Notes: generated by a model from the letters alone, not told the origin. Positions 1 to 62,879 are shown, counted from the first letter of the stretch. The stretch: 62,879 nucleotides of DNA from Thermoplasmata archaeon (GCA_038880255.1 JAVZSA010000004.1:1-62879); one strand, 5' to 3'. Translations and numbers: made by a program.

Positions 1-60
1 GCAAAATTACATGAACTTGAACTGGATGATATTGCAAATGAAATAGGAGCAGGTCATTGA
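1..60 (+). CDS. 3' end of a gene truncated by the window edge (AKLHELELDDIANEIGAGH*), possibly an aldehyde:ferredoxin oxidoreductase
   Basis: Open frame from base 1 to TGA 58-60, overlapping the convergent RaSEA stop. KLxELxL resembles the C-terminus of AOR/FOR enzymes, but only 19 aa are visible. Confidence 0.4.
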   Translation, partial: AKLHELELDDIANEIGAGH

Positions 61-1055
61 TCTCCTATTGTTGAAAAGGATAAATTTTCATATTTCAATA
101 TTTTTTCCCATTTTTTCTTACATATACAGTCTGGTATTGACTCCAAAATATTTGGATCTTGAGTAAATGAAAATTCTTCTATGGCCCTAATAGCAAAATC
201 ATCACATTCTTTACAGTTGTGCGGTCCTCTTATACTGCCAGGTGCAGTGGGAAATGATACTACCTTTTTTAGATGTGATGTTCTCTTAAGTACTTCAATT
301 ACACTCCAAAGCCAAGGAGGCCTATAATATCCTTCTATCCAAAGTTTTTCAACAAGCGTAAAATTTTGAACATTAACAGGATTCAGTGAAATTATATCAG
401 ATAAATTTGATGAAAATATTATTGAATTTATAGAATCTTCTATTGATTGTTTTTCTGTAAGAAACGGTGGTTTTAACAATATATATGTTTTAATTTGAAA
501 TCCCAATTCTTTCGCCAGATTTGCCCTCTCCAAATATAATGAAGGATTTAATCCTTTATTTATTGAATTTTTTAAAACATTTTCATTTTTACTTTCCAAG
601 CCTATAGCTATCATTATTTTATTCTCTTTTCCTTTGAATTTTTCGAGACTTTTTCTTGTTATAAACTCTGGCCTTGTTTCAACCAAAATTCTTTCAGCTT
701 GAGAAAAAGAATCTATAATTTTTAACTGAGTCTCCGCATCAATTTCATTTTCATCAAAAAAACTCCCAGAATTATAAATTTTTACAACTTTTTCACCTTT
801 ATATTTTTTCATTGCCATATTTACTTGATTCATAATATTTTCTCCACTCACATTCTGTGGATTTGTATCTGAAAAATATCCACACATAGAACATCCAGAA
901 TGATAAAACCAAAAACATCCTCTTGTTCTTAAAACCAAAACGAAAGAACTGGTCTTACCCTTATATGGTTCATATTCATTCCAGACCGCAACGTATTCAT
1001 TCGGTCTATCTTCTCTGATAACTCTTGATCTGATTCTTTTTATCTCATCTATCAT
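54..1055 (-). CDS. Archaeosine biosynthesis radical SAM protein RaSEA (TIGR01210-like)
   Basis: LRTRGCxW...GCSMCGY radical SAM motif, KIYNSGSFFD, ETRPEF, IGLES, YILLKPPFLTE, YRPPWLWS, RGPHNC. Confidence 0.88.
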   Translation of the reverse strand: MIDEIKRIRSRVIREDRPNEYVAVWNEYEPYKGKTSSFVLVLRTRGCFWFYHSGCSMCGYFSDTNPQNVSGENIMNQVNMAMKKYKGEKVVKIYNSGSFFDENEIDAETQLKIIDSFSQAERILVETRPEFITRKSLEKFKGKENKIMIAIGLESKNENVLKNSINKGLNPSLYLERANLAKELGFQIKTYILLKPPFLTEKQSIEDSINSIIFSSNLSDIISLNPVNVQNFTLVEKLWIEGYYRPPWLWSVIEVLKRTSHLKKVVSFPTAPGSIRGPHNCKECDDFAIRAIEEFSFTQDPNILESIPDCICKKKWEKILKYENLSFSTIGDQ

Positions 1056-3553
1056 TTACCCACTTTATCATAAAGTTCCATTAATTTTTTTCTTATTTCA
1101 TCTAATTCATTTCTAAGATTTTTAATTTCATCTTTTTCCTTAAGTCCCTTTGTAATATCATTAATTGTTTTTCTAATTGCTCTTTTTATATGTGCGTCCA
1201 ATTCTTGATTAAATACATTTTCTAATTCTCCTATTGCATCTGGAAGCCCAACATTATAAATTGCTTGAACAGCAGCTCTTCTAACTTGTAAGTATGGATC
1301 CCTTAAATATATATATAGCCAAGGTAAAACTTCCTTTTTTCCTTCACCAATTTTTCCAATTGCTAGAACTGAAGCTGCTCTGAGAAGAACATGTTTCCCT
1401 AATTTTGAATTTTCCAGAAGAATTCCGAATGATTTGAAATCCCCCAGTTCACCATATCCTTTAATCACACCTTGTCTTATTATCTCATTCCAAGATTCGA
1501 TTGATAGACCTTTATATAATATTTCATTACTTTTTTCGTGTTTTAATTTGCCTACGCTTTCAAAGGCCTTCGAAATTGGGTAATATTTTTTCTCATTTGA
1601 AATAATTTCTTCCAACGCCTCTAAAGCCTTTGAATTACCAGTATAATTACCAAATGCATCCGATAATGCACTTCTTATTCTAGAATCAACTATTCTATTT
1701 CTTAAAATCTCTTTTTTAATTTCTAATAGAGCATTTAGTGATTGTTCTGTCTTCATTTTTCCAAGAGATATTATTGCCTCTTTTCTTACAGCCCAGAATT
1801 TATCACTAAGTGAGATTTCTTTTAATATTGAAATTGCATTTAATCCACCTTTTTTACCAAGTGCAATTATGGCTTCAATTGCTTCCATAGGTGTTCCTTG
1901 CCTAATTTGTGTTATAAGCATAGATTCTGGTCTTTCAAATTTTAAATCCTTTAAAATTGTATTCTCAGGATCCAATGAAATTCCTTCAGGATATTCAATG
2001 TTGAAATCAAATTCCTGGATTCTTTCATTTACCCTTATTTCCTTTAACTCCCTTCTACCCTTAACATAGAATGCTATCTTCATTTTAAAATTAAAAACAT
2101 CAGGAATTTCTTTACCCTCCTGCTTTTGTTCAATCCTTAATTTTAGAATACCTTTTGAATAATCGTATTTGTATGATGCTTCTAAAATTGGATGACCTGC
2201 ATGAAAAATCCATTGATCGAAAAAGAAGTCCATAGATTTACCAGTATATTCCTTTAACAAATTAATAAAATCATATGTATCAATACTCCTTCCAGCATAT
2301 GTAATAAGATACTTATTTATAAATGACCAAAATGTATTTTCGCCTAGCTCATCCCTAAGCATATGCAATACCCTCGATGCTTTCTCATAAAGATGTCGAT
2401 CGAAAAGTTCACCTGGATATTCATAAACATTTGTAACTATTGGTCTAGCATATTCAGTAGAAAATTCATTTTTATAGTTCAGTTCATCTAAATAAAGTTG
2501 ATATAGAAAATCATCGTGACCTAGAAAATGCTCAAAATAAACAGCGTTCATATATGTGGCAAATCCCTCATTCAACCATGCATGGGACCAATCTCTACAT
2601 GTAATTAAATCACCAAACCATTGATGGGCTAATTCATGTGAGACCAGGCCTTCACTCATATAATCATTATGTATTTTATCATCATGGAGAGTAAATTCTG
2701 TTAATGTGGTGGAATTTAAATTTTCCATACCTCCAAATATGAAATCATTTACAACGGTCTGTGAATATTTTTTATATGGGTAAGGATAATTCAAAAGTCT
2801 ATTAAAATACCTTATCATATCTGGAGTATTTACAAAACTTCTAGGAATCAAATTTTCTTTTCCTTCAGGTACTGCATATTGAACCTTAACACCATCTATT
2901 TCATCTTCATAAATGTAAAATTTTCCCGCAACAATAGAAATTAAATAAATTGGATGGGGAAAATCTTCCTTCCAATGCATTATTCTATTTCCATCAATTT
3001 TTTCATCCTTTATCAAGATACCATTTGATATAGAATTGAATCCTTCCGGCAATACAATTTTAATTTCAGTTGTTGTTCTTTCATTAGGATAATCATAACA
3101 AGGTAACCAATATCTTGTATCTTCATCCTCTCCTTGTGACCATAGTTGTACAGGTTTCTCAGGATAATATTCATCTGGGCCTATAAAAAATATTCCCCTC
3201 CTTGGTTTTGTAGAATATTTTATTTTTATTTTTACTTCATCACCTTTATTTATGGTTTTATCAAGTTTAATCACTATTGTTTTACCATCGTAAATAAAAT
3301 TACAATTTTTTTCATCAACAAAGATTTCCTGAATATTCATTTCATACGCATCAAGTTGTATTAAATCCAAATTTTCAAAAATTGCTTTCAATTTTATTTC
3401 CTCAATAGCATAAAATTCTTTTTTCTCAAAGTTTGGATATAATTCAACGCTTATATGTTCTTGCCTAAATGATCTATCCCTTTCATATCTCTTTTTATAA
3501 TAGGGGAATGGAAATGGTTTGTATTCTTCTTCAAATTCATATTTCATAAACAA
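1052..3553 (-). CDS. M1-family aminopeptidase with C-terminal HEAT repeats and coiled-coil tail
   Basis: GGMEN exopeptidase motif, HELAHQWFG...WLNEGFA zinc motif, HEAT-like repeats (VRKEAIISLG, VRRAAVQAI). Confidence 0.92.
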   Translation of the reverse strand: MFMKYEFEEEYKPFPFPYYKKRYERDRSFRQEHISVELYPNFEKKEFYAIEEIKLKAIFENLDLIQLDAYEMNIQEIFVDEKNCNFIYDGKTIVIKLDKTINKGDEVKIKIKYSTKPRRGIFFIGPDEYYPEKPVQLWSQGEDEDTRYWLPCYDYPNERTTTEIKIVLPEGFNSISNGILIKDEKIDGNRIMHWKEDFPHPIYLISIVAGKFYIYEDEIDGVKVQYAVPEGKENLIPRSFVNTPDMIRYFNRLLNYPYPYKKYSQTVVNDFIFGGMENLNSTTLTEFTLHDDKIHNDYMSEGLVSHELAHQWFGDLITCRDWSHAWLNEGFATYMNAVYFEHFLGHDDFLYQLYLDELNYKNEFSTEYARPIVTNVYEYPGELFDRHLYEKASRVLHMLRDELGENTFWSFINKYLITYAGRSIDTYDFINLLKEYTGKSMDFFFDQWIFHAGHPILEASYKYDYSKGILKLRIEQKQEGKEIPDVFNFKMKIAFYVKGRRELKEIRVNERIQEFDFNIEYPEGISLDPENTILKDLKFERPESMLITQIRQGTPMEAIEAIIALGKKGGLNAISILKEISLSDKFWAVRKEAIISLGKMKTEQSLNALLEIKKEILRNRIVDSRIRSALSDAFGNYTGNSKALEALEEIISNEKKYYPISKAFESVGKLKHEKSNEILYKGLSIESWNEIIRQGVIKGYGELGDFKSFGILLENSKLGKHVLLRAASVLAIGKIGEGKKEVLPWLYIYLRDPYLQVRRAAVQAIYNVGLPDAIGELENVFNQELDAHIKRAIRKTINDITKGLKEKDEIKNLRNELDEIRKKLMELYDKVGK

Positions 3554-3576
3554 AGATAAAGAAGAAATAATATTTA

Positions 3577-3879
3577 TTATTTATTGATTTTTTGCAACGC
3601 ATAATGCCTAGCATATATGATAAGATCTGCTACATTAATACCAGTTGGGCATTCAGCCAAACATCTCATACAGGTGTTACAAGTATAAAGAGAATCAAGA
3701 GCGTCATTTAAATTTACACCTTCATTGAAAAAAGATCTAATTAGAGTTACTCTTGCCCTTGGTGAATAATATTCTATCTTTCCATGAGCATTCCAACTTG
3801 GACAAACATAAACGCAAAAACCACATCTTATACATTTTTGACTTTCATTCATTAATATCTCAGTTACATCCATGTTCAA
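3577..3879 (-). CDS. 2x[4Fe-4S] dicluster protein (GlcF N-terminal/HdrC-like)
   Basis: CIRCGFCVYVCP and CNTCMRCLAECP; SPRAR motif typical of GlcF. Confidence 0.88.
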   Translation of the reverse strand: MNMDVTEILMNESQKCIRCGFCVYVCPSWNAHGKIEYYSPRARVTLIRSFFNEGVNLNDALDSLYTCNTCMRCLAECPTGINVADLIIYARHYALQKINK

Positions 3880-4943
3880 CCACCGCCATTCAATATTTCC
3901 ACTATATCTTTGATCTCAGCATCGCTCTTCATAAAATAGTTACCTACCCTAAATAACATAATACATGCTGGACAGGAAGTAACTACATTTTTTTCACCGG
4001 TTGAAAGTAATTCTCTTAATCTTATTTGGGATTGATTTACTGAACCAACAGGATCTTGATATTCTGTTGCACCTCCATCACATCTCGTTTTTTCTCTATT
4101 ATTTGGTGGATCAATAACAATATAACCTGCACTCTTCATGAGTATCCTTGGCTCTTCAGTTAATTTCCAATGCCTTGCTAAAAAGCAAGGATCATGATAA
4201 ACTACACTTCCCATATTTATATTCTTTTGATTTGGTTTTATTATTTCAACAATATGTTTTACCTCAATGTTAAAATCCTTTACGAATGTGGGATAGAACG
4301 ATTTAAATACTATTCCGGAAATAGGATCCATGGTAATTATCCTTTTAACTCCAAAGGACTTGAATTTTTCATTTACCATTTTAGCGTGTTCAGAAAATTC
4401 ATTAAGGTAACCAAATGTATGAAGGACCACCCCAGAATCTGGTTCTTCTCCACCTAAATATGCAAAATCATCAACATTCTTTTTTAAAATATTTACACCA
4501 CTTTTAAGGATCTCTTTATAAATTGAAACCCTTTCATCAACACCTGATGCAATTTCTCTTAATTGTTTTAATATATCTGAGGTAATGCCTGCAATACTAC
4601 CTAAGCGTGCCACTGGAGATTTTATGATCCTTATAAGATCAATCATATTTTTTTCATAACCTAAATATTTCGCTTTTTCCAACCAATTTAATAATGTTGA
4701 GAATTCAAGATTATTCTTTTTCATAACATATTCAAGCATAAGAGCAGTTTCTGCATAACCCATATATGGATACATTCCTGCATAAAATATTGTTTCTGAT
4801 CTATTTTTTAAATTCAATCCTATACTCCATGAGGAAAGCTCTTTGGGGTTTAGGCCTGCAGGATTACCATATTTTAATTGTGTTTCTTTTACAAATTTGG
4901 CTATAGCTAATATGTCCTCCGGTTTATTAATCATTTTTTTCAC
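3876..4943 (-). CDS. CCG-domain Fe-S protein (GlcF C-terminal/HdrB-D-like)
   Basis: YHDPCFLAR, TRCDGG and VVTSCPAC; coupled between the FAD oxidase and the ferredoxin-like gene. Confidence 0.82.
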   Translation of the reverse strand: MKKMINKPEDILAIAKFVKETQLKYGNPAGLNPKELSSWSIGLNLKNRSETIFYAGMYPYMGYAETALMLEYVMKKNNLEFSTLLNWLEKAKYLGYEKNMIDLIRIIKSPVARLGSIAGITSDILKQLREIASGVDERVSIYKEILKSGVNILKKNVDDFAYLGGEEPDSGVVLHTFGYLNEFSEHAKMVNEKFKSFGVKRIITMDPISGIVFKSFYPTFVKDFNIEVKHIVEIIKPNQKNINMGSVVYHDPCFLARHWKLTEEPRILMKSAGYIVIDPPNNREKTRCDGGATEYQDPVGSVNQSQIRLRELLSTGEKNVVTSCPACIMLFRVGNYFMKSDAEIKDIVEILNGGG

Positions 4944-6328
4944 CCCAGCGCATATTTATCCGGATTTAATATGTTCTTTGGATCAAAAATTTTCTTTATT
5001 TCTTTCATAAGATTGAACATCGGTATTTGATTTCTTACTTCAAACTGTTTTAAAAGTACCTCTTCCTTAAGTTTTCCTATGCCATGCTCAGCTGAAACAG
5101 TTCCACCAAGTTCTATTGCAAGAAGATTTATTTCATAAGCAGCCTTTTCCGCCCTTTCCCATTCATCCTTATTTTTTGGATCGGCACCTATATTAGGATG
5201 AAGATTTCCATCCCCAGCATGTCCAACTGTAGCAATAAAAATGTTATATTTTTTCCTAATATTGTCTATACCAATTAATGCCTCTTTTATTTTTGAAAGT
5301 GGAACGGCAATGTCCCCATCAATAAAGCCAGGATATAATCGACCCGGTGCGGTAAAGGCTACCCTTCTTACATCCATTATTCTTTCCATTTCTGCAGGAG
5401 TTTCTGGTCTTATAATATTAGCAGCATTGGTTTCTTGCATTATTTTCATTACTCTTTCAGCTACTGGTTCTGTACCATTCTTTGTTCCATCAACATCAAC
5501 CAAAACCATACCTCCAGGCAATTCTGGATAATTATAACCCTTTACTTTATTTGCTGCCATTACTCCTTGAAGATCAGAAAACTCCAAAATTAAAGGATTT
5601 ATACCTTCCCTTCTGATTCTAAAAATTGCTTCACCCGCATCATCTAATGTATTAAAAAAGCCTGCTATTCTAACAATTTTTTCAGGTAATGGCATAATTT
5701 TCAACCAAGCTTTTGTAATAATTGCCAAGGTTCCTTCACTACCGATTATTAAACCCAACAAATCATAACCTGCTCTATTTTTATAAGTACTCTCCCCGAA
5801 ATACGTGATAGTACCATCTGATAATACTACCTCGATTTTAAGTACCCAATCCCTCATAACACCATATCTAGCACCCCTCATTCCACCTGCATTTTCAGCT
5901 AAAGCCCCACCAATTGTAGCTACTCTAGCACTTGCAGGATCCGGTGGAAAGAAAAATCCATATTTTTTGCATTCATTGTCCACATCCAAGACAGTGGCAC
6001 CTACTTCAGCTTCAACAATACCATCGTCAATATTCACATTTATTTTATCCAATGCACGAAGATCCAATATTATGCCTCCCTTAGTTGGTGCAACCGCACC
6101 TGTAACACTTGATCCACTTCCCCTTGTAACAACAGGAATTGAATATTTGAAAGCAATTTTCATTACTTCAGATACTTGTTTTCTTTCAGTTATATGGACT
6201 ATTGCATCTGGAATTCCTTTATGTGAATCAACTGCTCCATATTCAAAAATCTTAATGTTTGCTTCATCAACAATTAAATTTTCTTCCCCCACTACTTTTT
6301 TAATCTCTTCCAAAATTCTTTTATCCAT
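4940..6328 (-). CDS. glcD: FAD-linked oxidase, GlcD/D-lactate dehydrogenase family
   Basis: RGSGSSVTG, FFPPDPAS, TIGGALAENAGG, GSEGTL, GHAGDGNLH, SAEHGIG, FDPKNILNP. Confidence 0.9.
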   Translation of the reverse strand: MDKRILEEIKKVVGEENLIVDEANIKIFEYGAVDSHKGIPDAIVHITERKQVSEVMKIAFKYSIPVVTRGSGSSVTGAVAPTKGGIILDLRALDKINVNIDDGIVEAEVGATVLDVDNECKKYGFFFPPDPASARVATIGGALAENAGGMRGARYGVMRDWVLKIEVVLSDGTITYFGESTYKNRAGYDLLGLIIGSEGTLAIITKAWLKIMPLPEKIVRIAGFFNTLDDAGEAIFRIRREGINPLILEFSDLQGVMAANKVKGYNYPELPGGMVLVDVDGTKNGTEPVAERVMKIMQETNAANIIRPETPAEMERIMDVRRVAFTAPGRLYPGFIDGDIAVPLSKIKEALIGIDNIRKKYNIFIATVGHAGDGNLHPNIGADPKNKDEWERAEKAAYEINLLAIELGGTVSAEHGIGKLKEEVLLKQFEVRNQIPMFNLMKEIKKIFDPKNILNPDKYALG

Positions 6329-6492
6329 ATCATTAATAAATAATTACTATTATTTATTGTTTTTTAATTATTAATATAAGAAAAAATTCCAATGAATAAT
6401 ATAATTTTTAGTAAAAAATTCAATTTTATATTAAAAAAATCAAAAAATATATATATACAAATTCTGTTCATTTTTTTAAAGAAGGTGAATAT

Positions 6493-8094
6493 ATGTTTAC
6501 ACAGGTTTTGAATCCTTTTGGTAATCTTATAGTGACTATGCTTATAGCACTGGTGCCTATCATTGTTGTTCTGGGCCTTCTTGCAGGTCTAAGGTTATCT
6601 GCTTGGATTACAGCAATAATTTCATCAATAGTAACATTTCTTGTCGCTCTCCTATGGGGTGCGCCTGTAAACAATCTATTCAATGCATATATCTTTGGTT
6701 TGGCATCCGGTTTTTGGTTAATAGACTGGATAGTAATTTGGGGTATAATAATCCTGAATACTTTAATTGCGAGTGGCCATTTTGATAAATTTAAGGAATG
6801 GTTAATACATTCAGCCACTCGAGATGTGAGAATACAGGCAATACTTATTGCATGGTCTTTTGGAGCATTACTTGAAGGCCTTGTTGGTTTTGGTGCACCT
6901 TGGGCATATGTTGTTCCAATACTGATTAGTTTGGGAGTAGTAGATTTGGAAGCTATTAGAGTGTCAGCACTAGCAAACAATGCCCCAGTTTCGTTTGGTG
7001 CTCTCGGAGTCCCTATAGTGATGCTAGCTGCAGTAACTGGTTTACCATTATACAATCTTTCTGCAAGTGTAGGAAGGATTGTGGCGCTTCTGGCATTTTT
7101 CCCACCATGGATATTAATATACCTTGTATCGGGTAAAGAAGGATTAAAGGAATCATGGCCTTTAGCAATTGTTGGATCATTAAGTTATATACTAGGACAA
7201 TTTCCAATATCAAATTATGTAGGTCCATATTTACCCGATATAGTAGGTTCACTTACATCTTTTGCAATAATTTTAGCATTTGTTCATTTTTGGAAACCTA
7301 AACATATTAGGGGTTTTGGAGGAAAAATACTCGAGGAAACTGAACTAAGGAGTAGTGAAATAAAATTTACAGCAAAACAGGTAGCTTGGCTATTTTTACC
7401 ATTTATTATCCTAATAATAGTGGTAGTTTTAGGAACAGGTCCATGGTCCCCTCTTCCAAAAATAATTTTGAAAGAATTTTCTGTGACGGCAATATCTTCA
7501 GTTTCGCATAAGGTAATGTCAGTTGCCTATTCATTTTCTCCTTTTGCAGGAGGTACATTTATTTTAATATCATGGTTAATAATACTATTATTTTTCAGAC
7601 CTGATAAGAAAAAGTTTGCGGAAGCTATGAAAAAATCATTTAACCAACTGTGGGGTGCAATAATAACTGGTATGTTTATGGTGGCATTGGCCAATACTTT
7701 CAATTATTCTGGAATGGCCAGTTCTCTTGCGTATTCCTTTTCACGGGTAGGATGGATATTTATAATTCTTGCACCAGTACTTGGATGGATTGGTGTAGCA
7801 TTATCTGGAAGTAATACATCATCAAATGCAATGTTTGGATATCTACAGTATTCAGTTGGGAGAATTCTTGGATTTCCACCATACCTTTTACCGTCACTTG
7901 GATCTGTGGGTGCAGAAATAGGTAAACCTGTTGCTCCACAAACAGCCAGTGTGGGTGTATCTACTTCAAAATATCTAAGAAAGGAAGGTGATGTAATCAG
8001 GCATAATATGGGTTGGACTCTAATAGTCCTATTTTACTTGATAATAGTGGGGGTATTATTCTTAGTTTTTATGCCCTGGGCAATGCAATTCTAA
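6493..8094 (+). CDS. lctP: L-lactate permease (LctP family)
   Basis: Polytopic membrane protein with FGALLEGLVGFG, ANNAPVSFGALG and LSGSNTSSNAMF; GGTGA SD upstream. Confidence 0.92.
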   Translation: MFTQVLNPFGNLIVTMLIALVPIIVVLGLLAGLRLSAWITAIISSIVTFLVALLWGAPVNNLFNAYIFGLASGFWLIDWIVIWGIIILNTLIASGHFDKFKEWLIHSATRDVRIQAILIAWSFGALLEGLVGFGAPWAYVVPILISLGVVDLEAIRVSALANNAPVSFGALGVPIVMLAAVTGLPLYNLSASVGRIVALLAFFPPWILIYLVSGKEGLKESWPLAIVGSLSYILGQFPISNYVGPYLPDIVGSLTSFAIILAFVHFWKPKHIRGFGGKILEETELRSSEIKFTAKQVAWLFLPFIILIIVVVLGTGPWSPLPKIILKEFSVTAISSVSHKVMSVAYSFSPFAGGTFILISWLIILLFFRPDKKKFAEAMKKSFNQLWGAIITGMFMVALANTFNYSGMASSLAYSFSRVGWIFIILAPVLGWIGVALSGSNTSSNAMFGYLQYSVGRILGFPPYLLPSLGSVGAEIGKPVAPQTASVGVSTSKYLRKEGDVIRHNMGWTLIVLFYLIIVGVLFLVFMPWAMQF

Positions 8095-9212
8095 AATCCT
8101 TTTTTTATTTTTATTATTAATTCAGGTATATCAATTTCCATTGGACAAACTTCCTTGCATCTTCCACATTGGAGGCAATAATAGGATAATTCTTTAGCCA
8201 TTTTTACATTACCTGTTAAAGCAGTCCACGGTATACCTATTGCTGCAGTATAAATATAGCCCCAAACACCATCAATTTCATAAAATATTGGGCATGATAG
8301 TTGACAAGATCCACATTTTATGCAAAATAATGTTTCTTTAAGAAAATCATCTCTCGTTCTTCCATTGTCCATTAATATTATATAAATTTCTTTAGGCCCA
8401 AATTTATGACCTGTTCCATTTATTATATGAATATAGGAAGTATTTTTAAAACCTGCATATACTGTTTGGATAATGCAAGCTTTTAATGCATCCTCAAGAC
8501 TAGGATAAATCTTTTCAATTGATGTAATTACTATTAATTTATTTGGCAGTATGGATGAAAGCGCTCCATTACCTTCATTGGTAATAAAAATTATATCCCC
8601 ATCCAAAGACAGAGCATTTGCTCCTATAATTCCAACATCAGCTTCAAAAAATTTTTCTCGCATAAATTTTCTTACTGCCAGTACCATAGAGGTAACATCA
8701 TTCATTTTTTCATTGATTACTTTTCCTAAAACTTCTCTAGCCTTTTTTTCAGTCATATTTACTGCAGGTGTTACCATATGAGCAGGTTTTCCATTAATCA
8801 ATTGAACAAGAAATTCGCCAAGATCTGTTTCATATACTTTTTTTCCTAATGATTCTAAAAATTGTCTAAGTTCGATCTCCTCTCCAACAAGACTTTTGCT
8901 TTTTACTATAATTTTCGAATCTTTTGTGATTTCTTCAATAAATTTCTTTACATCCGCATATGATTTTGCATAAAACAAATGCTTAACATTAGTTTCGAAA
9001 GATTTTTTAAAAATTTCCAAATTTCCTGGTATATTTTTTAGCATATTCTCCTTTATTTTTTTAATTTCCACTTTCCATTCCTTTACATATGGATGTCTTT
9101 CTATACTTTCAATTCTATTTTTTAATTCATCTTTTGTTGCTTCTTTTGATCCTTTTCTCAAATCGTAATCCTTCAATGCATACAATATTTTATTATGTAT
9201 TTGATTGTACAT
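8091..9212 (-). CDS. lutB: Lactate utilization protein B (LutB/LldF; LUD plus Fe-S domains)
   Basis: VKSKSLVGEEI, ETDLGEF, HMVTPA, TNEGNG, MDNGR, CIKCGSCQLSCP, CLQCGRCKEVCP. Confidence 0.88.
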   Translation of the reverse strand: MYNQIHNKILYALKDYDLRKGSKEATKDELKNRIESIERHPYVKEWKVEIKKIKENMLKNIPGNLEIFKKSFETNVKHLFYAKSYADVKKFIEEITKDSKIIVKSKSLVGEEIELRQFLESLGKKVYETDLGEFLVQLINGKPAHMVTPAVNMTEKKAREVLGKVINEKMNDVTSMVLAVRKFMREKFFEADVGIIGANALSLDGDIIFITNEGNGALSSILPNKLIVITSIEKIYPSLEDALKACIIQTVYAGFKNTSYIHIINGTGHKFGPKEIYIILMDNGRTRDDFLKETLFCIKCGSCQLSCPIFYEIDGVWGYIYTAAIGIPWTALTGNVKMAKELSYYCLQCGRCKEVCPMEIDIPELIIKIKKGF

Positions 9213-9215
9213 AAT

Positions 9216-9752
9216 TTATCTTAAAACTATAACATGAAATTCCTTTGGTCCGTGAGAGGGTCTCACTATCTTTTTTTCAATATCACCTGTTTTACTTGGC
9301 CCTTGAATTATCTGTATAACATTTGGTTTTTTTCCTAATGTTTTTAATATATGATGAATAGCATCAAATAGGGTAGGGAAAATAACATCCTTTGAGGAAA
9401 TTGCTATATGTATTTCAGGTAGAAAGGATGAATAACTTTTTAAATAATTCTCGTCAGCAATTATTATAGAACCAGATTCTGCTGCAGCAGCATCCACACC
9501 AGTAATTCCTATTTTAATATTTTTTAAGAGATTTTTTAAATTATTTTCATCAATCATATAATCCAAATAATAACCCTTTGAAGGTAATCTTTCTAACATT
9601 AATCTTAAATCATTTTCTAAACCAGCTACCATAAAATCATTGGTACCAATTATTTCTTCAATTTCATAATTAAGGGAATTTTTATCAATAAAATGGAAAA
9701 TTCCACCATTCTCTTCCAGTGAGATTTTAAATTGTTCCAAAATATTTTCCAT
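9216..9752 (-). CDS. lutC: Lactate utilization protein C (LutC/LUD domain)
   Basis: GITGVDAAAAESGS, LPEIHIA, GPSKTGDIEK, HGP. Confidence 0.88.
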   Translation of the reverse strand: MENILEQFKISLEENGGIFHFIDKNSLNYEIEEIIGTNDFMVAGLENDLRLMLERLPSKGYYLDYMIDENNLKNLLKNIKIGITGVDAAAAESGSIIIADENYLKSYSSFLPEIHIAISSKDVIFPTLFDAIHHILKTLGKKPNVIQIIQGPSKTGDIEKKIVRPSHGPKEFHVIVLR

Positions 9753-9900
9753 AGTTGGAAAAAATCATAACCTAATTAATAAAATTTTCTATATTCAATT
9801 ATTATAAAATATTATTGTAAATCATCTCAACTAATATCTTTGATTTTTTTAAATACGTTTATAGATGATATAAATTAATAAAACAATCGTTAATTTAGAT

Positions 9901-9944
9901 AAAGATTTAAATATTGTTAAAAATTTAGGATTTAGAGATGGTGA
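9901..9944 (+). promoter_or_regulatory. Putative BRE/TATA promoter and SD of rps15
   Basis: AAAG-A-TTTAAATA at 9901-9913 and GGTGA at 9940-9944, 6 nt before the ATG. Confidence 0.5.
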
Positions 9945-9950
9945 ATTAAA

Positions 9951-10406
9951 ATGTCAAGGATTCATTCAAGCAAACATGGGAGATCTGGATCTAAGATTCC
10001 CTTACGAAATGGTGTCCCAGAATGGGCACTCTATAAAGGAAAGGATGCAGAAGCAAAATTGATAGAATTAATTAGGCAAGGAAATACAATGAGTAAAGCG
10101 GGCATTTTATTAAGAGATCTTTATGGTGTTCCAAGAATTAGGGCTGTAACGGGAAAAAAGATGCTTAAAATATTAAATGAAAATAATCTGTCTCCAAAAA
10201 TTCCTGAGGATTTATTGGCATTGATGAAAAAGGCAGTTAACTTAAACAATCATCTAAAAAAGAATCCAAAGGACTTATCAAACCTGAGAGGTTTGCATTT
10301 AATAGAATCAAAAATATTCAGACTAGTAAAATATTATAAAAGAATAGGAAGACTTCCAGAAAACTGGAAATACAGTATTGAAACTGCTGAACTACTTACA
10401 AAATAA
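9951..10406 (+). CDS. rps15: 30S ribosomal protein S15 (uS15/S13e)
   Basis: MSRIHSSKHGRSGS, LRDLYGVP, IPEDL, LIESKIFRLVKYYK. Confidence 0.97.
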   Translation: MSRIHSSKHGRSGSKIPLRNGVPEWALYKGKDAEAKLIELIRQGNTMSKAGILLRDLYGVPRIRAVTGKKMLKILNENNLSPKIPEDLLALMKKAVNLNNHLKKNPKDLSNLRGLHLIESKIFRLVKYYKRIGRLPENWKYSIETAELLTK

Positions 10407-10408
10407 AT

Positions 10409-11725
10409 ATGATAAACTTATCTGATTGTTTTAAAAATAAATTTGAATTATTGAAAAAAAATATAGAGGAATCAAAAAGAATTAGAATTTTAGCTCATTA
10501 TGATGTAGATGGTGTTTCAGCCGCTGCAATAATTTTTAATACTTTTAAGGGGAAGGATTTTCATATCTCTTTTGTAAAAAATCTTTCAAAGGAAAATATA
10601 AAAAATTTTCTTGAAGAGAAAAAGGACTTTTATTTATTTTTAGATATGGGATCATCACTGATTTCATATTTAGAAGGTAAGGCTAATTGTGCAGTGCTTG
10701 ATCATCATCCACCAGAAAAAGATTCTGAAAATATTATTCATATTAATCCAAATTTCTGCGGTTATTCAGGATCGAAAGATGCTTGTGGCTCTACATTAGC
10801 CTTTCTTTTTTCAATTTATATTAATGAAAAGAATATTGAACTTTATCCATTATATCTTTCCGGTGTAATCGGAGACAAACAGAATATTGGAGGCTATTCA
10901 GGTTTAAATCTTGAATTAGTAAATATTTTAAAAAACAATGTGCCTGTTAAGAGTACATTAAAAACACAGGGTAAAAATATTTTTGAAGCACTTCTTTATT
11001 CTACGGAACCATTTATTGAAGGCTTTTCAGGAAAACAGGATAATGTTTTAAATATTTTAAAGAGAATTGGTATTGATTCAAACTCAAACTTTGATTCTCT
11101 GGATGATGAAAAAAAGACAAAACTACTCTCCTGGATTGCTTTAAATTTATTGAAAAGGAATGTAGAAAAAGAAATTATTGAAAGCGTCTTAGTTGAAAGT
11201 TTTAATATAGGAAAATTTAACGACACATTTCTTAGTGAGATTGTTGATGCTTGCGCAAGACAGGAAAAACAAGGTCTCGCATTAGCATATCTAATCGGGG
11301 ATAAATCAAGGGAATCGGAAATAATACAGATATATGTGGAATACAAGAAAAAACTCATTAATGAAATTTATAACGCTATTCAAAACACAAAGAATTTAAA
11401 AAATTTGCAGTACTTTTTTGTTTCTGAAGATTCAATGGCGGGTGCGGTAGCAAGTTCACTTATGCTATATTATCTTGACAGAAAAAAAGTCACTGTAGCA
11501 TTTCATGAAAAAGATAGTGAATTAAGGGTTTCAGGAAGGGCCACAAGAAAACTTGTTGAAAATGGAATTGATTTAGGTAAAAATTTTAAATTTTGTGCTG
11601 AAAAATTTAATGGTTATGGTGGCGGACATGATATAGCAGCAGGTGCTAATATATCAAAAGAAAAATTTGAAGATTTTCTTAAATGTCTTGATGAAAATTT
11701 AGGTGCGAATAATGACAATACCTAA
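10409..11725 (+). CDS. DHH-family phosphoesterase, archaeal RecJ/GAN (Cdc45-like)
   Basis: HYDVDG, LDMG, LDHH and GGGHDIAAG motifs all intact; conserved position after rps15. Confidence 0.9.
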   Translation: MINLSDCFKNKFELLKKNIEESKRIRILAHYDVDGVSAAAIIFNTFKGKDFHISFVKNLSKENIKNFLEEKKDFYLFLDMGSSLISYLEGKANCAVLDHHPPEKDSENIIHINPNFCGYSGSKDACGSTLAFLFSIYINEKNIELYPLYLSGVIGDKQNIGGYSGLNLELVNILKNNVPVKSTLKTQGKNIFEALLYSTEPFIEGFSGKQDNVLNILKRIGIDSNSNFDSLDDEKKTKLLSWIALNLLKRNVEKEIIESVLVESFNIGKFNDTFLSEIVDACARQEKQGLALAYLIGDKSRESEIIQIYVEYKKKLINEIYNAIQNTKNLKNLQYFFVSEDSMAGAVASSLMLYYLDRKKVTVAFHEKDSELRVSGRATRKLVENGIDLGKNFKFCAEKFNGYGGGHDIAAGANISKEKFEDFLKCLDENLGANNDNT

Positions 11726-12446
11726 ATCACATCCCAGATATGAATCGCTTAAAAAAAGAGAAAGGCTAATAAAATTTTATAAAAAGGGGATTGTGGCAGA
11801 TGCGGGACTCATAGCACATGGAAGGGGAGAAGCGTTTGATTATCTTTTGGGTGAGAAAACACAGGCCTTTGCTTTGGAAGCTGAAAGGGCTGCCGTAGCT
11901 TTAATGAAAATTTCAAAATCACCAGTAATTTCAGTTAATGGAAATGTTACAGCACTTTGTGCTGGTGATATTGTAAAACTTGCACATTTATTGAATGCAA
12001 AGATTGAAGTTAACCTTTTTTACAGGACAGAAAAAAGAATTAAACTAATAGAAAAGGAATTTATAAAATATGGCTATAAAATTTATGGAACAGTACCAGA
12101 TGCAAAAATACCTGGTATAGAACATAAACGTTCATTGGTATTTTCTGGTGGTATATATATTGCTGATACAGTACTTATTCCATTGGAGGATGGTGACAGA
12201 GCTAAGGCTCTCAAAGATATGGGAAAAAATATAATAGCGATTGATTTGAATCCACTTTCAAGAACCGCACAAACTGCAGATATTACCATAGTTGATGAAC
12301 TTACAAGGGCAATAAAGGAAATGATTATAATTTCAAAGAAAGATGAAAATTGGAATGAAATTATTAAAAATTATAATAACAAAAAAATATTATCTAATGC
12401 TCTGAAATTTATAAAGGAAAGGTTGGATTCACTTTCACTTCTTTGA
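11712..12446 (+). CDS. 4-phosphopantoate--beta-alanine ligase (archaeal phosphopantothenate synthetase)
   Basis: IPKSHPRYESL, IAHGRGEAFDY, SVNGN, PLEDGDR, IDLNPLSRT. ATG 11712 follows an AGGTG SD (ORF track starts at 11703). Confidence 0.93.
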   Translation: MTIPKSHPRYESLKKRERLIKFYKKGIVADAGLIAHGRGEAFDYLLGEKTQAFALEAERAAVALMKISKSPVISVNGNVTALCAGDIVKLAHLLNAKIEVNLFYRTEKRIKLIEKEFIKYGYKIYGTVPDAKIPGIEHKRSLVFSGGIYIADTVLIPLEDGDRAKALKDMGKNIIAIDLNPLSRTAQTADITIVDELTRAIKEMIIISKKDENWNEIIKNYNNKKILSNALKFIKERLDSLSLL

Positions 12447-13151
12447 TTCTTGATCAAGTAATTCAGGATGAAGGACATAACCACATGCATAACACATTAT
12501 TGCATCCTTTGAAATAAGTGTTCCACAATTTGGGCATGGTATTAATTCTTCAGTTTCTGGCCTTTTCGGAATTTCGATTTCTTTTTCTTCAATATTTATT
12601 GAAGACACTGGTGTTTCTTTTATTTCAACTTTTTCACCTGAAACTACTGTACTTTTCATTCCTCCCAAACTTTCTATAATATTTTTTATTGTTGAGGAGA
12701 GACTTTCTAATTCACTTTTTCTATTTGAATAATCATTTAACATATTCTTCAGAAGATCTTCATTATTTTTTATTTGTAAAAGATATTTATCAATTGTGGA
12801 TAGATGTGAATTCAATTTTTCTTCATAGGAATTTAGATTATTTAATGATTCATTTAATTTTGCCTGCATATCTTCAATAATTTTTGCCTTGGATTTTAAT
12901 TCATCTTCATGGGATTTAAGTTTTAATGAGTTCTCTTCTATTTCTTTTTCCTTATTCTTTAGATATTCTTCCCTATCCTTTAAATTTTTATCAATTTCCT
13001 CAAGTTTTTTCTCCCAATCAGCTAAATCCTTTTCCTTTTTGTTTATTTCATTTTCCTTTCTTTTTATTTCATCAGCTTGGACCTTCATTTTTTTCAAGTA
13101 TTGTTCCACCTGTTCTAAAATTGATTCATCAGTATTGGGCAAAACTATCAC
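12435..13151 (-). CDS. Hypothetical long coiled-coil protein with C-terminal double zinc-ribbon
   Basis: About 160 aa K/E-rich heptad region, linker, then CPNCG...CYACG; GAGGTGA SD region. Confidence 0.75.
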   Translation of the reverse strand: MIVLPNTDESILEQVEQYLKKMKVQADEIKRKENEINKKEKDLADWEKKLEEIDKNLKDREEYLKNKEKEIEENSLKLKSHEDELKSKAKIIEDMQAKLNESLNNLNSYEEKLNSHLSTIDKYLLQIKNNEDLLKNMLNDYSNRKSELESLSSTIKNIIESLGGMKSTVVSGEKVEIKETPVSSINIEEKEIEIPKRPETEELIPCPNCGTLISKDAIMCYACGYVLHPELLDQESKK

Positions 13152-13244
13152 CTCTTTATAAATGATATTAATTAAATATAATTTAAATTTTTCTATGCTT
13201 TTACCTTGGTAATATTTTTATTTTTTAATCATTTTATTTGAATC

Positions 13245-13919
13245 ATGGATCTTGAAGAAAAGATTGCTGGAGAAATTGTTATTTCCGAAAATCCTGGTTA
13301 TACTATGAAAAAATGGAGGGAGGAATTTAAAATAAAGCAACAGGAACTTGGAAAATTTTTGGGTGTTTCCCCCTCTGTTATAAGTGATTATGAATCCGGT
13401 AGAAGAAAATCTCCAGGTATAAAAATGATTAAAAAATTTGTCAATGCTTTAATCGCCATAGATATGGCAAGAGGTGGAGGGGTAGTAAAAAATTTTCAAA
13501 AAAATTATGGAAGTGATGCGATTATCGATATTAGAGAATTTTGGAAACTTGTGACAAGATTAGAAATAACTGAAGTACTAGAAGGTGAAAATTTAAATAA
13601 AAAAGCTGACATGAAAAAGCCTGTACTTGGGTATACAATGATAGATAGTTTGAAAGCAATACTTGAATTTAGTTCAAGCGATTATATAAAAATTTATGGA
13701 TGGAGTAATGAAAGAGCGCTTATTTTTACTGGCGTAAAATTTGGAAGATCCCCCATGGTAGCAATTAGGGCACATCCATTAAAACCAGGAATGGTAATTT
13801 TTGCAAGACCTGAAAATGTTGATTCATTAAGCATAAAACTTGCGGAATTGGAGAACCTTCCTCTTGTTGTTACAAAACTTGAAGATAGTGAAATAATAAA
13901 AAGGCTGAGAAATTTATAG
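13245..13919 (+). CDS. XRE-family HTH transcriptional regulator (archaeal COG1709-like)
   Basis: KIAGEIVIS, KKWRE, SPSVISDYESGRRKSPG, GRSPMVAIR. Confidence 0.88.
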   Translation: MDLEEKIAGEIVISENPGYTMKKWREEFKIKQQELGKFLGVSPSVISDYESGRRKSPGIKMIKKFVNALIAIDMARGGGVVKNFQKNYGSDAIIDIREFWKLVTRLEITEVLEGENLNKKADMKKPVLGYTMIDSLKAILEFSSSDYIKIYGWSNERALIFTGVKFGRSPMVAIRAHPLKPGMVIFARPENVDSLSIKLAELENLPLVVTKLEDSEIIKRLRNL

Positions 13920-15422
13920 ATCAAAATTTAATTTCTCTTTTACTGCATTAACAATCTCATGATTTTTTATTAAAGTAACAAGATTTTCTATATCTGGATT
14001 TAATGGCCTATCTTCTTTCAATGGAGCAATATGTTCTCTAATTTTTTTGTAGGCGATTTCTGTTCCCTTACCCATTGAATATTTTTTGAATTCAAGGGCC
14101 TGCGAAGCTACAAGAAATTCTATTGCTACTACATAAGTGGTATTTTCAATTATTTGTCTTGCTTTTATAGATGAAATCATTCCCATACTTACGTGATCTT
14201 CTTGATTTGCACTTGTTGGAATTGAATCAACACTGGCTGGATGACTAAGAACCTTATTTTCTGAAACAAGGGAAGCTGCAGTATATTGTGGGATCATCAT
14301 TCCCGAACTTATTCCTGGACTCATTGTTAAAAATGGAGGTAATCCACTTAACTTTGAATCAACCATTCTTGCAATTCTTCTCTCTGCTATATTTGCAATT
14401 TCGGATATGGCAATACCAAGAAAATCCATTGACATTGCAATGTATTCCCCATGAAAATTCCCTCCTGAATATGCTCTGTCTAGAACAACAGGGTTATCCG
14501 TTACTGAATTTATTTCCCTTTCCACAATCCCTTTTACAAACTTTATTGTTTCATAAACAGGTCCTAGAACCTGAGGTATACATCTAATCGAATAAGCATC
14601 TTGGATCTTATTTTTCTTTGATTCTTTGATTATTTCACTCCCATTAAGAAGTTGCATTAATCCTTTACCAACTTTTATTTGACCTTCATGAGGCCTGAGA
14701 GAGAGTAATTCATTTCTGAAAGCATCATCAGTTCCAGAAAGTGCTTCTATGGACATTGATGATGAAATTATTGAATTTTCAAGGATATTCAGGGAATCTT
14801 CAACTGCCAAAGATGAAATTGATGCCATAAAGGAAGTACCGTTTATTATTGCCACGCCTTCTTTTTCCATTAATGAAAGAGGGGGAATATTTAACTCATT
14901 AAAAACTGTTTTAGATTCCTTTATTTCACCTTTATACTTAACTTTCCATTCACCAATCATTGCCAATGCAACATGTGCAAGTGGAGCAAGATCCCCACTA
15001 GCACCAACACTACCTCTACTTGGAACCAAAGGTAAGATATTTAAATTTATCATAGAAACAAGTAGTTTTATTACTTCAGGTCTTACGCCAGAAAAGCCTT
15101 TTAAAAGGGTATTAGCTCTAATTAACATTGCACCTCTAACAATTTCATCCTGAAAATAATCCATAACACCTGAGGAATGGGATCTAACTAAGTTATTTTG
15201 TAATTCCCTTGCCTTTTCTATACCAATGTTAATATTGATCAAATCACCAAATCCAGTGTTTACACCATATATTTTATCTCCCTTTGCTATTAAATTTTCA
15301 AGATTTTTCCTATTTTCAATAACACGCATTAGGGATTGTTCGTCAATTTCTACTCTTTCAAAATACCGAGAAACATTAAGAACATCCTTTGTAGTAAGAT
15401 GGTTACCATCAATTTTTACCAT
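13914..15422 (-). CDS. hutH: Histidine ammonia-lyase
   Basis: YGVNTGFG, GSVGASGDLAPL (MIO-forming ASG), QDAYSIRC, GGNFHG, NQEDHVSMG. Confidence 0.95.
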   Translation of the reverse strand: MVKIDGNHLTTKDVLNVSRYFERVEIDEQSLMRVIENRKNLENLIAKGDKIYGVNTGFGDLININIGIEKARELQNNLVRSHSSGVMDYFQDEIVRGAMLIRANTLLKGFSGVRPEVIKLLVSMINLNILPLVPSRGSVGASGDLAPLAHVALAMIGEWKVKYKGEIKESKTVFNELNIPPLSLMEKEGVAIINGTSFMASISSLAVEDSLNILENSIISSSMSIEALSGTDDAFRNELLSLRPHEGQIKVGKGLMQLLNGSEIIKESKKNKIQDAYSIRCIPQVLGPVYETIKFVKGIVEREINSVTDNPVVLDRAYSGGNFHGEYIAMSMDFLGIAISEIANIAERRIARMVDSKLSGLPPFLTMSPGISSGMMIPQYTAASLVSENKVLSHPASVDSIPTSANQEDHVSMGMISSIKARQIIENTTYVVAIEFLVASQALEFKKYSMGKGTEIAYKKIREHIAPLKEDRPLNPDIENLVTLIKNHEIVNAVKEKLNFDL

Positions 15423-15442
15423 ATCTAGTAAAATGATTTTTT

Positions 15443-16249
15443 CTATATAATCGCTTCGTTATAAAGTATTCTTTTTACCAACTCTCTATCAGCTAGATCC
15501 TTTACACTAATTCCATTATCCTTTGCAATTTTTTTCAACATATTCATTACACCAGTTCCGTACTGCATTGCCACCTTTTTTCTATTTAAAATTGATGATG
15601 GAAGATTTAATCTATTTGCTAATTTTCTTAATACTATTTTTCTTTCATCACCTATTTTTTCTTCCAATGGTATTTCCATAGAAAACTTAAGCGTCTCTGG
15701 ACTAATAAATGGTGTATGGAGTGATTTACCTAATGATCGGGCTATTTCCATTTCCCTTGGTATTGTTCTTCCTATTAATACTATTATGTCTTTTTCCATT
15801 AAATGTGGGTTGTTTAAATATTTTGCATAACCACCAAAAAGTTCATCTGCTCCCTGACCGGTAAAAATATTTTTTTCTTTTGTATTTGAAAGTACTATAT
15901 AAAATGGAATTTCATATGAGAGTTCTACAATAGATAGATCTCTATATCTATTTATTAATTTCCATAATGTTTTTAATACATTTTCTCTATCTATAAATAT
16001 TGTTTTATGATCCACCTTTAACTCTTTTATTATTTCAATTGAATTTTTTATATCCTTTGAATTATAAAATCCACCAGTATATGCTATTACATCATAGTGT
16101 TCCTTAACAATCGAAAGAATTATTGTGCTATCAATGCCTCCTGAAAATAATACTGCTACAATTTTATCCCTTATTTTAGGAATATTATTCATGAGAAGAT
16201 TTTGAAGTATGTCCTCATACTTAATATGATTTATATCGAAGTAATGCAT
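15443..16249 (-). CDS. Stand-alone asparagine synthase C-terminal (ATP-pyrophosphatase) domain protein
   Basis: FSGGIDS PP-loop, TGQGADELFGGY, RKKVAMQYGTG; no N-terminal glutaminase domain. Confidence 0.85.
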   Translation of the reverse strand: MHYFDINHIKYEDILQNLLMNNIPKIRDKIVAVLFSGGIDSTIILSIVKEHYDVIAYTGGFYNSKDIKNSIEIIKELKVDHKTIFIDRENVLKTLWKLINRYRDLSIVELSYEIPFYIVLSNTKEKNIFTGQGADELFGGYAKYLNNPHLMEKDIIVLIGRTIPREMEIARSLGKSLHTPFISPETLKFSMEIPLEEKIGDERKIVLRKLANRLNLPSSILNRKKVAMQYGTGVMNMLKKIAKDNGISVKDLADRELVKRILYNEAII

Positions 16250-17907
16250 CTTAATATCAACCCCTTTAATTTATTTGATAAATCTTCAATTTTAATTCTT
16301 TCCTGTTGTGTTGTGTCCCTTTCCCTTAATGTAACGGTATTATCCTTTATTGTTTGATAATCAACTGTTATACAGTATGGAACTCCAATTTCATCTGCTC
16401 TAGCATACCTTTTACCTATAGAGCCTGAATCATCATAATAAACTGTAAAACCTTCCATTCTTAACCTTTTCTCTAGATTTTTAGCGATTTCATCTAAACC
16501 ATCCTTTGGCATAAGTGGGAATATGGCAGCATTATATGGAGCAATGTGAGGTTTGAGTCTAAGAACCTTATAACCAGTATCTTCCCTCAAATAATATGAA
16601 TGCTCTAGAATAGAAAGTATTATCCTATCTATACCATAGGAAGGTTCTATTACCCAAGCAATATCCTTTTTACTTTTTTCCAATGTCTCTACCTCAATTA
16701 CATTTATTGCATCCTTTGGAATCTTAACACCATGGTAAATTATATCATCATTAACATAGGTTAGATTCTCTATATATTGTTTAACATTTTTCCAATCTTC
16801 CCCAAATATTTCCTTCAATCTTTTATCATTTGTACTAAACTTTTTAACAATTTTTTTCATTGGAACATCTAAGTTTTTAATAAATCTAAGATCTACTTTA
16901 GAATATTCCATATGTTGCTTTATATCATATTGATTCCTATCCGCAATTCCTGTTACCTCAATCCATCCATTTGAAGTAAGTACTTCACAATCCCAACAAT
17001 CCCTAGAATAATGTGCAAGTTCTTCAGGATGATGTTGCCTGAATCTTATTTTATCTGTGTCTATACCTATATTTTTCAAAAATCTATAAGTAAGACCTAT
17101 AAAATATGCAATTGGTTGTTGCTTAATAATTTCCATTTTTAAAGCTTCTTCAAGAGATATTTCAATATTTTCACCTTTATTCGTGAGTAATTTTACCTTT
17201 GTTAAGAGCATATCATTAAAAAATCCTTCCCATCTCAAATTTTCAGAATCAAAAAAAACCTCTGCTTCTGCCATATTGAATTCCCTTAACCTAATTAAAC
17301 TTTGTCTTGGAGAGATTTCATTTCTAAAACCTTTACCCACTTGTATTACACCAAATGGTAATTTTTCTCTAAAGTACCTTAAATATGGCAAAAAGTTTAT
17401 AAATATACCTTGAGCAGTTTCAGGTCTCAAATAAGCAATTTTTCCTTTTCCAGGACCTACTTTTGTTGATAACATAAGATTAAACTTTTCAGGTTTTGTA
17501 AGTTTTCCATTACACTTTTCACATTTAAGATTTAATTCTTCCATTTTTTTTAACATATCTTCATAAGATGTAAATTCATAATCTGGTAATTTTTTCTTAA
17601 TTAATTCATCTGCCCTATACGCTTCACCACAATTTTCACAATAGGTAATGTAATCTGTAAATACTTTTGTATGGCCTGAAGCATCAAGTACTTCTTCAAC
17701 GGTAATATTAGGAGAATCTATTGGAGCCATATTTTCCAGATTAACAAAAATATGTTTCCACATCTTAACAATGTTATCCTTTATCAAAGCACCGATTGGA
17801 CCATAATCGTAAAAGCCAGATAAGCCGTTATATATTTCAAATGATGGCCAAAAAATTCCCCTTCTTTTAGCAAGTTCAATAATATCCTGATATTCCATTT
17901 CCATCAC
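16231..17907 (-). CDS. glyS: Glycine--tRNA ligase (alpha2, archaeal/eukaryotic type)
   Basis: GFYDYGP, YLRPETAQG, FRNEISPRQ, ELAHYS, IEPSYGIDR, SIGKRYARADEIG. Confidence 0.97.
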   Translation of the reverse strand: MMEMEYQDIIELAKRRGIFWPSFEIYNGLSGFYDYGPIGALIKDNIVKMWKHIFVNLENMAPIDSPNITVEEVLDASGHTKVFTDYITYCENCGEAYRADELIKKKLPDYEFTSYEDMLKKMEELNLKCEKCNGKLTKPEKFNLMLSTKVGPGKGKIAYLRPETAQGIFINFLPYLRYFREKLPFGVIQVGKGFRNEISPRQSLIRLREFNMAEAEVFFDSENLRWEGFFNDMLLTKVKLLTNKGENIEISLEEALKMEIIKQQPIAYFIGLTYRFLKNIGIDTDKIRFRQHHPEELAHYSRDCWDCEVLTSNGWIEVTGIADRNQYDIKQHMEYSKVDLRFIKNLDVPMKKIVKKFSTNDKRLKEIFGEDWKNVKQYIENLTYVNDDIIYHGVKIPKDAINVIEVETLEKSKKDIAWVIEPSYGIDRIILSILEHSYYLREDTGYKVLRLKPHIAPYNAAIFPLMPKDGLDEIAKNLEKRLRMEGFTVYYDDSGSIGKRYARADEIGVPYCITVDYQTIKDNTVTLRERDTTQQERIKIEDLSNKLKGLILRCITSI

Positions 17908-18749
17908 TTAAATATTTCAAGCAAATCAATATCATACAACATAGCAATCAAATTATCATATGAATCTCTTACAGGTAATTGGGAAAAATTGTTGTCTATC
18001 ATTAATTTTGCTGCTTTGTAAACAGGGGATTTGTTTAATATTGTCACAGGATTTTTTACCATTGCTTTAGAAACGGGTATTTTTGGCAATTCAAGTCTTT
18101 CTTCAACATAAAGTATTTTTAATATATTTCTCATTCCCTCCCAAGCCCAGGAATCATCATCTTCACCAATACCAAGTTGGCTCATTTCTTCATTTGTTTC
18201 CACCTTTATATTTTCAAAAATATCCCTATCTGTAATTACACCTTTTAGATTTGCATCGTCATCAACAACTGGGAACGCATTTATTTTTGTTAATGTTATC
18301 ATGCGGAAAACAACTTTTAATGGTGTGGATTCATGGACAAGAATACAAGGTTGCTTAATGAAATTTTCAACCAAATCCTGAACCTTTTTTTCATAGATGA
18401 GTTTTAAATAATCATAGGGCGTAACAATTCCGACAACATTTTTTTTATCATTAATTACTGCTATATGCCTTCTTTTAGTTGTAAAGAAAATTTCTACACC
18501 CTTTGAAATTGGTGAATCAGGTGTTAACACAGGCATATTTTCCCTCATTATCAATGCTACTTGATCTTCTTTCGGATGTTCAAAAATATCTCTTCTAGTT
18601 ATCATTCCTAGATATCTCTTATTTTCATCTACCACAGGTAATCCAGTAATATTATTTTTTATCATTAATTTAAGTGCATCATTCCTTGAAGCTGGAGCTT
18701 TAAGTACAATAGGGTTTTTTGTCATTATATTTGATATCTTTTCTGACAT
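17904..18749 (-). CDS. CBS-domain protein (four CBS repeats)
   Basis: Repeated GLPVVD/AFPVVD/QLPVRD motifs; archaeal DDDSWAWEG insert. Confidence 0.9.
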   Translation of the reverse strand: MSEKISNIMTKNPIVLKAPASRNDALKLMIKNNITGLPVVDENKRYLGMITRRDIFEHPKEDQVALIMRENMPVLTPDSPISKGVEIFFTTKRRHIAVINDKKNVVGIVTPYDYLKLIYEKKVQDLVENFIKQPCILVHESTPLKVVFRMITLTKINAFPVVDDDANLKGVITDRDIFENIKVETNEEMSQLGIGEDDDSWAWEGMRNILKILYVEERLELPKIPVSKAMVKNPVTILNKSPVYKAAKLMIDNNFSQLPVRDSYDNLIAMLYDIDLLEIFK

Positions 18750-18862
18750 TACTTAACTCACCTCTATTAATCTTATTCTAAATTTTAAGGTATTATATTA
18801 AATTATTCTTCAAAATTCCTAAACCTTCCCAAAATTTAAATAAAGAAATTTATTTAAGAGTT

Positions 18863-19150
18863 TTGATGAGTGAAGAAACATCTTTCAAAGTAATCTCAAA
18901 GGGAAAGGATTTCATTTGGGTAGAGGTATTGAATTATGACAACACAATATTAAGACCATTAATTGAAGAGATAGCTAATGACCCTATGGTTATTGAAAGT
19001 AAATACAATATTGAACATCCTTCATTAGATAATCCAAAAATTTATATAAAAGTGAAAGAGGGAAAACCACAGGCAGCCATAAAAAGGGCTTTAAGAAGAC
19101 TTGAAAAAACATTTGAAGACTTGGAAAATGAAGTCAAAAAAAGTTTATGA
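18863..19150 (+). CDS. rpoL: DNA-directed RNA polymerase subunit L (Rpo11)
   Basis: DNT..L, Y.IEHP..DNP and C-terminal helix; ATG at 18866. Confidence 0.88.
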   Translation: MMSEETSFKVISKGKDFIWVEVLNYDNTILRPLIEEIANDPMVIESKYNIEHPSLDNPKIYIKVKEGKPQAAIKRALRRLEKTFEDLENEVKKSL

Positions 19151-20011
19151 TTTTTTGGAAATTACCTCTACTTTTGGTATGGGTAAAAATTCAATTTTTC
19201 TTAGTTCTTTAGGAATAAGTATATGAATGTATATATCTTTAAAGGGTTTTTCTTGATACATTTCTAATTTTCCACTTGATTCCAAAAAAAGTAATGAAAT
19301 CATTGTTTTTATTGAATCTTCTTTTGTTCCATCCTCAATTTGTCTTTTTATAAATTCATCTTCCATTTCTGCTATTCTTGACCATATTTCCTTAATATCT
19401 TCTTCCAGCGTATCCCTATGCATCCTTTCTCCTACCATTATCCTATATTTGTTTTCAATTTCTTTTTTCTCAATCAATTCCTTCTTTTTCTTTTCAGATT
19501 CAATAATTGCTTCCTTTAATGCACCTAAAAGTTCATTAAATGTAATCTGTCTTTTATTAATATGTCTTATAGGTTCTGTAAGAGGATTCCCATGAATTAT
19601 TGTATCAGTTATTTCATAATTGTATTCATGTGATGGAGAAATTTCATAGGGTGTCCATTCCCCATAAAAATCTTCTTCAATTGGTGAAAATTTTTCCAAT
19701 ACTTTTTCACTTTTTATATATAAAATTTCCCAAGCCATATGGATTAATTTTCCAGCGGTGATAAAGTCTATTAAATTTTCTTCCTTTACCTTTTTTAAAA
19801 AAAGGGTAGTAAATTTTATCAAGTCAATATCAAATGGATTAAAATTTTCCTCTATAACTAATTGAAATGCTAGGGCAATCGTTTTTAATTTTGAATCTTC
19901 TATGGATATGTAACAATTTTCTTTATTTTTTTTCATTTCCTCTAAATAATACATCAAAGTTTCATCATTTATATTTGAACCCATAATTTCCTTCAAAATT
20001 TCATTGTCCAT
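19145..20011 (-). CDS. scpA: Segregation/condensation protein ScpA (kleisin)
   Basis: NPFDIDL, AGKLI.MA...L..KSE, C-terminal SLLFL...GK...YQEKPF.DI; directly downstream of smc. Confidence 0.9.
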   Translation of the reverse strand: MDNEILKEIMGSNINDETLMYYLEEMKKNKENCYISIEDSKLKTIALAFQLVIEENFNPFDIDLIKFTTLFLKKVKEENLIDFITAGKLIHMAWEILYIKSEKVLEKFSPIEEDFYGEWTPYEISPSHEYNYEITDTIIHGNPLTEPIRHINKRQITFNELLGALKEAIIESEKKKKELIEKKEIENKYRIMVGERMHRDTLEEDIKEIWSRIAEMEDEFIKRQIEDGTKEDSIKTMISLLFLESSGKLEMYQEKPFKDIYIHILIPKELRKIEFLPIPKVEVISKKS

Positions 20012-23000
20012 AGGATTTTGCCTCCTCTAAATAAGTTTCTTCAAATACTTTCGAAATACCATCTTGTGTTATTGTGACACCAATAAGATGATCAGCATAT
20101 TTCAAAACTGCCTTTCTAAGGGAAACAACAATGAACTGTGCATTTTTAGAATTTTCTTTCATGATTCTCCCAATATTTTCAGCATTCCACACATCAAGAA
20201 ACATATCAGATTCATCAAAAAGGTAAAAAGGTGACGGATCGTATTGTTGTATTGCGAGAATGAATGTAAGAGCAGTAAGACTCTTTTCACCACCACTAAG
20301 AGCCTCTAATCTTATCATTTTTTTACCTTTTGGCTTTGCCTTAATAATTAGTCCTCCTGAAAATGGATCTTCTTCATTTTCTAAATACATCATTGCCTCG
20401 CCACCTGTTATTTCATTATATATCTTTGTAAAGTTTTCCCTTATTGCATTATAAACTGTGATAAGTCCTTCTTTCTTCTTGTTTGAAAGTTCGTTCATTA
20501 ATGAAATTAAATTTTTCTTTTCTTCAGTTAAATTAAGATAGTTATCTTTCAATTCTTTTAATCTTTTATTTTCATTATCATACTCTTCTATACTTTTCAT
20601 ATTTACAGGCTCTAAAGAAAGCATTGTTGTTTCACAATATTCTATTTTTTTCTTCAGTTCAGATACACTCTCTATTGGTTCTTTTATTTCAATTCCTAAT
20701 AGTTTAAATTCATTTTCTGCCTCATTTAGTGCTCTAGTATTTTCATTTAACCTTGTTTTCAGTGTTATTATAAAATCATTCTTTCTATTAATATCCTCAA
20801 CAATTTTTTGAATTTGCCCCTCAAATGTAATAATCATTGAATTTATTTTATCTTTTTCTTCCAATTTTTTCTTTATTTTTTCTTCAATTGTTGAATTTAC
20901 TTCCTGAAATTTTTTTAATTTTATTTCATTTTCACTTAGTTTTTTGCTAAATTCTTTCAATTCAATATCTTTTTGTTCTTTTTCATTTTTTAATTTTTCA
21001 TTTGAATTATCTAAATTTTTTATTGTTTTTGACATTGTATCAATTTCATAATCTAAATCTCTTAAAAGCATTTTTAATGTTTCATATTCCTTTGTTTTAT
21101 TCTCAAGTTCATTTTTCAAATATCTTAATTTATCTTGAATCTCTTCAGGAGCTAGTTCTGCAATTCTAATAGTTAAGGAATTGTAGTCTTTTTCTAAAAA
21201 TTCCATTTTTTCATTTTCTTTTTTTAGTTTTTCATTTATTTCTTCCAACCTACTATTTAATATATTCCTTTCTTCATATTTCTTTTTTAAATTTTCATTT
21301 AATTTTTCCATTTTTTCTTTGTTTTCTCTTATTAATTTTTCATAAACCAATGGATCTTCAACTTTATTATTTGAAATCTCCTGTATCATTTTACCAATTT
21401 CATCTAACTTTTTCATCAGTTCATTATATTCTTTAGAAACTTCTTCCTTCATTTCCACTGAATTTCTTAATTCTTTCGAAATCTCATCCAAATTTCCAAA
21501 ACTTATAGATTTTTCTTTCCTTTCAACAAGACCTCCTGTTATTGCACCACTTGCTTCAATTAATTGACCGTCAAGGGTTACCAATCTAACCCCGCCCATT
21601 AGCCTTCTTGCATTTGTTAAATCTTGAACAATAACGGTATCACCAAAAACATACCAAAGTGGTCCTTCAATATCCTTATCATAGGTAATTTTTTCAATAA
21701 CTAAACCTATACTTTTTTCATCCTTTAGTACAAGCAAAGCTTTACCTCTCGGCCTTCCAGGCAACATTTTGTTAATTGGTAAAAATGTTGCTATCCCTTT
21801 TTTATTTTGTTTTAAGTAATCTATACATATTTCTGCTACCTCATCATTCTCAATAACAATTGAATCAAGCCTATTCCCACCTGCTACTTCTACTGCAAGT
21901 GAGAGATTTTCAGGATATTTAATTAATTCTCTTACAGTTCCTCTGATACCTTTTATTATTCCTTTGTCCCTTGCCTCAAGAAGGAAATATATTGTATCCA
22001 TATTTTTATTTGTTTCAATTCTTGCCTTTGATTTTTCATAATTTCTTGTGAGGGATAGTATTTTGACTTCAAGTTTTTGTAATTCTTCTCTCAATTCTAC
22101 TTCTCTGTTTTTTAAATTGTAATATAATTCTTGAAGATCTTTATACTTCCTTTTAGTTTCACTTTCATTTTTCCTTATTTCAGATATTCTCCATTCAGCA
22201 TCTTTAATGTTTAATTCAATACTTTTTATTTCTTCTTCGAGATTTGCTATTTCTTCATATACTTTTTTTAATGATTCATTTTTTGCATCTAATTCATTCT
22301 TCAAAGAAGTTACAATCTCCTTTTCTTTAACCAAATCCTTTTGTCTGGATATCATTAATTCTTGCAAATCCTTCATTTCCTTTGAAAAATTAGATATTTT
22401 TTCTTCAAGAGATTTTAATTCCCCTCTTTTTTGTAAAATGATTTTTTCTGTACTTTCAAGTTTATTTTTTTCCTCATCTCTTTTTTTAATCTTTTCATTC
22501 AATTCTCTTAAAATTGACTTTCTCTGTATTTCTATTGATTTCATTTCATCTTCAATTTCATTGATTCTAGTTTGTAAATCTTCTATTTTCATTTTTTGCC
22601 TTCCTATTTCAAGCCTTAGATCATCCATAGTTGCCTTTAATTTTAATTGTTCTTCATTCCCTGACCTCAAAATATCTTTATTTATTTCTTCAAGATTTTT
22701 TAATTTAATATTTCTTTCATTTTCAATTTCAGAAATTTTTTTCTTTAAATTTTCAATTTCTATAGTTATTTTTTCTATTTCTCCTTTATCCCCCTCAATT
22801 TCACTTTTTAGTTGTTGAATCTTTTTGTATTCAAGCTTTGCCTTTGATTCTGTTAACTCCTTCTTTAGCTCTAGATATCTAATTGCAACATTTCTATCCT
22901 TTTCCAATGAACTTAATCTATCTTCAATTTCTTTTATCAATACCTCTATTTTCCCAATGTTTTCTTCTGTTTCTTCCTTTTTTTTCTGCGCATTTAAAAT

Positions 23001-23534
23001 TTCTTCATCATATTTTGTAATACCTGAGATTTCTTCCAATATTCTTCTTCTTTCATATGGTGACATTTCTACTATCCTAGTAACATCACCTTGTTGTACT
23101 ATGTTGTAACCATCTGCAAATATTTTAGCCTTCGATAGTAGAGATGTGAAATCTTGAAGTTTCGCTTTCTCATCATTTATATAAAAATAACTATTGTAAT
23201 CTTCATCATTTTCCGCTTTTCTAACTATTCTTGTAAATTTCACTTCATCTGAATCAATTGGTATTTCCCTATCTGTGTTATCAAATATTAAAGATACTTT
23301 ACAATAATCTGCAGGTTTCTTTTCCTTTCCTCCATTAAATATCAAATCTGTAAGTTTTTGAGCACGCAATACTTTTGAACTTTTAGGACCCAAAACGAAA
23401 AGTATTGCATCTGAAATATTACTTTTACCTGCCCCATTTGGACCACTAACAGCAGTAAATCCTTTTTTAAATTCAATTATTGTTCTTTTTCCAAAACTTT
23501 TGAAATTTTCCATTTCAAGCATTTTGAGGAACAT
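20001..23534 (-). CDS. smc: Chromosome segregation protein SMC
   Basis: ENFKSF, Walker A GPNGAGKS, Q-loop VQQG, hinge GG.RL/GIATFLP/VTLDG, signature LSGGEK, Walker B FDE. Confidence 0.98.
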   Translation of the reverse strand: MFLKMLEMENFKSFGKRTIIEFKKGFTAVSGPNGAGKSNISDAILFVLGPKSSKVLRAQKLTDLIFNGGKEKKPADYCKVSLIFDNTDREIPIDSDEVKFTRIVRKAENDEDYNSYFYINDEKAKLQDFTSLLSKAKIFADGYNIVQQGDVTRIVEMSPYERRRILEEISGITKYDEEILNAQKKKEETEENIGKIEVLIKEIEDRLSSLEKDRNVAIRYLELKKELTESKAKLEYKKIQQLKSEIEGDKGEIEKITIEIENLKKKISEIENERNIKLKNLEEINKDILRSGNEEQLKLKATMDDLRLEIGRQKMKIEDLQTRINEIEDEMKSIEIQRKSILRELNEKIKKRDEEKNKLESTEKIILQKRGELKSLEEKISNFSKEMKDLQELMISRQKDLVKEKEIVTSLKNELDAKNESLKKVYEEIANLEEEIKSIELNIKDAEWRISEIRKNESETKRKYKDLQELYYNLKNREVELREELQKLEVKILSLTRNYEKSKARIETNKNMDTIYFLLEARDKGIIKGIRGTVRELIKYPENLSLAVEVAGGNRLDSIVIENDEVAEICIDYLKQNKKGIATFLPINKMLPGRPRGKALLVLKDEKSIGLVIEKITYDKDIEGPLWYVFGDTVIVQDLTNARRLMGGVRLVTLDGQLIEASGAITGGLVERKEKSISFGNLDEISKELRNSVEMKEEVSKEYNELMKKLDEIGKMIQEISNNKVEDPLVYEKLIRENKEKMEKLNENLKKKYEERNILNSRLEEINEKLKKENEKMEFLEKDYNSLTIRIAELAPEEIQDKLRYLKNELENKTKEYETLKMLLRDLDYEIDTMSKTIKNLDNSNEKLKNEKEQKDIELKEFSKKLSENEIKLKKFQEVNSTIEEKIKKKLEEKDKINSMIITFEGQIQKIVEDINRKNDFIITLKTRLNENTRALNEAENEFKLLGIEIKEPIESVSELKKKIEYCETTMLSLEPVNMKSIEEYDNENKRLKELKDNYLNLTEEKKNLISLMNELSNKKKEGLITVYNAIRENFTKIYNEITGGEAMMYLENEEDPFSGGLIIKAKPKGKKMIRLEALSGGEKSLTALTFILAIQQYDPSPFYLFDESDMFLDVWNAENIGRIMKENSKNAQFIVVSLRKAVLKYADHLIGVTITQDGISKVFEETYLEEAKSYGQ

Positions 23535-23594
23535 TTAATCACCTGTCTGAAATTTGTCGGCTATATGTATGATATAGATATGCCATTATATAAA

Positions 23595-23619
23595 TTTTAT
23601 GGTATTTATTACCATAAAA
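23595..23619. promoter_or_regulatory. Inverted repeat next to the predicted smc TATA box (candidate operator)
   Basis: TTTTATGGTA-tttat-TACCATAAAA, perfect 10-bp arms, abutting a minus-strand TTTATATA at 23587-23594. Confidence 0.5.
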
Positions 23620-23914
23620 AACTTTGTAATTGAGAAATGAAAATTTATTTTTATAACATACTTTGAAAAAAATTATTTTTTATTTAGAATATTTTTTTAA
23701 ATTAATATTTTCATAATATTTATCCCAGATAGCTATTAGATAGAAAATTTTATTATTTAATTAATTATAAAAATTCAATTTATTCTAATAATCATCTCAA
23801 TTTCCATTCATTAATTTATTTTTTTATGTTTATATGTTTTTCTTTTTAAATAAATTTTTTATTTTCCTCAAAATTCACAAAGATATTAAATATTTAAAAA
23901 TGATAACAAAAATC

Positions 23915-24211
23915 ATGGTAAATGAAAATGATGTGATAGAAGTTTTAAAAACTGTAATAGATCCGGAAATTGGACTTGATGTTGTAAATTTAGGATTAAT
24001 TTATGAATTAAAAATTGAAAACGATAACATCTATATCAAGATGACAATGACTACACCTGGCTGTCCCTTAACAGCATGGATAATTGCAGACACCGAAAAT
24101 AAATTAAAACAACTACCAGGAATAAAAGATGTGAAAATAGATCTTGTATGGGATCCACCATGGTCTGTTGAAAGAATAAGTGAAGAAGCAAAAAAATTAC
24201 TTGGACTTTAG
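23915..24211 (+). CDS. Metal-sulfur cluster assembly factor (DUF59/SufT/PaaD-like)
   Basis: VIDPEIG, VVNLGLIY, MTMTTPGCP, VWDPPW; ATG 23915 preferred over the ORF-track start at 23834. Confidence 0.93.
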   Translation: MVNENDVIEVLKTVIDPEIGLDVVNLGLIYELKIENDNIYIKMTMTTPGCPLTAWIIADTENKLKQLPGIKDVKIDLVWDPPWSVERISEEAKKLLGL

Positions 24212-24614
24212 CTCGACAGACTGGAACTCTCCTTGACTTGGCAAGGGGATTAAAGCGAGCAAAGTTATCTATATTTTTACTTGACGAAAAGAATGCATTC
24301 TGTATGCGGATTAAAATACCATTTCAAACAGGTAGTTAAATATAAAATGCATATCTTCAGGATAAATTATTGATTTCATCAAACAAATAATAAGAAGGAT
24401 AAGTTATGCCCTTCAGGCCATTCGGTATTTGATAAAGATATAGGTGATGCAAATAAGATAAAGGAAGAAGGGCTTTGTTTATGGAACCTAGGCTAGATTT
24501 TCCCAGATGATTATGCCTCTACAAGTAATATGATCGAATACATAAAGCATATTACTGTGAAAGTAAGCATAGCCACTGAAGTGATAGACCCTGTCCGTAA
24601 GGGCGGTAGTTCAC
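24212..24614 (+). mobile_element. Non-autonomous IS200/IS605 mini-element, copy 1 (left end, tnpA'::'tnpB remnant, omegaRNA-like right end)
   Basis: Homologous to 52832-53194. LE hairpin TCTCCTTG-acttgg-CAAGGGGA preceded by AACT; tnpA-like MHSVCGLKYHFKQVVKY; tnpB-like CPSGHSVFDKDIGDANKIKEEGL; RE hairpin CTGTCC-GTAA-GGGCGG followed by TAGTTCAC; 5' flank TTTAG. Confidence 0.85.
24293..24496 (+). pseudogene. Fused, frameshifted fragments of tnpA (5') and tnpB (3')
   Basis: 24293-24373 encodes MHSVCGLKYHFKQVVKYKMHIF, then shifts to IIDFIKQII. 24407-24496 encodes CPSGHSVFDKDIGDANKIKEEGL, a degenerate CPxC..DRDxNAAxNI. Confidence 0.72.
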
Positions 24615-24630
24615 TTAAATATCAAATATT
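24483..24630 (+). ncRNA. Putative TnpB omegaRNA/reRNA (sotRNA-like) scaffold plus flanking guide, copy 1
   Basis: Right-end block conserved with copy 2 (AACCTAGGC, ATGCCTCTACAAGTA, AATACATAAA, AAGCAT, GGTAGTTC); stem AGTAATATG/CATATTACT; 5' boundary uncertain. Confidence 0.55.
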
Positions 24631-25013
24631 ACTCTTAATTTACCTTTTGGATCTACATATAACATATGGTATGTAACTGCTTTCACATTTAACTTATTTC
24701 CATGCTTATTCCTTATGTATTTTTCCCCACAAAGTGTTGAAATTAATTTAGTATCTTGAATATTAACTTTAACCTTTGAGAAAATAAAATTCTCAGCATC
24801 AAATAAATATAAAATTTCAGAAAGAAATTTTACAAGTAGTGATTCTAAATCCATTGATGTAATTTCTATTTTTTTATTTTCTTTACATTCAATTTTATCT
24901 ATGTCAACCATTAGGGAAATTAAGCCTAATGCAGCTTCGGAAAATGCATTTTCCAGTGAATCACTTTCTATTTCAAACCCTATATCCGCTGTATGTTCAA
25001 GTATTTTAATCAT
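24615..25013 (-). CDS. Archease (RtcB cofactor)
   Basis: LEHTADIG, VKAVTYH, C-terminal FDI. Confidence 0.93.
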   Translation of the reverse strand: MIKILEHTADIGFEIESDSLENAFSEAALGLISLMVDIDKIECKENKKIEITSMDLESLLVKFLSEILYLFDAENFIFSKVKVNIQDTKLISTLCGEKYIRNKHGNKLNVKAVTYHMLYVDPKGKLRVIFDI

Positions 25014-25059
25014 TAAAAATTATTAAATCTATGAAAAATTTAAAGTTTCTTATTAAAAA

Positions 25060-25134
25060 CGGGCGCAGGGGGATTTGAACCCCCGACCTACAGCTTAGGA
25101 GGCTGCCGCCCTATCCATGCTAGGCCATGCGCCC
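25060..25134 (-). tRNA. tRNA-Arg (anticodon CCT), intronless, CCA not encoded
   Basis: GGGCGCA/TGCGCCC acceptor stem, anticodon arm GCAGC-CTCCTAA-GCTGT, T-arm GGGGG-TTCAAAT-CCCCC. Confidence 0.96.
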
Positions 25135-25329
25135 TATTACTCCATATAATTACATTACTAAAATTTTGCGATATTAATTGTTAAAATAAAGAATCGATTT
25201 TTAACAAGTAAACTTAATTATTTTTTAATTTATTTTCATTTAATATCAATTAAAAATTTTAATTATTTTGAAAATATAACCGTTTAATCAAGTGAAAAAA
25301 ATTAAATTTTTGTTTCAATTTTCAAAGTA

Positions 25330-27330
25330 ATGGAAAGATATCAAATTGGTATTGATATAGGTGGCACATTTACGGACATAGTTATTTTTGATTCAGCATT
25401 GAATGAAATAAAGGTAATTAAAATATTAACTACTTCAAACCCTGAAGAGGCTGTAATAGATGCCTTAAAAAATTTAAAAATTAATAAAGATGATATTTCA
25501 ATAATTAACCATGCTACCACCATAGCTACAAATGCACTTTTAACAGGTTCAAATTTACCAAAAGGTGCACTAATAACAACATATGGATTTAGAGACATAG
25601 TTGAAATAGGCAGACAAAGAAGAGCCGAAATTTATAATTTGGATTTTAACAGGCCTAAACCATTAATTCCTAGAAAATATAGATATGGTGTCAGGGAAAG
25701 AATTCTTCATAATGGGGATGTATATATTGAATTAAATTATAAAGATCTTGAAAAAATTAAGAAAAAAATTAAATCTGAAAAAATAGAAACATTAGCTATT
25801 TCTTTATTAAATTCATATACAAATCCACTTCATGAATTAAAGGTTAAAGATTATTTCTCTGATTTAAATATTAGTGCATTTATTTCTTCGGAAGTGGATC
25901 CACAGTACAGAGAATTTGAAAGAACAAGTACTACTGTTGTAAATGCAATTTTATCACCTATTGTTACAACATATTTAAAAAAACTTGAAGAGGGAATTAG
26001 ATTAATGGGCTTTAATGCACCTATTTATGTTATGAGCTCAAATGGTGGTCTTAATACTATAAACTATGCTTCAAAAATGCCCATTTCTATTATAGAATCT
26101 GGACCCGGTGCTGGAGTTATGTCTTCACTTTATCTCTCAAAGTATTTAGGTATTGAAAATATAATTACTTTTGATATGGGTGGCACCACCGCAAAAGCTG
26201 GAACAATTGTAAATGGAAAAATTGAAATTTCAAATGAATTTGAAGCTGCGGGAAAAACGCACAGCGGAAGATCAATAAAAGGTAGTGGTTATGTTGTAAG
26301 ATACCCATTTATAGATTTGGCTGAAGTGAGTGCGGGTGGTGGTACTATAGCATGGGTTGATGATGAAAAAATTTTGCACGTTGGCCCAAAAAGTGCAGGT
26401 TCTATACCTGGCCCAGCAGGGTACGGAAAGGGTGGTGTAGATCCTACTGTAACTGATGCAAATATTGTATTGGGCAGAATACCTGAATATATCCTAGGTG
26501 GGGAAATGAAAATATTTCCTAATTTATCAAAAGAATCATTAAAAAAAATATCATATCCTTTAGATCTTGATGAAATAAGATCCGCAAAAGGAATTTTAGC
26601 TTTAGCAAATAACACTATGGCTAAAGCAATTTCAATAGTAACTATTGAAAGAGGGAGAGATCCAAGGGATTTTACATTATTTGCATTTGGTGGTGCAGGT
26701 CCGCTTCATTCCTGCGATTTAGCGGAAGAAATGGGAATAAAAGAAATAATAATTCCAAAAAATCCAGGGCTTTTTTCAGCCTTTGGCCTTCTTACTGTGG
26801 ACATTCGAAGGGTTTTCATTTCATCTGTTATACAAGGAAATCTTAATCAAATTTTCATGAATTTAATAGAGAAAGCAAAAAATTCATTGATTCAAGAAAA
26901 TTTTAAAGATATACAATTTGATCGTTTTATTGATGTTCGATATCTTGGTCAATCATATGAAATTACAATAGAATATTATGATGGAATGGACATAAATAAA
27001 AGATTTAATGAAGAACATCAAAGAATTTACGGTTATTATTCAAATGATCCTGTTGAAATTGTTAATGCAAGAGTAGTAGCAACTGTAAAAATACCAAAAG
27101 CAATAATAAAAGAAAAAATTAAAAAGGAAGGGGATATTATTAAAAGTAAAAGAAGAGTATATTTTAGTGATGAATTCATCGATTGTGATACATTTAAAAG
27201 GGAAACTTTAAACCCTGGAATGAATGGATTAGGGCCTACTTTGATTGAAGGTTATGATTCCACGGTAATTATAAATCCCAATTGGAAATGGGAAATTGAT
27301 AAATTTGAAAACATTAGGATTTGGAGATGA
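25330..27330 (+). CDS. Hydantoinase/5-oxoprolinase subunit A (HyuA/OplA-like)
   Basis: GIDIGGTFTD, TTIATNA, EFERTSTT, ESGP, DMGGTT, SAGSIPGPAGYG, FGGAGPLH. Confidence 0.93.
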   Translation: MERYQIGIDIGGTFTDIVIFDSALNEIKVIKILTTSNPEEAVIDALKNLKINKDDISIINHATTIATNALLTGSNLPKGALITTYGFRDIVEIGRQRRAEIYNLDFNRPKPLIPRKYRYGVRERILHNGDVYIELNYKDLEKIKKKIKSEKIETLAISLLNSYTNPLHELKVKDYFSDLNISAFISSEVDPQYREFERTSTTVVNAILSPIVTTYLKKLEEGIRLMGFNAPIYVMSSNGGLNTINYASKMPISIIESGPGAGVMSSLYLSKYLGIENIITFDMGGTTAKAGTIVNGKIEISNEFEAAGKTHSGRSIKGSGYVVRYPFIDLAEVSAGGGTIAWVDDEKILHVGPKSAGSIPGPAGYGKGGVDPTVTDANIVLGRIPEYILGGEMKIFPNLSKESLKKISYPLDLDEIRSAKGILALANNTMAKAISIVTIERGRDPRDFTLFAFGGAGPLHSCDLAEEMGIKEIIIPKNPGLFSAFGLLTVDIRRVFISSVIQGNLNQIFMNLIEKAKNSLIQENFKDIQFDRFIDVRYLGQSYEITIEYYDGMDINKRFNEEHQRIYGYYSNDPVEIVNARVVATVKIPKAIIKEKIKKEGDIIKSKRRVYFSDEFIDCDTFKRETLNPGMNGLGPTLIEGYDSTVIINPNWKWEIDKFENIRIWR

Positions 27331-28970
27331 AAATTATGACAAATTTTAATTGGCTATTGATAAGAAATTCAATGTTTTATGCAAGTGAAGAAATGGGCAT
27401 AGCCCTAAGAAATTCCGCATATTCACCAAACATAAAGGAAAGAATGGATCATTCTTCTGCCATATTTGATAGTGATGGGAGACTTATTGCACAGGCTGAA
27501 CATATTCCTGTTCACTTAGGATCTTTACCCTATGGACTCAAGACTACTCTTGAATATTTGGAAAAAGAAAATGTTGAGCTTAAAAATGGAGATATGATTC
27601 TTGTTAACAATCCTTATATAGCTGGAACACATTTAAATGATATTACTGTTATTAGACCAATATTTTATAAAAATAAAATAATAGCCTATGCTGCAAATAA
27701 GGCACATCATTCTGATATTGGAGGGAAAGTTCCAGGAAGCATTTCAATAGATGCTGAATCACTATTTGAAGAGGGTTTAATACTTAACCCTACATTTTTA
27801 ATGAATAGAAATGAATTTAATGATGATGTAATTAAAATCATTTCTTCAAACTCAAGAAATCCCTACGAAAGAAAAGGTGATTTAAGAGCACAGGCAGCAG
27901 CAAATTTTATTGGTGAAAGGAGGGTTATAGAAACCTTAGAAAAGTATGGAGAAAAAGACTTTTTGGAATCATTCAATAATTATTTTGAATATGCTAGAAA
28001 TATTTTTCTTAGAAAGTTGGAGAATTTTAAAAAGGGTGAATTTTATGGAGAGGACTTCATAGAATTGAATTCTAAAAAAGACTTGAAATTGAAAGTAAAG
28101 ATTAGAATTGAAAATAAAAGGGTAATTGTAGATTATGATGGGACGGATCCGCAGGTAAAAAAACCAATCAATGCTGTGTTAGGTGTCACAATTTCCGGTG
28201 TATATTATGTCTTTAAAACGATTTTAGGTGAAGATTTACCAGTGAATCATGGAACTTTCTCCCAAATTGAAATTCTTGTTCCAAAGGGAAGTATTTTAAA
28301 TCCTGAGTTCCCTTATCCTGTTGCAGGTGGAAATGTTGAAACTAGTCAAAGAAATGCGGATTTACTATATCTTGCACTTAGTAAATCAATTCCTGAAATT
28401 GTTCCAGCCTCCAGTGGTGGGTCAATGAACAATGTTATGATTGGTGGAACAAGTTCGGAAAAAACTTGGGCCTTCTATGAAACTATAGGCGTAGGTACAG
28501 GTGCAAAAAAAGGAAAAGATGGTATTGATGGAATCCATGCGAACATGACAAACACCATGAATACCCCTATAGAAGAAATAGAGAAAAATTTTCCAATAAT
28601 TATGTTAAAATATGAGTTTAGAGAAAATAGTTGCGGAATGGGCGAATTTAGGGGTGGAAATGGTATAATAAGATCTTACATGGCAAGGGATAATCTTATT
28701 TTTACATTTCTTTCAGATAGATTTAGACACTCACCATATGGTCTCTTTGGTGGTGAAAATGGTAAAACAACTCAAGTAATAATAAAAAAAGGAAGAAATA
28801 AAATTTATAAAAAAGAGAATTTCAGCATACAACTTTCTATTGGAGATTACGTTGAAATTAGGACAGCAGGGGGCGGAGGATATGGAGATAAAATAAAAAG
28901 AGATAGAAAAAAATTAATTGAAGATTTTGAAAATGGAATGATTAAAAGGGATAAAATTGATTTTGAGTGA
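27327..28970 (+). CDS. Hydantoinase B/oxoprolinase subunit B (HyuB/OplB-like)
   Basis: SAYSPNIKERMDHS, HIPVHLG, GTHLND, HHSDIGG, GGNVETSQR, TAGGGGYG; ATGA overlap with subunit A. Confidence 0.93.
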   Translation: MKIMTNFNWLLIRNSMFYASEEMGIALRNSAYSPNIKERMDHSSAIFDSDGRLIAQAEHIPVHLGSLPYGLKTTLEYLEKENVELKNGDMILVNNPYIAGTHLNDITVIRPIFYKNKIIAYAANKAHHSDIGGKVPGSISIDAESLFEEGLILNPTFLMNRNEFNDDVIKIISSNSRNPYERKGDLRAQAAANFIGERRVIETLEKYGEKDFLESFNNYFEYARNIFLRKLENFKKGEFYGEDFIELNSKKDLKLKVKIRIENKRVIVDYDGTDPQVKKPINAVLGVTISGVYYVFKTILGEDLPVNHGTFSQIEILVPKGSILNPEFPYPVAGGNVETSQRNADLLYLALSKSIPEIVPASSGGSMNNVMIGGTSSEKTWAFYETIGVGTGAKKGKDGIDGIHANMTNTMNTPIEEIEKNFPIIMLKYEFRENSCGMGEFRGGNGIIRSYMARDNLIFTFLSDRFRHSPYGLFGGENGKTTQVIIKKGRNKIYKKENFSIQLSIGDYVEIRTAGGGGYGDKIKRDRKKLIEDFENGMIKRDKIDFE

Positions 28971-30082
28971 TATTGATGAGAGAAAAATATCTGATAGCAC
29001 ACGTATTTTTCTTTTCATTTGGTTATAGTATGTTGAGCTTCGAATTACCTCCATTTCTCACATTACTTGGAGCAAATCAATTTTATCTTGGTGAAATGGG
29101 ATTTTTACTTATGCTTCCAAATATTCTCTTGCCAATTCTTTTTTTTAGAATTAGTGATCTTAAAATTGTATATAGATTAATAGTTATATCCGTTTTAATT
29201 ACAGATTTTTCAATTCTATTTTTTTATTTTATAAAATCGTTGGAAATATTACTTTTTTTAATCCTTTTAATTGGAGTTGGTCAGTTTATATGGTGGATTA
29301 CTACCGAAATATTTTTCTCAAATCTTTCACGGGACTCAAAACTTATAAATATTTACAGTTCAATATGGGGTATTGCATATTTTATTGCACCGTTGGTTAG
29401 TTCCTATTTTATTTCAATCTTTGGATATGGTTCTAACTTAATCTTTTCCTTTTTAATTATATTCTTTTCTTTAGTATTATTGATTTCTTATAGACCAAAA
29501 CAATATAAAATTATTGAACAAACTTTTAATAATGGAAAAAAAATTTTTGTAGATTCCTTTTTTCCAAGTTTTGGAGTTGGCCTAGTATTTTCAATTTTTT
29601 ATTCAATTTTTCCTGGATTTTTATTTAAAAATGGATATTCAATATTATTGCTTGGAATTATAATTACTGCATCATCACTCACAAGATTGATTGGATTTTT
29701 TCTGGTAATAAACTTGAGGGATGTTAAAAATATGGAAAGAATTATGAAATTTTCATTTCTTCTTTTATTATTCATTATTTTTCCATTCTTTACATTGAAT
29801 TTTTTTGTAATCCTAATAATGGCCCTAGTTATAGGTTTTGGAAGCTCAGTTGGTATATCAATACCACTAATTTATATTTCAAAAAAGAAAGATTCAGATA
29901 TAAGTAAGAACATTGCAATTTATGAATTATCCTTTGGGGCCAGCGTATCAATATTTTCATTATTTTTAGGTTGGATATCACAAAATTATGGAAACAAAAC
30001 TCCTTATCTTATTGATTTTATAATTGTACTTATTGTATCATTTATTTATATTTATTTAAAAAGTAAGGAAAAGAATATTTAA
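28967..30082 (+). CDS. MFS transporter
   Basis: About 12 hydrophobic segments in two halves; coupled to the hydantoinase genes. Confidence 0.8.
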   Translation: MILMREKYLIAHVFFFSFGYSMLSFELPPFLTLLGANQFYLGEMGFLLMLPNILLPILFFRISDLKIVYRLIVISVLITDFSILFFYFIKSLEILLFLILLIGVGQFIWWITTEIFFSNLSRDSKLINIYSSIWGIAYFIAPLVSSYFISIFGYGSNLIFSFLIIFFSLVLLISYRPKQYKIIEQTFNNGKKIFVDSFFPSFGVGLVFSIFYSIFPGFLFKNGYSILLLGIIITASSLTRLIGFFLVINLRDVKNMERIMKFSFLLLLFIIFPFFTLNFFVILIMALVIGFGSSVGISIPLIYISKKKDSDISKNIAIYELSFGASVSIFSLFLGWISQNYGNKTPYLIDFIIVLIVSFIYIYLKSKEKNI

Positions 30083-30106
30083 ATAAAGGTAACATAATTT
30101 AACTTT

Positions 30107-30304
30107 ATGAAAAAAAATCAAAAATGCGATGTTCAAGGATGCAATAATGATGCGGTAAAAACTGTACCTGGAGAAAAGGCTAAAAATATATTTTCATTAA
30201 ATGGCAACTTAAAGAGAGTACATCTATGCAAAGAACATTATAAAGAATACAAGAAAAAAACAAAAAAAGATAGAGAAATTGAAAGGTTAGGATGGGTAAA
30301 GTAA
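30107..30304 (+). CDS. Small basic zinc-finger-like protein
   Basis: CDVQGC...LCKEHYKEYKK..K.DR..ERL (C-x4-C ... C-x2-H), resembling small conserved archaeal proteins; TATA-like TTTAAATA about 30 nt upstream. Confidence 0.75.
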   Translation: MKKNQKCDVQGCNNDAVKTVPGEKAKNIFSLNGNLKRVHLCKEHYKEYKKKTKKDREIERLGWVK

Positions 30305-30726
30305 TGACTTTATTAATTTCTATAAAAAGTTTTACATTGTTTATAGACTTTTATAAATTAAATATAAATGAAAGGGATAAAAAGAATTACAGAATGCTTT
30401 TTTATATTTTTGATTTGCAGTTTCTCTTAATTTTTTTAATTTTTGAACTTATTAACTATTGTAAATTTTTTGGCCAAATTTTTAAAAAAACATTTTTTAT
30501 TTTTCCATCTTATACTTTATTTTGGTATTCAAATAATATTAGTGAAAAAAAGATTAAATTGGAATATGTTAGAAAAATATTCATAAATTTCAATTATATT
30601 ATGTTTTTAAGGAGATATATAAAATTTTTAAAAATATTCTTATTGGATTATAAAATTAATATTTTTAAAAATTATTTTATTAGGAGTTTTAATACCTTGA
30701 AATTTTTTGGTGATAAATATGGTTGA
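30304..30726 (+). CDS. Possible AT-rich ORFan (140 aa)
   Basis: ATG overlaps the upstream stop (TAATG) and its own stop overlaps the hef start; fills the whole gap, but composition is F/I/K/L/N/Y-biased. Confidence 0.35.
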   Translation: MTLLISIKSFTLFIDFYKLNINERDKKNYRMLFYIFDLQFLLIFLIFELINYCKFFGQIFKKTFFIFPSYTLFWYSNNISEKKIKLEYVRKIFINFNYIMFLRRYIKFLKIFLLDYKINIFKNYFIRSFNTLKFFGDKYG

Positions 30727-32284
30727 TGATAAATCCTTTATAGAGCACCCTCTCATAAAAAAAAATACACTTGAGAAGAGGGAATATCAATTAATGATTT
30801 CAAATGAAATATTATCAAGAAGAGAAAATACGTTGGTGGTACTACCAACTGGTGTAGGAAAGACAGAGATTGCTATAATTATAATTGCTGAGATATTACT
30901 AAAAGAAGGACCAAAAGTGCTTTTTCTTGCTCCAACAAGACCTCTTGTTCTTCAACATAGAGATAGGCTTATTAAATATCTTAAGGAAGAAAAGATTGCA
31001 TCACTTACTGGAAATATTAAACCTGAGGAAAGAAGTATTTTATGGAAAGAAAATAACATATTGGTAAGTACGCCACAAGTAATTAAAAATGATATAATAT
31101 CTGGCATTATTAATCCTAAAGATGTTAAACTTTTAATAGTGGATGAAGCACATAGATCTGTGGGAAAATACGCCTATACTTTTGTAACACAGGAATGTAA
31201 TGAATCTCTAATTGTCGGTCTCACAGCATCTCCTGGGGCTAAACTAGAAAGAATTGAAGAAATAATGAAACATTTAAACATAAAAAAATTTCAAATAAAA
31301 AGTGAATTTGATGAGGATGTTAAACCTTATGTTCATCCAATAAAACTTGAACCAATAATGCTAGATTTCCCAGATGAATTTGAACCATTGAGAGAAAAAT
31401 TAAAAGAACTTTTAAACGCACTTATCCAAGATTTATTAAAAAAATACCCTGACTTAAAGATTAATTCTAAAATAACTAAAAAGTTGATACTTGAAATGCA
31501 AAAAGCATTTTCTGAGATGATAGAAAAGGGTATGAAGTCTTATTATGAAGGGCTATCATTACTTGCAATGGCATTAAAAGTTGAGATAGCTCTTGAATAT
31601 CTTGAAACACAAGGAATACAGACTTGCCATGAATATTTAGAACAACTTGTACAGATGGGAAAAATAGAAGACGCAAAAAGAACAGATGTAAGACTCAACA
31701 AATTACGCGGATTTCAAGAGGCTGTAATAATGGCTAGGGAAATTTCAAAAATTAATTTAATTTCACCAAAATTAAAAAAAATTGAAGAACTAGTAAAGGA
31801 TCAGCTTGAGAAAAATAAACAATCTAGAATAATAATTTTTACAAATTATAGAAATGTTAATCAAGACATTTATGAAATGTTAAAGAATTTAAGAGATGTT
31901 AGACCTTCTAGATTTTTAGGACAAAGTGACAGAGGAGGGGATAAAGGTATGAAACAGGAAGAACAAGAGGAAATATTGAAAAAATTTAAGGAAAATGAAA
32001 TAAATGTTTTAATTTCTACCCAAATAGGAGAAGAGGGTCTTGATATACCTGAAACTGATCTTGTAATTTTCCATGAACCAGTGAGTTCAGAAATAAGAAA
32101 TATACAAAGGAGAGGAAGAACCGGTAGAGCTAGGCCTGGTAGGGTGGTAATATTGGTTTATAAAAATACTATAGATGAAATTATGTTTTACGCGGGAATT
32201 AAAAAAGAAAAAAAGATGAGACAAAGAATAACACAATTAAATAAAAAGAAAAAGGGCCAATATTCCTTACTCGATTTTCAATGA
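30719..32284 (+). CDS. hef: Hef/FANCM-like SF2 helicase lacking the ERCC4 nuclease domain
   Basis: EKREYQ, LPTGVGKT, PTRPLV.QH, DEAH, LTASPG, EEGLDIP, QRRGRTGR; C-terminal PIP-like QYSLLDF; ATG 30719 follows GGTGA. Confidence 0.9.
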   Translation: MVDDKSFIEHPLIKKNTLEKREYQLMISNEILSRRENTLVVLPTGVGKTEIAIIIIAEILLKEGPKVLFLAPTRPLVLQHRDRLIKYLKEEKIASLTGNIKPEERSILWKENNILVSTPQVIKNDIISGIINPKDVKLLIVDEAHRSVGKYAYTFVTQECNESLIVGLTASPGAKLERIEEIMKHLNIKKFQIKSEFDEDVKPYVHPIKLEPIMLDFPDEFEPLREKLKELLNALIQDLLKKYPDLKINSKITKKLILEMQKAFSEMIEKGMKSYYEGLSLLAMALKVEIALEYLETQGIQTCHEYLEQLVQMGKIEDAKRTDVRLNKLRGFQEAVIMAREISKINLISPKLKKIEELVKDQLEKNKQSRIIIFTNYRNVNQDIYEMLKNLRDVRPSRFLGQSDRGGDKGMKQEEQEEILKKFKENEINVLISTQIGEEGLDIPETDLVIFHEPVSSEIRNIQRRGRTGRARPGRVVILVYKNTIDEIMFYAGIKKEKKMRQRITQLNKKKKGQYSLLDFQ

Positions 32285-34840
32285 TTTTGAAGGCATAAAA
32301 TTATATTTCTTGAATCTTTTTTCCATTTTTTCTATATTGATATTTATTGTCCTAATTCTTTCACCATTAATTATGATTCTTTCTCCTTCCTCACAGTAAC
32401 CTGAATCTAGGAGTGTTTTTTTCACCACTCTTTCTAGATCTTTATAATTTTTATATTTTTCAGAATATTCCCTTAAAGCATCCGAAATTCTTTTTGGAGT
32501 AGTAATTAATTTGCCAGAATAATTAAGACATATTCCAGAAATATCTTCTAATAATTTATAATGAGGATCTATGGATAAAAATTCATCCAATGTAAAGCAA
32601 TTATTACAATTTATTTTTTTCACAGTAAAAATTGATATCCCATCGTTAACTGTTTCTGGGTTTATATAAACATTAAATTTTTGTTGATAGATGTTAGGTA
32701 TCATAGGTATGCATCTAAGTATTAATGGATCCTTATTTTCAATCCTCACAATATTTCCCATAGAAAGTAGTTTATCAATCACTTTTCCTTCAATTCCCTG
32801 AAATACTTTTTCTTTTATATCCAAATAATTATTTTTAATAATTTCTTTTATATATTCATTATTTTTGTATTCTGATGTTAGATCATAAATACTTCTTAAA
32901 TTTTCCTCATTTTTTTCAAGATGTAGATATTCTAACAATTTAAGATCAAATATTATTTCAACATTAAAATCTTTATCTCTTACATAATCTTTTGATTTTT
33001 CAATAAGGATTTCCTTATTCTTTTTATCTAATAAAAAATTTTTTTCTATTTTCATAAAATCAGAGAATACCATTGATTTTACATATGCTGTACCTTTTCC
33101 CATAAAAATTAATTTATCCTTTTCTATTGAAAATTTTTCCGAAAAATCGATTGCATCTGAAGGTGAAAGCCTAAAGAGTGCATAGTTTTTAGTATTTGCC
33201 ATTATATTTTCTTTTATTTTTTGGGAAACTGTTGAAAGATGTGTGGTAACCATAAATAGATTAAGATTTTCCTTCCTACCTAAAATTAGCATATCATCAA
33301 ATGATGAATTGTAGTATTCTTGAAATTCATCACAAAAAATAAATGTAGATCCCTTATCCTTTCTTCCTTGAATATAAATCCAAAACATTGTTAAAATTGT
33401 TGAAAGTATAAATGTCGAAACTTTATCCCCTACTTTTCCCCTTTCTCCATTAACAAGAATTATTTTTCCTTCTCTTATTGAATCATAAAATGAAAATTTC
33501 GGATTTCTGCTACAAAACATTTTATTGAGAATTTTGTTATATTTTATGAAAGATAGTGTCCTTCTTGTACTTGATATATCCTCTGATGTAAAATTGTCTA
33601 AATTATCGAGAAATTCAATAAATTCATCATTTGAAGAGATTTTTTTAAAATACTTTCTTATCTCTATATTTGTTATTATTGAATAAATATCTGTCAGTGT
33701 TGATCCTTTTATCTCAGCAAGACCATAAATAGAATTTCTCATTATTTCTTCTATTCTACTTCCTATTAGACCACCTTGTATTCCAGATTCTGCCTCTGTC
33801 ACATTTCTTAACATTTGAATTATATCTTCAGCAAGTCTTGAAATGGCTAAATCTTTATTTATGTAATTTGGCATTTCAAGCAAATTCATGGAAACTAAAG
33901 ATTCCACAGGATCTATGTAAACAACTTTTTCCATTATTTTAGGGTTAAGTGATCCAATAATCCTTTCAACAGAATCACCTGTTGGATCTAAGAAAAGTAT
34001 TGGTACTCCACTATTTATTATATTAAGAAAAATAGAAATTAGCAATGTACTTTTTCCAGAACCTGTTTCACCTATAATAAGCATACTTTGACCTTCTTCC
34101 TTTAAAAGATGCAATTTACAGGAAACATTATTTTTTAGAGATTTACCTATTACAATATCTCCATATATATTCTTTATTTTACTCTGATATTCAGATTTCA
34201 TGCCTAAACCATATTTTATTAATGTAGCTTCAGGATAGGGTAAAAATAGTGATGAATTATTTCCATCAATATATCCTGCAAATCCACTTACCTTTTTCTT
34301 TTTTATCCAATATGTATTTTCAATATAGCCCTTTATTAAATTCAAAAGATCTTCAATAACGTACCCATTTTTAAATGCAACAACAATTCTAATTGATAGA
34401 AAATCTGGGTTTAATATTCTGTTAAAAAATTCTATAACAAGAATGAATGAAGCATTTTGTAAAGCAATACTATATCCAAGAATGTATTCCAATAAGTCAA
34501 CATCCTTTGTTTTTACTTTTAATTTTTCTTTCCTCTTTATAGGCCTGAATTGGAAAACATCATTGAATTTTGATACATCAATTTTATCCACATTCTCAAA
34601 AAATATATTTTCATAGATTGTGTTTAAAGTTTCAATATCAGGATCCCCTGAAAAATAGAAATTTATTGACCAATCTTCAAAAATGATTATTAATTTTATA
34701 TTTTTTTGGGAATTAAGAAGAAATGAAAAGTATATAGATGATAAGGAAAAATGTTTTAATTTTTCTTTATTTGTCCAATTTGGGAATAATATTCTATATT
34801 TTTTACCTTCATTTATATACTCCTCTAATGTCCTCCCCAC
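32267..34840 (-). CDS. VirD4/TraG/HerA-superfamily P-loop ATPase (type IV coupling-protein-like)
   Basis: MLIIGETGSGKS Walker A, FLDPTGD, VYIDP....SMNLLE, FIFCDEFQ Walker B, GRKENL, FRLS..DA. Confidence 0.8.
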   Translation of the reverse strand: MGRTLEEYINEGKKYRILFPNWTNKEKLKHFSLSSIYFSFLLNSQKNIKLIIIFEDWSINFYFSGDPDIETLNTIYENIFFENVDKIDVSKFNDVFQFRPIKRKEKLKVKTKDVDLLEYILGYSIALQNASFILVIEFFNRILNPDFLSIRIVVAFKNGYVIEDLLNLIKGYIENTYWIKKKKVSGFAGYIDGNNSSLFLPYPEATLIKYGLGMKSEYQSKIKNIYGDIVIGKSLKNNVSCKLHLLKEEGQSMLIIGETGSGKSTLLISIFLNIINSGVPILFLDPTGDSVERIIGSLNPKIMEKVVYIDPVESLVSMNLLEMPNYINKDLAISRLAEDIIQMLRNVTEAESGIQGGLIGSRIEEIMRNSIYGLAEIKGSTLTDIYSIITNIEIRKYFKKISSNDEFIEFLDNLDNFTSEDISSTRRTLSFIKYNKILNKMFCSRNPKFSFYDSIREGKIILVNGERGKVGDKVSTFILSTILTMFWIYIQGRKDKGSTFIFCDEFQEYYNSSFDDMLILGRKENLNLFMVTTHLSTVSQKIKENIMANTKNYALFRLSPSDAIDFSEKFSIEKDKLIFMGKGTAYVKSMVFSDFMKIEKNFLLDKKNKEILIEKSKDYVRDKDFNVEIIFDLKLLEYLHLEKNEENLRSIYDLTSEYKNNEYIKEIIKNNYLDIKEKVFQGIEGKVIDKLLSMGNIVRIENKDPLILRCIPMIPNIYQQKFNVYINPETVNDGISIFTVKKINCNNCFTLDEFLSIDPHYKLLEDISGICLNYSGKLITTPKRISDALREYSEKYKNYKDLERVVKKTLLDSGYCEEGERIIINGERIRTININIEKMEKRFKKYNFMPSKSLKIE

Positions 34841-35582
34841 CTTCCCTCCCCCTAATATAGGAAATTATATCTTTTAATCTTATTTTATAATCATTAAATT
34901 TTTCAATAAGTGTACCTGTTACAATTATATCTGCACCTGCTTCAATGAGTGCCTTCACCGATTCTTTATCCCTAATGCCACCACCAACAATTACAGGTAT
35001 TATTACTTCATTCTTTATTGCCTTTATCAATTCTGGAGGTACATGATTAGGAGCACCTGATCCAGCTTCCAAATAAACCAATTTCATTCCAAGAAATTGC
35101 GCTGCTAAAGCATATGAAACAGCATTTTTTATATCATCTCTCTTTATCAAAATTGCTTTACCTACTTTACCCACAGTCATCCCTGGTTCAACAACTATAT
35201 AGCCCATTGGAATTGTTTCAATACCTATCTTTTTAATTAAAAGAGCAGCCTTTACCTGGTTACCTATTATGAAATCTCTATCTGAAGAGTTGAGCATACT
35301 CATAAAATATATTGCATCCGCATGTTTGGAAATACTTTGTAATCCATTTGGAAATATTATTACTGGAATTTTTACATTGCTTTTTATTTCTTTGAGTGTT
35401 TCATCCATAAGTTCTGGAGTGATATTTGTAGATCCTCCTACCATTATTGCATCAGTTCCCAAATTTTCTACTTCAATTGAAAGTTTTTTAGACTCTTCTG
35501 GGCTTTGCTTTGCTGGATCTATCAATGTAAAATGCATTTTTCTTTTCTTTAATGTTTCTAATATATACTCTAAGACCTTCAT
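34809..35582 (-). CDS. Geranylgeranylglyceryl phosphate synthase (GGGPS)
   Basis: HFTLIDP, IMVGGS, YLEAGSGA, VGGGIR, IVTGT. Confidence 0.95.
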   Translation of the reverse strand: MKVLEYILETLKKRKMHFTLIDPAKQSPEESKKLSIEVENLGTDAIMVGGSTNITPELMDETLKEIKSNVKIPVIIFPNGLQSISKHADAIYFMSMLNSSDRDFIIGNQVKAALLIKKIGIETIPMGYIVVEPGMTVGKVGKAILIKRDDIKNAVSYALAAQFLGMKLVYLEAGSGAPNHVPPELIKAIKNEVIIPVIVGGGIRDKESVKALIEAGADIIVTGTLIEKFNDYKIRLKDIISYIRGREGGEDIRGVYK

Positions 35583-36382
35583 GTTAATCCACCCACAATA
35601 AACGATAATAAAGCAATTATCATAGCGTATTTTGAATAAATTTCCCCTCTATGTGGATCCTTAAATTGAACAAGAATGGAAATAATAAATGCAATGTCAG
35701 CAAAGACCACAGAAATCACATAAAAAATACCAAAGTATCCCATAACATATGGTATTGGGGAAATTAATATGGCAACAACATAAAAAATCGACGAAATAAA
35801 TAAAGAATTGGTCTTACCAATTTTCTTTGGTAGCGTTACTCTATTAAAATCACCAGCCATATCTTCCACATCCTTAGTGATTTCCCTACCAAACGTAGCA
35901 AAAAATGCCGTTGTACCTAAGATCGCCGGTAATTCATATTTATTAAAAATTGATCCGGAAAATACGAAAAGTAATAGAAGTATAAAACTTATGTTAATGT
36001 TTCCAATTAGTCCCATCCTTTTTGTATATGATTCATATAAGTAAAGAAATATGATGGCTATTACATTTATAAAAAATGGTATTATACCAAGAAATATTGA
36101 TAAAAATAAACTTACGGAATATATTAAGGCCACATATATTAATGCTTGAGATTTTTTAATTTTGCCTGATGGAATTGGTCTTTCAGGATGGTTTATGAGA
36201 TCCACATCCGCATCATAATAATCGTTGAGAACATTACCCCCAGCATTTGTTAAAAATGCCACTAACATTCCAATTATTATAGGTATATAATTATAATTCC
36301 TTACTGCTAACGCTACAATAATTACAACTATACTTGACATTATGCCATTGATTGGCCTTATTATCTGTAACCACTCTTTCAT
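35579..36382 (-). CDS. Digeranylgeranylglyceryl phosphate synthase (UbiA family)
   Basis: IIRPIN, NDYYDADVDLINHPERPIPSG, REITKDVEDMAGD, TLP. Confidence 0.92.
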   Translation of the reverse strand: MKEWLQIIRPINGIMSSIVVIIVALAVRNYNYIPIIIGMLVAFLTNAGGNVLNDYYDADVDLINHPERPIPSGKIKKSQALIYVALIYSVSLFLSIFLGIIPFFINVIAIIFLYLYESYTKRMGLIGNINISFILLLLFVFSGSIFNKYELPAILGTTAFFATFGREITKDVEDMAGDFNRVTLPKKIGKTNSLFISSIFYVVAILISPIPYVMGYFGIFYVISVVFADIAFIISILVQFKDPHRGEIYSKYAMIIALLSFIVGGLT

Positions 36383-36498
36383 TTTATTATAGTAATATTT
36401 TATTAAACATTAATATTTCGATTTATTTTTATTATATTGATTTTATTTATTAAAAAAATTTTATTTTAATTTTTTTAATCACTTTAATTCTTAAATTT

Positions 36499-37254
36499 TT
36501 ATAACTCAATTCTTTTACCTGAAGAGAGTCTAGTATATTTACCCAAGTCTGACATATTCAATAGATCTTTAAGACTAAAAACAGGACCATCCCTACATAC
36601 TCTATAGCCATTTATTGTACATGAGTCACATATGCCAATACCACATTTCATTATTCTTTCTAAACTAGCCTGAAATTTTATATTATTCTTAATAGAATAA
36701 TCCATTATACTTTTAACCATTTTTTCAGGTCCGCATGCATAAATAATATCGGATTTTAAAGGTAATCCATCCGAAACAATACCCTTTTTTCCCATTGACC
36801 CATCCTCAGTAAAAATTAATAATTCATCCAAAAAATTTTGCAATCTTTTTACAAAATAAATTTCTTTTATACTTTTTGCACCCAAAATTAATCTCTTTCT
36901 TTTAAATTTAGATATTTCTATAAAAGGTGCAAGGGAGGATATTCCCGTTCCACCCGCCACAAATAATGCTTCATCACCCTCCTCAAAATAATGGGAACCG
37001 TAAGGTCCTCTAATATAAATATAGTCACCTTCGTTCAGCAAAGATAGTGATTTTGTTCCATTCCCTATTACCTTAAATGTGATTCCTTTAATTTCATTAA
37101 CAAAGGAAAAACTCATAGGTATTTCATCAATACCAGGAATCCATATCATACCAAATTGTCCGGGGTATACATCTTTTTCATATTTAAAAAGCAAAGTATA
37201 AATATTTTCATTTTCCTTTATTTTTTTATCTATTTTTATTCTTTCATAATTCAT
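36499..37254 (-). CDS. pyrK: Dihydroorotate dehydrogenase electron transfer subunit
   Basis: PGQF, RGPYG, AGGTG, ACGP, ERIMKCGIGICDSC, VCRDGPVF. Confidence 0.94.
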   Translation of the reverse strand: MNYERIKIDKKIKENENIYTLLFKYEKDVYPGQFGMIWIPGIDEIPMSFSFVNEIKGITFKVIGNGTKSLSLLNEGDYIYIRGPYGSHYFEEGDEALFVAGGTGISSLAPFIEISKFKRKRLILGAKSIKEIYFVKRLQNFLDELLIFTEDGSMGKKGIVSDGLPLKSDIIYACGPEKMVKSIMDYSIKNNIKFQASLERIMKCGIGICDSCTINGYRVCRDGPVFSLKDLLNMSDLGKYTRLSSGKRIEL

Positions 37255-38168
37255 TTTCTCACCGCTAATCCTGAAAAATCATCAATTTTTTCATATCCTT
37301 CACTTTTCATATAATTTTCAATCCCTTCATTTATTTCTTTAAAAATATTAAATCCTTTATAATATATACCACTACCTACCTGAACTGCATTTGCACCTGA
37401 AAGTATATATTCAACAGCGTCCTCCCAGCTCAAAATTCCTCCTACACCAATTATAGGAATTTCCATTTCCTTTCTTACATCATATACAGCTCTAAGACCT
37501 ATTGGTTTTATTCCTGGGCCTGAATATCCCCCATATATATTGGAGAGAATTGGCATTTTTGCATAAATATCTATTGCAATACCCTTTACAGTATTTATTA
37601 AAACAAGTGCATCTGCCTTAGATGCAGCCTTTGCAATATCAACTATATTGGTGATATTTGGAGTTAATTTTGCAAAAACAGGAATTTTTGTTACCTTTTT
37701 AACTTCATTTACTATTTCTTCCACAGCATTTGGATCTTGTCCGAGTTCTGATCCCATCCCTTTAACATGTGGGCATGAAAGATTTAATTCAATACCATCT
37801 ACTCCAAATTCTTCCATTTTTTTGGCTAAGATCGGATATTCTTCGACTTTTCCAAATATTGACCCTATAATTGGAATCTTTGCATCTTTTACCCTCTTAA
37901 TTTCTTCTTTAAAATTTTCAATCCCTGGATTTGAAAGACCAATAGCATTTAATAATCCTGTCTGAAGTATTGCCACTGTTGGATTTTCATAACCTTTTCT
38001 TTCATTAATGCCTATCGATTTTGTTACAACACCTCCAGCACCTTCCTTCACTGCTCTTATCATTGAATCCCCCTGTTCATCCATTATTCCACTCGCAAGA
38101 ATTACAGGGTTTTTGAATTTTATTCCTGAAATTATTACTTCCAACATATGAAACATAATGAATATCAT
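37251..38168 (-). CDS. pyrD: Dihydroorotate dehydrogenase family 1B, catalytic subunit
   Basis: KNPVILASG, NAIGLSNPG, ELNLSCPH, KLTPN, INT, GGYSG, GVGGI; true start may be ATG 38147. Confidence 0.95.
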   Translation of the reverse strand: MIFIMFHMLEVIISGIKFKNPVILASGIMDEQGDSMIRAVKEGAGGVVTKSIGINERKGYENPTVAILQTGLLNAIGLSNPGIENFKEEIKRVKDAKIPIIGSIFGKVEEYPILAKKMEEFGVDGIELNLSCPHVKGMGSELGQDPNAVEEIVNEVKKVTKIPVFAKLTPNITNIVDIAKAASKADALVLINTVKGIAIDIYAKMPILSNIYGGYSGPGIKPIGLRAVYDVRKEMEIPIIGVGGILSWEDAVEYILSGANAVQVGSGIYYKGFNIFKEINEGIENYMKSEGYEKIDDFSGLAVRK

Positions 38169-38435
38169 TCAATTTAATGTTTTCTTAAAAAATTAATTAA
38201 TACAGTAATAATAAAAAGTTTGCATTAATTGCTAATTGAATAATATTCTAAAATATTCAAATTTGACGATTATGTCAATCTAGAATAATTGTTATTAAAA
38301 TAAAAATTTAAAATTTAGAAATAAATTAAATGAAAATTTTTAAATCCTCCTTAATAATATTAAATTTTATAATAAAAAGTTAAAGAAACAATATTTATAT
38401 TGTTTATATATTCAGGATTTGAAGAGTGATAAATC

Positions 38436-38987
38436 TTGAAAATAGTAGTTGGAGTTACAGGAGCATCCGGAACGATATATTCAATTAAATTAATTGAAAA
38501 ATTAGATGAAGAAATATATTTAATAATTTCTGAAAATGGAAAAAAAATTATGAAATTTGAAAATAATATTGATCCTGTAATATTAAAAAATAAGGTAAAA
38601 TATATTTTTGATGATAATGATCTTTTTGCACCTATTTCATCGGGAAGTTTTGTTTTTGATGCTATGGTAATAGTACCAGCTTCGATGAATACATTGGCGA
38701 AAATAGCCAATGGTATTTCGGATACATTAATCACAAGAGTGGCTTCAGTAGCTTTGAAAGAAAGGAGAAAAATTATAATGGTTCCTAGGGAAGCACCATT
38801 ATCCTCTATACATCTTGAAAATATGAAAAAACTATCAGATCTTGGCGTTATAATATTACCAGCATCCCCAGGTTTTTATCTTAAACCAAAATCAATAGAT
38901 GATCTTGTTGATTTTATAGTATTTAGAATTATGGATGAATTGGGTTTAAGTGGTGAGCATCCAAGATGGGGAAAAAATATGTATTAG
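38436..38987 (+). CDS. ubiX: Flavin prenyltransferase UbiX
   Basis: VGVTGASG, APISSGS, PASMNTL, LKERR, REAP, PASPGFY; TTG start after GAGTGA. Confidence 0.93.
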   Translation: MKIVVGVTGASGTIYSIKLIEKLDEEIYLIISENGKKIMKFENNIDPVILKNKVKYIFDDNDLFAPISSGSFVFDAMVIVPASMNTLAKIANGISDTLITRVASVALKERRKIIMVPREAPLSSIHLENMKKLSDLGVIILPASPGFYLKPKSIDDLVDFIVFRIMDELGLSGEHPRWGKNMY

Positions 38988-39430
38988 ATACATCAGCCAT
39001 AATTTCTGGAAAAAGTTTACCTCTTAATATTGAAGTTTATGTACCAAAGAGTGTTTTGAAAGAGATTCATTTCAAAAAACAATATTATATATTGGAAAGA
39101 TCAAAAATTTTAAATCCATCAAAAAATAGCGTGGAAAAGGTAAATCAGGCAGCGAAAGAGACGGGGGATATACATAAACTTTCTCCTGTGGATATTGATG
39201 TTATAGCTCTTGCATTGGATAAGAATTGTGTTACAATCACTGACGATTATGCAATTCAAAATGTTATTAAACATTTAGGCCTTGAATTTATTTCACTTAA
39301 TGAGAATGGCATTAAAAAAGAATTTAAATGGATTTATAGGTGCAAAGGGTGTAAAAGATATTTTGATGAATTTTATGATGTTTGTCCATTTTGTGGTTCA
39401 GAACTTAAATTGGTGAAAAAGAAATTTTAA
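38966..39430 (+). CDS. nob1: NOB1-family PIN endonuclease with zinc ribbon
   Basis: VLDTSA, TGD..KLS.VD, TDDYAIQN, CKGC...CPFCG. Confidence 0.93.
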   Translation: MGKKYVLDTSAIISGKSLPLNIEVYVPKSVLKEIHFKKQYYILERSKILNPSKNSVEKVNQAAKETGDIHKLSPVDIDVIALALDKNCVTITDDYAIQNVIKHLGLEFISLNENGIKKEFKWIYRCKGCKRYFDEFYDVCPFCGSELKLVKKKF

Positions 39431-39455
39431 ATTTATGAATTAATTAACATTATTT

Positions 39456-39527
39456 GGGTAGGTGGCAGAGTGGCGATGCGCGAGACTGCAGATCTCGTTT
39501 ATTGGGGTTCGATTCCCCACCTACCCT
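39456..39527 (+). tRNA. tRNA-Cys (anticodon GCA), intronless, CCA not encoded
   Basis: GGGTAGG/CCTACCC acceptor stem with U discriminator, anticodon arm CGAGA-CTGCAGA-TCTCG, T-arm TGGGG-TTCGATT-CCCCA. Confidence 0.95.
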
Positions 39528-40245
39528 CTTTAATCTTCCATAATGTGGAATAAAGTATTTGTCTAACAAAAATTTCCTGATATATCTTTGAGATATTTTT
39601 TTTGATTTTATATGAATTAAACTGAAAATTATATGAAACATCCATTAAAATTAAACCTTCAGGAGGAACATTAAATTTACCTCCTAGTTCAAATGGATTT
39701 CCTTCTCCATAAAGGAGAAAACCTACGATTCTTCTTACCATATTATATAGGAAACTTTCACCTTTAATATCAAAAATTATAAAATTATCCAATTTATTTA
39801 TTTCAATTGAATTTATTTTTCTAATACTATTTCTCCTATCCTTTTTTGAAAACATCGAAAAATTATGTTCACCTATAAAAAATTTTGATTTTTCCTTAAT
39901 TTTTTCGACGTTATAATTTTCATCAAGAACAAAATATCTATACCATCTTTCTTTTGCATGTCTTGGGTTAAAATCATTATTTACTTCTGCATATGCATAA
40001 AAATATAAATTTTTTGCATTTGTTAAAATCCCAAAAATTTTTTTTATGTTATCATTTGAATAAATCCCAATAACATTACCTATGGCACTTACCCCTTTAT
40101 CTGTTCTACTGGAACTTTTTATTTTAGCTTTTATACCACTTTTTAATAAGCAGTTTTCTATTTCACCTTCCACAGTATATTTGCCTGGTTGTTTTGCATA
40201 ACCCTGAAAAAGTTTTCCGTCATAAGCGAATTTTAAAAGATACAT
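39499..40245 (-). CDS. truA: tRNA pseudouridine(38-40) synthase TruA
   Basis: AYDG..FQG...QP, SSRTDKGVSA catalytic motif, R.YRY, GEHNFS, SFLYNMVR. Confidence 0.92.
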   Translation of the reverse strand: MYLLKFAYDGKLFQGYAKQPGKYTVEGEIENCLLKSGIKAKIKSSSRTDKGVSAIGNVIGIYSNDNIKKIFGILTNAKNLYFYAYAEVNNDFNPRHAKERWYRYFVLDENYNVEKIKEKSKFFIGEHNFSMFSKKDRRNSIRKINSIEINKLDNFIIFDIKGESFLYNMVRRIVGFLLYGEGNPFELGGKFNVPPEGLILMDVSYNFQFNSYKIKKNISKIYQEIFVRQILYSTLWKIKEGRWGIEPQ

Positions 40246-40296
40246 GAAAATAAATTTATGAAAGAATATTTATACTTTATTAATATTTTAATTTTA

Positions 40297-40686
40297 ATGA
40301 ATTATAAATTAGCTGATGAAAAACTTTTAGTATTCATAATAAAAAAGTTAATTAAGGAAAAAAAGATAATAATTTCACAAACAAAATTCCTTTCCTTAGT
40401 TTTAAATGAATTGAATCAATCAGGTTTTGAATATAAATTAAGTGGTGAAAGACTTCGAAAAATTTCAATAAATAAGGCAAATATAAAGGTAGAAATAGAA
40501 TATAAGGATCTGGGTAAAGATTCAAAAAATTTAAAAATATGCCCAGTATGTGGTAATAAATTAATTGATATATTCAATTTGACTTTAGATGGTAAAAAAA
40601 TAACTGCAGGTAAAAAATGTACAAAGTGCCCTTATTGGACAGGGCAAACTATTAGAATGCCTAGGAAATATACATTTATGAGGTGA
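40297..40686 (+). CDS. Conserved hypothetical protein with C-terminal zinc finger
   Basis: CPVCG...CTKC.YW; winged-helix-like N-terminal half; ATG 40297 preferred (ORF track 40258). Confidence 0.7.
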   Translation: MNYKLADEKLLVFIIKKLIKEKKIIISQTKFLSLVLNELNQSGFEYKLSGERLRKISINKANIKVEIEYKDLGKDSKNLKICPVCGNKLIDIFNLTLDGKKITAGKKCTKCPYWTGQTIRMPRKYTFMR

Positions 40687-41102
40687 CGAAAATGATTCAT
40701 AAAAAGGAAGGAAGTGTTATATTCGTAAAAATGGACAAAAATGAAGATCTCTTTTCCTCTTTGGAAAAATTAATTGAAATTTACAATATAAGAGGAGGTA
40801 CAATTATTTCTGGTATTGGAATGCTAAAGGAATTTGAAATAGGGTATTTTAATGGGAAAGAATATGAAAAAAAATTTGTAGAAAAAAATCATGAACTTGT
40901 AGCACTTCATGGAAGTATCTCAGCTGAAGAACCAAGATTACATATTCATGTTGGTCTTGCTGGCCCCGATCATAATATAATTGGAGGTCATCTTTTTAGT
41001 GCAAAGGTCGATCCTTTACTAGAAATTACAATATTAACATCATCATTTCCAATGAAAAGGGTCTACAACGAAAAAACTAACCTCAAAGAGCTAAGTTTCT
41101 AA
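40683..41102 (+). CDS. PPC/DUF296 domain protein
   Basis: SGIG.L, ELVALHGSI, HIHV, GGHL. Confidence 0.88.
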   Translation: MTKMIHKKEGSVIFVKMDKNEDLFSSLEKLIEIYNIRGGTIISGIGMLKEFEIGYFNGKEYEKKFVEKNHELVALHGSISAEEPRLHIHVGLAGPDHNIIGGHLFSAKVDPLLEITILTSSFPMKRVYNEKTNLKELSF

Positions 41103-41779
41103 TGTTACAGGACATAATAATATTGGCTTTAATCATTATTTTATTTTTTATTTCAATTAAAATTGAAGTTCTCGACTTTTTTGGCTCTTTGTTAGCCTTA
41201 GTAATTGGTATTTTTATTTATTTTTGGGCAGGTCTTCCATATTTAATCCTTCTTATTTCATTTGTTTTAATTTCATACCTTGCAACAATTTATCGAACAG
41301 AATACAAAGCAGACATTTATGGTCTCACAAAAAAAAGACATATTGGAAGTGTAATATCAAAAGGCCTGGTACCATTTTTACTTGTTTTTTTACCAATACC
41401 GCAGATTGATAAATTGTTCCTATATTCTGTAGCTGTTGCTTCTGCCACCTCCGATACTATTTCTGGAGAATTGGGTATCTTTTCTTCAAAAACATATTCA
41501 ATTTTAGGCCTAAAACCTTCAAGGCCAGGAGAGAATGGTGCAATCTCATCTATAGGTGAAATTTATGCATTTTTTGGAGCATCGTCTATAGCTATAATTT
41601 TCTATTTCTTTACACTTAATGTAAAATATACAATTTATATTTGTTTTTTAGGGTTTATTGGCTCAAATTTGGATAGCCTTTTAGGTGCAACACTTGAAAA
41701 AAAAGGTATTTTAGGAAAACATACTGTTAATTTTATTGCAATAATTATAAGTATAATTTTTGCATACTTGTTAATATGA
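41102..41779 (+). CDS. DUF92/TMEM19 membrane protein
   Basis: ASATSDTISGELG, PGENGAIS..G, G..LDSLLGATLE, VNF. Confidence 0.87.
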   Translation: MLQDIIILALIIILFFISIKIEVLDFFGSLLALVIGIFIYFWAGLPYLILLISFVLISYLATIYRTEYKADIYGLTKKRHIGSVISKGLVPFLLVFLPIPQIDKLFLYSVAVASATSDTISGELGIFSSKTYSILGLKPSRPGENGAISSIGEIYAFFGASSIAIIFYFFTLNVKYTIYICFLGFIGSNLDSLLGATLEKKGILGKHTVNFIAIIISIIFAYLLI

Positions 41780-42990
41780 AAAAAATAATACTCTTAGTTC
41801 TTGACGGTGTTGGTGACAGACCCCTTGAATCATTGAATGGAAAAACACCTCTTCAAAGTGCAAATAAAAAGAATTTAAATTTTCTTACATCGAAAGGTAT
41901 GGTGGGATTGCTAGACCCAATTTCTCCAGGCATTAGACCTGGCAGTGATACTGCACATTTAGCTTTGTTAGGATACGATCCATTTAAAGTATATACAGGA
42001 AGAGGTCCCTTTGAGGCTCTTGGATTAGGAATGGAATTAAAACCAGGAGATATAGCATTTAGAGGAAATTTTGCTACAGTTGATAATCATATGAAAGTTA
42101 TTGATAGGAGAGCTGGGAGAATAAATTCTGGAACTAGTGAACTTGCCAATTCCCTAAATATGACTATTGATGATGTGGAAATAATGGTAAAAGAGGGTGT
42201 TGAACATAGAGCAGCAGTAGTATTTAGAGGTAAGGGACTCTCCCCTGATGTAACTGATATTGATCCTCATGAAGAGGGGAAAACTTTGCTAAAATCAAAG
42301 GGTAAATCAATTGAAGGAGAAAAAACAGCAATCATTGTAAATAAATTTGTAGAAAAAAGTTATGAGATACTTAAAAATCATCCCATAAACAAGGAAAGAG
42401 AAAGAAGGGGACAACTACCTGCAAACATAATGATGATAAGGGGTGCAGGAATAGTTCCTGAACTTGAAAATTTTAATAAAAAATATAATATGACCGGTGC
42501 CTGTATAGTGGGTGTTCCTTTACTTTCAGGCTTATGCAAACTTGCTGGACTGAATGTAATAAATGTACCTGGGGCAACAGGAACAATAAACACAAATATG
42601 GATAATAAAATAAAATATGCTTTAGAAAATTTAAAAAATTATGACTTTATACTTGTAAATATAAAAGCGCCAGATATTGCAGGGCACGATGGAAATGGAA
42701 AATTAAAAAAAGAAATTATAGAAAAGGTGGATAAGGCGATAGAACCACTTATTGAAAAATTGGAGGATTTAACCATTATGATAACTGGTGATCATTCTAC
42801 ACCATGCAGTGTGAAAGATCATACAGGAGATCCTCTTCCAGTAATAGTAGTAACACATGGAATTAGAAGTGACGGAATATTGGAATTTGATGAAATTTCC
42901 GCATCTCGCGGAAGTCTAAGAATAAAAGGTAAGGATGTTATGAATATACTCCTTAATTACAGTGATAGAGCGGAGAAATTTGGAGCATGA
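41776..42990 (+). CDS. apgM: 2,3-bisphosphoglycerate-independent phosphoglycerate mutase (archaeal)
   Basis: VLDGVGDRP, PGSDTAH, GRGPFEA, DRRAGRI, DIAGHDG, GDHSTP, HTGDP. Confidence 0.96.
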   Translation: MKKIILLVLDGVGDRPLESLNGKTPLQSANKKNLNFLTSKGMVGLLDPISPGIRPGSDTAHLALLGYDPFKVYTGRGPFEALGLGMELKPGDIAFRGNFATVDNHMKVIDRRAGRINSGTSELANSLNMTIDDVEIMVKEGVEHRAAVVFRGKGLSPDVTDIDPHEEGKTLLKSKGKSIEGEKTAIIVNKFVEKSYEILKNHPINKERERRGQLPANIMMIRGAGIVPELENFNKKYNMTGACIVGVPLLSGLCKLAGLNVINVPGATGTINTNMDNKIKYALENLKNYDFILVNIKAPDIAGHDGNGKLKKEIIEKVDKAIEPLIEKLEDLTIMITGDHSTPCSVKDHTGDPLPVIVVTHGIRSDGILEFDEISASRGSLRIKGKDVMNILLNYSDRAEKFGA

Positions 42991-43787
42991 TTGAAACAAT
43001 TGCATTCTTACTTCTTTTAATATTTTTATTTGCAATTTTTTTAATTAATAAAGAAGCAGTATTTTTCATTGTTCTTGCAAATATAATATTTTTTATAACT
43101 GAATTAATTATTCAAAATTCAATATACTATTTTTCCTATTACACATCTTCACCATTATCTTATGGCCTTTTAACAGGTATTTTTACGCATTATAATTTCA
43201 TCCATATATTTTTAAATATGATAGTTCTTCTCTTAGTGGGGTTTCCATTAGAATCAAGGATTGGAACAAGAAGATTTTTACTAATTTATCTTATTACGGG
43301 AATTATTTCTGAAATTATTTTTTCCTTAGTAAACTACGGCCAAAACATAATTCTTTTAGGTGCATCGGGCTCAATATTTGGTGTTATGGGTGCATTACTT
43401 AGACTTTATCCTAATGACGAAATACCAATGTTTCTTGGTTTTATTTTTTTACCTAAAATAAAGGTTAAGTATGCTGTTTTTTTCGCAGCTTTAATAGAAT
43501 TTATTGCAATATTTTTATCCTATGAAAATAATGTGGCACACTTAGTTCATATTTCGGCATTGATTGTAGGAATGTTAATTGCTCCATTGTTTATTGGTTT
43601 AAAAATTAAATCCATTGAAAATTTGCCAGGAGCTGCTGAAAATAAAAAATTATTGGAAGAAATAAAGAAAGAAAAAATTTGGGAATTAAAATATATTTTA
43701 TTAGAAGAATATTTGAAAAAAAATTGTAAAGAATATGAAATTAAAAGAAATTATATTATTTGCAACGGTAAAAAATATAGATTATGA
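42987..43787 (+). CDS. Rhomboid-family intramembrane serine protease
   Basis: FTH..FIHIFLNM, GASG catalytic Ser, AHLVH. Confidence 0.9.
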   Translation: MIETIAFLLLLIFLFAIFLINKEAVFFIVLANIIFFITELIIQNSIYYFSYYTSSPLSYGLLTGIFTHYNFIHIFLNMIVLLLVGFPLESRIGTRRFLLIYLITGIISEIIFSLVNYGQNIILLGASGSIFGVMGALLRLYPNDEIPMFLGFIFLPKIKVKYAVFFAALIEFIAIFLSYENNVAHLVHISALIVGMLIAPLFIGLKIKSIENLPGAAENKKLLEEIKKEKIWELKYILLEEYLKKNCKEYEIKRNYIICNGKKYRL

Positions 43788-46481
43788 TCTCCAAAATCTC
43801 TTAGTTCTTGAAAAATTTAGTTCAGCTTCAGCAATATCCTTAATGAGACCAATTATTTCGCTATGTGGTGTTCTCAATATTCTTAAAGCAGTTTCATATC
43901 CAACTCCTCTTCCAGCAAGGGCAAGTAAAGCCTCTTTTTTGTAAATTCTTATCAATTGGGAAATATTAACTGCTTTATTATAAAAGTCTCTTTCTTCCTT
44001 TGTTTTTGGTCCATTTTTAATAATTGATACTTTTTCCCTTTCAAATTTTCTTAGTACAGTTACTCTTACACTTCCACAATATATGCATCGTGTATCCTGC
44101 ATTTCTTCAACTTTTTTTGTCCATGAACTTTTACAATCAAAACAAACAAATATCATTTCCTGATTCATTAGTCTATTTTTTATTGCATTAAGAACATTAA
44201 CAGTTAATTTTGTTCTCCCTGATTTTGATTCAATGTAATTCAAATAGCTTTCCATAACAGAATCAAATTTTACTATCTCCAAGTGTATTTCATTATTCTT
44301 AATTTTATTAAGTATATATTTTGTATTTTTTATATCTAAATAATCCCATTTTATTTTCTCTACCGTTTCTTTAAATATGTATGTATTCCTGTACATTTCA
44401 ACAATCTTTTCAATTTTTATTGAAGATAAATCCGCATCCTTAGAAATTACACCAAATTTCTTAGCCACATAATTAAATGTCCTAGGAAAATATCTGAAAT
44501 AATGAATATATTTTCCTATATCTTCTTCCAATTCATTTATATTTAAAAGCACATTTTCTATCTGAGCTTCGGAAACAGGTAAATCCTCGGAAGAAATTAT
44601 AATTGAATATGGAGTAATTCCAATACTTACTTCAGTGCCATCTTCTTTCATCCTACCTAAAATTAATAAAGCTAAAGTTTCATTTACCTTGGTACCAAAA
44701 CAATCTTCTATTATTGTATCCACACCATTTCTTGAAATTCTAATTTTATCTGGCATAGCATGATCTTTGGACCACCAATCTTTAATCTTTAATGCACATG
44801 CCTCATTTGTATAGTTGGGGATTTTTCCATCTTTCCTTAATTGACCAACATTCATTGCTACCTCAAACGATACTGGAATATCTTCACCTATCCATTTGGG
44901 GGGATTCCCTATTTCCTCAACAAATTCAACAAGTATTTTTTCATCTTTTACATCTATGACTCTCCAAGTAATACCCTTCATCACAAATGTCTGACCAATT
45001 GCTATCTCAGAAGAAACAAATGTTTCATCCAGAATTCCTATAAATGTATTGTTAGATATATCAATTACTCTATAATTTTTTTCATCTGGTATCATGGATA
45101 AATTATCATAAAAATATTCTAGTACTCTTGATCCTCTATGCACATATTTTCCATCAAACTTCACCAATTTTATTGTTTCAAGGAATTTTATAAAATCTAA
45201 AAGTTCTGTAAATTCAATTTCCCTAAAAGGATAAGATCGTATTATAGTACTGTACAAATTGCTTATTTCTATTGTCCCTTCTGAATAAACCCAAGATGAA
45301 ATTTGGTTTGCTAGTACAACATATGGCCTTTTTCTTATATTTATGCTTTCAATCCATCCTTTTTTCAGCAAATCTACTATTGAAATTGCTTCCTCAAGTT
45401 CTATTACTTCCCCGGAAATTATTGCACCTTTTGAAACATGGCCCAATCTATGACCAGATCTACCCAACCTTTGAATTAATCTATAAACCTGTCTCGGTGA
45501 ATTAAATTGTACAATAAATTCTGTCTTTCCCACATCTATGCCAAGTTCCAAAGATGATGTACATATTAAAGCTTTTAATTTACCATCTTTCAATAACCTT
45601 TCATTTTGGACTCTAACATCCTTTGAAAGTGAGCCATGATGCACACCAATATCTATATCCTTGTTTAATCTTTTTAATCTCATCGCAATATCTTCAGCAG
45701 TAAACCTCGTATTAACAAAAATTAAAGATGAATTTTTATTATTAATTGTTTCTAAAGTATGCATAATTGCAGATCCATAGTTTTGATCACACATCATTAT
45801 TTCACTTTCATTTTCATAAATTCTTGAATGTGATTCAACACTTATGTCAAACTCTTTCACAATGGAACTTCTAAATATTTCAATATTTTTATCATAAGAA
45901 AGAAACTTTGAAATTTCTTCATGGTTACCTACAGTAGCTGAAAGGCCAATAATTTGAATATTTCCGGATAAATTTTTTAATCTTTCAATAGCAAGTGATA
46001 GTTGCCAACCTCTTTCATCTTGAATTAATTCATGAACTTCATCAATTATTATTGTTTTAATATTTTTTATTTGTTCTTTCAATCTTTTTCCAGAAAAAAG
46101 AATTTGAAGTGTTTCAGGAGTAGTAATTAAAAGATCTGGGGCATTTTCCACCATCATTTTTCTTTCATAATCTGTTGAATCCCCATGTCTAATGTTTATT
46201 TTAACATCAAGCAAAGATGCATATTTTAAAATTCTTTCAAAAAGATCTCTATTCAGAGCTCTAAGTGGTGTTATATATATTGAGTGTATTTTTGAAGGTT
46301 TTAAATCATGTATCCTGGCTAAAAGTGGAATTATTGCTGCTTCTGTCTTACCACTTCCTGTTGGTGCAATTAAAAGTAAATTTTTTCCAGAATAAACTGT
46401 ATCATAAACATTAATTTGATCCTCTGTTAAATTTTCTATACCTGCCTCTTTTAATTTATCCTTAATATAACTGTCGATCAC
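43782..46481 (-). CDS. lhr: Lhr-family DEAD/DEAH helicase with C-terminal zinc finger and HhH
   Basis: APTGSGKT, PLRALNRD, RHGD, TTPETL, DEVH, SATV, HHGSLS, TSSLELGID, QRLGRSGH; CFDC...CIYC, GRGVG. Confidence 0.93.
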   Translation of the reverse strand: MIDSYIKDKLKEAGIENLTEDQINVYDTVYSGKNLLLIAPTGSGKTEAAIIPLLARIHDLKPSKIHSIYITPLRALNRDLFERILKYASLLDVKINIRHGDSTDYERKMMVENAPDLLITTPETLQILFSGKRLKEQIKNIKTIIIDEVHELIQDERGWQLSLAIERLKNLSGNIQIIGLSATVGNHEEISKFLSYDKNIEIFRSSIVKEFDISVESHSRIYENESEIMMCDQNYGSAIMHTLETINNKNSSLIFVNTRFTAEDIAMRLKRLNKDIDIGVHHGSLSKDVRVQNERLLKDGKLKALICTSSLELGIDVGKTEFIVQFNSPRQVYRLIQRLGRSGHRLGHVSKGAIISGEVIELEEAISIVDLLKKGWIESINIRKRPYVVLANQISSWVYSEGTIEISNLYSTIIRSYPFREIEFTELLDFIKFLETIKLVKFDGKYVHRGSRVLEYFYDNLSMIPDEKNYRVIDISNNTFIGILDETFVSSEIAIGQTFVMKGITWRVIDVKDEKILVEFVEEIGNPPKWIGEDIPVSFEVAMNVGQLRKDGKIPNYTNEACALKIKDWWSKDHAMPDKIRISRNGVDTIIEDCFGTKVNETLALLILGRMKEDGTEVSIGITPYSIIISSEDLPVSEAQIENVLLNINELEEDIGKYIHYFRYFPRTFNYVAKKFGVISKDADLSSIKIEKIVEMYRNTYIFKETVEKIKWDYLDIKNTKYILNKIKNNEIHLEIVKFDSVMESYLNYIESKSGRTKLTVNVLNAIKNRLMNQEMIFVCFDCKSSWTKKVEEMQDTRCIYCGSVRVTVLRKFEREKVSIIKNGPKTKEERDFYNKAVNISQLIRIYKKEALLALAGRGVGYETALRILRTPHSEIIGLIKDIAEAELNFSRTKRFWRS

Positions 46482-46487
46482 AGATGG

Positions 46488-48161
46488 TTAAAATTGTTTT
46501 ATTATAAAATTGTTTTCAATTCTTTTTCTGGAGAAAAATATAAATTCACCTATCACCAAAACAACAAAAATTAATAGAGGAAACAATACCCAAAAAATGT
46601 TAAACTTGGAAATTATTGATTCAACATATACCATAATAAAGAAAGAAAATATAAGGAAATTGACATGATAACTTATTTTTTTACTATTTGTATTTGTAAA
46701 CGCAAATGAAATTGTTTTAACTATTCCATATATATATTTATTTATAAAATAAAAATAAATTATCAAAAATAATAATGAAAAAATAAGATAAAAAATATTC
46801 AAAATAAAAAAATTCAATATAAGAATAAAGGGAAGTACAATTGAAAATACACCCAAAATTGGATTTTTTCTTATTATCGGTACATTTTTTGTAAAAAATA
46901 TTGCTCTCATTGTTTTAGAAATTAATGAAGATGAAATTATAATACTCTTTGGAATTATTTTTAAAAATAGGCGTGACATTCTTGAAGATAATCTTAAAAA
47001 TAATGGAGTAATAATACTTGTTATAATAACAATAGCCCCTGTAAGACTAAAAAGTGTGCTTGAAAGAGGGAGGAGATTTTTCGATACGGAGGAAACACTG
47101 TTTGCTAAATTAGCAAAAATTAAAGAGTCTTCACTCCTAGGTATTAAACCTGAACCTATGAAAAGTGATTCTTTTGATGAAAAACCCAAAAGATATGTAA
47201 TTGATCCTATAATTAAAAGTTCACCTAGAATTATAATTATTACTAATATTAAAATCAAAAGTGCATAATTTAAAAATACTGAAAAATTAACCCCAATTCC
47301 ATATGTAACAAAGAATATCGCACCAAATGCATATTTAAAGGATATGAGTTTGGGTTCTATATCCTTTACAATGTCACTTTGTGAAAATAACATCCCACCG
47401 AAGAACGCTCCAATAGCTGGACTTATATTAAATATATCAAGCAAAGAACTTATTAAGAATGTGATTGAAAGTATAAATAATATAAAAACTTCCTCATTTT
47501 TCCTAGAAAAGAACTTTCTTTTTATTGTAGGTAAAAATATCATTGAAAGAAATATAATAAATGCTAAAAATGCTGAAATACCCAAAAATTCCACATTTAT
47601 TAGTTTAGGCCAAAATTCTTTAGTTACTAATGTTCCCAAAAAAATAGTAATAAGAACAATAGATAATATGTCCTCAATTACTAACATAGAAATTAAGGCA
47701 TCAGAAGCGTCAGTAGAAAGTTTTCTAAGATCGTCCATAGATTTGGCGGAAACAACAACACTGCTTGCTGATACAATAAAGCCGAGAAATATTGAATCAA
47801 AAATATCCCATTTAAATGCAATACCTATCAAATAGCCAAAAATAAAAAGAATAGATAAGTCAAATATGGCAAGGATGATTGATACCTCACCTTTTTTTCT
47901 AAATCTTTGAGGATCTACATTAAGACCAATAAAAAATAATATCATAACAAGGCCTAGTTGTGAAAATGTTGAAATTACATAATTATTTACCATAAAACCA
48001 TTGTAATGAAAACCAAAAATTGTAAATGATATTGAGGGGCTGAGGATTAAACCTATTAATAAATATCCCACCATCGTTGACTGCCTAATCTTAATAGAGA
48101 TTAATCCTCCTACAAGAGCAAGAAAGAAAAGAATTCCTATTTGTAAAAATAATAAATCCAT
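46488..48161 (-). CDS. CPA2-family cation:proton antiporter
   Basis: GLVMILFFIGL, SS.VV, LVIEDI, IGAFFGG, FFV..G, L.PRSE. Confidence 0.88.
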   Translation of the reverse strand: MDLLFLQIGILFFLALVGGLISIKIRQSTMVGYLLIGLILSPSISFTIFGFHYNGFMVNNYVISTFSQLGLVMILFFIGLNVDPQRFRKKGEVSIILAIFDLSILFIFGYLIGIAFKWDIFDSIFLGFIVSASSVVVSAKSMDDLRKLSTDASDALISMLVIEDILSIVLITIFLGTLVTKEFWPKLINVEFLGISAFLAFIIFLSMIFLPTIKRKFFSRKNEEVFILFILSITFLISSLLDIFNISPAIGAFFGGMLFSQSDIVKDIEPKLISFKYAFGAIFFVTYGIGVNFSVFLNYALLILILVIIIILGELLIIGSITYLLGFSSKESLFIGSGLIPRSEDSLIFANLANSVSSVSKNLLPLSSTLFSLTGAIVIITSIITPLFLRLSSRMSRLFLKIIPKSIIISSSLISKTMRAIFFTKNVPIIRKNPILGVFSIVLPFILILNFFILNIFYLIFSLLFLIIYFYFINKYIYGIVKTISFAFTNTNSKKISYHVNFLIFSFFIMVYVESIISKFNIFWVLFPLLIFVVLVIGEFIFFSRKRIENNFIIKQF

Positions 48162-48492
48162 GAATTATCTCCCTATTGGATTGTAACCATATATATTAAC
48201 ATTTATTTTATTTATGCTTCTAATAAAATTTGATTTTGAAAAAATTAATTTTATTTTTTGATAATTCCTTATAAATAAAGTTTCTTTAAATTTTATTTTC
48301 CAATTGAAATATTTTGTTTTAATTTTTCTTATCATTTTTTCATAAATTTTCATATTTCTCATGAATATCAATTCTTTATTTTATTTTTTTCAAATATAAA
48401 TTTTTGTATTAATAAAAATGAATAATCTAAAAAATTTTCAATTTTTTATATTATTATTTATTGTTAAAAATTTTAAAAATTTAAAATATATT

Positions 48493-49707
48493 CTAGATAA
48501 AATAAATATAAATTGTAAATAATATAGAAAAAACAATAAGAATTAATGTTAACCATAAAATAAATTCTCTATATTTTTCATTTTTAAATTTACCCATCAA
48601 TCTTTCATTTGATGTTAGCCTTATTAAAAAAAACAATATTATTGGTAAAAGAACTGTATTTAGTACCATTGCCTCAATCATTAAATTTATAAGATCTGGA
48701 AAAAGTAATGTTATAAATGCAGCTGGTACAATCTCTACGATGTAAAATATATAAAAAGTCCTAGCCTTTGTAATATTGCAATTTAAACTATTTGGAATGT
48801 TAAAATAATCACCTATTGACCATGCTGAAGACAATGAGATTACTATACCAGCAAGAAGACCTGCACCAATTATTCCAATTGCAAAAATATAGGGGGAAAT
48901 TGTTCCTAAATAAGGTGAAAATATTGAAGATAATAACATTATATTTAAATTATCATTTAGTTTTTCATAGAAAAATGATGCAGATATTACCATTATTGCC
49001 AAAACAAGGATTTCACTAAATATAGATCCAATCAAGGTTTCCTTTCTTTCAATTTTTAATGATTCTATAGTTCTTCCTGAGTCCACTAATGCATTACCCT
49101 GATAAAAAATCATCCAGGGCATTATTACCGCACCTATGTTTCCTAAAATAATTGTGAGAAAAGTTATATTTTGAAATTCTGGCGTTGAAACAATGGTTTT
49201 TATGGTTTCAATTGAAGGTCTAGATAGTATTGCACCTATTAAAAATATCAAAAGAATAGAGGATATGTAAATAAGAATATTTTCTACTTTTTTATAATTT
49301 CCACTAAAAATAATATAGGTATGAAATATTAGAACAAGAAGTACAGAAAACCATATAGGAACATTAAATATAAGGCCACCAGCAGCTACACCTGCAAATT
49401 CTCCTACAAATCCAATTGAATTTATGATTACCATTACTGCTATGGATATAAATGATGAAAATTTACCATAATTCTCCTTAATCAACTTTCCAAAACCTTT
49501 ACCTGTAACAAGTGATAATCTTGCAGAAGCTTCCTGAACAAAATATAAAGGAATAATCAAACCAATTATAAGCCAAAAAAGAGAAAGTCCAAACAAGGAT
49601 CCTGTAACTAAGGCTGTAAATACGCTTGGTGCATCAATGTCCGCCATCATTACAATCCAGCCAGGACCAAGTATTGAAAGTATTTTTAAAATATTTTTAT
49701 TTTTCAT
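48493..49707 (-). CDS. NRAMP-family divalent metal transporter (non-canonical motifs)
   Basis: LGPGWIVMMADIDAPS, QEASARL..VTG.G, EFAG, GAVIMPW, LMG. Confidence 0.87.
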   Translation of the reverse strand: MKNKNILKILSILGPGWIVMMADIDAPSVFTALVTGSLFGLSLFWLIIGLIIPLYFVQEASARLSLVTGKGFGKLIKENYGKFSSFISIAVMVIINSIGFVGEFAGVAAGGLIFNVPIWFSVLLVLIFHTYIIFSGNYKKVENILIYISSILLIFLIGAILSRPSIETIKTIVSTPEFQNITFLTIILGNIGAVIMPWMIFYQGNALVDSGRTIESLKIERKETLIGSIFSEILVLAIMVISASFFYEKLNDNLNIMLLSSIFSPYLGTISPYIFAIGIIGAGLLAGIVISLSSAWSIGDYFNIPNSLNCNITKARTFYIFYIVEIVPAAFITLLFPDLINLMIEAMVLNTVLLPIILFFLIRLTSNERLMGKFKNEKYREFILWLTLILIVFSILFTIYIYFI

Positions 49708-50344
49708 ATAATTTCACTGCATATGGTAGTATACCTTCTAGAGGAAATTCGCCCTTTTCAGTTGTTACTATTAAACCATTTTCATATTTAAATTTTATAT
49801 AAATTTTTTTAGAAGGTATAATTCCATAATTTTTTAATAATAATAAAATATTGAACTCTTCATAACTTATTCTTTTCACAATATAATAATTATTTTCATA
49901 GGCATCTAAAAGTTTTATTTCGTTTTTTCCTTCATTTAAATCTATGCTATTTCCATGGGGGCATACTGATAGATTTTCAATTTTATTTAAAATATATTTT
50001 TCAAGCTCACCTTCAATTGTATGTTCTAATTCATTTGAAAGAATATGGCATTTTTCCCAAGGAACATTAAGAAAAACATAAAGAAATGATTCCGATATTC
50101 TATGCTTTCTTTTCGTAATTTTAGCAATTTCTAAACCTTTTTCTGTAAGTTTAAATCCACTATATCTATATCTTTCTATAATCCCCTTCCTTTCTAATCT
50201 CTTTAATTCATCATTTATTCCACCTGGAGAATATTTTAAAATTTTAACCAAATCAATTATTTTTGCAATACCAAAAGTATCTTGGAGTTCATAAATAGTA
50301 TTAATATAATCCTCCTGTTTTTTGGTTAAATTTATGTTTACCAT
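49697..50344 (-). CDS. DtxR/MntR-family metal-dependent transcriptional regulator with FeoA domain
   Basis: QEDY, LTEKG, RKHRISESFL, ELEH, CPHGN; ATG 50344 preferred (ORF track 50365). Confidence 0.9.
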   Translation of the reverse strand: MVNINLTKKQEDYINTIYELQDTFGIAKIIDLVKILKYSPGGINDELKRLERKGIIERYRYSGFKLTEKGLEIAKITKRKHRISESFLYVFLNVPWEKCHILSNELEHTIEGELEKYILNKIENLSVCPHGNSIDLNEGKNEIKLLDAYENNYYIVKRISYEEFNILLLLKNYGIIPSKKIYIKFKYENGLIVTTEKGEFPLEGILPYAVKLYEK

Positions 50345-50349
50345 AAAAA

Positions 50350-50371
50350 AAATTAATGCAACCATTAATTT
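50350..50371. promoter_or_regulatory. Palindromic operator upstream of the DtxR-like regulator
   Basis: AAATTAATG-caac-CATTAATTT, between a TTTAAA TATA-like box and the regulator start. Confidence 0.6.
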
Positions 50372-50418
50372 AAATTTTTTGAATAAATTTTTAAATGTGA
50401 AAATAATACATTCAAACT

Positions 50419-50895
50419 ATGAGTGTTTCTTTTATTCCATTTCAATTACCTAAATCATTATATTATATTGTACAATATATAATTTATAATAACATCTCTA
50501 TTGGGTTATTTTTATTTTTTATATCCATTGTTATGATATTTTTTTCAAAATATTTTAAATGGCTCTTTTTATTATTATTTATATTGTTTGAAATATACTT
50601 ACTAATTACTTTAAATATTTATTTTCCTGATAAAAAATTCGTCCTAACAGGATTCCTTTCCTCACTAATATTTTTACCATTTCTTTATTTGGCTTTAAAA
50701 GGAGGTTATTCTATTACAATATTAAACATAATCTTTTTATCACTTCTTATTATTTTTTATCCAGAATTTCAAAATGTTTCAATATATATTTTTTCTATAA
50801 TTTCCATATTTCTTTTTGTTTTCTCTGTAGTTTTATTTATAATATTATTAAAGATAAAAAGAAAAATTTTCTTACCTAGGGGTGAATATATATGA
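50419..50895 (+). CDS. Hypothetical polytopic membrane protein
   Basis: About 5 hydrophobic segments; ATGA coupling to the next gene. Confidence 0.65.
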   Translation: MSVSFIPFQLPKSLYYIVQYIIYNNISIGLFLFFISIVMIFFSKYFKWLFLLLFILFEIYLLITLNIYFPDKKFVLTGFLSSLIFLPFLYLALKGGYSITILNIIFLSLLIIFYPEFQNVSIYIFSIISIFLFVFSVVLFIILLKIKRKIFLPRGEYI

Positions 50896-51359
50896 CTAGT
50901 CCATTGCAAATACTTGAAACAAGTCCAGGTTTATTAATTCTTTTTACTGTAATTATTTTAATTGTAATATTTGAATCTCTGACATATTTAAGATCAATAA
51001 AATTTATACTTTTAGGGATTTTTTTAGCCAGTTTATTTTTTATAATATTAAACTATTACTTTTATGGTATTAATGCGAGTACAATGGATTTTGTTCTTTA
51101 TTTTATCATCGGCATTGCAATATTACTTGTCCTATCCTTTATGCTCACATTTTTTATTTTTTCTTTATTAATTTTTGATTTACTTATGATACTTCATACA
51201 TTTTTCTTTATGGATCTTAACAGTATCTATACGTGGATTATCGCAATAATTATTTCTATTATAATTTATTTAATTCTCCGACACATTGGAAAAAAATTAG
51301 AAAAAAGTGTATTTAAGGTAGATAATGAATTAAAGGGAGTAAATAGTTATGGAAAATGA
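50892..51359 (+). CDS. Hypothetical polytopic membrane protein
   Basis: GGTGA SD, about 5 hydrophobic segments, overlaps the CYTH gene. Confidence 0.7.
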   Translation: MTSPLQILETSPGLLILFTVIILIVIFESLTYLRSIKFILLGIFLASLFFIILNYYFYGINASTMDFVLYFIIGIAILLVLSFMLTFFIFSLLIFDLLMILHTFFFMDLNSIYTWIIAIIISIIIYLILRHIGKKLEKSVFKVDNELKGVNSYGK

Positions 51360-51876
51360 TCTAGAAATTGAAATAAAATCAAAAGTTGAAAATTTGGAAG
51401 ATTTAGAGAAAAAAATAGTTTTACTTGGTGCAGTCTTTTTAGGTACCGAATTTCAAAATGATTGGTATTTTAAACATCCTTGTAGAGATTTTTCAATCAC
51501 TGATGAGGCATTGAGAGTGAGGGATGTTAATGGAAAATTATTCCTTACATATAAAGGAAAAAGAATTGATAATGAAACAAAAACAAGAAAAGAAATAGAA
51601 ATTACTGTAGATAGTAACATTTTTAAAATTTTAGAATATTTAGGATTTGAAATCTTTATGAATATTAAAAAAGTAAGAAAAAATTATGGTTTGGATAATG
51701 TTAAAATATCGTTAGATTATGTAGAAAATTTGGGAAATTTTATAGAAATGGAAGTTCATGGAAATTATGAAGAAGGAAAATTAAAATTATTTTCTTTGGC
51801 AGAAAAACTTTCATTGAAAAAAATTGAAAGAAGATCTTATCTTGAGATGATGGTGAATAGTTATGAAAAGTTTTGA
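51349..51876 (+). CDS. cyaB: CYTH-domain protein (class IV adenylate cyclase/triphosphate tunnel metalloenzyme)
   Basis: EIEIK, Q.D.YF.HP.RDF, ALRVR, LTYKG, R.EIE, LG.FIEME, RSYLE. Confidence 0.9.
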   Translation: MENDLEIEIKSKVENLEDLEKKIVLLGAVFLGTEFQNDWYFKHPCRDFSITDEALRVRDVNGKLFLTYKGKRIDNETKTRKEIEITVDSNIFKILEYLGFEIFMNIKKVRKNYGLDNVKISLDYVENLGNFIEMEVHGNYEEGKLKLFSLAEKLSLKKIERRSYLEMMVNSYEKF

Positions 51877-52831
51877 GGAAATCACATATAAATATTATTT
51901 AGGAGAAATGAAAGATCATATTTTCTACGAAAAACTTTCGAATATTGAAAAAAATGAAGAGTTAAAACATTCTTTAAAAAGATTATCATTGATGGAAAGA
52001 GAACATGCAAAATTTTTTTATTCAATGATCAAAGGAAAAAAGGAAAAGACACCAAAATATAGTGTTTATATCTCAATATTTTTAAGATATTTATTAGGTC
52101 TTTCTCTTACATTAAAAATCTTAGAAAGAGGAGAAAAAAAAGCAATTAGGTCTTATATTTCTTTACTTAAAGAAGGGGGAATTCCTGAACAATATAAACA
52201 ATCTCTAAAAGCAATTATAATGGATGAAATATTTCATGAAGATTTTTTTGAGCAAAATGAAAAAATTGTTGCTCAAAGAACTGAAAGAATTAGAGATGCT
52301 GTTTATGGAATGTCTGATGGTCTTGTAGAAGTGCTTTCATCCGTGGCAGGTTTAGCTCCAGTACTTTTAATCCCACTTTATGTTGCAATTGGTGGGTTGG
52401 TTGTTGGGATCTCTGGTAGTTTATCTATGGCTATTGGGGCATATCTTTCAGTAAAAGCTGAGAAAGATTATAATGATTCCAAAAAAAGACTAAATGATAT
52501 GAAATCCGAAATAACAGGAGAAAAAATGGTTGAAGAAAAAACTTATTACTCAAATCCATTGAGATCAGCATTGGACACTGGAGTTTTTTATATTATAGGT
52601 GCAATATTCCCAATAATCCCATTTTTAATTCTCAAAGGAGTAGATGCCGTTTTTATGGCCTTCCTACTAGTAATTTGTGCACAATCTATAACAAGTATTA
52701 TAATTTCATTACTTTCCGATACTCCAATAATAAAATCTCTTTTGAGAACCGTACTGCTTACTATCACAGCTGCTTTAGCTACATATACACTTGGAAATAT
52801 TATACACTCAATCCTTGGTATAAATATTTAA
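51863..52831 (+). CDS. VIT1/CCC1 metal transporter with N-terminal rubrerythrin/ferritin-like domain
   Basis: EREH and DEIFH diiron motifs; RDAVYGMSDGL, GSLSMAIGAYLS. Confidence 0.9.
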   Translation: MKSFEEITYKYYLGEMKDHIFYEKLSNIEKNEELKHSLKRLSLMEREHAKFFYSMIKGKKEKTPKYSVYISIFLRYLLGLSLTLKILERGEKKAIRSYISLLKEGGIPEQYKQSLKAIIMDEIFHEDFFEQNEKIVAQRTERIRDAVYGMSDGLVEVLSSVAGLAPVLLIPLYVAIGGLVVGISGSLSMAIGAYLSVKAEKDYNDSKKRLNDMKSEITGEKMVEEKTYYSNPLRSALDTGVFYIIGAIFPIIPFLILKGVDAVFMAFLLVICAQSITSIIISLLSDTPIIKSLLRTVLLTITAALATYTLGNIIHSILGINI

Positions 52832-53194
52832 CTCAGTGTGCTGGAACTTCCTTGTCTTTGCAAGGGGATGAATGCACGCGAGGTATTTATAATGGTACTT
52901 GAAAAAAGATTGCATTCTGTATATGTATTACAATACCACTTCATAGAGGTTGTAAGATATATAATGCATATCTTCAAGGATAGATTATTGATTTCTTCAA
53001 ACAAATAATAGAGGAATATGTTATGTCCTTCACGCTGTTTGGTATTTGATAGAAATTTTTTTTAGGTAACCTAGGCGAGACGCCCGAAAAGGAATATGCC
53101 TCTACAAGTAGCATGCTCAAATACATAAAATGTATTCTTGTGAAGGCAAGCATTGCCCTTGAAATGAGAAGCCCGGTTCGTGGGGGTAGTTCGC
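52832..53194 (+). mobile_element. Non-autonomous IS200/IS605 mini-element, copy 2
   Basis: Homologous to 24212-24614. 5' flank TTTAA; AACT then hairpin TTCCTTG-tctttg-CAAGGGG; tnpA-like MVLEKRLHSVYVLQYHFIEVVRY; tnpB-like CPSRCLVFDR; ends GAAGCCCGGTTCGTGGGGGTAGTTCGC. Confidence 0.85.
52892..53065 (+). pseudogene. Fused, frameshifted fragments of tnpA (5') and tnpB (3')
   Basis: 52892-53008 carries HSVYVLQYHF...VVRY (Y1 transposase N-terminus HsvyxLxYHxvxxvKYR) and shifts to IIDFFKQII; 53024-53065 encodes CPSRCLVFDR. Confidence 0.75.
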
Positions 53195-53210
53195 TATCTA
53201 TTTTTCAGTG
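53066..53210 (+). ncRNA. Putative TnpB omegaRNA/reRNA scaffold plus flanking guide, copy 2
   Basis: Right-end block conserved with copy 1; hairpin AATACAT-aaa-ATGTATT inside ACAAG/CTTGT; RE hairpin more degenerate than in copy 1. Confidence 0.5.
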
Positions 53211-55159
53211 AATCTTCTCCTTGACGCAAATGGGGTAAAAGGTTTCCCATTTCCATGGAAGAACTTAGAAAAGAATTCCACATAATGTAACCTAGCCCCT
53301 TGTATACCTGGTTCAAATATTGCAATAAGTATATTTACAGCATGACCAATAATTAAAACTAAAAATGCAACAATTATATGACTTAATACACCGTAATGAT
53401 AGGCACGTATGAATATTTGATCGAGCACTGATGCTAGGATTACAGCAGCTAACAAAACACCCATAATCCTTGTAAAAGAAAGAACATGGCTTATTATTGA
53501 TGCCATCTCCATAACTGAAAAAATACCCTCACCAAAAAGAATTAAAAATGTACCTATACCTATTAATGGTATTCCTGTATAAATACCTAAAATATTTCCT
53601 AATGAATAAATGGGATACCATTTTAAAATCCACAAACCAAAGATTGTAAAGCCCCATGTAATAAATACCCATCCAATTCTTCCTACCATTTCCTTAAAAT
53701 ATTTTTTATCTCTTTTTCCATAATATTTATAGAGTGAATATTTATTTATAACGCCTAATATTAAACCATAAGTGACATAGATTACTCCAATCCATGCTGT
53801 TATCAATAATAGCTTTGAAACCCCTTCTATGGGGTCCAGTAAAGCTTTATAAGGAAGTTGTATACCAAAATATTCATTAAAAATTGCACCAAATACTATT
53901 CCCCAAAATGATCCAAATATCATTGCTCTAGCAAGCATAGCCCAACTGTAATTTGACATCATTGTTTTTGCAAAATTTCTGATTATTTTGGGTAATAAAC
54001 TTTTTTTGGGAGGCTTAGTTACTCTTTTAAGTAACCAGATAGAAAAAAGAAGTATGATTATCGCGTAACCCACATCACCAAGCATAAAGCCGAAAAAAAT
54101 AGGAAAAATAATCGAAAATATTAATGTTGGATCAAATTCAAGAGAATTAGGCAATGAATAGAATTTTATGAAAAATTCGAAAAATTTTATTCTTTTTGGA
54201 TTTTCAAGTAAAGTGGGGGGTTCTTCTTCTGTTTTTATTTTTTCAAAAATAACTCTATTGTTTGTTAATTTTATCAGATCATTTGATATTTTTTCAAATT
54301 CTCTTTCAGGTATCCACCCAGATATGGCAAAAACGTTTTGGCTTGAAGCCAATTTATTCTTTACTTCATTTTTCCTCATAATAATTTCCAATTCCTCAGA
54401 TATTGCACAAACAAGTCCATAATATTCATCCGAAATTTTTTCAAGTTGATTCTTTAATTTATTTTCCATTTCTTCAAGAGATTTTAATTCATCTTTAATT
54501 TTGTTTAATAATTCTTCTGTTGTTCCATCATATCTTTTTAACTGAAAAATTGATGCATGGAATTTATTTAATAATTCAATTGCCTTTTCTTCAAAATTTT
54601 TTGGGCCTGAAACAAAAAAATTTAAATAATGATCCCCAGCAATTTTATAAATAAAATCATATTTTGAAAGTTCTTTTATTAAATTATTTTTATCTTCTAT
54701 TTCCATTTTTCCAATAATGAAAAAAATATTTTTAGAATTTAAATAATTTGCATTAATTCCTAAAACTCTCAATATTTCCAAACTTTCCATATCATTTTCC
54801 AATAATTTTTTTCTTGCCTTTATTTCTTCAAGTTTATTTCTAATTTCATTTATTTCAGGATCAATTTTTATTTCTTCTATTTTTGAAAATAGATCGTTAT
54901 TATCTGCAAATTTATATTTATTTATAACTTTTCTTGGAAAAAGATATTTTTCAAGACCTTTGAATCTTATATATTGTTCTGAAATCTCTTTTACTTCGCT
55001 TTGAGGAATTATCTTTAAGTATTTTGTTATTTCCTTTTCCACATTTTCAATTTGCATTACTCCTTTTTCATGAAGGTAATCTATTATTGCTTCCTTGTAA
55101 TCGGTTAATGAAATTATGTAAACTTTTTCCATTTTAACTGGTTTTAATACCATTTTCAT
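53198..55159 (-). CDS. atpI: A1A0 ATP synthase subunit I (a)
   Basis: KPVKMEK, GWIP, PPTLLENP, EFDPT, FFGFMLGDVGY, SFTRI, RLHYVEFFSKFF.G.G. Confidence 0.96.
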   Translation of the reverse strand: MKMVLKPVKMEKVYIISLTDYKEAIIDYLHEKGVMQIENVEKEITKYLKIIPQSEVKEISEQYIRFKGLEKYLFPRKVINKYKFADNNDLFSKIEEIKIDPEINEIRNKLEEIKARKKLLENDMESLEILRVLGINANYLNSKNIFFIIGKMEIEDKNNLIKELSKYDFIYKIAGDHYLNFFVSGPKNFEEKAIELLNKFHASIFQLKRYDGTTEELLNKIKDELKSLEEMENKLKNQLEKISDEYYGLVCAISEELEIIMRKNEVKNKLASSQNVFAISGWIPEREFEKISNDLIKLTNNRVIFEKIKTEEEPPTLLENPKRIKFFEFFIKFYSLPNSLEFDPTLIFSIIFPIFFGFMLGDVGYAIIILLFSIWLLKRVTKPPKKSLLPKIIRNFAKTMMSNYSWAMLARAMIFGSFWGIVFGAIFNEYFGIQLPYKALLDPIEGVSKLLLITAWIGVIYVTYGLILGVINKYSLYKYYGKRDKKYFKEMVGRIGWVFITWGFTIFGLWILKWYPIYSLGNILGIYTGIPLIGIGTFLILFGEGIFSVMEMASIISHVLSFTRIMGVLLAAVILASVLDQIFIRAYHYGVLSHIIVAFLVLIIGHAVNILIAIFEPGIQGARLHYVEFFSKFFHGNGKPFTPFASRRRFTEK

Positions 55160-55470
55160 CCTTCCAACAATTTATTAACTATTTTAATCAATTCTTGCTC
55201 ATCTATTTTATACTCTTTTAATTTTTCTATCTTTTTATTCCAATCATTTTCTATTGATTCAATTATTTTATTAATTTCTAAATTAAATTCATTTTGCATT
55301 TCTTTTTGAATATTTTCAAGTTCTTTTTTAGCTGTCTCTATGATTTCCTCCGCCCTTTTTTTAGCATTTTCAATAATTTCTGTTGATTTTTTTTCTTCAT
55401 TTTCTACCATTATTGTAACTTGCTCTTCAAGTTCTTTAATTTTTTTAAGACCTTCATTTATATTTTCCAT
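55156..55470 (-). CDS. atpH: A1A0 ATP synthase subunit H (G)
   Basis: Small helical protein (LKKIKELE, IIENAKKRAEEII) directly upstream of atpI. Confidence 0.85.
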   Translation of the reverse strand: MENINEGLKKIKELEEQVTIMVENEEKKSTEIIENAKKRAEEIIETAKKELENIQKEMQNEFNLEINKIIESIENDWNKKIEKLKEYKIDEQELIKIVNKLLEG

Positions 55471-55540
55471 TCATATCACCATTATAATGATTATTAACAA
55501 CATTATTGTAAATATTAATATATTTATTAACGTAATATTT

Positions 55541-56194
55541 TTAATAAGCCACATTTTCCACATTTTCCCTCTTCTCCAAATTCTTTTTTATCTTTTTTAA
55601 AGTAACAAATGTGTCTCTTTCCATTTCATCAAATTTCATCTTTAAATAATTTGCTTGTCTTTCGAGCTCAGGAATCAAAACATTTTCTATTGCATTTGAT
55701 CTTCTATTTGTTTTTTCAATTTCAGCTAATAATCTTTTCATAGAATTTTCAACCTCAGCTATCTCAAGAATTGTTTCATGGAACTTTTCAAAATCTTTGA
55801 TTGTTTGATCAATTTTTGCAGAGAAAATAATTAACCTATATTTTGGATCTAATAAACCTTCTATTGACTTCTTCCCAAGTTCAGGAATTTTTATACCCAT
55901 TACATTCCTTGTTTTTATTGATATCCCTCGCATTTTCCTTACTAAAAATGCAGCATTTTCAATACCTGTTCTTCCATGGTATATTTCTGCTATTTTATAG
56001 GTTTCATATGCCTTCTTTGCAATTTCATCAAGATTCAATCTTAGATTTTTAGATTTTTGTAAAAGCTTGAAAAATTCCATTACTAAAGCTGCACGCTTAA
56101 ATTTTAATAATTCTAGTCCTCTCTTTGCTAGATTTATCCTTTTTTTTAAACGAAGTAATTCCATTCTTGTAGGTTTTACATTACTGAGTGGCAT
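55541..56194 (-). CDS. atpD: A1A0 ATP synthase subunit D
   Basis: [35 protein letters not shown]; ATG 56194 preferred. Confidence 0.96.
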
Positions 56195-57572
56195 TTCCCT
56201 TTCTATACCTCCTTCCATATTTTTCTATATGCTCTTTTTTAACTCTTTTCAATTCAGTTTCAGGAATTTCAGCTAATAACTCCCAACCTAAATTAAGCGT
56301 TGTTTCTATAGACCTATCTTCATCTTTTCCCTGTCCTATAAAATTTTTTTCAAATATATCTGCAAAGTGCAAAAATTTCCTATCTTCTACAGTCAATGCA
56401 CCTTCTCCAACTATTGCACTCAAACTTCTTAAATCCCTACCCCTTGCATAGGAGGAGTAAAGTTGATCTGCGACACCCCTATGATCTTCTCTAGTTTTTC
56501 CTTTTCCAATACCTTGATTCATTAATCTTGATAAGCTAAGAAGAACATCCATTGGTGGATAAATTCCCTTATGGAAAAGTTCTCTTGAAAGAACTAATTG
56601 TCCTTCAGTTATGTAACCTGTTAGATCAGGAATAGGATGTGTTATATCGTCACCGGGCATTGTTAATATTGGAAATTGAGTTACGGATCCTTTCTTCCCT
56701 TTTATTCTTCCAGCCCTTTCATAAATTGTTGCTAAATCAGTATACATATAACCAGGATAACCCCTTCTTCCAGGTACTTCCTCTCTTGCTGCTGATATTT
56801 CTCTTAGAGCTTCACAATAATTTGTCATATCTGTAAGGATTACCAATACATGTAGATCTCTTTCAAAAGCTAAGTATTCTGCTGCTGTCAAAGCCATTCT
56901 AGGCGTAATTATCCTTTCCATGCTAGGGTCTGAAGCAAGGTTTAAAAACATTACAGCCCTTTCAAAGGCTCCAGTACTTTTAAAATTATCTATGAAAAAA
57001 TTAGCTTCTTCACTTGTTATACCCATGGCAGAAAATACTACTGCAAAATTTTCACCTTCACCAAGAACCTTAGATTGTCTAGCAATTTGTGCTGCTATTT
57101 CGTTATGAGGAAGACCTGAACCAGAAAAGATAGGTAATTTTTGGCCCCTAACTAAAGTATTCATTCCATCTATTGATGATATTCCAGTTTGTATAAATTC
57201 CGAGGGCTCATCTCTAGCATATGGATTTATAGCATACCCAACTATTTCCATTTTTTCCTTTGATAATAATGGACCTCCTCCATCCCTTGGATTTCCCAAA
57301 CCATCAAAAACTCTGCCCAACATTTCATCACTAACAGGTAATCTAACAATATCTCCCAAAAATTTAACACTTGTATTTGGCACATCTAATCCTGTAGTAG
57401 GACCAAAAACTTGAACTATTGCCAAACCTTTCCTCGTGTCCAAAACCTGACCACTCTTTTTTTCACCATTAGGAAGCGTAATTTCTACAATTTCATTATA
57501 ACCCGCGTTTTCAACATTTTCTACAAACAAAAGAGGCCCAGCTATTTGAGAAATTGTCCTATATTCAAGCAT
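56181..57572 (-). CDS. atpB: A1A0 ATP synthase subunit B
   Basis: [49 protein letters not shown]. Confidence 0.98.
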
Positions 57573-59319
57573 ACTGTTTCACACCCCTTAACGATTGAAA
57601 TTCCTTTTTAATTGATTCAACTATTGTATTCATTTTTTCAAGCTCCGACTCCTTTATTTCTTTCATTCTCGTTATATCATCCCTAACAGACATTGAAAAT
57701 ATTTGTTTTAATGTAATACCATCGGATATTGCTTTCATAGCCTCATCGTGATAAAATAAAATTATTTTTAACATCATATTTTGTTTTTTAAGTGAACAAT
57801 AGGTATCAATTTCATCAAATGCGCTCTGTTGAAGATAATCCTCCCTAATCATTTTTGCAGTATCTAGAATTATTCTTTCCCTGTCTGGTAAAGCATCAGG
57901 ACCTACTAGTTGAACTATTTCTTGAAGTTCTTCCTCTTGCTGAAGAAGAGACATTGCCCTATCCCTATATATATTCCAATCCTGGCTAACATTTTTTGTA
58001 AACCATTCTCCAACTGTAGAATGGTATTGAGAATAACTAGTTAACCAATTAACTGAAGGGAAATGTCTTCTATTGGCCAATGATGCATCCAGAGCCCAAA
58101 ATACTTTTGTCAATCTCAAAGTCCCCTGTGAAACAGGCTCGCTTGTATCACCACCTGGCGGTGATACTGCTCCAACTACAGTTACTGATCCTTGTGTACC
58201 ATTAATGTTTATTACTCTACCAGCTCTTTCATAGAATTCTGCCAATCTTCTGCTTAAATATGCAGGATAACCCTCTTCTCCTGGCATTTCCTCTAATCTT
58301 CCAGAGATTTCTCTCATTGCCTCTGCCCATCTACTTGTACTATCAGCCATTAAGGATACATCATATCCCATATCCCTATAAAATTCAGCTATTGTTATTG
58401 CAGTATATACACTAGCTTCCCTTGCAGCTACAGGCATATTACTTGTATTTGCAATCAATACTGTTCTGTCCATTAAAGGACCTCCAGTCCTAGGATCTAT
58501 AAGTTCTGGGAATGTAACTAGCACTTCTGTCATTTCATTTCCTCTTTCACCACATCCTACATATACAACAATATCGGTATCAGACCATTTTGCGAGCTGG
58601 TGCTGAATTACAGTTTTACCACTCCCAAAAGGTCCTATTACACAAGCGGTCCCACCCTTTGCAACAGTAAAAAATGTATCTATTACTCTTTGACCAGTGA
58701 TCAATGGTACATGAGGAGGTAGCTTTTCTTTAAAAGGTCTAGGAAATCTTACAGTAGACTTTTGAGTAAGTGTAAAACTTAATGTTTTTCCATTTGATTC
58801 GATGGAATATACATTATCTCTTATTGTAAATTTTCCTTCTTCAATTTCAGAAATTTTACCTTGAATACCATATGGTACCATTATTTTTGTTTTAATTGTT
58901 TTTGATTCCTGGACATATCCTACAAAACTTCCTGAATTAACAATATCCCCCTTTTTAACGGTGGGTATGAATTCCCACTGTTTTTTATCATCTATAGGGA
59001 ATGCTGTTATTCCTCTTTTTATAAAATCTCCACTTTTTTCTTTAAGAATTGGGAGTGGCCTTTGGATTCCATCATAGATATTACCGAGCAAGCCAGGGCC
59101 AAGTTCAACTGAAAGTGGATTTCCAGTATTTCTCACTATTTCACCTGGTTTTAATCCACTTGTATCTTCATATACTTGTATAGTAGACGTATTTCCTGAG
59201 ATTTTAATTATTTCACCAACTAATCCTTCTTCACCCACCAAAACAACATCGTACATTTTAGCGTTTTCAACATCTTTTGACAGAACTACAGGACCTGAAA
59301 CTCTGTAAATTACTCCCAT
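57565..59319 (-). CDS. atpA: A1A0 ATP synthase subunit A (no intein)
   Basis: [43 protein letters not shown]. Confidence 0.98.
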
Positions 59320-59325
59320 TATATT

Positions 59326-59652
59326 TTACACCTCCATATCTATCCCTAATACACGTTTAATATATTCTCTTAATACCTCTTCCTCAGATTTTTTTACACT
59401 AACTGACGATGGCACAAAAACTACTAAAGGTTTTATTGTTGATTCTACTTTTTCAATTTCTTGCGTATTCATTAAATCCCTAATAGTATCTGACACTATA
59501 ATTATTCCTACATCATCCCTTTTTAGCAAGGACATTAATCTATTTTTACCCTCTTCACCTATTTCTTCATAACATTCTGTACAACCAATCAATCTATAAC
59601 CTAAAACAAGGGATCTCTCACCTAAAACCACAATTTTAGAGATATTTTCCAT
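59326..59652 (-). CDS. atpF: A1A0 ATP synthase subunit F
   Basis: VLGER..VLGYRLIG, DVGIII, IKRVLGID. Confidence 0.93.
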   Translation of the reverse strand: MENISKIVVLGERSLVLGYRLIGCTECYEEIGEEGKNRLMSLLKRDDVGIIIVSDTIRDLMNTQEIEKVESTIKPLVVFVPSSVSVKKSEEEVLREYIKRVLGIDMEV

Positions 59653-60726
59653 TTATACCACCTTTATTAACATTGATCTAATTCTTTCTTGAGAGAGACC
59701 AAAATATTTTCCATATGAAATTTTTCTAATGTTTTCTCTTTCAGTTTCGAACATTAAAAGCATTCCAATTATAGAAGATAATCCTGGAGAAGCAATTCTA
59801 AATGATGATATATTCCTTTCAAAAATATATCTTTCAAGCTCTATTTCAAAATCCTTTATATCATGATTTAAATGGTAATTATTAAGAGCTTTTGAAAGAT
59901 CATAAACATCTTTTATTTTTTCTACAAGTTCATCTATATTTGAAGATTGAAGCATTTCATCCATTTTGTTTTTTTGAATATTCCCTCCTTCTATTATATA
60001 ATTTCTCAAATCTAACGTGGGAATTCCAAGTTCAAATCCCCTAATTAAAGTCATTATATTCTTTACATCAATTTGACTCGAAATCAAATGTATAACAGGC
60101 ATCTCATTTCCAATGTATATTTTTACTTTTTCTTTTAAATTCTTAAAATAAAAAAGATCCAATAAAAGTAACATTTCTCCAATATCTCCATTTTTTCTAT
60201 AAGAATCAAGCCCTTCCATTAAAATTTTACCATATGGAAATTTTAATAAATATTTTACAATCGATTCTATATCGTTTTCTTCAATCATCAACCTATAATC
60301 TTCAGGTTTAAGTATTCCAGCAAACAGACCAGCTGGCAAATCCCTTTCACTTATTAAAAATATTTCAGTTTCTTTGATAGGTCTACCTAATGCCTTGGAG
60401 GATATTATTATTTTGATATTATTTATATCCCATTTTGATATATATGCTCTGAGAGAATCTATACCAATTCTTGGGGTTATACTTAATGCTATTTTTGATA
60501 GATTTATTATGGAAGAATTTGTAGATACTTCAATTAAATCTGTACCTGAATATTTTGTTGAAAAAAATGAAATTAAGTCTTTGTATCGTGTTTCAAGAAG
60601 TATATTTATAATCTGTTGGACATTTTGAGCATTCAACATATTTTCATAAATTTCTGAATTTAAAAGATTGTTTTCAAGGGCTTTACACCTAGCATAGGCA
60701 TAAGCATATGAAATTAAACCTTGCAA
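59653..60726 (-). CDS. atpC: A1A0 ATP synthase subunit C
   Basis: YAYAYAR, WDINNIK, ID..NI..L.RG, E.ENIR; operon position. Confidence 0.92.
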   Translation of the reverse strand: MQGLISYAYAYARCKALENNLLNSEIYENMLNAQNVQQIINILLETRYKDLISFFSTKYSGTDLIEVSTNSSIINLSKIALSITPRIGIDSLRAYISKWDINNIKIIISSKALGRPIKETEIFLISERDLPAGLFAGILKPEDYRLMIEENDIESIVKYLLKFPYGKILMEGLDSYRKNGDIGEMLLLLDLFYFKNLKEKVKIYIGNEMPVIHLISSQIDVKNIMTLIRGFELGIPTLDLRNYIIEGGNIQKNKMDEMLQSSNIDELVEKIKDVYDLSKALNNYHLNHDIKDFEIELERYIFERNISSFRIASPGLSSIIGMLLMFETERENIRKISYGKYFGLSQERIRSMLIKVV

Positions 60727-60727
60727 T

Positions 60728-61297
60728 TTAAATTTCCCCCTTCATCCTTTCATATATTTCTTGTTTTATTTCAAGGTACTTCTCTTCAATTAATGTAGAA
60801 ATAGAATAATCTGCCCTTTTCTTGCCATCAATTGATTCTAGAATAACACCTCCCAATGAATCCAGATGATTTGAAAATTCAACATTTTTTTCATTTTTTA
60901 CTAGATCCTTATCCAAAAATGATATTATTATTTTTACGTCCCCACCAATTTCCTTTTTTCCCTTTTCAATAGAGTTAACAATGTAATTTTTGTAATTTTC
61001 ACTGTTTCTAAATTTTTTAATTATATTTTTTAAGCTTTCAACATACATATCTAAAATGTTATTTAGTTCTCTGATGTATTTCATTCTCATTTCCATGTTG
61101 ATTGTGGAAATTCTTCTTTTCTTTTCATTTTCTAAGTATTTTCTAAAAGATTCTTTACCCTCTTCAATAATCTTTTTTGATTTTTCCTGAGATTCATTGA
61201 TTATTTTTGATACTTTTTCTTCAGTCTCCTTTCTAATTTCCTCCACCTGTAATTTTCCCTTCTCTTCTATTTCCTTTAATATGTCTTCTATTGGCAT
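60728..61297 (-). CDS. atpE: A1A0 ATP synthase subunit E
   Basis: N-terminal coiled coil, GGVILES.DG...D; operon position. Confidence 0.9.
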   Translation of the reverse strand: MPIEDILKEIEEKGKLQVEEIRKETEEKVSKIINESQEKSKKIIEEGKESFRKYLENEKKRRISTINMEMRMKYIRELNNILDMYVESLKNIIKKFRNSENYKNYIVNSIEKGKKEIGGDVKIIISFLDKDLVKNEKNVEFSNHLDSLGGVILESIDGKKRADYSISTLIEEKYLEIKQEIYERMKGEI

Positions 61298-61301
61298 TGT
61301 T

Positions 61302-61529
61302 TCAACCTAAAATGTGCATAAGTATAATTAATCCAAAAACGAATCCGAATATGAATAGGGTTTCTGGAATCACTAGAAAGAATAGTACCTGCCCCATTTT
61401 TTCTGGTTTTTCAGCCACCACACCCATACCTGCAGCACCTATCCCTTGTTGCGCTAAGCCTGTTCCTATTAAACCACCCGCCATTGATATGGCGGCAGCT
61501 AAAGCATATATGGCAGTAGTTATATCCAT
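61302..61529 (-). CDS. atpK: A1A0 ATP synthase proteolipid subunit K (c), single hairpin
   Basis: Two TM helices, IGAAG.G..AEKPE, IPET carboxylate; GGAGGT SD at 61536-61541. Confidence 0.95.
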   Translation of the reverse strand: MDITTAIYALAAAISMAGGLIGTGLAQQGIGAAGMGVVAEKPEKMGQVLFFLVIPETLFIFGFVFGLIILMHILG

Positions 61530-61635
61530 AAACTAACCTCCTGTGCTTGAAATTGCTTTAATTAATATAAATGTTATTATGTCCTTTTTATTGAGTTATA
61601 GAAATTTTTAAAAGGATAATGTTTTAACGTTATTT

Positions 61636-62256
61636 GTGTTAAATAAATACGTCAATTTGGAATTAAATGGAAAAAAATATATTATTTATGGCACTGTTAG
61701 AGGACTTTTAGATGAAGAAAATGATATGGAAAAATTATATAAAGAATTTGCACCTGATTTAATACTTGTTGGTATCCCAGATAGTGAGTTGAATGGCCTT
61801 TTTGAATACTTAAAAGAACCATTTATGGTTGATCTATCCGACTATGAAATCATCTATGGTATAAAACTTCAAAAATTTGGTAAAGTAAAATTACCTGTTC
61901 CTTCATATCTTAAGGCTGCTGAAATATCCAGGAGAGAAAATATTAAGATAATACCAATAGATATTCCTGAAAATGATTTTTCACAGCTCTACACTAAAAA
62001 AATAAGTACATTTATGCTAATCAGGCATTCCTTGAGGAAAAAAAGACTTTATAAAAAAAGATTTAAAGCTTCAACACCAGAGGAATTTTCAATTTTATGG
62101 GATAAAGAAATAACAAAAATTTCTGGTTTTAAAGAATTAGAAAATGAAAGAGAGAAATATATGGCTAAAAAAATTAAAGAGAATATTATTGGAAAAAAAA
62201 TTCTAGTGGTTGTGGATTATGAAAGAATGGAAGGAATAATTTCTTATTTAATATAA
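61636..62256 (+). CDS. Hypothetical protein, possibly a degenerate TraB/PrgY/GumN fold
   Basis: IIYGTV, PDLILVG, IIPID, EREKYMA..I and ILVVVDYERMEGI parallel the TraB-family layout. Confidence 0.6.
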   Translation: MLNKYVNLELNGKKYIIYGTVRGLLDEENDMEKLYKEFAPDLILVGIPDSELNGLFEYLKEPFMVDLSDYEIIYGIKLQKFGKVKLPVPSYLKAAEISRRENIKIIPIDIPENDFSQLYTKKISTFMLIRHSLRKKRLYKKRFKASTPEEFSILWDKEITKISGFKELENEREKYMAKKIKENIIGKKILVVVDYERMEGIISYLI

Positions 62257-62288
62257 TCTTCTTATATATCATTCAAATTTATGTATCA

Positions 62289-62879
62289 ATGATAAAATTA
62301 TTTAAAAATATTATAGGAATAATAATTTCAATTGTAACTGGTATCATAATTTTTTATGTTTTATTATTCTTAATATCGAAGAATATCCTACCAGACTACC
62401 TCAAAGAGATAATCATTCTTGTAATTTTACTAGCTGTTACTTATCTTGTTAGCAGATTTCTGGGCTCAATAATTTTTTATACGATGGTAAGATATGGTGA
62501 GCCAAATGCAAAACATATAAAATCTGCATTTGAAATAATCTTTTTCCTCTTAGTTTTCTTTATAATATTTCTTAGTTTTGGTAATAATATAACTGCCGGA
62601 CTTGTTAGTGCAGGATTAATTGGTATAATTCTTGGTGTTGCGGCTCAGTCAACTTTATCCAATTTTTTTGCTGGTCTTTATATATTGATTTCAAGACCCT
62701 TTGAGGTGGGACAAAGGATAAATATAGTAATCTCTCAATATCCTGGATATGGTCCAACATATCCTCATGATTTTTTACCGCCAAAATATGTGGGAGTGGT
62801 GGATGAAATAGGATTTCTTTATACAAGAATAATAAACGATGAAAACCATATTTTGACAGTCCCAAATAGCATATTTCTC
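62289..62879 (+). CDS. mscS: Mechanosensitive channel MscS family (truncated by the window end)
   Basis: Open frame from ATG 62289 to the edge (not in the ORF track): TM helices, GIILGVAAQSTLSNFFAGLYILISRPFEVGQRI, GVVDEIGFLYTRI, VPNS. Confidence 0.93.
   Translation, partial: MIKLFKNIIGIIISIVTGIIIFYVLLFLISKNILPDYLKEIIILVILLAVTYLVSRFLGSIIFYTMVRYGEPNAKHIKSAFEIIFFLLVFFIIFLSFGNNITAGLVSAGLIGIILGVAAQSTLSNFFAGLYILISRPFEVGQRINIVISQYPGYGPTYPHDFLPPKYVGVVDEIGFLYTRIINDENHILTVPNSIFL

What the first reader, a model, noticed from the sequence alone, without database searches (positions are those of the whole stretch)
24212..24614. Protein-less IS200/IS605 mini-element that keeps a TnpB guide-RNA end (copy 1)
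This 403-bp gap is a complete mini-transposon. It has a left-end hairpin preceded by AACT, about 35-40 codons of decayed tnpA, then decayed tnpB zinc-finger/RuvC-III codons (CPSGHSVFDKDIGDANKIKEEGL), an omegaRNA-like structured block and a GTAA-capped RE hairpin ending TAGTTCAC. The next 16 nt (TTAAATATCAAATATT) would be the guide. Read-through from the co-directional DUF59 gene could express a stand-alone guide RNA that loads onto TnpB encoded elsewhere.
Basis: partly seen in the sequence, partly recalled or inferred. Interest (0 to 1): 0.8.

Follow-up and report, generated by a model that had tools for sequence, protein, structure and literature searches.

The report
Decayed IS605-type mini-transposon relic
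This 403-base gap holds a gene-less, worn-down remnant of a jumping gene (IS200/IS605 type) wedged between two genes; it still carries the stretch that once made the element's guide RNA, but it looks like an ordinary inert relic.

Summary
Window 24212-24614 is one of 5 full and 3 contig-end copies of a repeat in this 1.28-Mb archaeal assembly. It was inserted exactly between the abutting stop codons of a DUF59/FeS-assembly gene and an archease gene; 6 of 6 genomes of the same genus lack it. It keeps the left-end hairpin, about 37 codons of tnpA, the last codons of tnpB (CPSG..DKD..ANKIK) and the right end TAGTTCAC.

Related copies were found in four other archaeal MAGs. One has LE + tnpA (Y1_Tnp) + tnpB. 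Another has an intact 446-aa TnpB with the same ends and the motif TTTAA next to the left end.

So it is a PATE/MITE-type deletion derivative of an IS605 element, which is a known kind. Meers et al. already state that PATEs often encode ωRNAs that TnpB would have to act on in trans.

The functional claim is not supported for this copy:
- No intact TnpB or TnpA was found in the assembly (93% complete).
- The motif is TTTAG, not TTTAA.
- A 26-28-nt deletion lies near the right end.
- 23 of 63 consensus pairs are lost.
- The fold is no better than shuffles (z about -0.2, against -3.3 to -4.3 in 11 of 12 relatives).

Expression could not be tested.

The parts
24207..24211 (+). Transposon-adjacent motif (TAM) position, here TTTAG. 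Its last three bases are the stop codon of the DUF59 gene.
   Evidence: sequence. 11 of 14 distinct left-end junctions in five genomes have TTTAA, 1 ATTAA, 1 CTTAA, 1 TTAAA. The window copy differs at the last base.
24212..24292 (+). Left end (LE). It contains the subterminal hairpin 24229-24248 (CTCCTTG ACTTGG CAAGGGG, with one T.G), a TATA-like TTATCTATAT at 24265-24274 (inferred promoter, untested) and a T5 run at 24274-24278.
   Evidence: Alignments. Nt 1-55 of the LE are 96-98% identical to L037 and L024 for sister copy C2. DNA fold (z -2.59).
24293..24403 (+). Remnant of the first ~37 codons of tnpA (Y1/HUH transposase), with a frameshift (4-nt deletion) and a stop.
   Evidence: translations; the middle of copy C2 is 86.5% identical to L041:1099-1224; the L041 ORF scores 80.4 bits on Y1_Tnp; same place E 3.4e-29, with one TGA inside.
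24404..24496 (+). Deletion junction, then a remnant of the tnpB C-terminus (second CxxC of the zinc finger and the RuvC-III DRD motif). It is mutated to CPSG..DKD and stopped by TAG at 24494-24496.
   Evidence: 83% identity over 183 nt to L037:1210-1460. The same junction is present in 6 of 6 copies that cover it.
24404..24614 (+). Block homologous to the 3' end of tnpB plus the right end, which is where a TnpB guide (omega) RNA scaffold lies in characterised elements. It is decayed in this copy.
   Evidence: Alignment A3. Fold z -0.24 and -0.12 here, against -3.27 to -4.3 in 11 of 12 copies from other genomes. 40 of 63 consensus pairs are canonical, 11 gapped, 12 mismatched.
24591..24614 (+). 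Right-end hairpin (CCTGTCC GTAA GGGCGG, 24591-24606) and terminal TAGTTCAC (24607-24614). A 26-28-nt segment present just upstream in copies C2 and C3 and in the relatives is missing.
24615..24630 (+). Flank that would be the 16-nt guide (TTAAATATCAAATATT) if an omega RNA were made. It is antisense to the stop codon and last codons of the archease gene (24615..25013, minus strand).
   Evidence: It has no second genomic site with TTAA or TTAG directly upstream at up to 2 mismatches.
52832..53194 (+). Second copy of the same mini-element in the window. It follows TTTAA (52827-52831), whose TAA is the stop of a VIT1/rubrerythrin gene, and ends 3 nt before the stop of a convergent V-ATPase subunit I gene. 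It lacks about 35 nt of the tnpB remnant.

Best explanation
Window 24212-24614 is an old, decaying, non-autonomous deletion derivative (a PATE or MITE-like element) of an IS200/IS605-family insertion sequence of the tnpA+tnpB type.

One internal deletion fused codon ~37 of tnpA to the second CxxC of the tnpB zinc finger. That left LE + 5' tnpA stub + 3' tnpB stub + RE. The roughly 400-nt derivative was then spread to at least 5-8 sites. By inference from the IS608 and ISDra2 paradigm, this was done by a Y1 TnpA supplied in trans, through single-strand 'peel-and-paste' insertion 3' of TTTAA with no target duplication.

The copy studied here landed exactly between the abutting stop codons of two convergent genes, after the species split from its sequenced congeners.

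It keeps the DNA that in the parent specifies the TnpB guide-RNA scaffold. This retention is most simply an accident of where the deletion fell, because sister derivatives in other genomes keep only 59, 83 or about 150 nt of the same end. The segment has since drifted. In this genome, as assembled, it has no TnpB to load and no TnpA to move it. It is most likely inert.

Shown: identity, copy family, parentage, insertion site, decay. Inferred: mode of transposition, promoter, lack of function.
For: - Copy family in the genome: 5 full and 3 contig-end copies. The identical tnpA-tnpB junction is present in 6 of 6 copies that cover it.
- Empty site: in 6 of 6 genomes of the same genus the DUF59 and archease genes abut or overlap at their stops, with no element between them.
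- Parents: the pattern scan found 14 loci in 4 named archaeal MAGs. L037 carries LE, an intact 446-aa ORF and RE. It scores 30.5 bits on PF01385 (equal to the cut-off) and 28.2 bits on PF07282 (cut-off 26.3), and matches ISDra2 TnpB structures at E 1.6e-8. L041 carries LE + tnpA + tnpB.
- TAM: TTTAA at 11 of 14 distinct LE junctions. The RE ends TAGTTCAC and is followed by variable flanks.
- No trans partners: no Y1_Tnp and no OrfB_IS605 hit in the own genome. tblastn with L037 TnpB gives only fragments.
- Decay of this copy: TTTAG instead of TTTAA; CPSG and DKD replace CPSC and DRD; 26-28-nt deletion; 40 of 63 consensus pairs kept; fold z -0.24 and -0.12, against -3.27 to -4.3 in 11 of 12 non-own copies. 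G+C of the block is 0.38-0.46 in the own-genome copies and 0.45-0.53 elsewhere, which fits drift towards the AT-rich host.
- Other deletion forms: at least 6 copies in G041 join LE nt 12-188 to only the last 83 nt; one form keeps 59 nt; G042 forms keep about 150 nt.
- Literature: PATEs arise from IS605-type elements by core deletion, and some keep C-terminal coding remnants (PMC3119063, passages read).
Against: - The assembly is a 68-contig draft, 93% complete. Multi-copy IS bodies are often left out of such bins.
- Contig C24 ends 45-95 nt inside a copy whose sequence follows the full-length type (LE + tnpA C-terminal remnant + tnpB 5' region; 87% identity over 113 nt to L042). A tnpB-bearing copy may therefore exist unassembled.
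- Sister copy C3 still folds well (z -3.1).
- Several blocks are invariant among the 5 diverged copies. This could reflect constraint rather than shared descent.
- The consensus structure used to score decay rests on thermodynamics of closely related copies, not on covariation (5 pairs with double changes against 2.5 expected; 40 of 500 shuffles as high).
- Expression was not testable.
Confidence: 0.8

Rival explanations
1. The mini-element is a working TnpB-less guide-RNA gene. It is transcribed from the retained LE promoter or by read-through from the DUF59 gene. Its 3' block is bound in trans by a TnpB from a full-length copy, and the complex cleaves the empty donor site (TAM + TTAAATATCAAATATT) to keep the element in place.
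For: - It has positional homology to the guide-RNA end of the parent.
- It is co-directional with the DUF59 gene and follows its stop directly.
- The LE, with a TATA-like box, is retained.
- Contig C24 hints at an unassembled full-length copy.
- The concept is stated for PATEs in the Discussion of PMC10055086 (passage read).
Against: - No intact TnpB was found in the assembly.
- The TAM is TTTAG. For SisTnpB1, which also uses TTTAA, single TAM changes other than at -5 inhibited activity (PMC11579290, passages read). This is by analogy only.
- There is no fold signal, and 23 of 63 consensus pairs are lost.
- A T5 run at 24274-24278 could stop archaeal transcription (inference).
- Other derivatives of the same family keep only 59-83 nt of the end, so retaining the scaffold is not needed for them to spread.
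Confidence: 0.1
2. The insertion has been co-opted as a spacer or 3' UTR between two convergent genes that overlap in relatives. It would act as a terminator region, or as a source of antisense RNA over the archease 3' end.
For: Both window copies sit exactly between convergent genes. In 6 of 6 congeners the two genes abut or overlap at their stops.
Against: TTTAA contains the stop codon TAA, so insertion right after stop codons is expected from target choice alone. Only 2 of 5 full copies are placed this way. There is no conservation evidence, because the insertion is unique to this genome, and there are no expression data.
Confidence: 0.05
3. The copies are not a mobilised mini-element. They are independent decays of full-length insertions that happen to look alike.
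For: Full-length relatives are themselves mostly broken: only 1 of 14 loci examined carries an uninterrupted full-length ORF.
Against: The same tnpA-tnpB junction, to the base, is present in 6 of 6 copies at different loci. Independent deletions would differ, as they do between genomes.
Confidence: 0.03

Closest known systems
PATEs (palindrome-associated transposable elements) derived from IS605-type transposons, first described in Haloquadratum walsbyi (PMC3119063; passages read) and noted in Geobacillus stearothermophilus (PMC10055086; passages read)
   Same: No protein. Subterminal palindromes rather than terminal inverted repeats. No target duplication. A short targeting oligonucleotide at the 5' side. 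Origin by core deletion of an IS605-type element. Some keep disrupted C-terminal coding remnants. The Discussion of PMC10055086 states that PATEs 'often encode' omega RNAs that would need TnpB in trans.
   Different: This family comes from thermophile-associated archaeal MAGs. It keeps stubs of both tnpA (5') and tnpB (3') in one orientation. The copy studied is degraded and has no detectable partner genes in its genome.
IS200/IS605 elements with TnpA + TnpB and an omega (re)RNA, such as ISDra2 and IS608 (mechanism recalled from the literature and partly read in PMC10055086)
   Same: LE and RE hairpins. Insertion 3' of a penta-nucleotide. tnpB 3' end overlapping a structured RNA region that ends at the transposon boundary. 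Guide taken from the flank.
   Different: The window element has no genes. The parent TnpB (L037) has Gln where ISDra2 TnpB has the RuvC-II Glu. No Rfam family matches the 3' block of the window copy or of the parent.
SisTnpB1 of Sulfolobus islandicus (PMC11579290; passages read)
   Same: Thermophilic archaeal TnpB with the same TAM, 5'-TTTAA.

Membership tests
IS200/IS605-derived non-autonomous element (PATE) | Subterminal hairpins at both ends, no terminal inverted repeats | tested here: met
   LE hairpin 24229-24248 and RE hairpin 24591-24606. The same positions are conserved in the copies.
IS200/IS605-derived non-autonomous element (PATE) | Insertion 3' of a conserved 4-5-nt motif, without target-site duplication | tested here: met
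   TTTAA at 11 of 14 LE junctions; TTTAG at this copy. The empty sites in 6 of 6 congeners fit a simple insertion between the two stop codons. The 5 copies share no repeated flank.
IS200/IS605-derived non-autonomous element (PATE) | Ends homologous to those of an element encoding Y1 TnpA and/or TnpB | tested here: met
   L037 (TnpB, same LE and RE) and L041 (LE + tnpA + tnpB).
IS200/IS605-derived non-autonomous element (PATE) | Too short or too broken to encode a transposase | tested here: met
   The longest ORFs inside are 30-48 aa. Both gene remnants carry stops and frameshifts.
IS200/IS605-derived non-autonomous element (PATE) | Mobilised as such (several loci with the same internal junction) | tested here: met
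   6 of 6 copies covering the junction share it.
IS200/IS605-derived non-autonomous element (PATE) | Excision and insertion by TnpA in trans | not testable with these tools
   No Y1_Tnp hit in the own genome. The tnpA copies found in G042-G044 all contain stops.
TnpB omega RNA (functional guide RNA) | Lies at the 3' end of tnpB, ends at the RE boundary, guide comes from the flank | tested here: met
   Met by positional homology only.
TnpB omega RNA (functional guide RNA) | Conserved, stable secondary structure | tested here: not met
   Window copy z -0.24 and -0.12, against -3.27 to -4.3 in 11 of 12 copies from other genomes. 40 of 63 consensus pairs kept. Covariation in the family is itself not significant.
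TnpB omega RNA (functional guide RNA) | Cognate TnpB encoded in the same cell | tested here: not met
   Only fragments found. Caveat: the draft is 93% complete, and contig C24 ends inside a full-length-type copy.
TnpB omega RNA (functional guide RNA) | Transcribed and processed to a discrete RNA | tested here: inconclusive
   0 reads were laid from the one metatranscriptome run, of which about 3% was read. The tool marks this as no test.
TnpB omega RNA (functional guide RNA) | Match to a curated RNA family | tested here: not met
   No Rfam match at E<=10 on 24150-24700, and none at E<=1 on parents L037 and L042. Rfam may hold no model for this lineage.
TnpB (parent protein, L037) | OrfB_IS605 RuvC core and Cas12f1-like TNB zinc ribbon | tested here: met
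   30.5 bits (equal to the cut-off of 30.5) and 28.2 bits (cut-off 26.3). ISDra2 TnpB structures match at E 1.6e-8.
TnpB (parent protein, L037) | RuvC catalytic triad D-E-D | tested here: inconclusive
   D (GIDLG) and D (FDRD) align. The Glu position aligns with Gln (IAYQND). Rearranged RuvC-II sites are described for TnpB branches, some nearly exclusive to archaea (PMC10691335, passages read).

The most novel reading that the evidence does not exclude
The mini-elements of this genome could be true 'guide-only' loci. Candidates are the better-preserved copy next to tRNA-Asp (C3:11190-11613) and perhaps the window copies. They would be transcribed from the retained LE promoter and loaded by a TnpB from an unassembled full-length copy (the one cut at the end of contig C24). 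That TnpB belongs to a lineage with Gln at the RuvC-II position, and the lineage is shared at 77-90% DNA identity among MAGs that their records name as Micrarchaeaceae, Nitrososphaeria and Thermoplasmatales. This would be a natural case of guide RNA and nuclease being carried on separate mobile elements.
Probability: 0.1. Interest if true: 0.55.

Novelty: new member of a known kind. Interest (0 to 1): 0.25.

Why it matters
If the guide-only reading were true, it would give a natural example of the modular arrangement proposed for PATEs, with the guide RNA on one element and TnpB on another. It would also give a thermophilic TTTAA-type TnpB and scaffold for study.

As the evidence stands, the value is mostly for annotation:
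- It explains a 403-bp 'gap' between two genes that overlap in relatives.
- It defines the ends, target motif and parent of an IS605 family that is abundant in several archaeal MAGs.
- It shows that retention of the guide-RNA region in such relics need not mean function.

Tried and rejected
- Rfam: no family at gathering score except two tRNAs in the window. Nothing at E<=10 on 24150-24700. Nothing but tRNA-like hits at E<=1 on L037, L042 and L005.
- DNA search of 40 relatives: 3 short hits of 29-34 nt. Two of them (L014, L015) were inspected and lie in ordinary genes. The third (L016) was not inspected. All three were treated as chance.
- Covariation: the RNAalifold covariation term was -0.16. 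The pair counts were not significant.
- Expression: 0 reads were laid from RNA run X23, of which about 3% was read. This is no test. The run guessed to be RNA (X14) and the DNA runs only showed contigs breaking inside the repeat.
- Two metagenome-contig scans found nothing. The first used the junction of contig C24 with its flank. The second used a tnpA-stub pattern.
- Second targets for the five putative guides: none with TTAA or TTAG upstream at up to 2 mismatches, except one 2-mismatch site for the C9 guide. One search was the same search with an over-long printout.
- One search failed on a frame containing a stop and was corrected.
- Supplements of the cited papers were not opened. They may list omega RNAs of PATEs and the rearranged-RuvC-II branches that would bear on the novelty and on the Gln variant.
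- The TnpB fragments on C29 were considered as the parent and rejected, because they share no DNA similarity with the element.

Full report
**Context**

The window is contig C4 of a 1.28-Mb, 68-contig, AT-rich archaeal draft genome, 93% complete. The finding lies between two genes:
- A DUF59/FeS-assembly gene: ORF 23834..24211 on the plus strand, Pfam FeS_assembly_P 84.9 bits.
- A convergent archease gene: 24615..25013 on the minus strand, Pfam Archease 134.5 bits.

A tRNA-Arg lies at 25060-25134.

**Observation**

- TTTAG at 24207-24211, whose TAG is the DUF59 stop codon.
- Element start at 24212.
- AACT at 24225-24228, followed by a 7-bp hairpin at 24229-24248.
- A reading frame MHSVCGLKYHFKQVVKYKMHIF.. 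from 24293.
- CPSGHSVFDKDIGDANKIKEEGLCLWNLG* from 24407.
- A GTAA-looped hairpin at 24591-24606.
- The terminus TAGTTCAC at 24614.
- The flank TTAAATATCAAATATT.

The stretch is repeated in the genome. The full copies are C2:41139-41501 (87% identity, E 1.8e-124), C9:2662-2989 (82%), C4:52841-53192 (71%; this is the second copy in the window) and C3:11289-11552 (72%). Partial copies are cut by the ends of contigs C39, C52 and C24. This is far beyond chance.

**It is an insertion**

In 6 of 6 genomes of the same genus the DUF59 and archease genes are convergent and abut or overlap at their stop codons, with 0 to about 8 nt between them and no element. The simplest empty site for this genome is CTT TAG|TTA AAT ATC. 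The element therefore sits exactly between the two stops.

The second window copy is placed the same way. Its TTTAA supplies the TAA stop of a VIT1/rubrerythrin gene, and it ends 3 nt before the stop of a convergent V-ATPase subunit I gene. TTTAA contains a stop codon, so this placement follows from target choice. Only 2 of the 5 full copies are placed like this.

**Parentage**

A scan of one genome per species for the invariant block TCTACAAGTANNATGNTCNNATACATAA gave 14 loci in 4 named archaeal MAGs. Their records name two as Nitrososphaeria, one as Thermoplasmatales and one as Micrarchaeaceae.

- L037 carries TTTAA, the same LE, one uninterrupted 446-aa ORF and the same RE ending GGTAGTTCAC. 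The ORF scores 30.5 bits on OrfB_IS605 (equal to the cut-off) and 28.2 bits on Cas12f1-like_TNB (cut-off 26.3). It aligns to ISDra2 TnpB structures at E 1.6e-8.
- The middle of the mini-element has no match in L037. It does match L041 (86.5% over 126 nt for copy C2). There the LE is followed by a tnpA ORF (Y1_Tnp 80.4 bits; E 3.4e-29 with one TGA inside) and then by tnpB.

The parent is therefore an IS605-type element with tnpA and tnpB in the same orientation. The mini-element is LE + about 37 codons of tnpA + [deletion] + the last codons of tnpB from the second CxxC + RE.

The junction is identical in 6 of 6 copies that cover it. One deletion product was therefore multiplied as a mini-element.

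**Family ends and target**

Among 14 distinct LE junctions from five genomes, 11 follow TTTAA, 1 ATTAA, 1 CTTAA and 1 TTAAA. The RE ends TAGTTCAC and is followed by variable bases. There is no target duplication. TTTAA is also the TAM reported for Sulfolobus islandicus SisTnpB1 (PMC11579290, passages read). The window copy has TTTAG, so it differs at the position that is A in all 14 junctions.

**Abundance and other derivatives**

The L037 sequence finds 41, 40, 44 and 4 matches in the four MAGs. Of 14 loci examined, only L037 has an uninterrupted full-length TnpB ORF. The others are broken or cut by locus ends.

Other deletion derivatives exist:
- At least 6 copies in G041 join LE nt 12-188 to only the last 83 nt.
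- One form keeps 59 nt.
- Two G042 copies keep about 150 nt.

Spread of such derivatives therefore does not require the whole 3' block. Its retention in this genome's family is most simply an accident of where the deletion fell.

**The 3' block as RNA**

In 11 of 12 copies from the other genomes, the stretch from the second CxxC to the RE folds far better than dinucleotide shuffles (z -3.27 to -4.3). The exception is L039, whose tnpB is broken by a 5-nt insertion (z +0.39).

Indels of 6, 6, 7, 7 and 6 nt among these copies shift the frame. G043 copies stop at ..EYIKRM, while L037 reads on almost to the RE. The last 100-130 nt are thus conserved as nucleic acid, not as protein. This fits an omega-RNA scaffold plus the RE.

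Direct support for a particular structure is weak:
- The covariation term is -0.16.
- 5 pairs show double changes against 2.5 expected, and 40 of 500 shuffles are as high.
- No Rfam family matches.

**State of the window copy**

Its 3' block folds no better than shuffles (z -0.24, 71 of 200 shuffles as good; z -0.12). The same holds for copies C2 (+0.44), C9 (+0.76) and C4b (-0.43). Only C3 keeps a signal (-3.1).

On a 63-pair consensus from the well-folding copies, the window copy keeps 40 pairs, has 11 in gaps and 12 mismatched. The well-folding copies keep 55-63.

Other signs of decay:
- It lacks 26-28 nt between two AGCCCC repeats just before the terminal hairpin.
- It has CPSG and DKD in place of CPSC and DRD.
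- It has a T.G in the LE stem.
- G+C of the block is 0.38-0.46 in this genome's copies and 0.45-0.53 elsewhere, as expected for drift in an AT-rich host.

**Partners**

The own genome gives no Y1_Tnp hit and no OrfB_IS605 hit. It gives four zinc-ribbon fragments. tblastn with the L037 TnpB gives only fragments: the mini-elements themselves, a broken stretch at C5:54153-54695, C9:34314-34463 and weaker pieces.

There is one caveat. Contig C24 ends inside a copy that follows the full-length type beyond the LE (87% over 113 nt to L042), so a longer copy may be unassembled. Two metagenome scans aimed at extending it or finding intact parents found nothing.

**Expression**

One metatranscriptome run from a study that holds the DNA gave 0 reads on the stretch, with about 3% of the run read. 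The tool marks this as no test.

A TATA-like box in the LE (24265-24274) and a T5 run (24274-24278) are readings of the sequence only. The putative guide has no second TAM-flanked site in the genome. It could only address the empty donor site.

**Comparison with what is known**

The element meets the defining features of a PATE: near-terminal palindromes, no inverted repeats, no duplication, a 4-6-nt targeting sequence, and origin by core deletion of an IS605-type element, sometimes with disrupted C-terminal coding remnants (PMC3119063, passages read).

The idea that such elements carry guide RNAs for TnpB supplied in trans is already in print. [quoted passage not shown]

The finding is therefore a new member of a known kind.

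**Verdict**

- Identity as an IS605-derived mini-element: about 0.95.
- Inert relic in this genome: about 0.8.
- Working guide-only locus: about 0.1.

Interest is low to moderate. The dissection is clean and the family is newly delimited, but neither the kind nor the proposed mechanism is new, and this copy is degraded.

Noticed in passing
window 52832-53194 (+): Second copy of the same mini-element. It lies between a VIT1/rubrerythrin gene, whose TAA stop is part of the TTTAA motif, and a convergent V-ATPase subunit I gene. It lacks about 35 nt of the tnpB remnant and ends TAGTTCGC.
   Followed up: yes
L037:106-1446 and all partial copies seen (L024, L039-L066): The TnpB of this family has Gln where ISDra2 TnpB has the RuvC-II catalytic Glu (IAYQND against GTEHL). 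The RuvC-I and RuvC-III Asp residues align. It may belong to one of the 'rearranged RuvC-II' branches described in PMC10691335, or it may be nuclease-impaired.
   Followed up: partly
L024-L085 (genomes G041-G044): One IS605 family is shared at 77-90% DNA identity by MAGs that their records name as Micrarchaeaceae, Nitrososphaeria (two) and Thermoplasmatales, with 40 or more matches in three of them and copies inside contigs of up to 95 kb. This suggests recent transfer between distant archaea. Mis-binning of short contigs cannot be excluded for some copies.
   Followed up: partly
L074-L080 (G041): A different mini-derivative of about 240 nt (LE nt 12-188 joined to the last 83 nt) is present in at least 6 copies with the same junction. 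L081 is a form of about 105 nt. L082 and L083 (G042) are a third form.
   Followed up: partly
G000:C3:11190-11613 (L005:1548-1825): This copy ends 4 nt from the 3' end of a tRNA-Asp gene on the opposite strand, so its would-be guide is antisense to the tRNA acceptor end. It is the only own-genome copy whose 3' block still folds well (z -3.1).
   Followed up: partly
G000:C24:1-95: The contig ends inside a copy whose sequence after the LE follows the full-length type (tnpA C-terminal remnant and tnpB 5' region). A longer element may be missing from the assembly.
   Followed up: partly
G000:C29:795-1443; G000:C5:54153-54695; G000:C37:5632-5745; G000:C3:25449-25562: Further broken TnpB fragments. 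Those on C29 share no DNA similarity with the mini-element, so they come from another lineage.
   Followed up: partly
L041:1101-1500 (G044:C25): The only tnpA-bearing copy found has a TGA in place of a Trp codon and a frameshift near its 3' end. Its tnpB has an in-frame TAA. All six Y1_Tnp matches in G042-G044 contain stops.
   Followed up: partly
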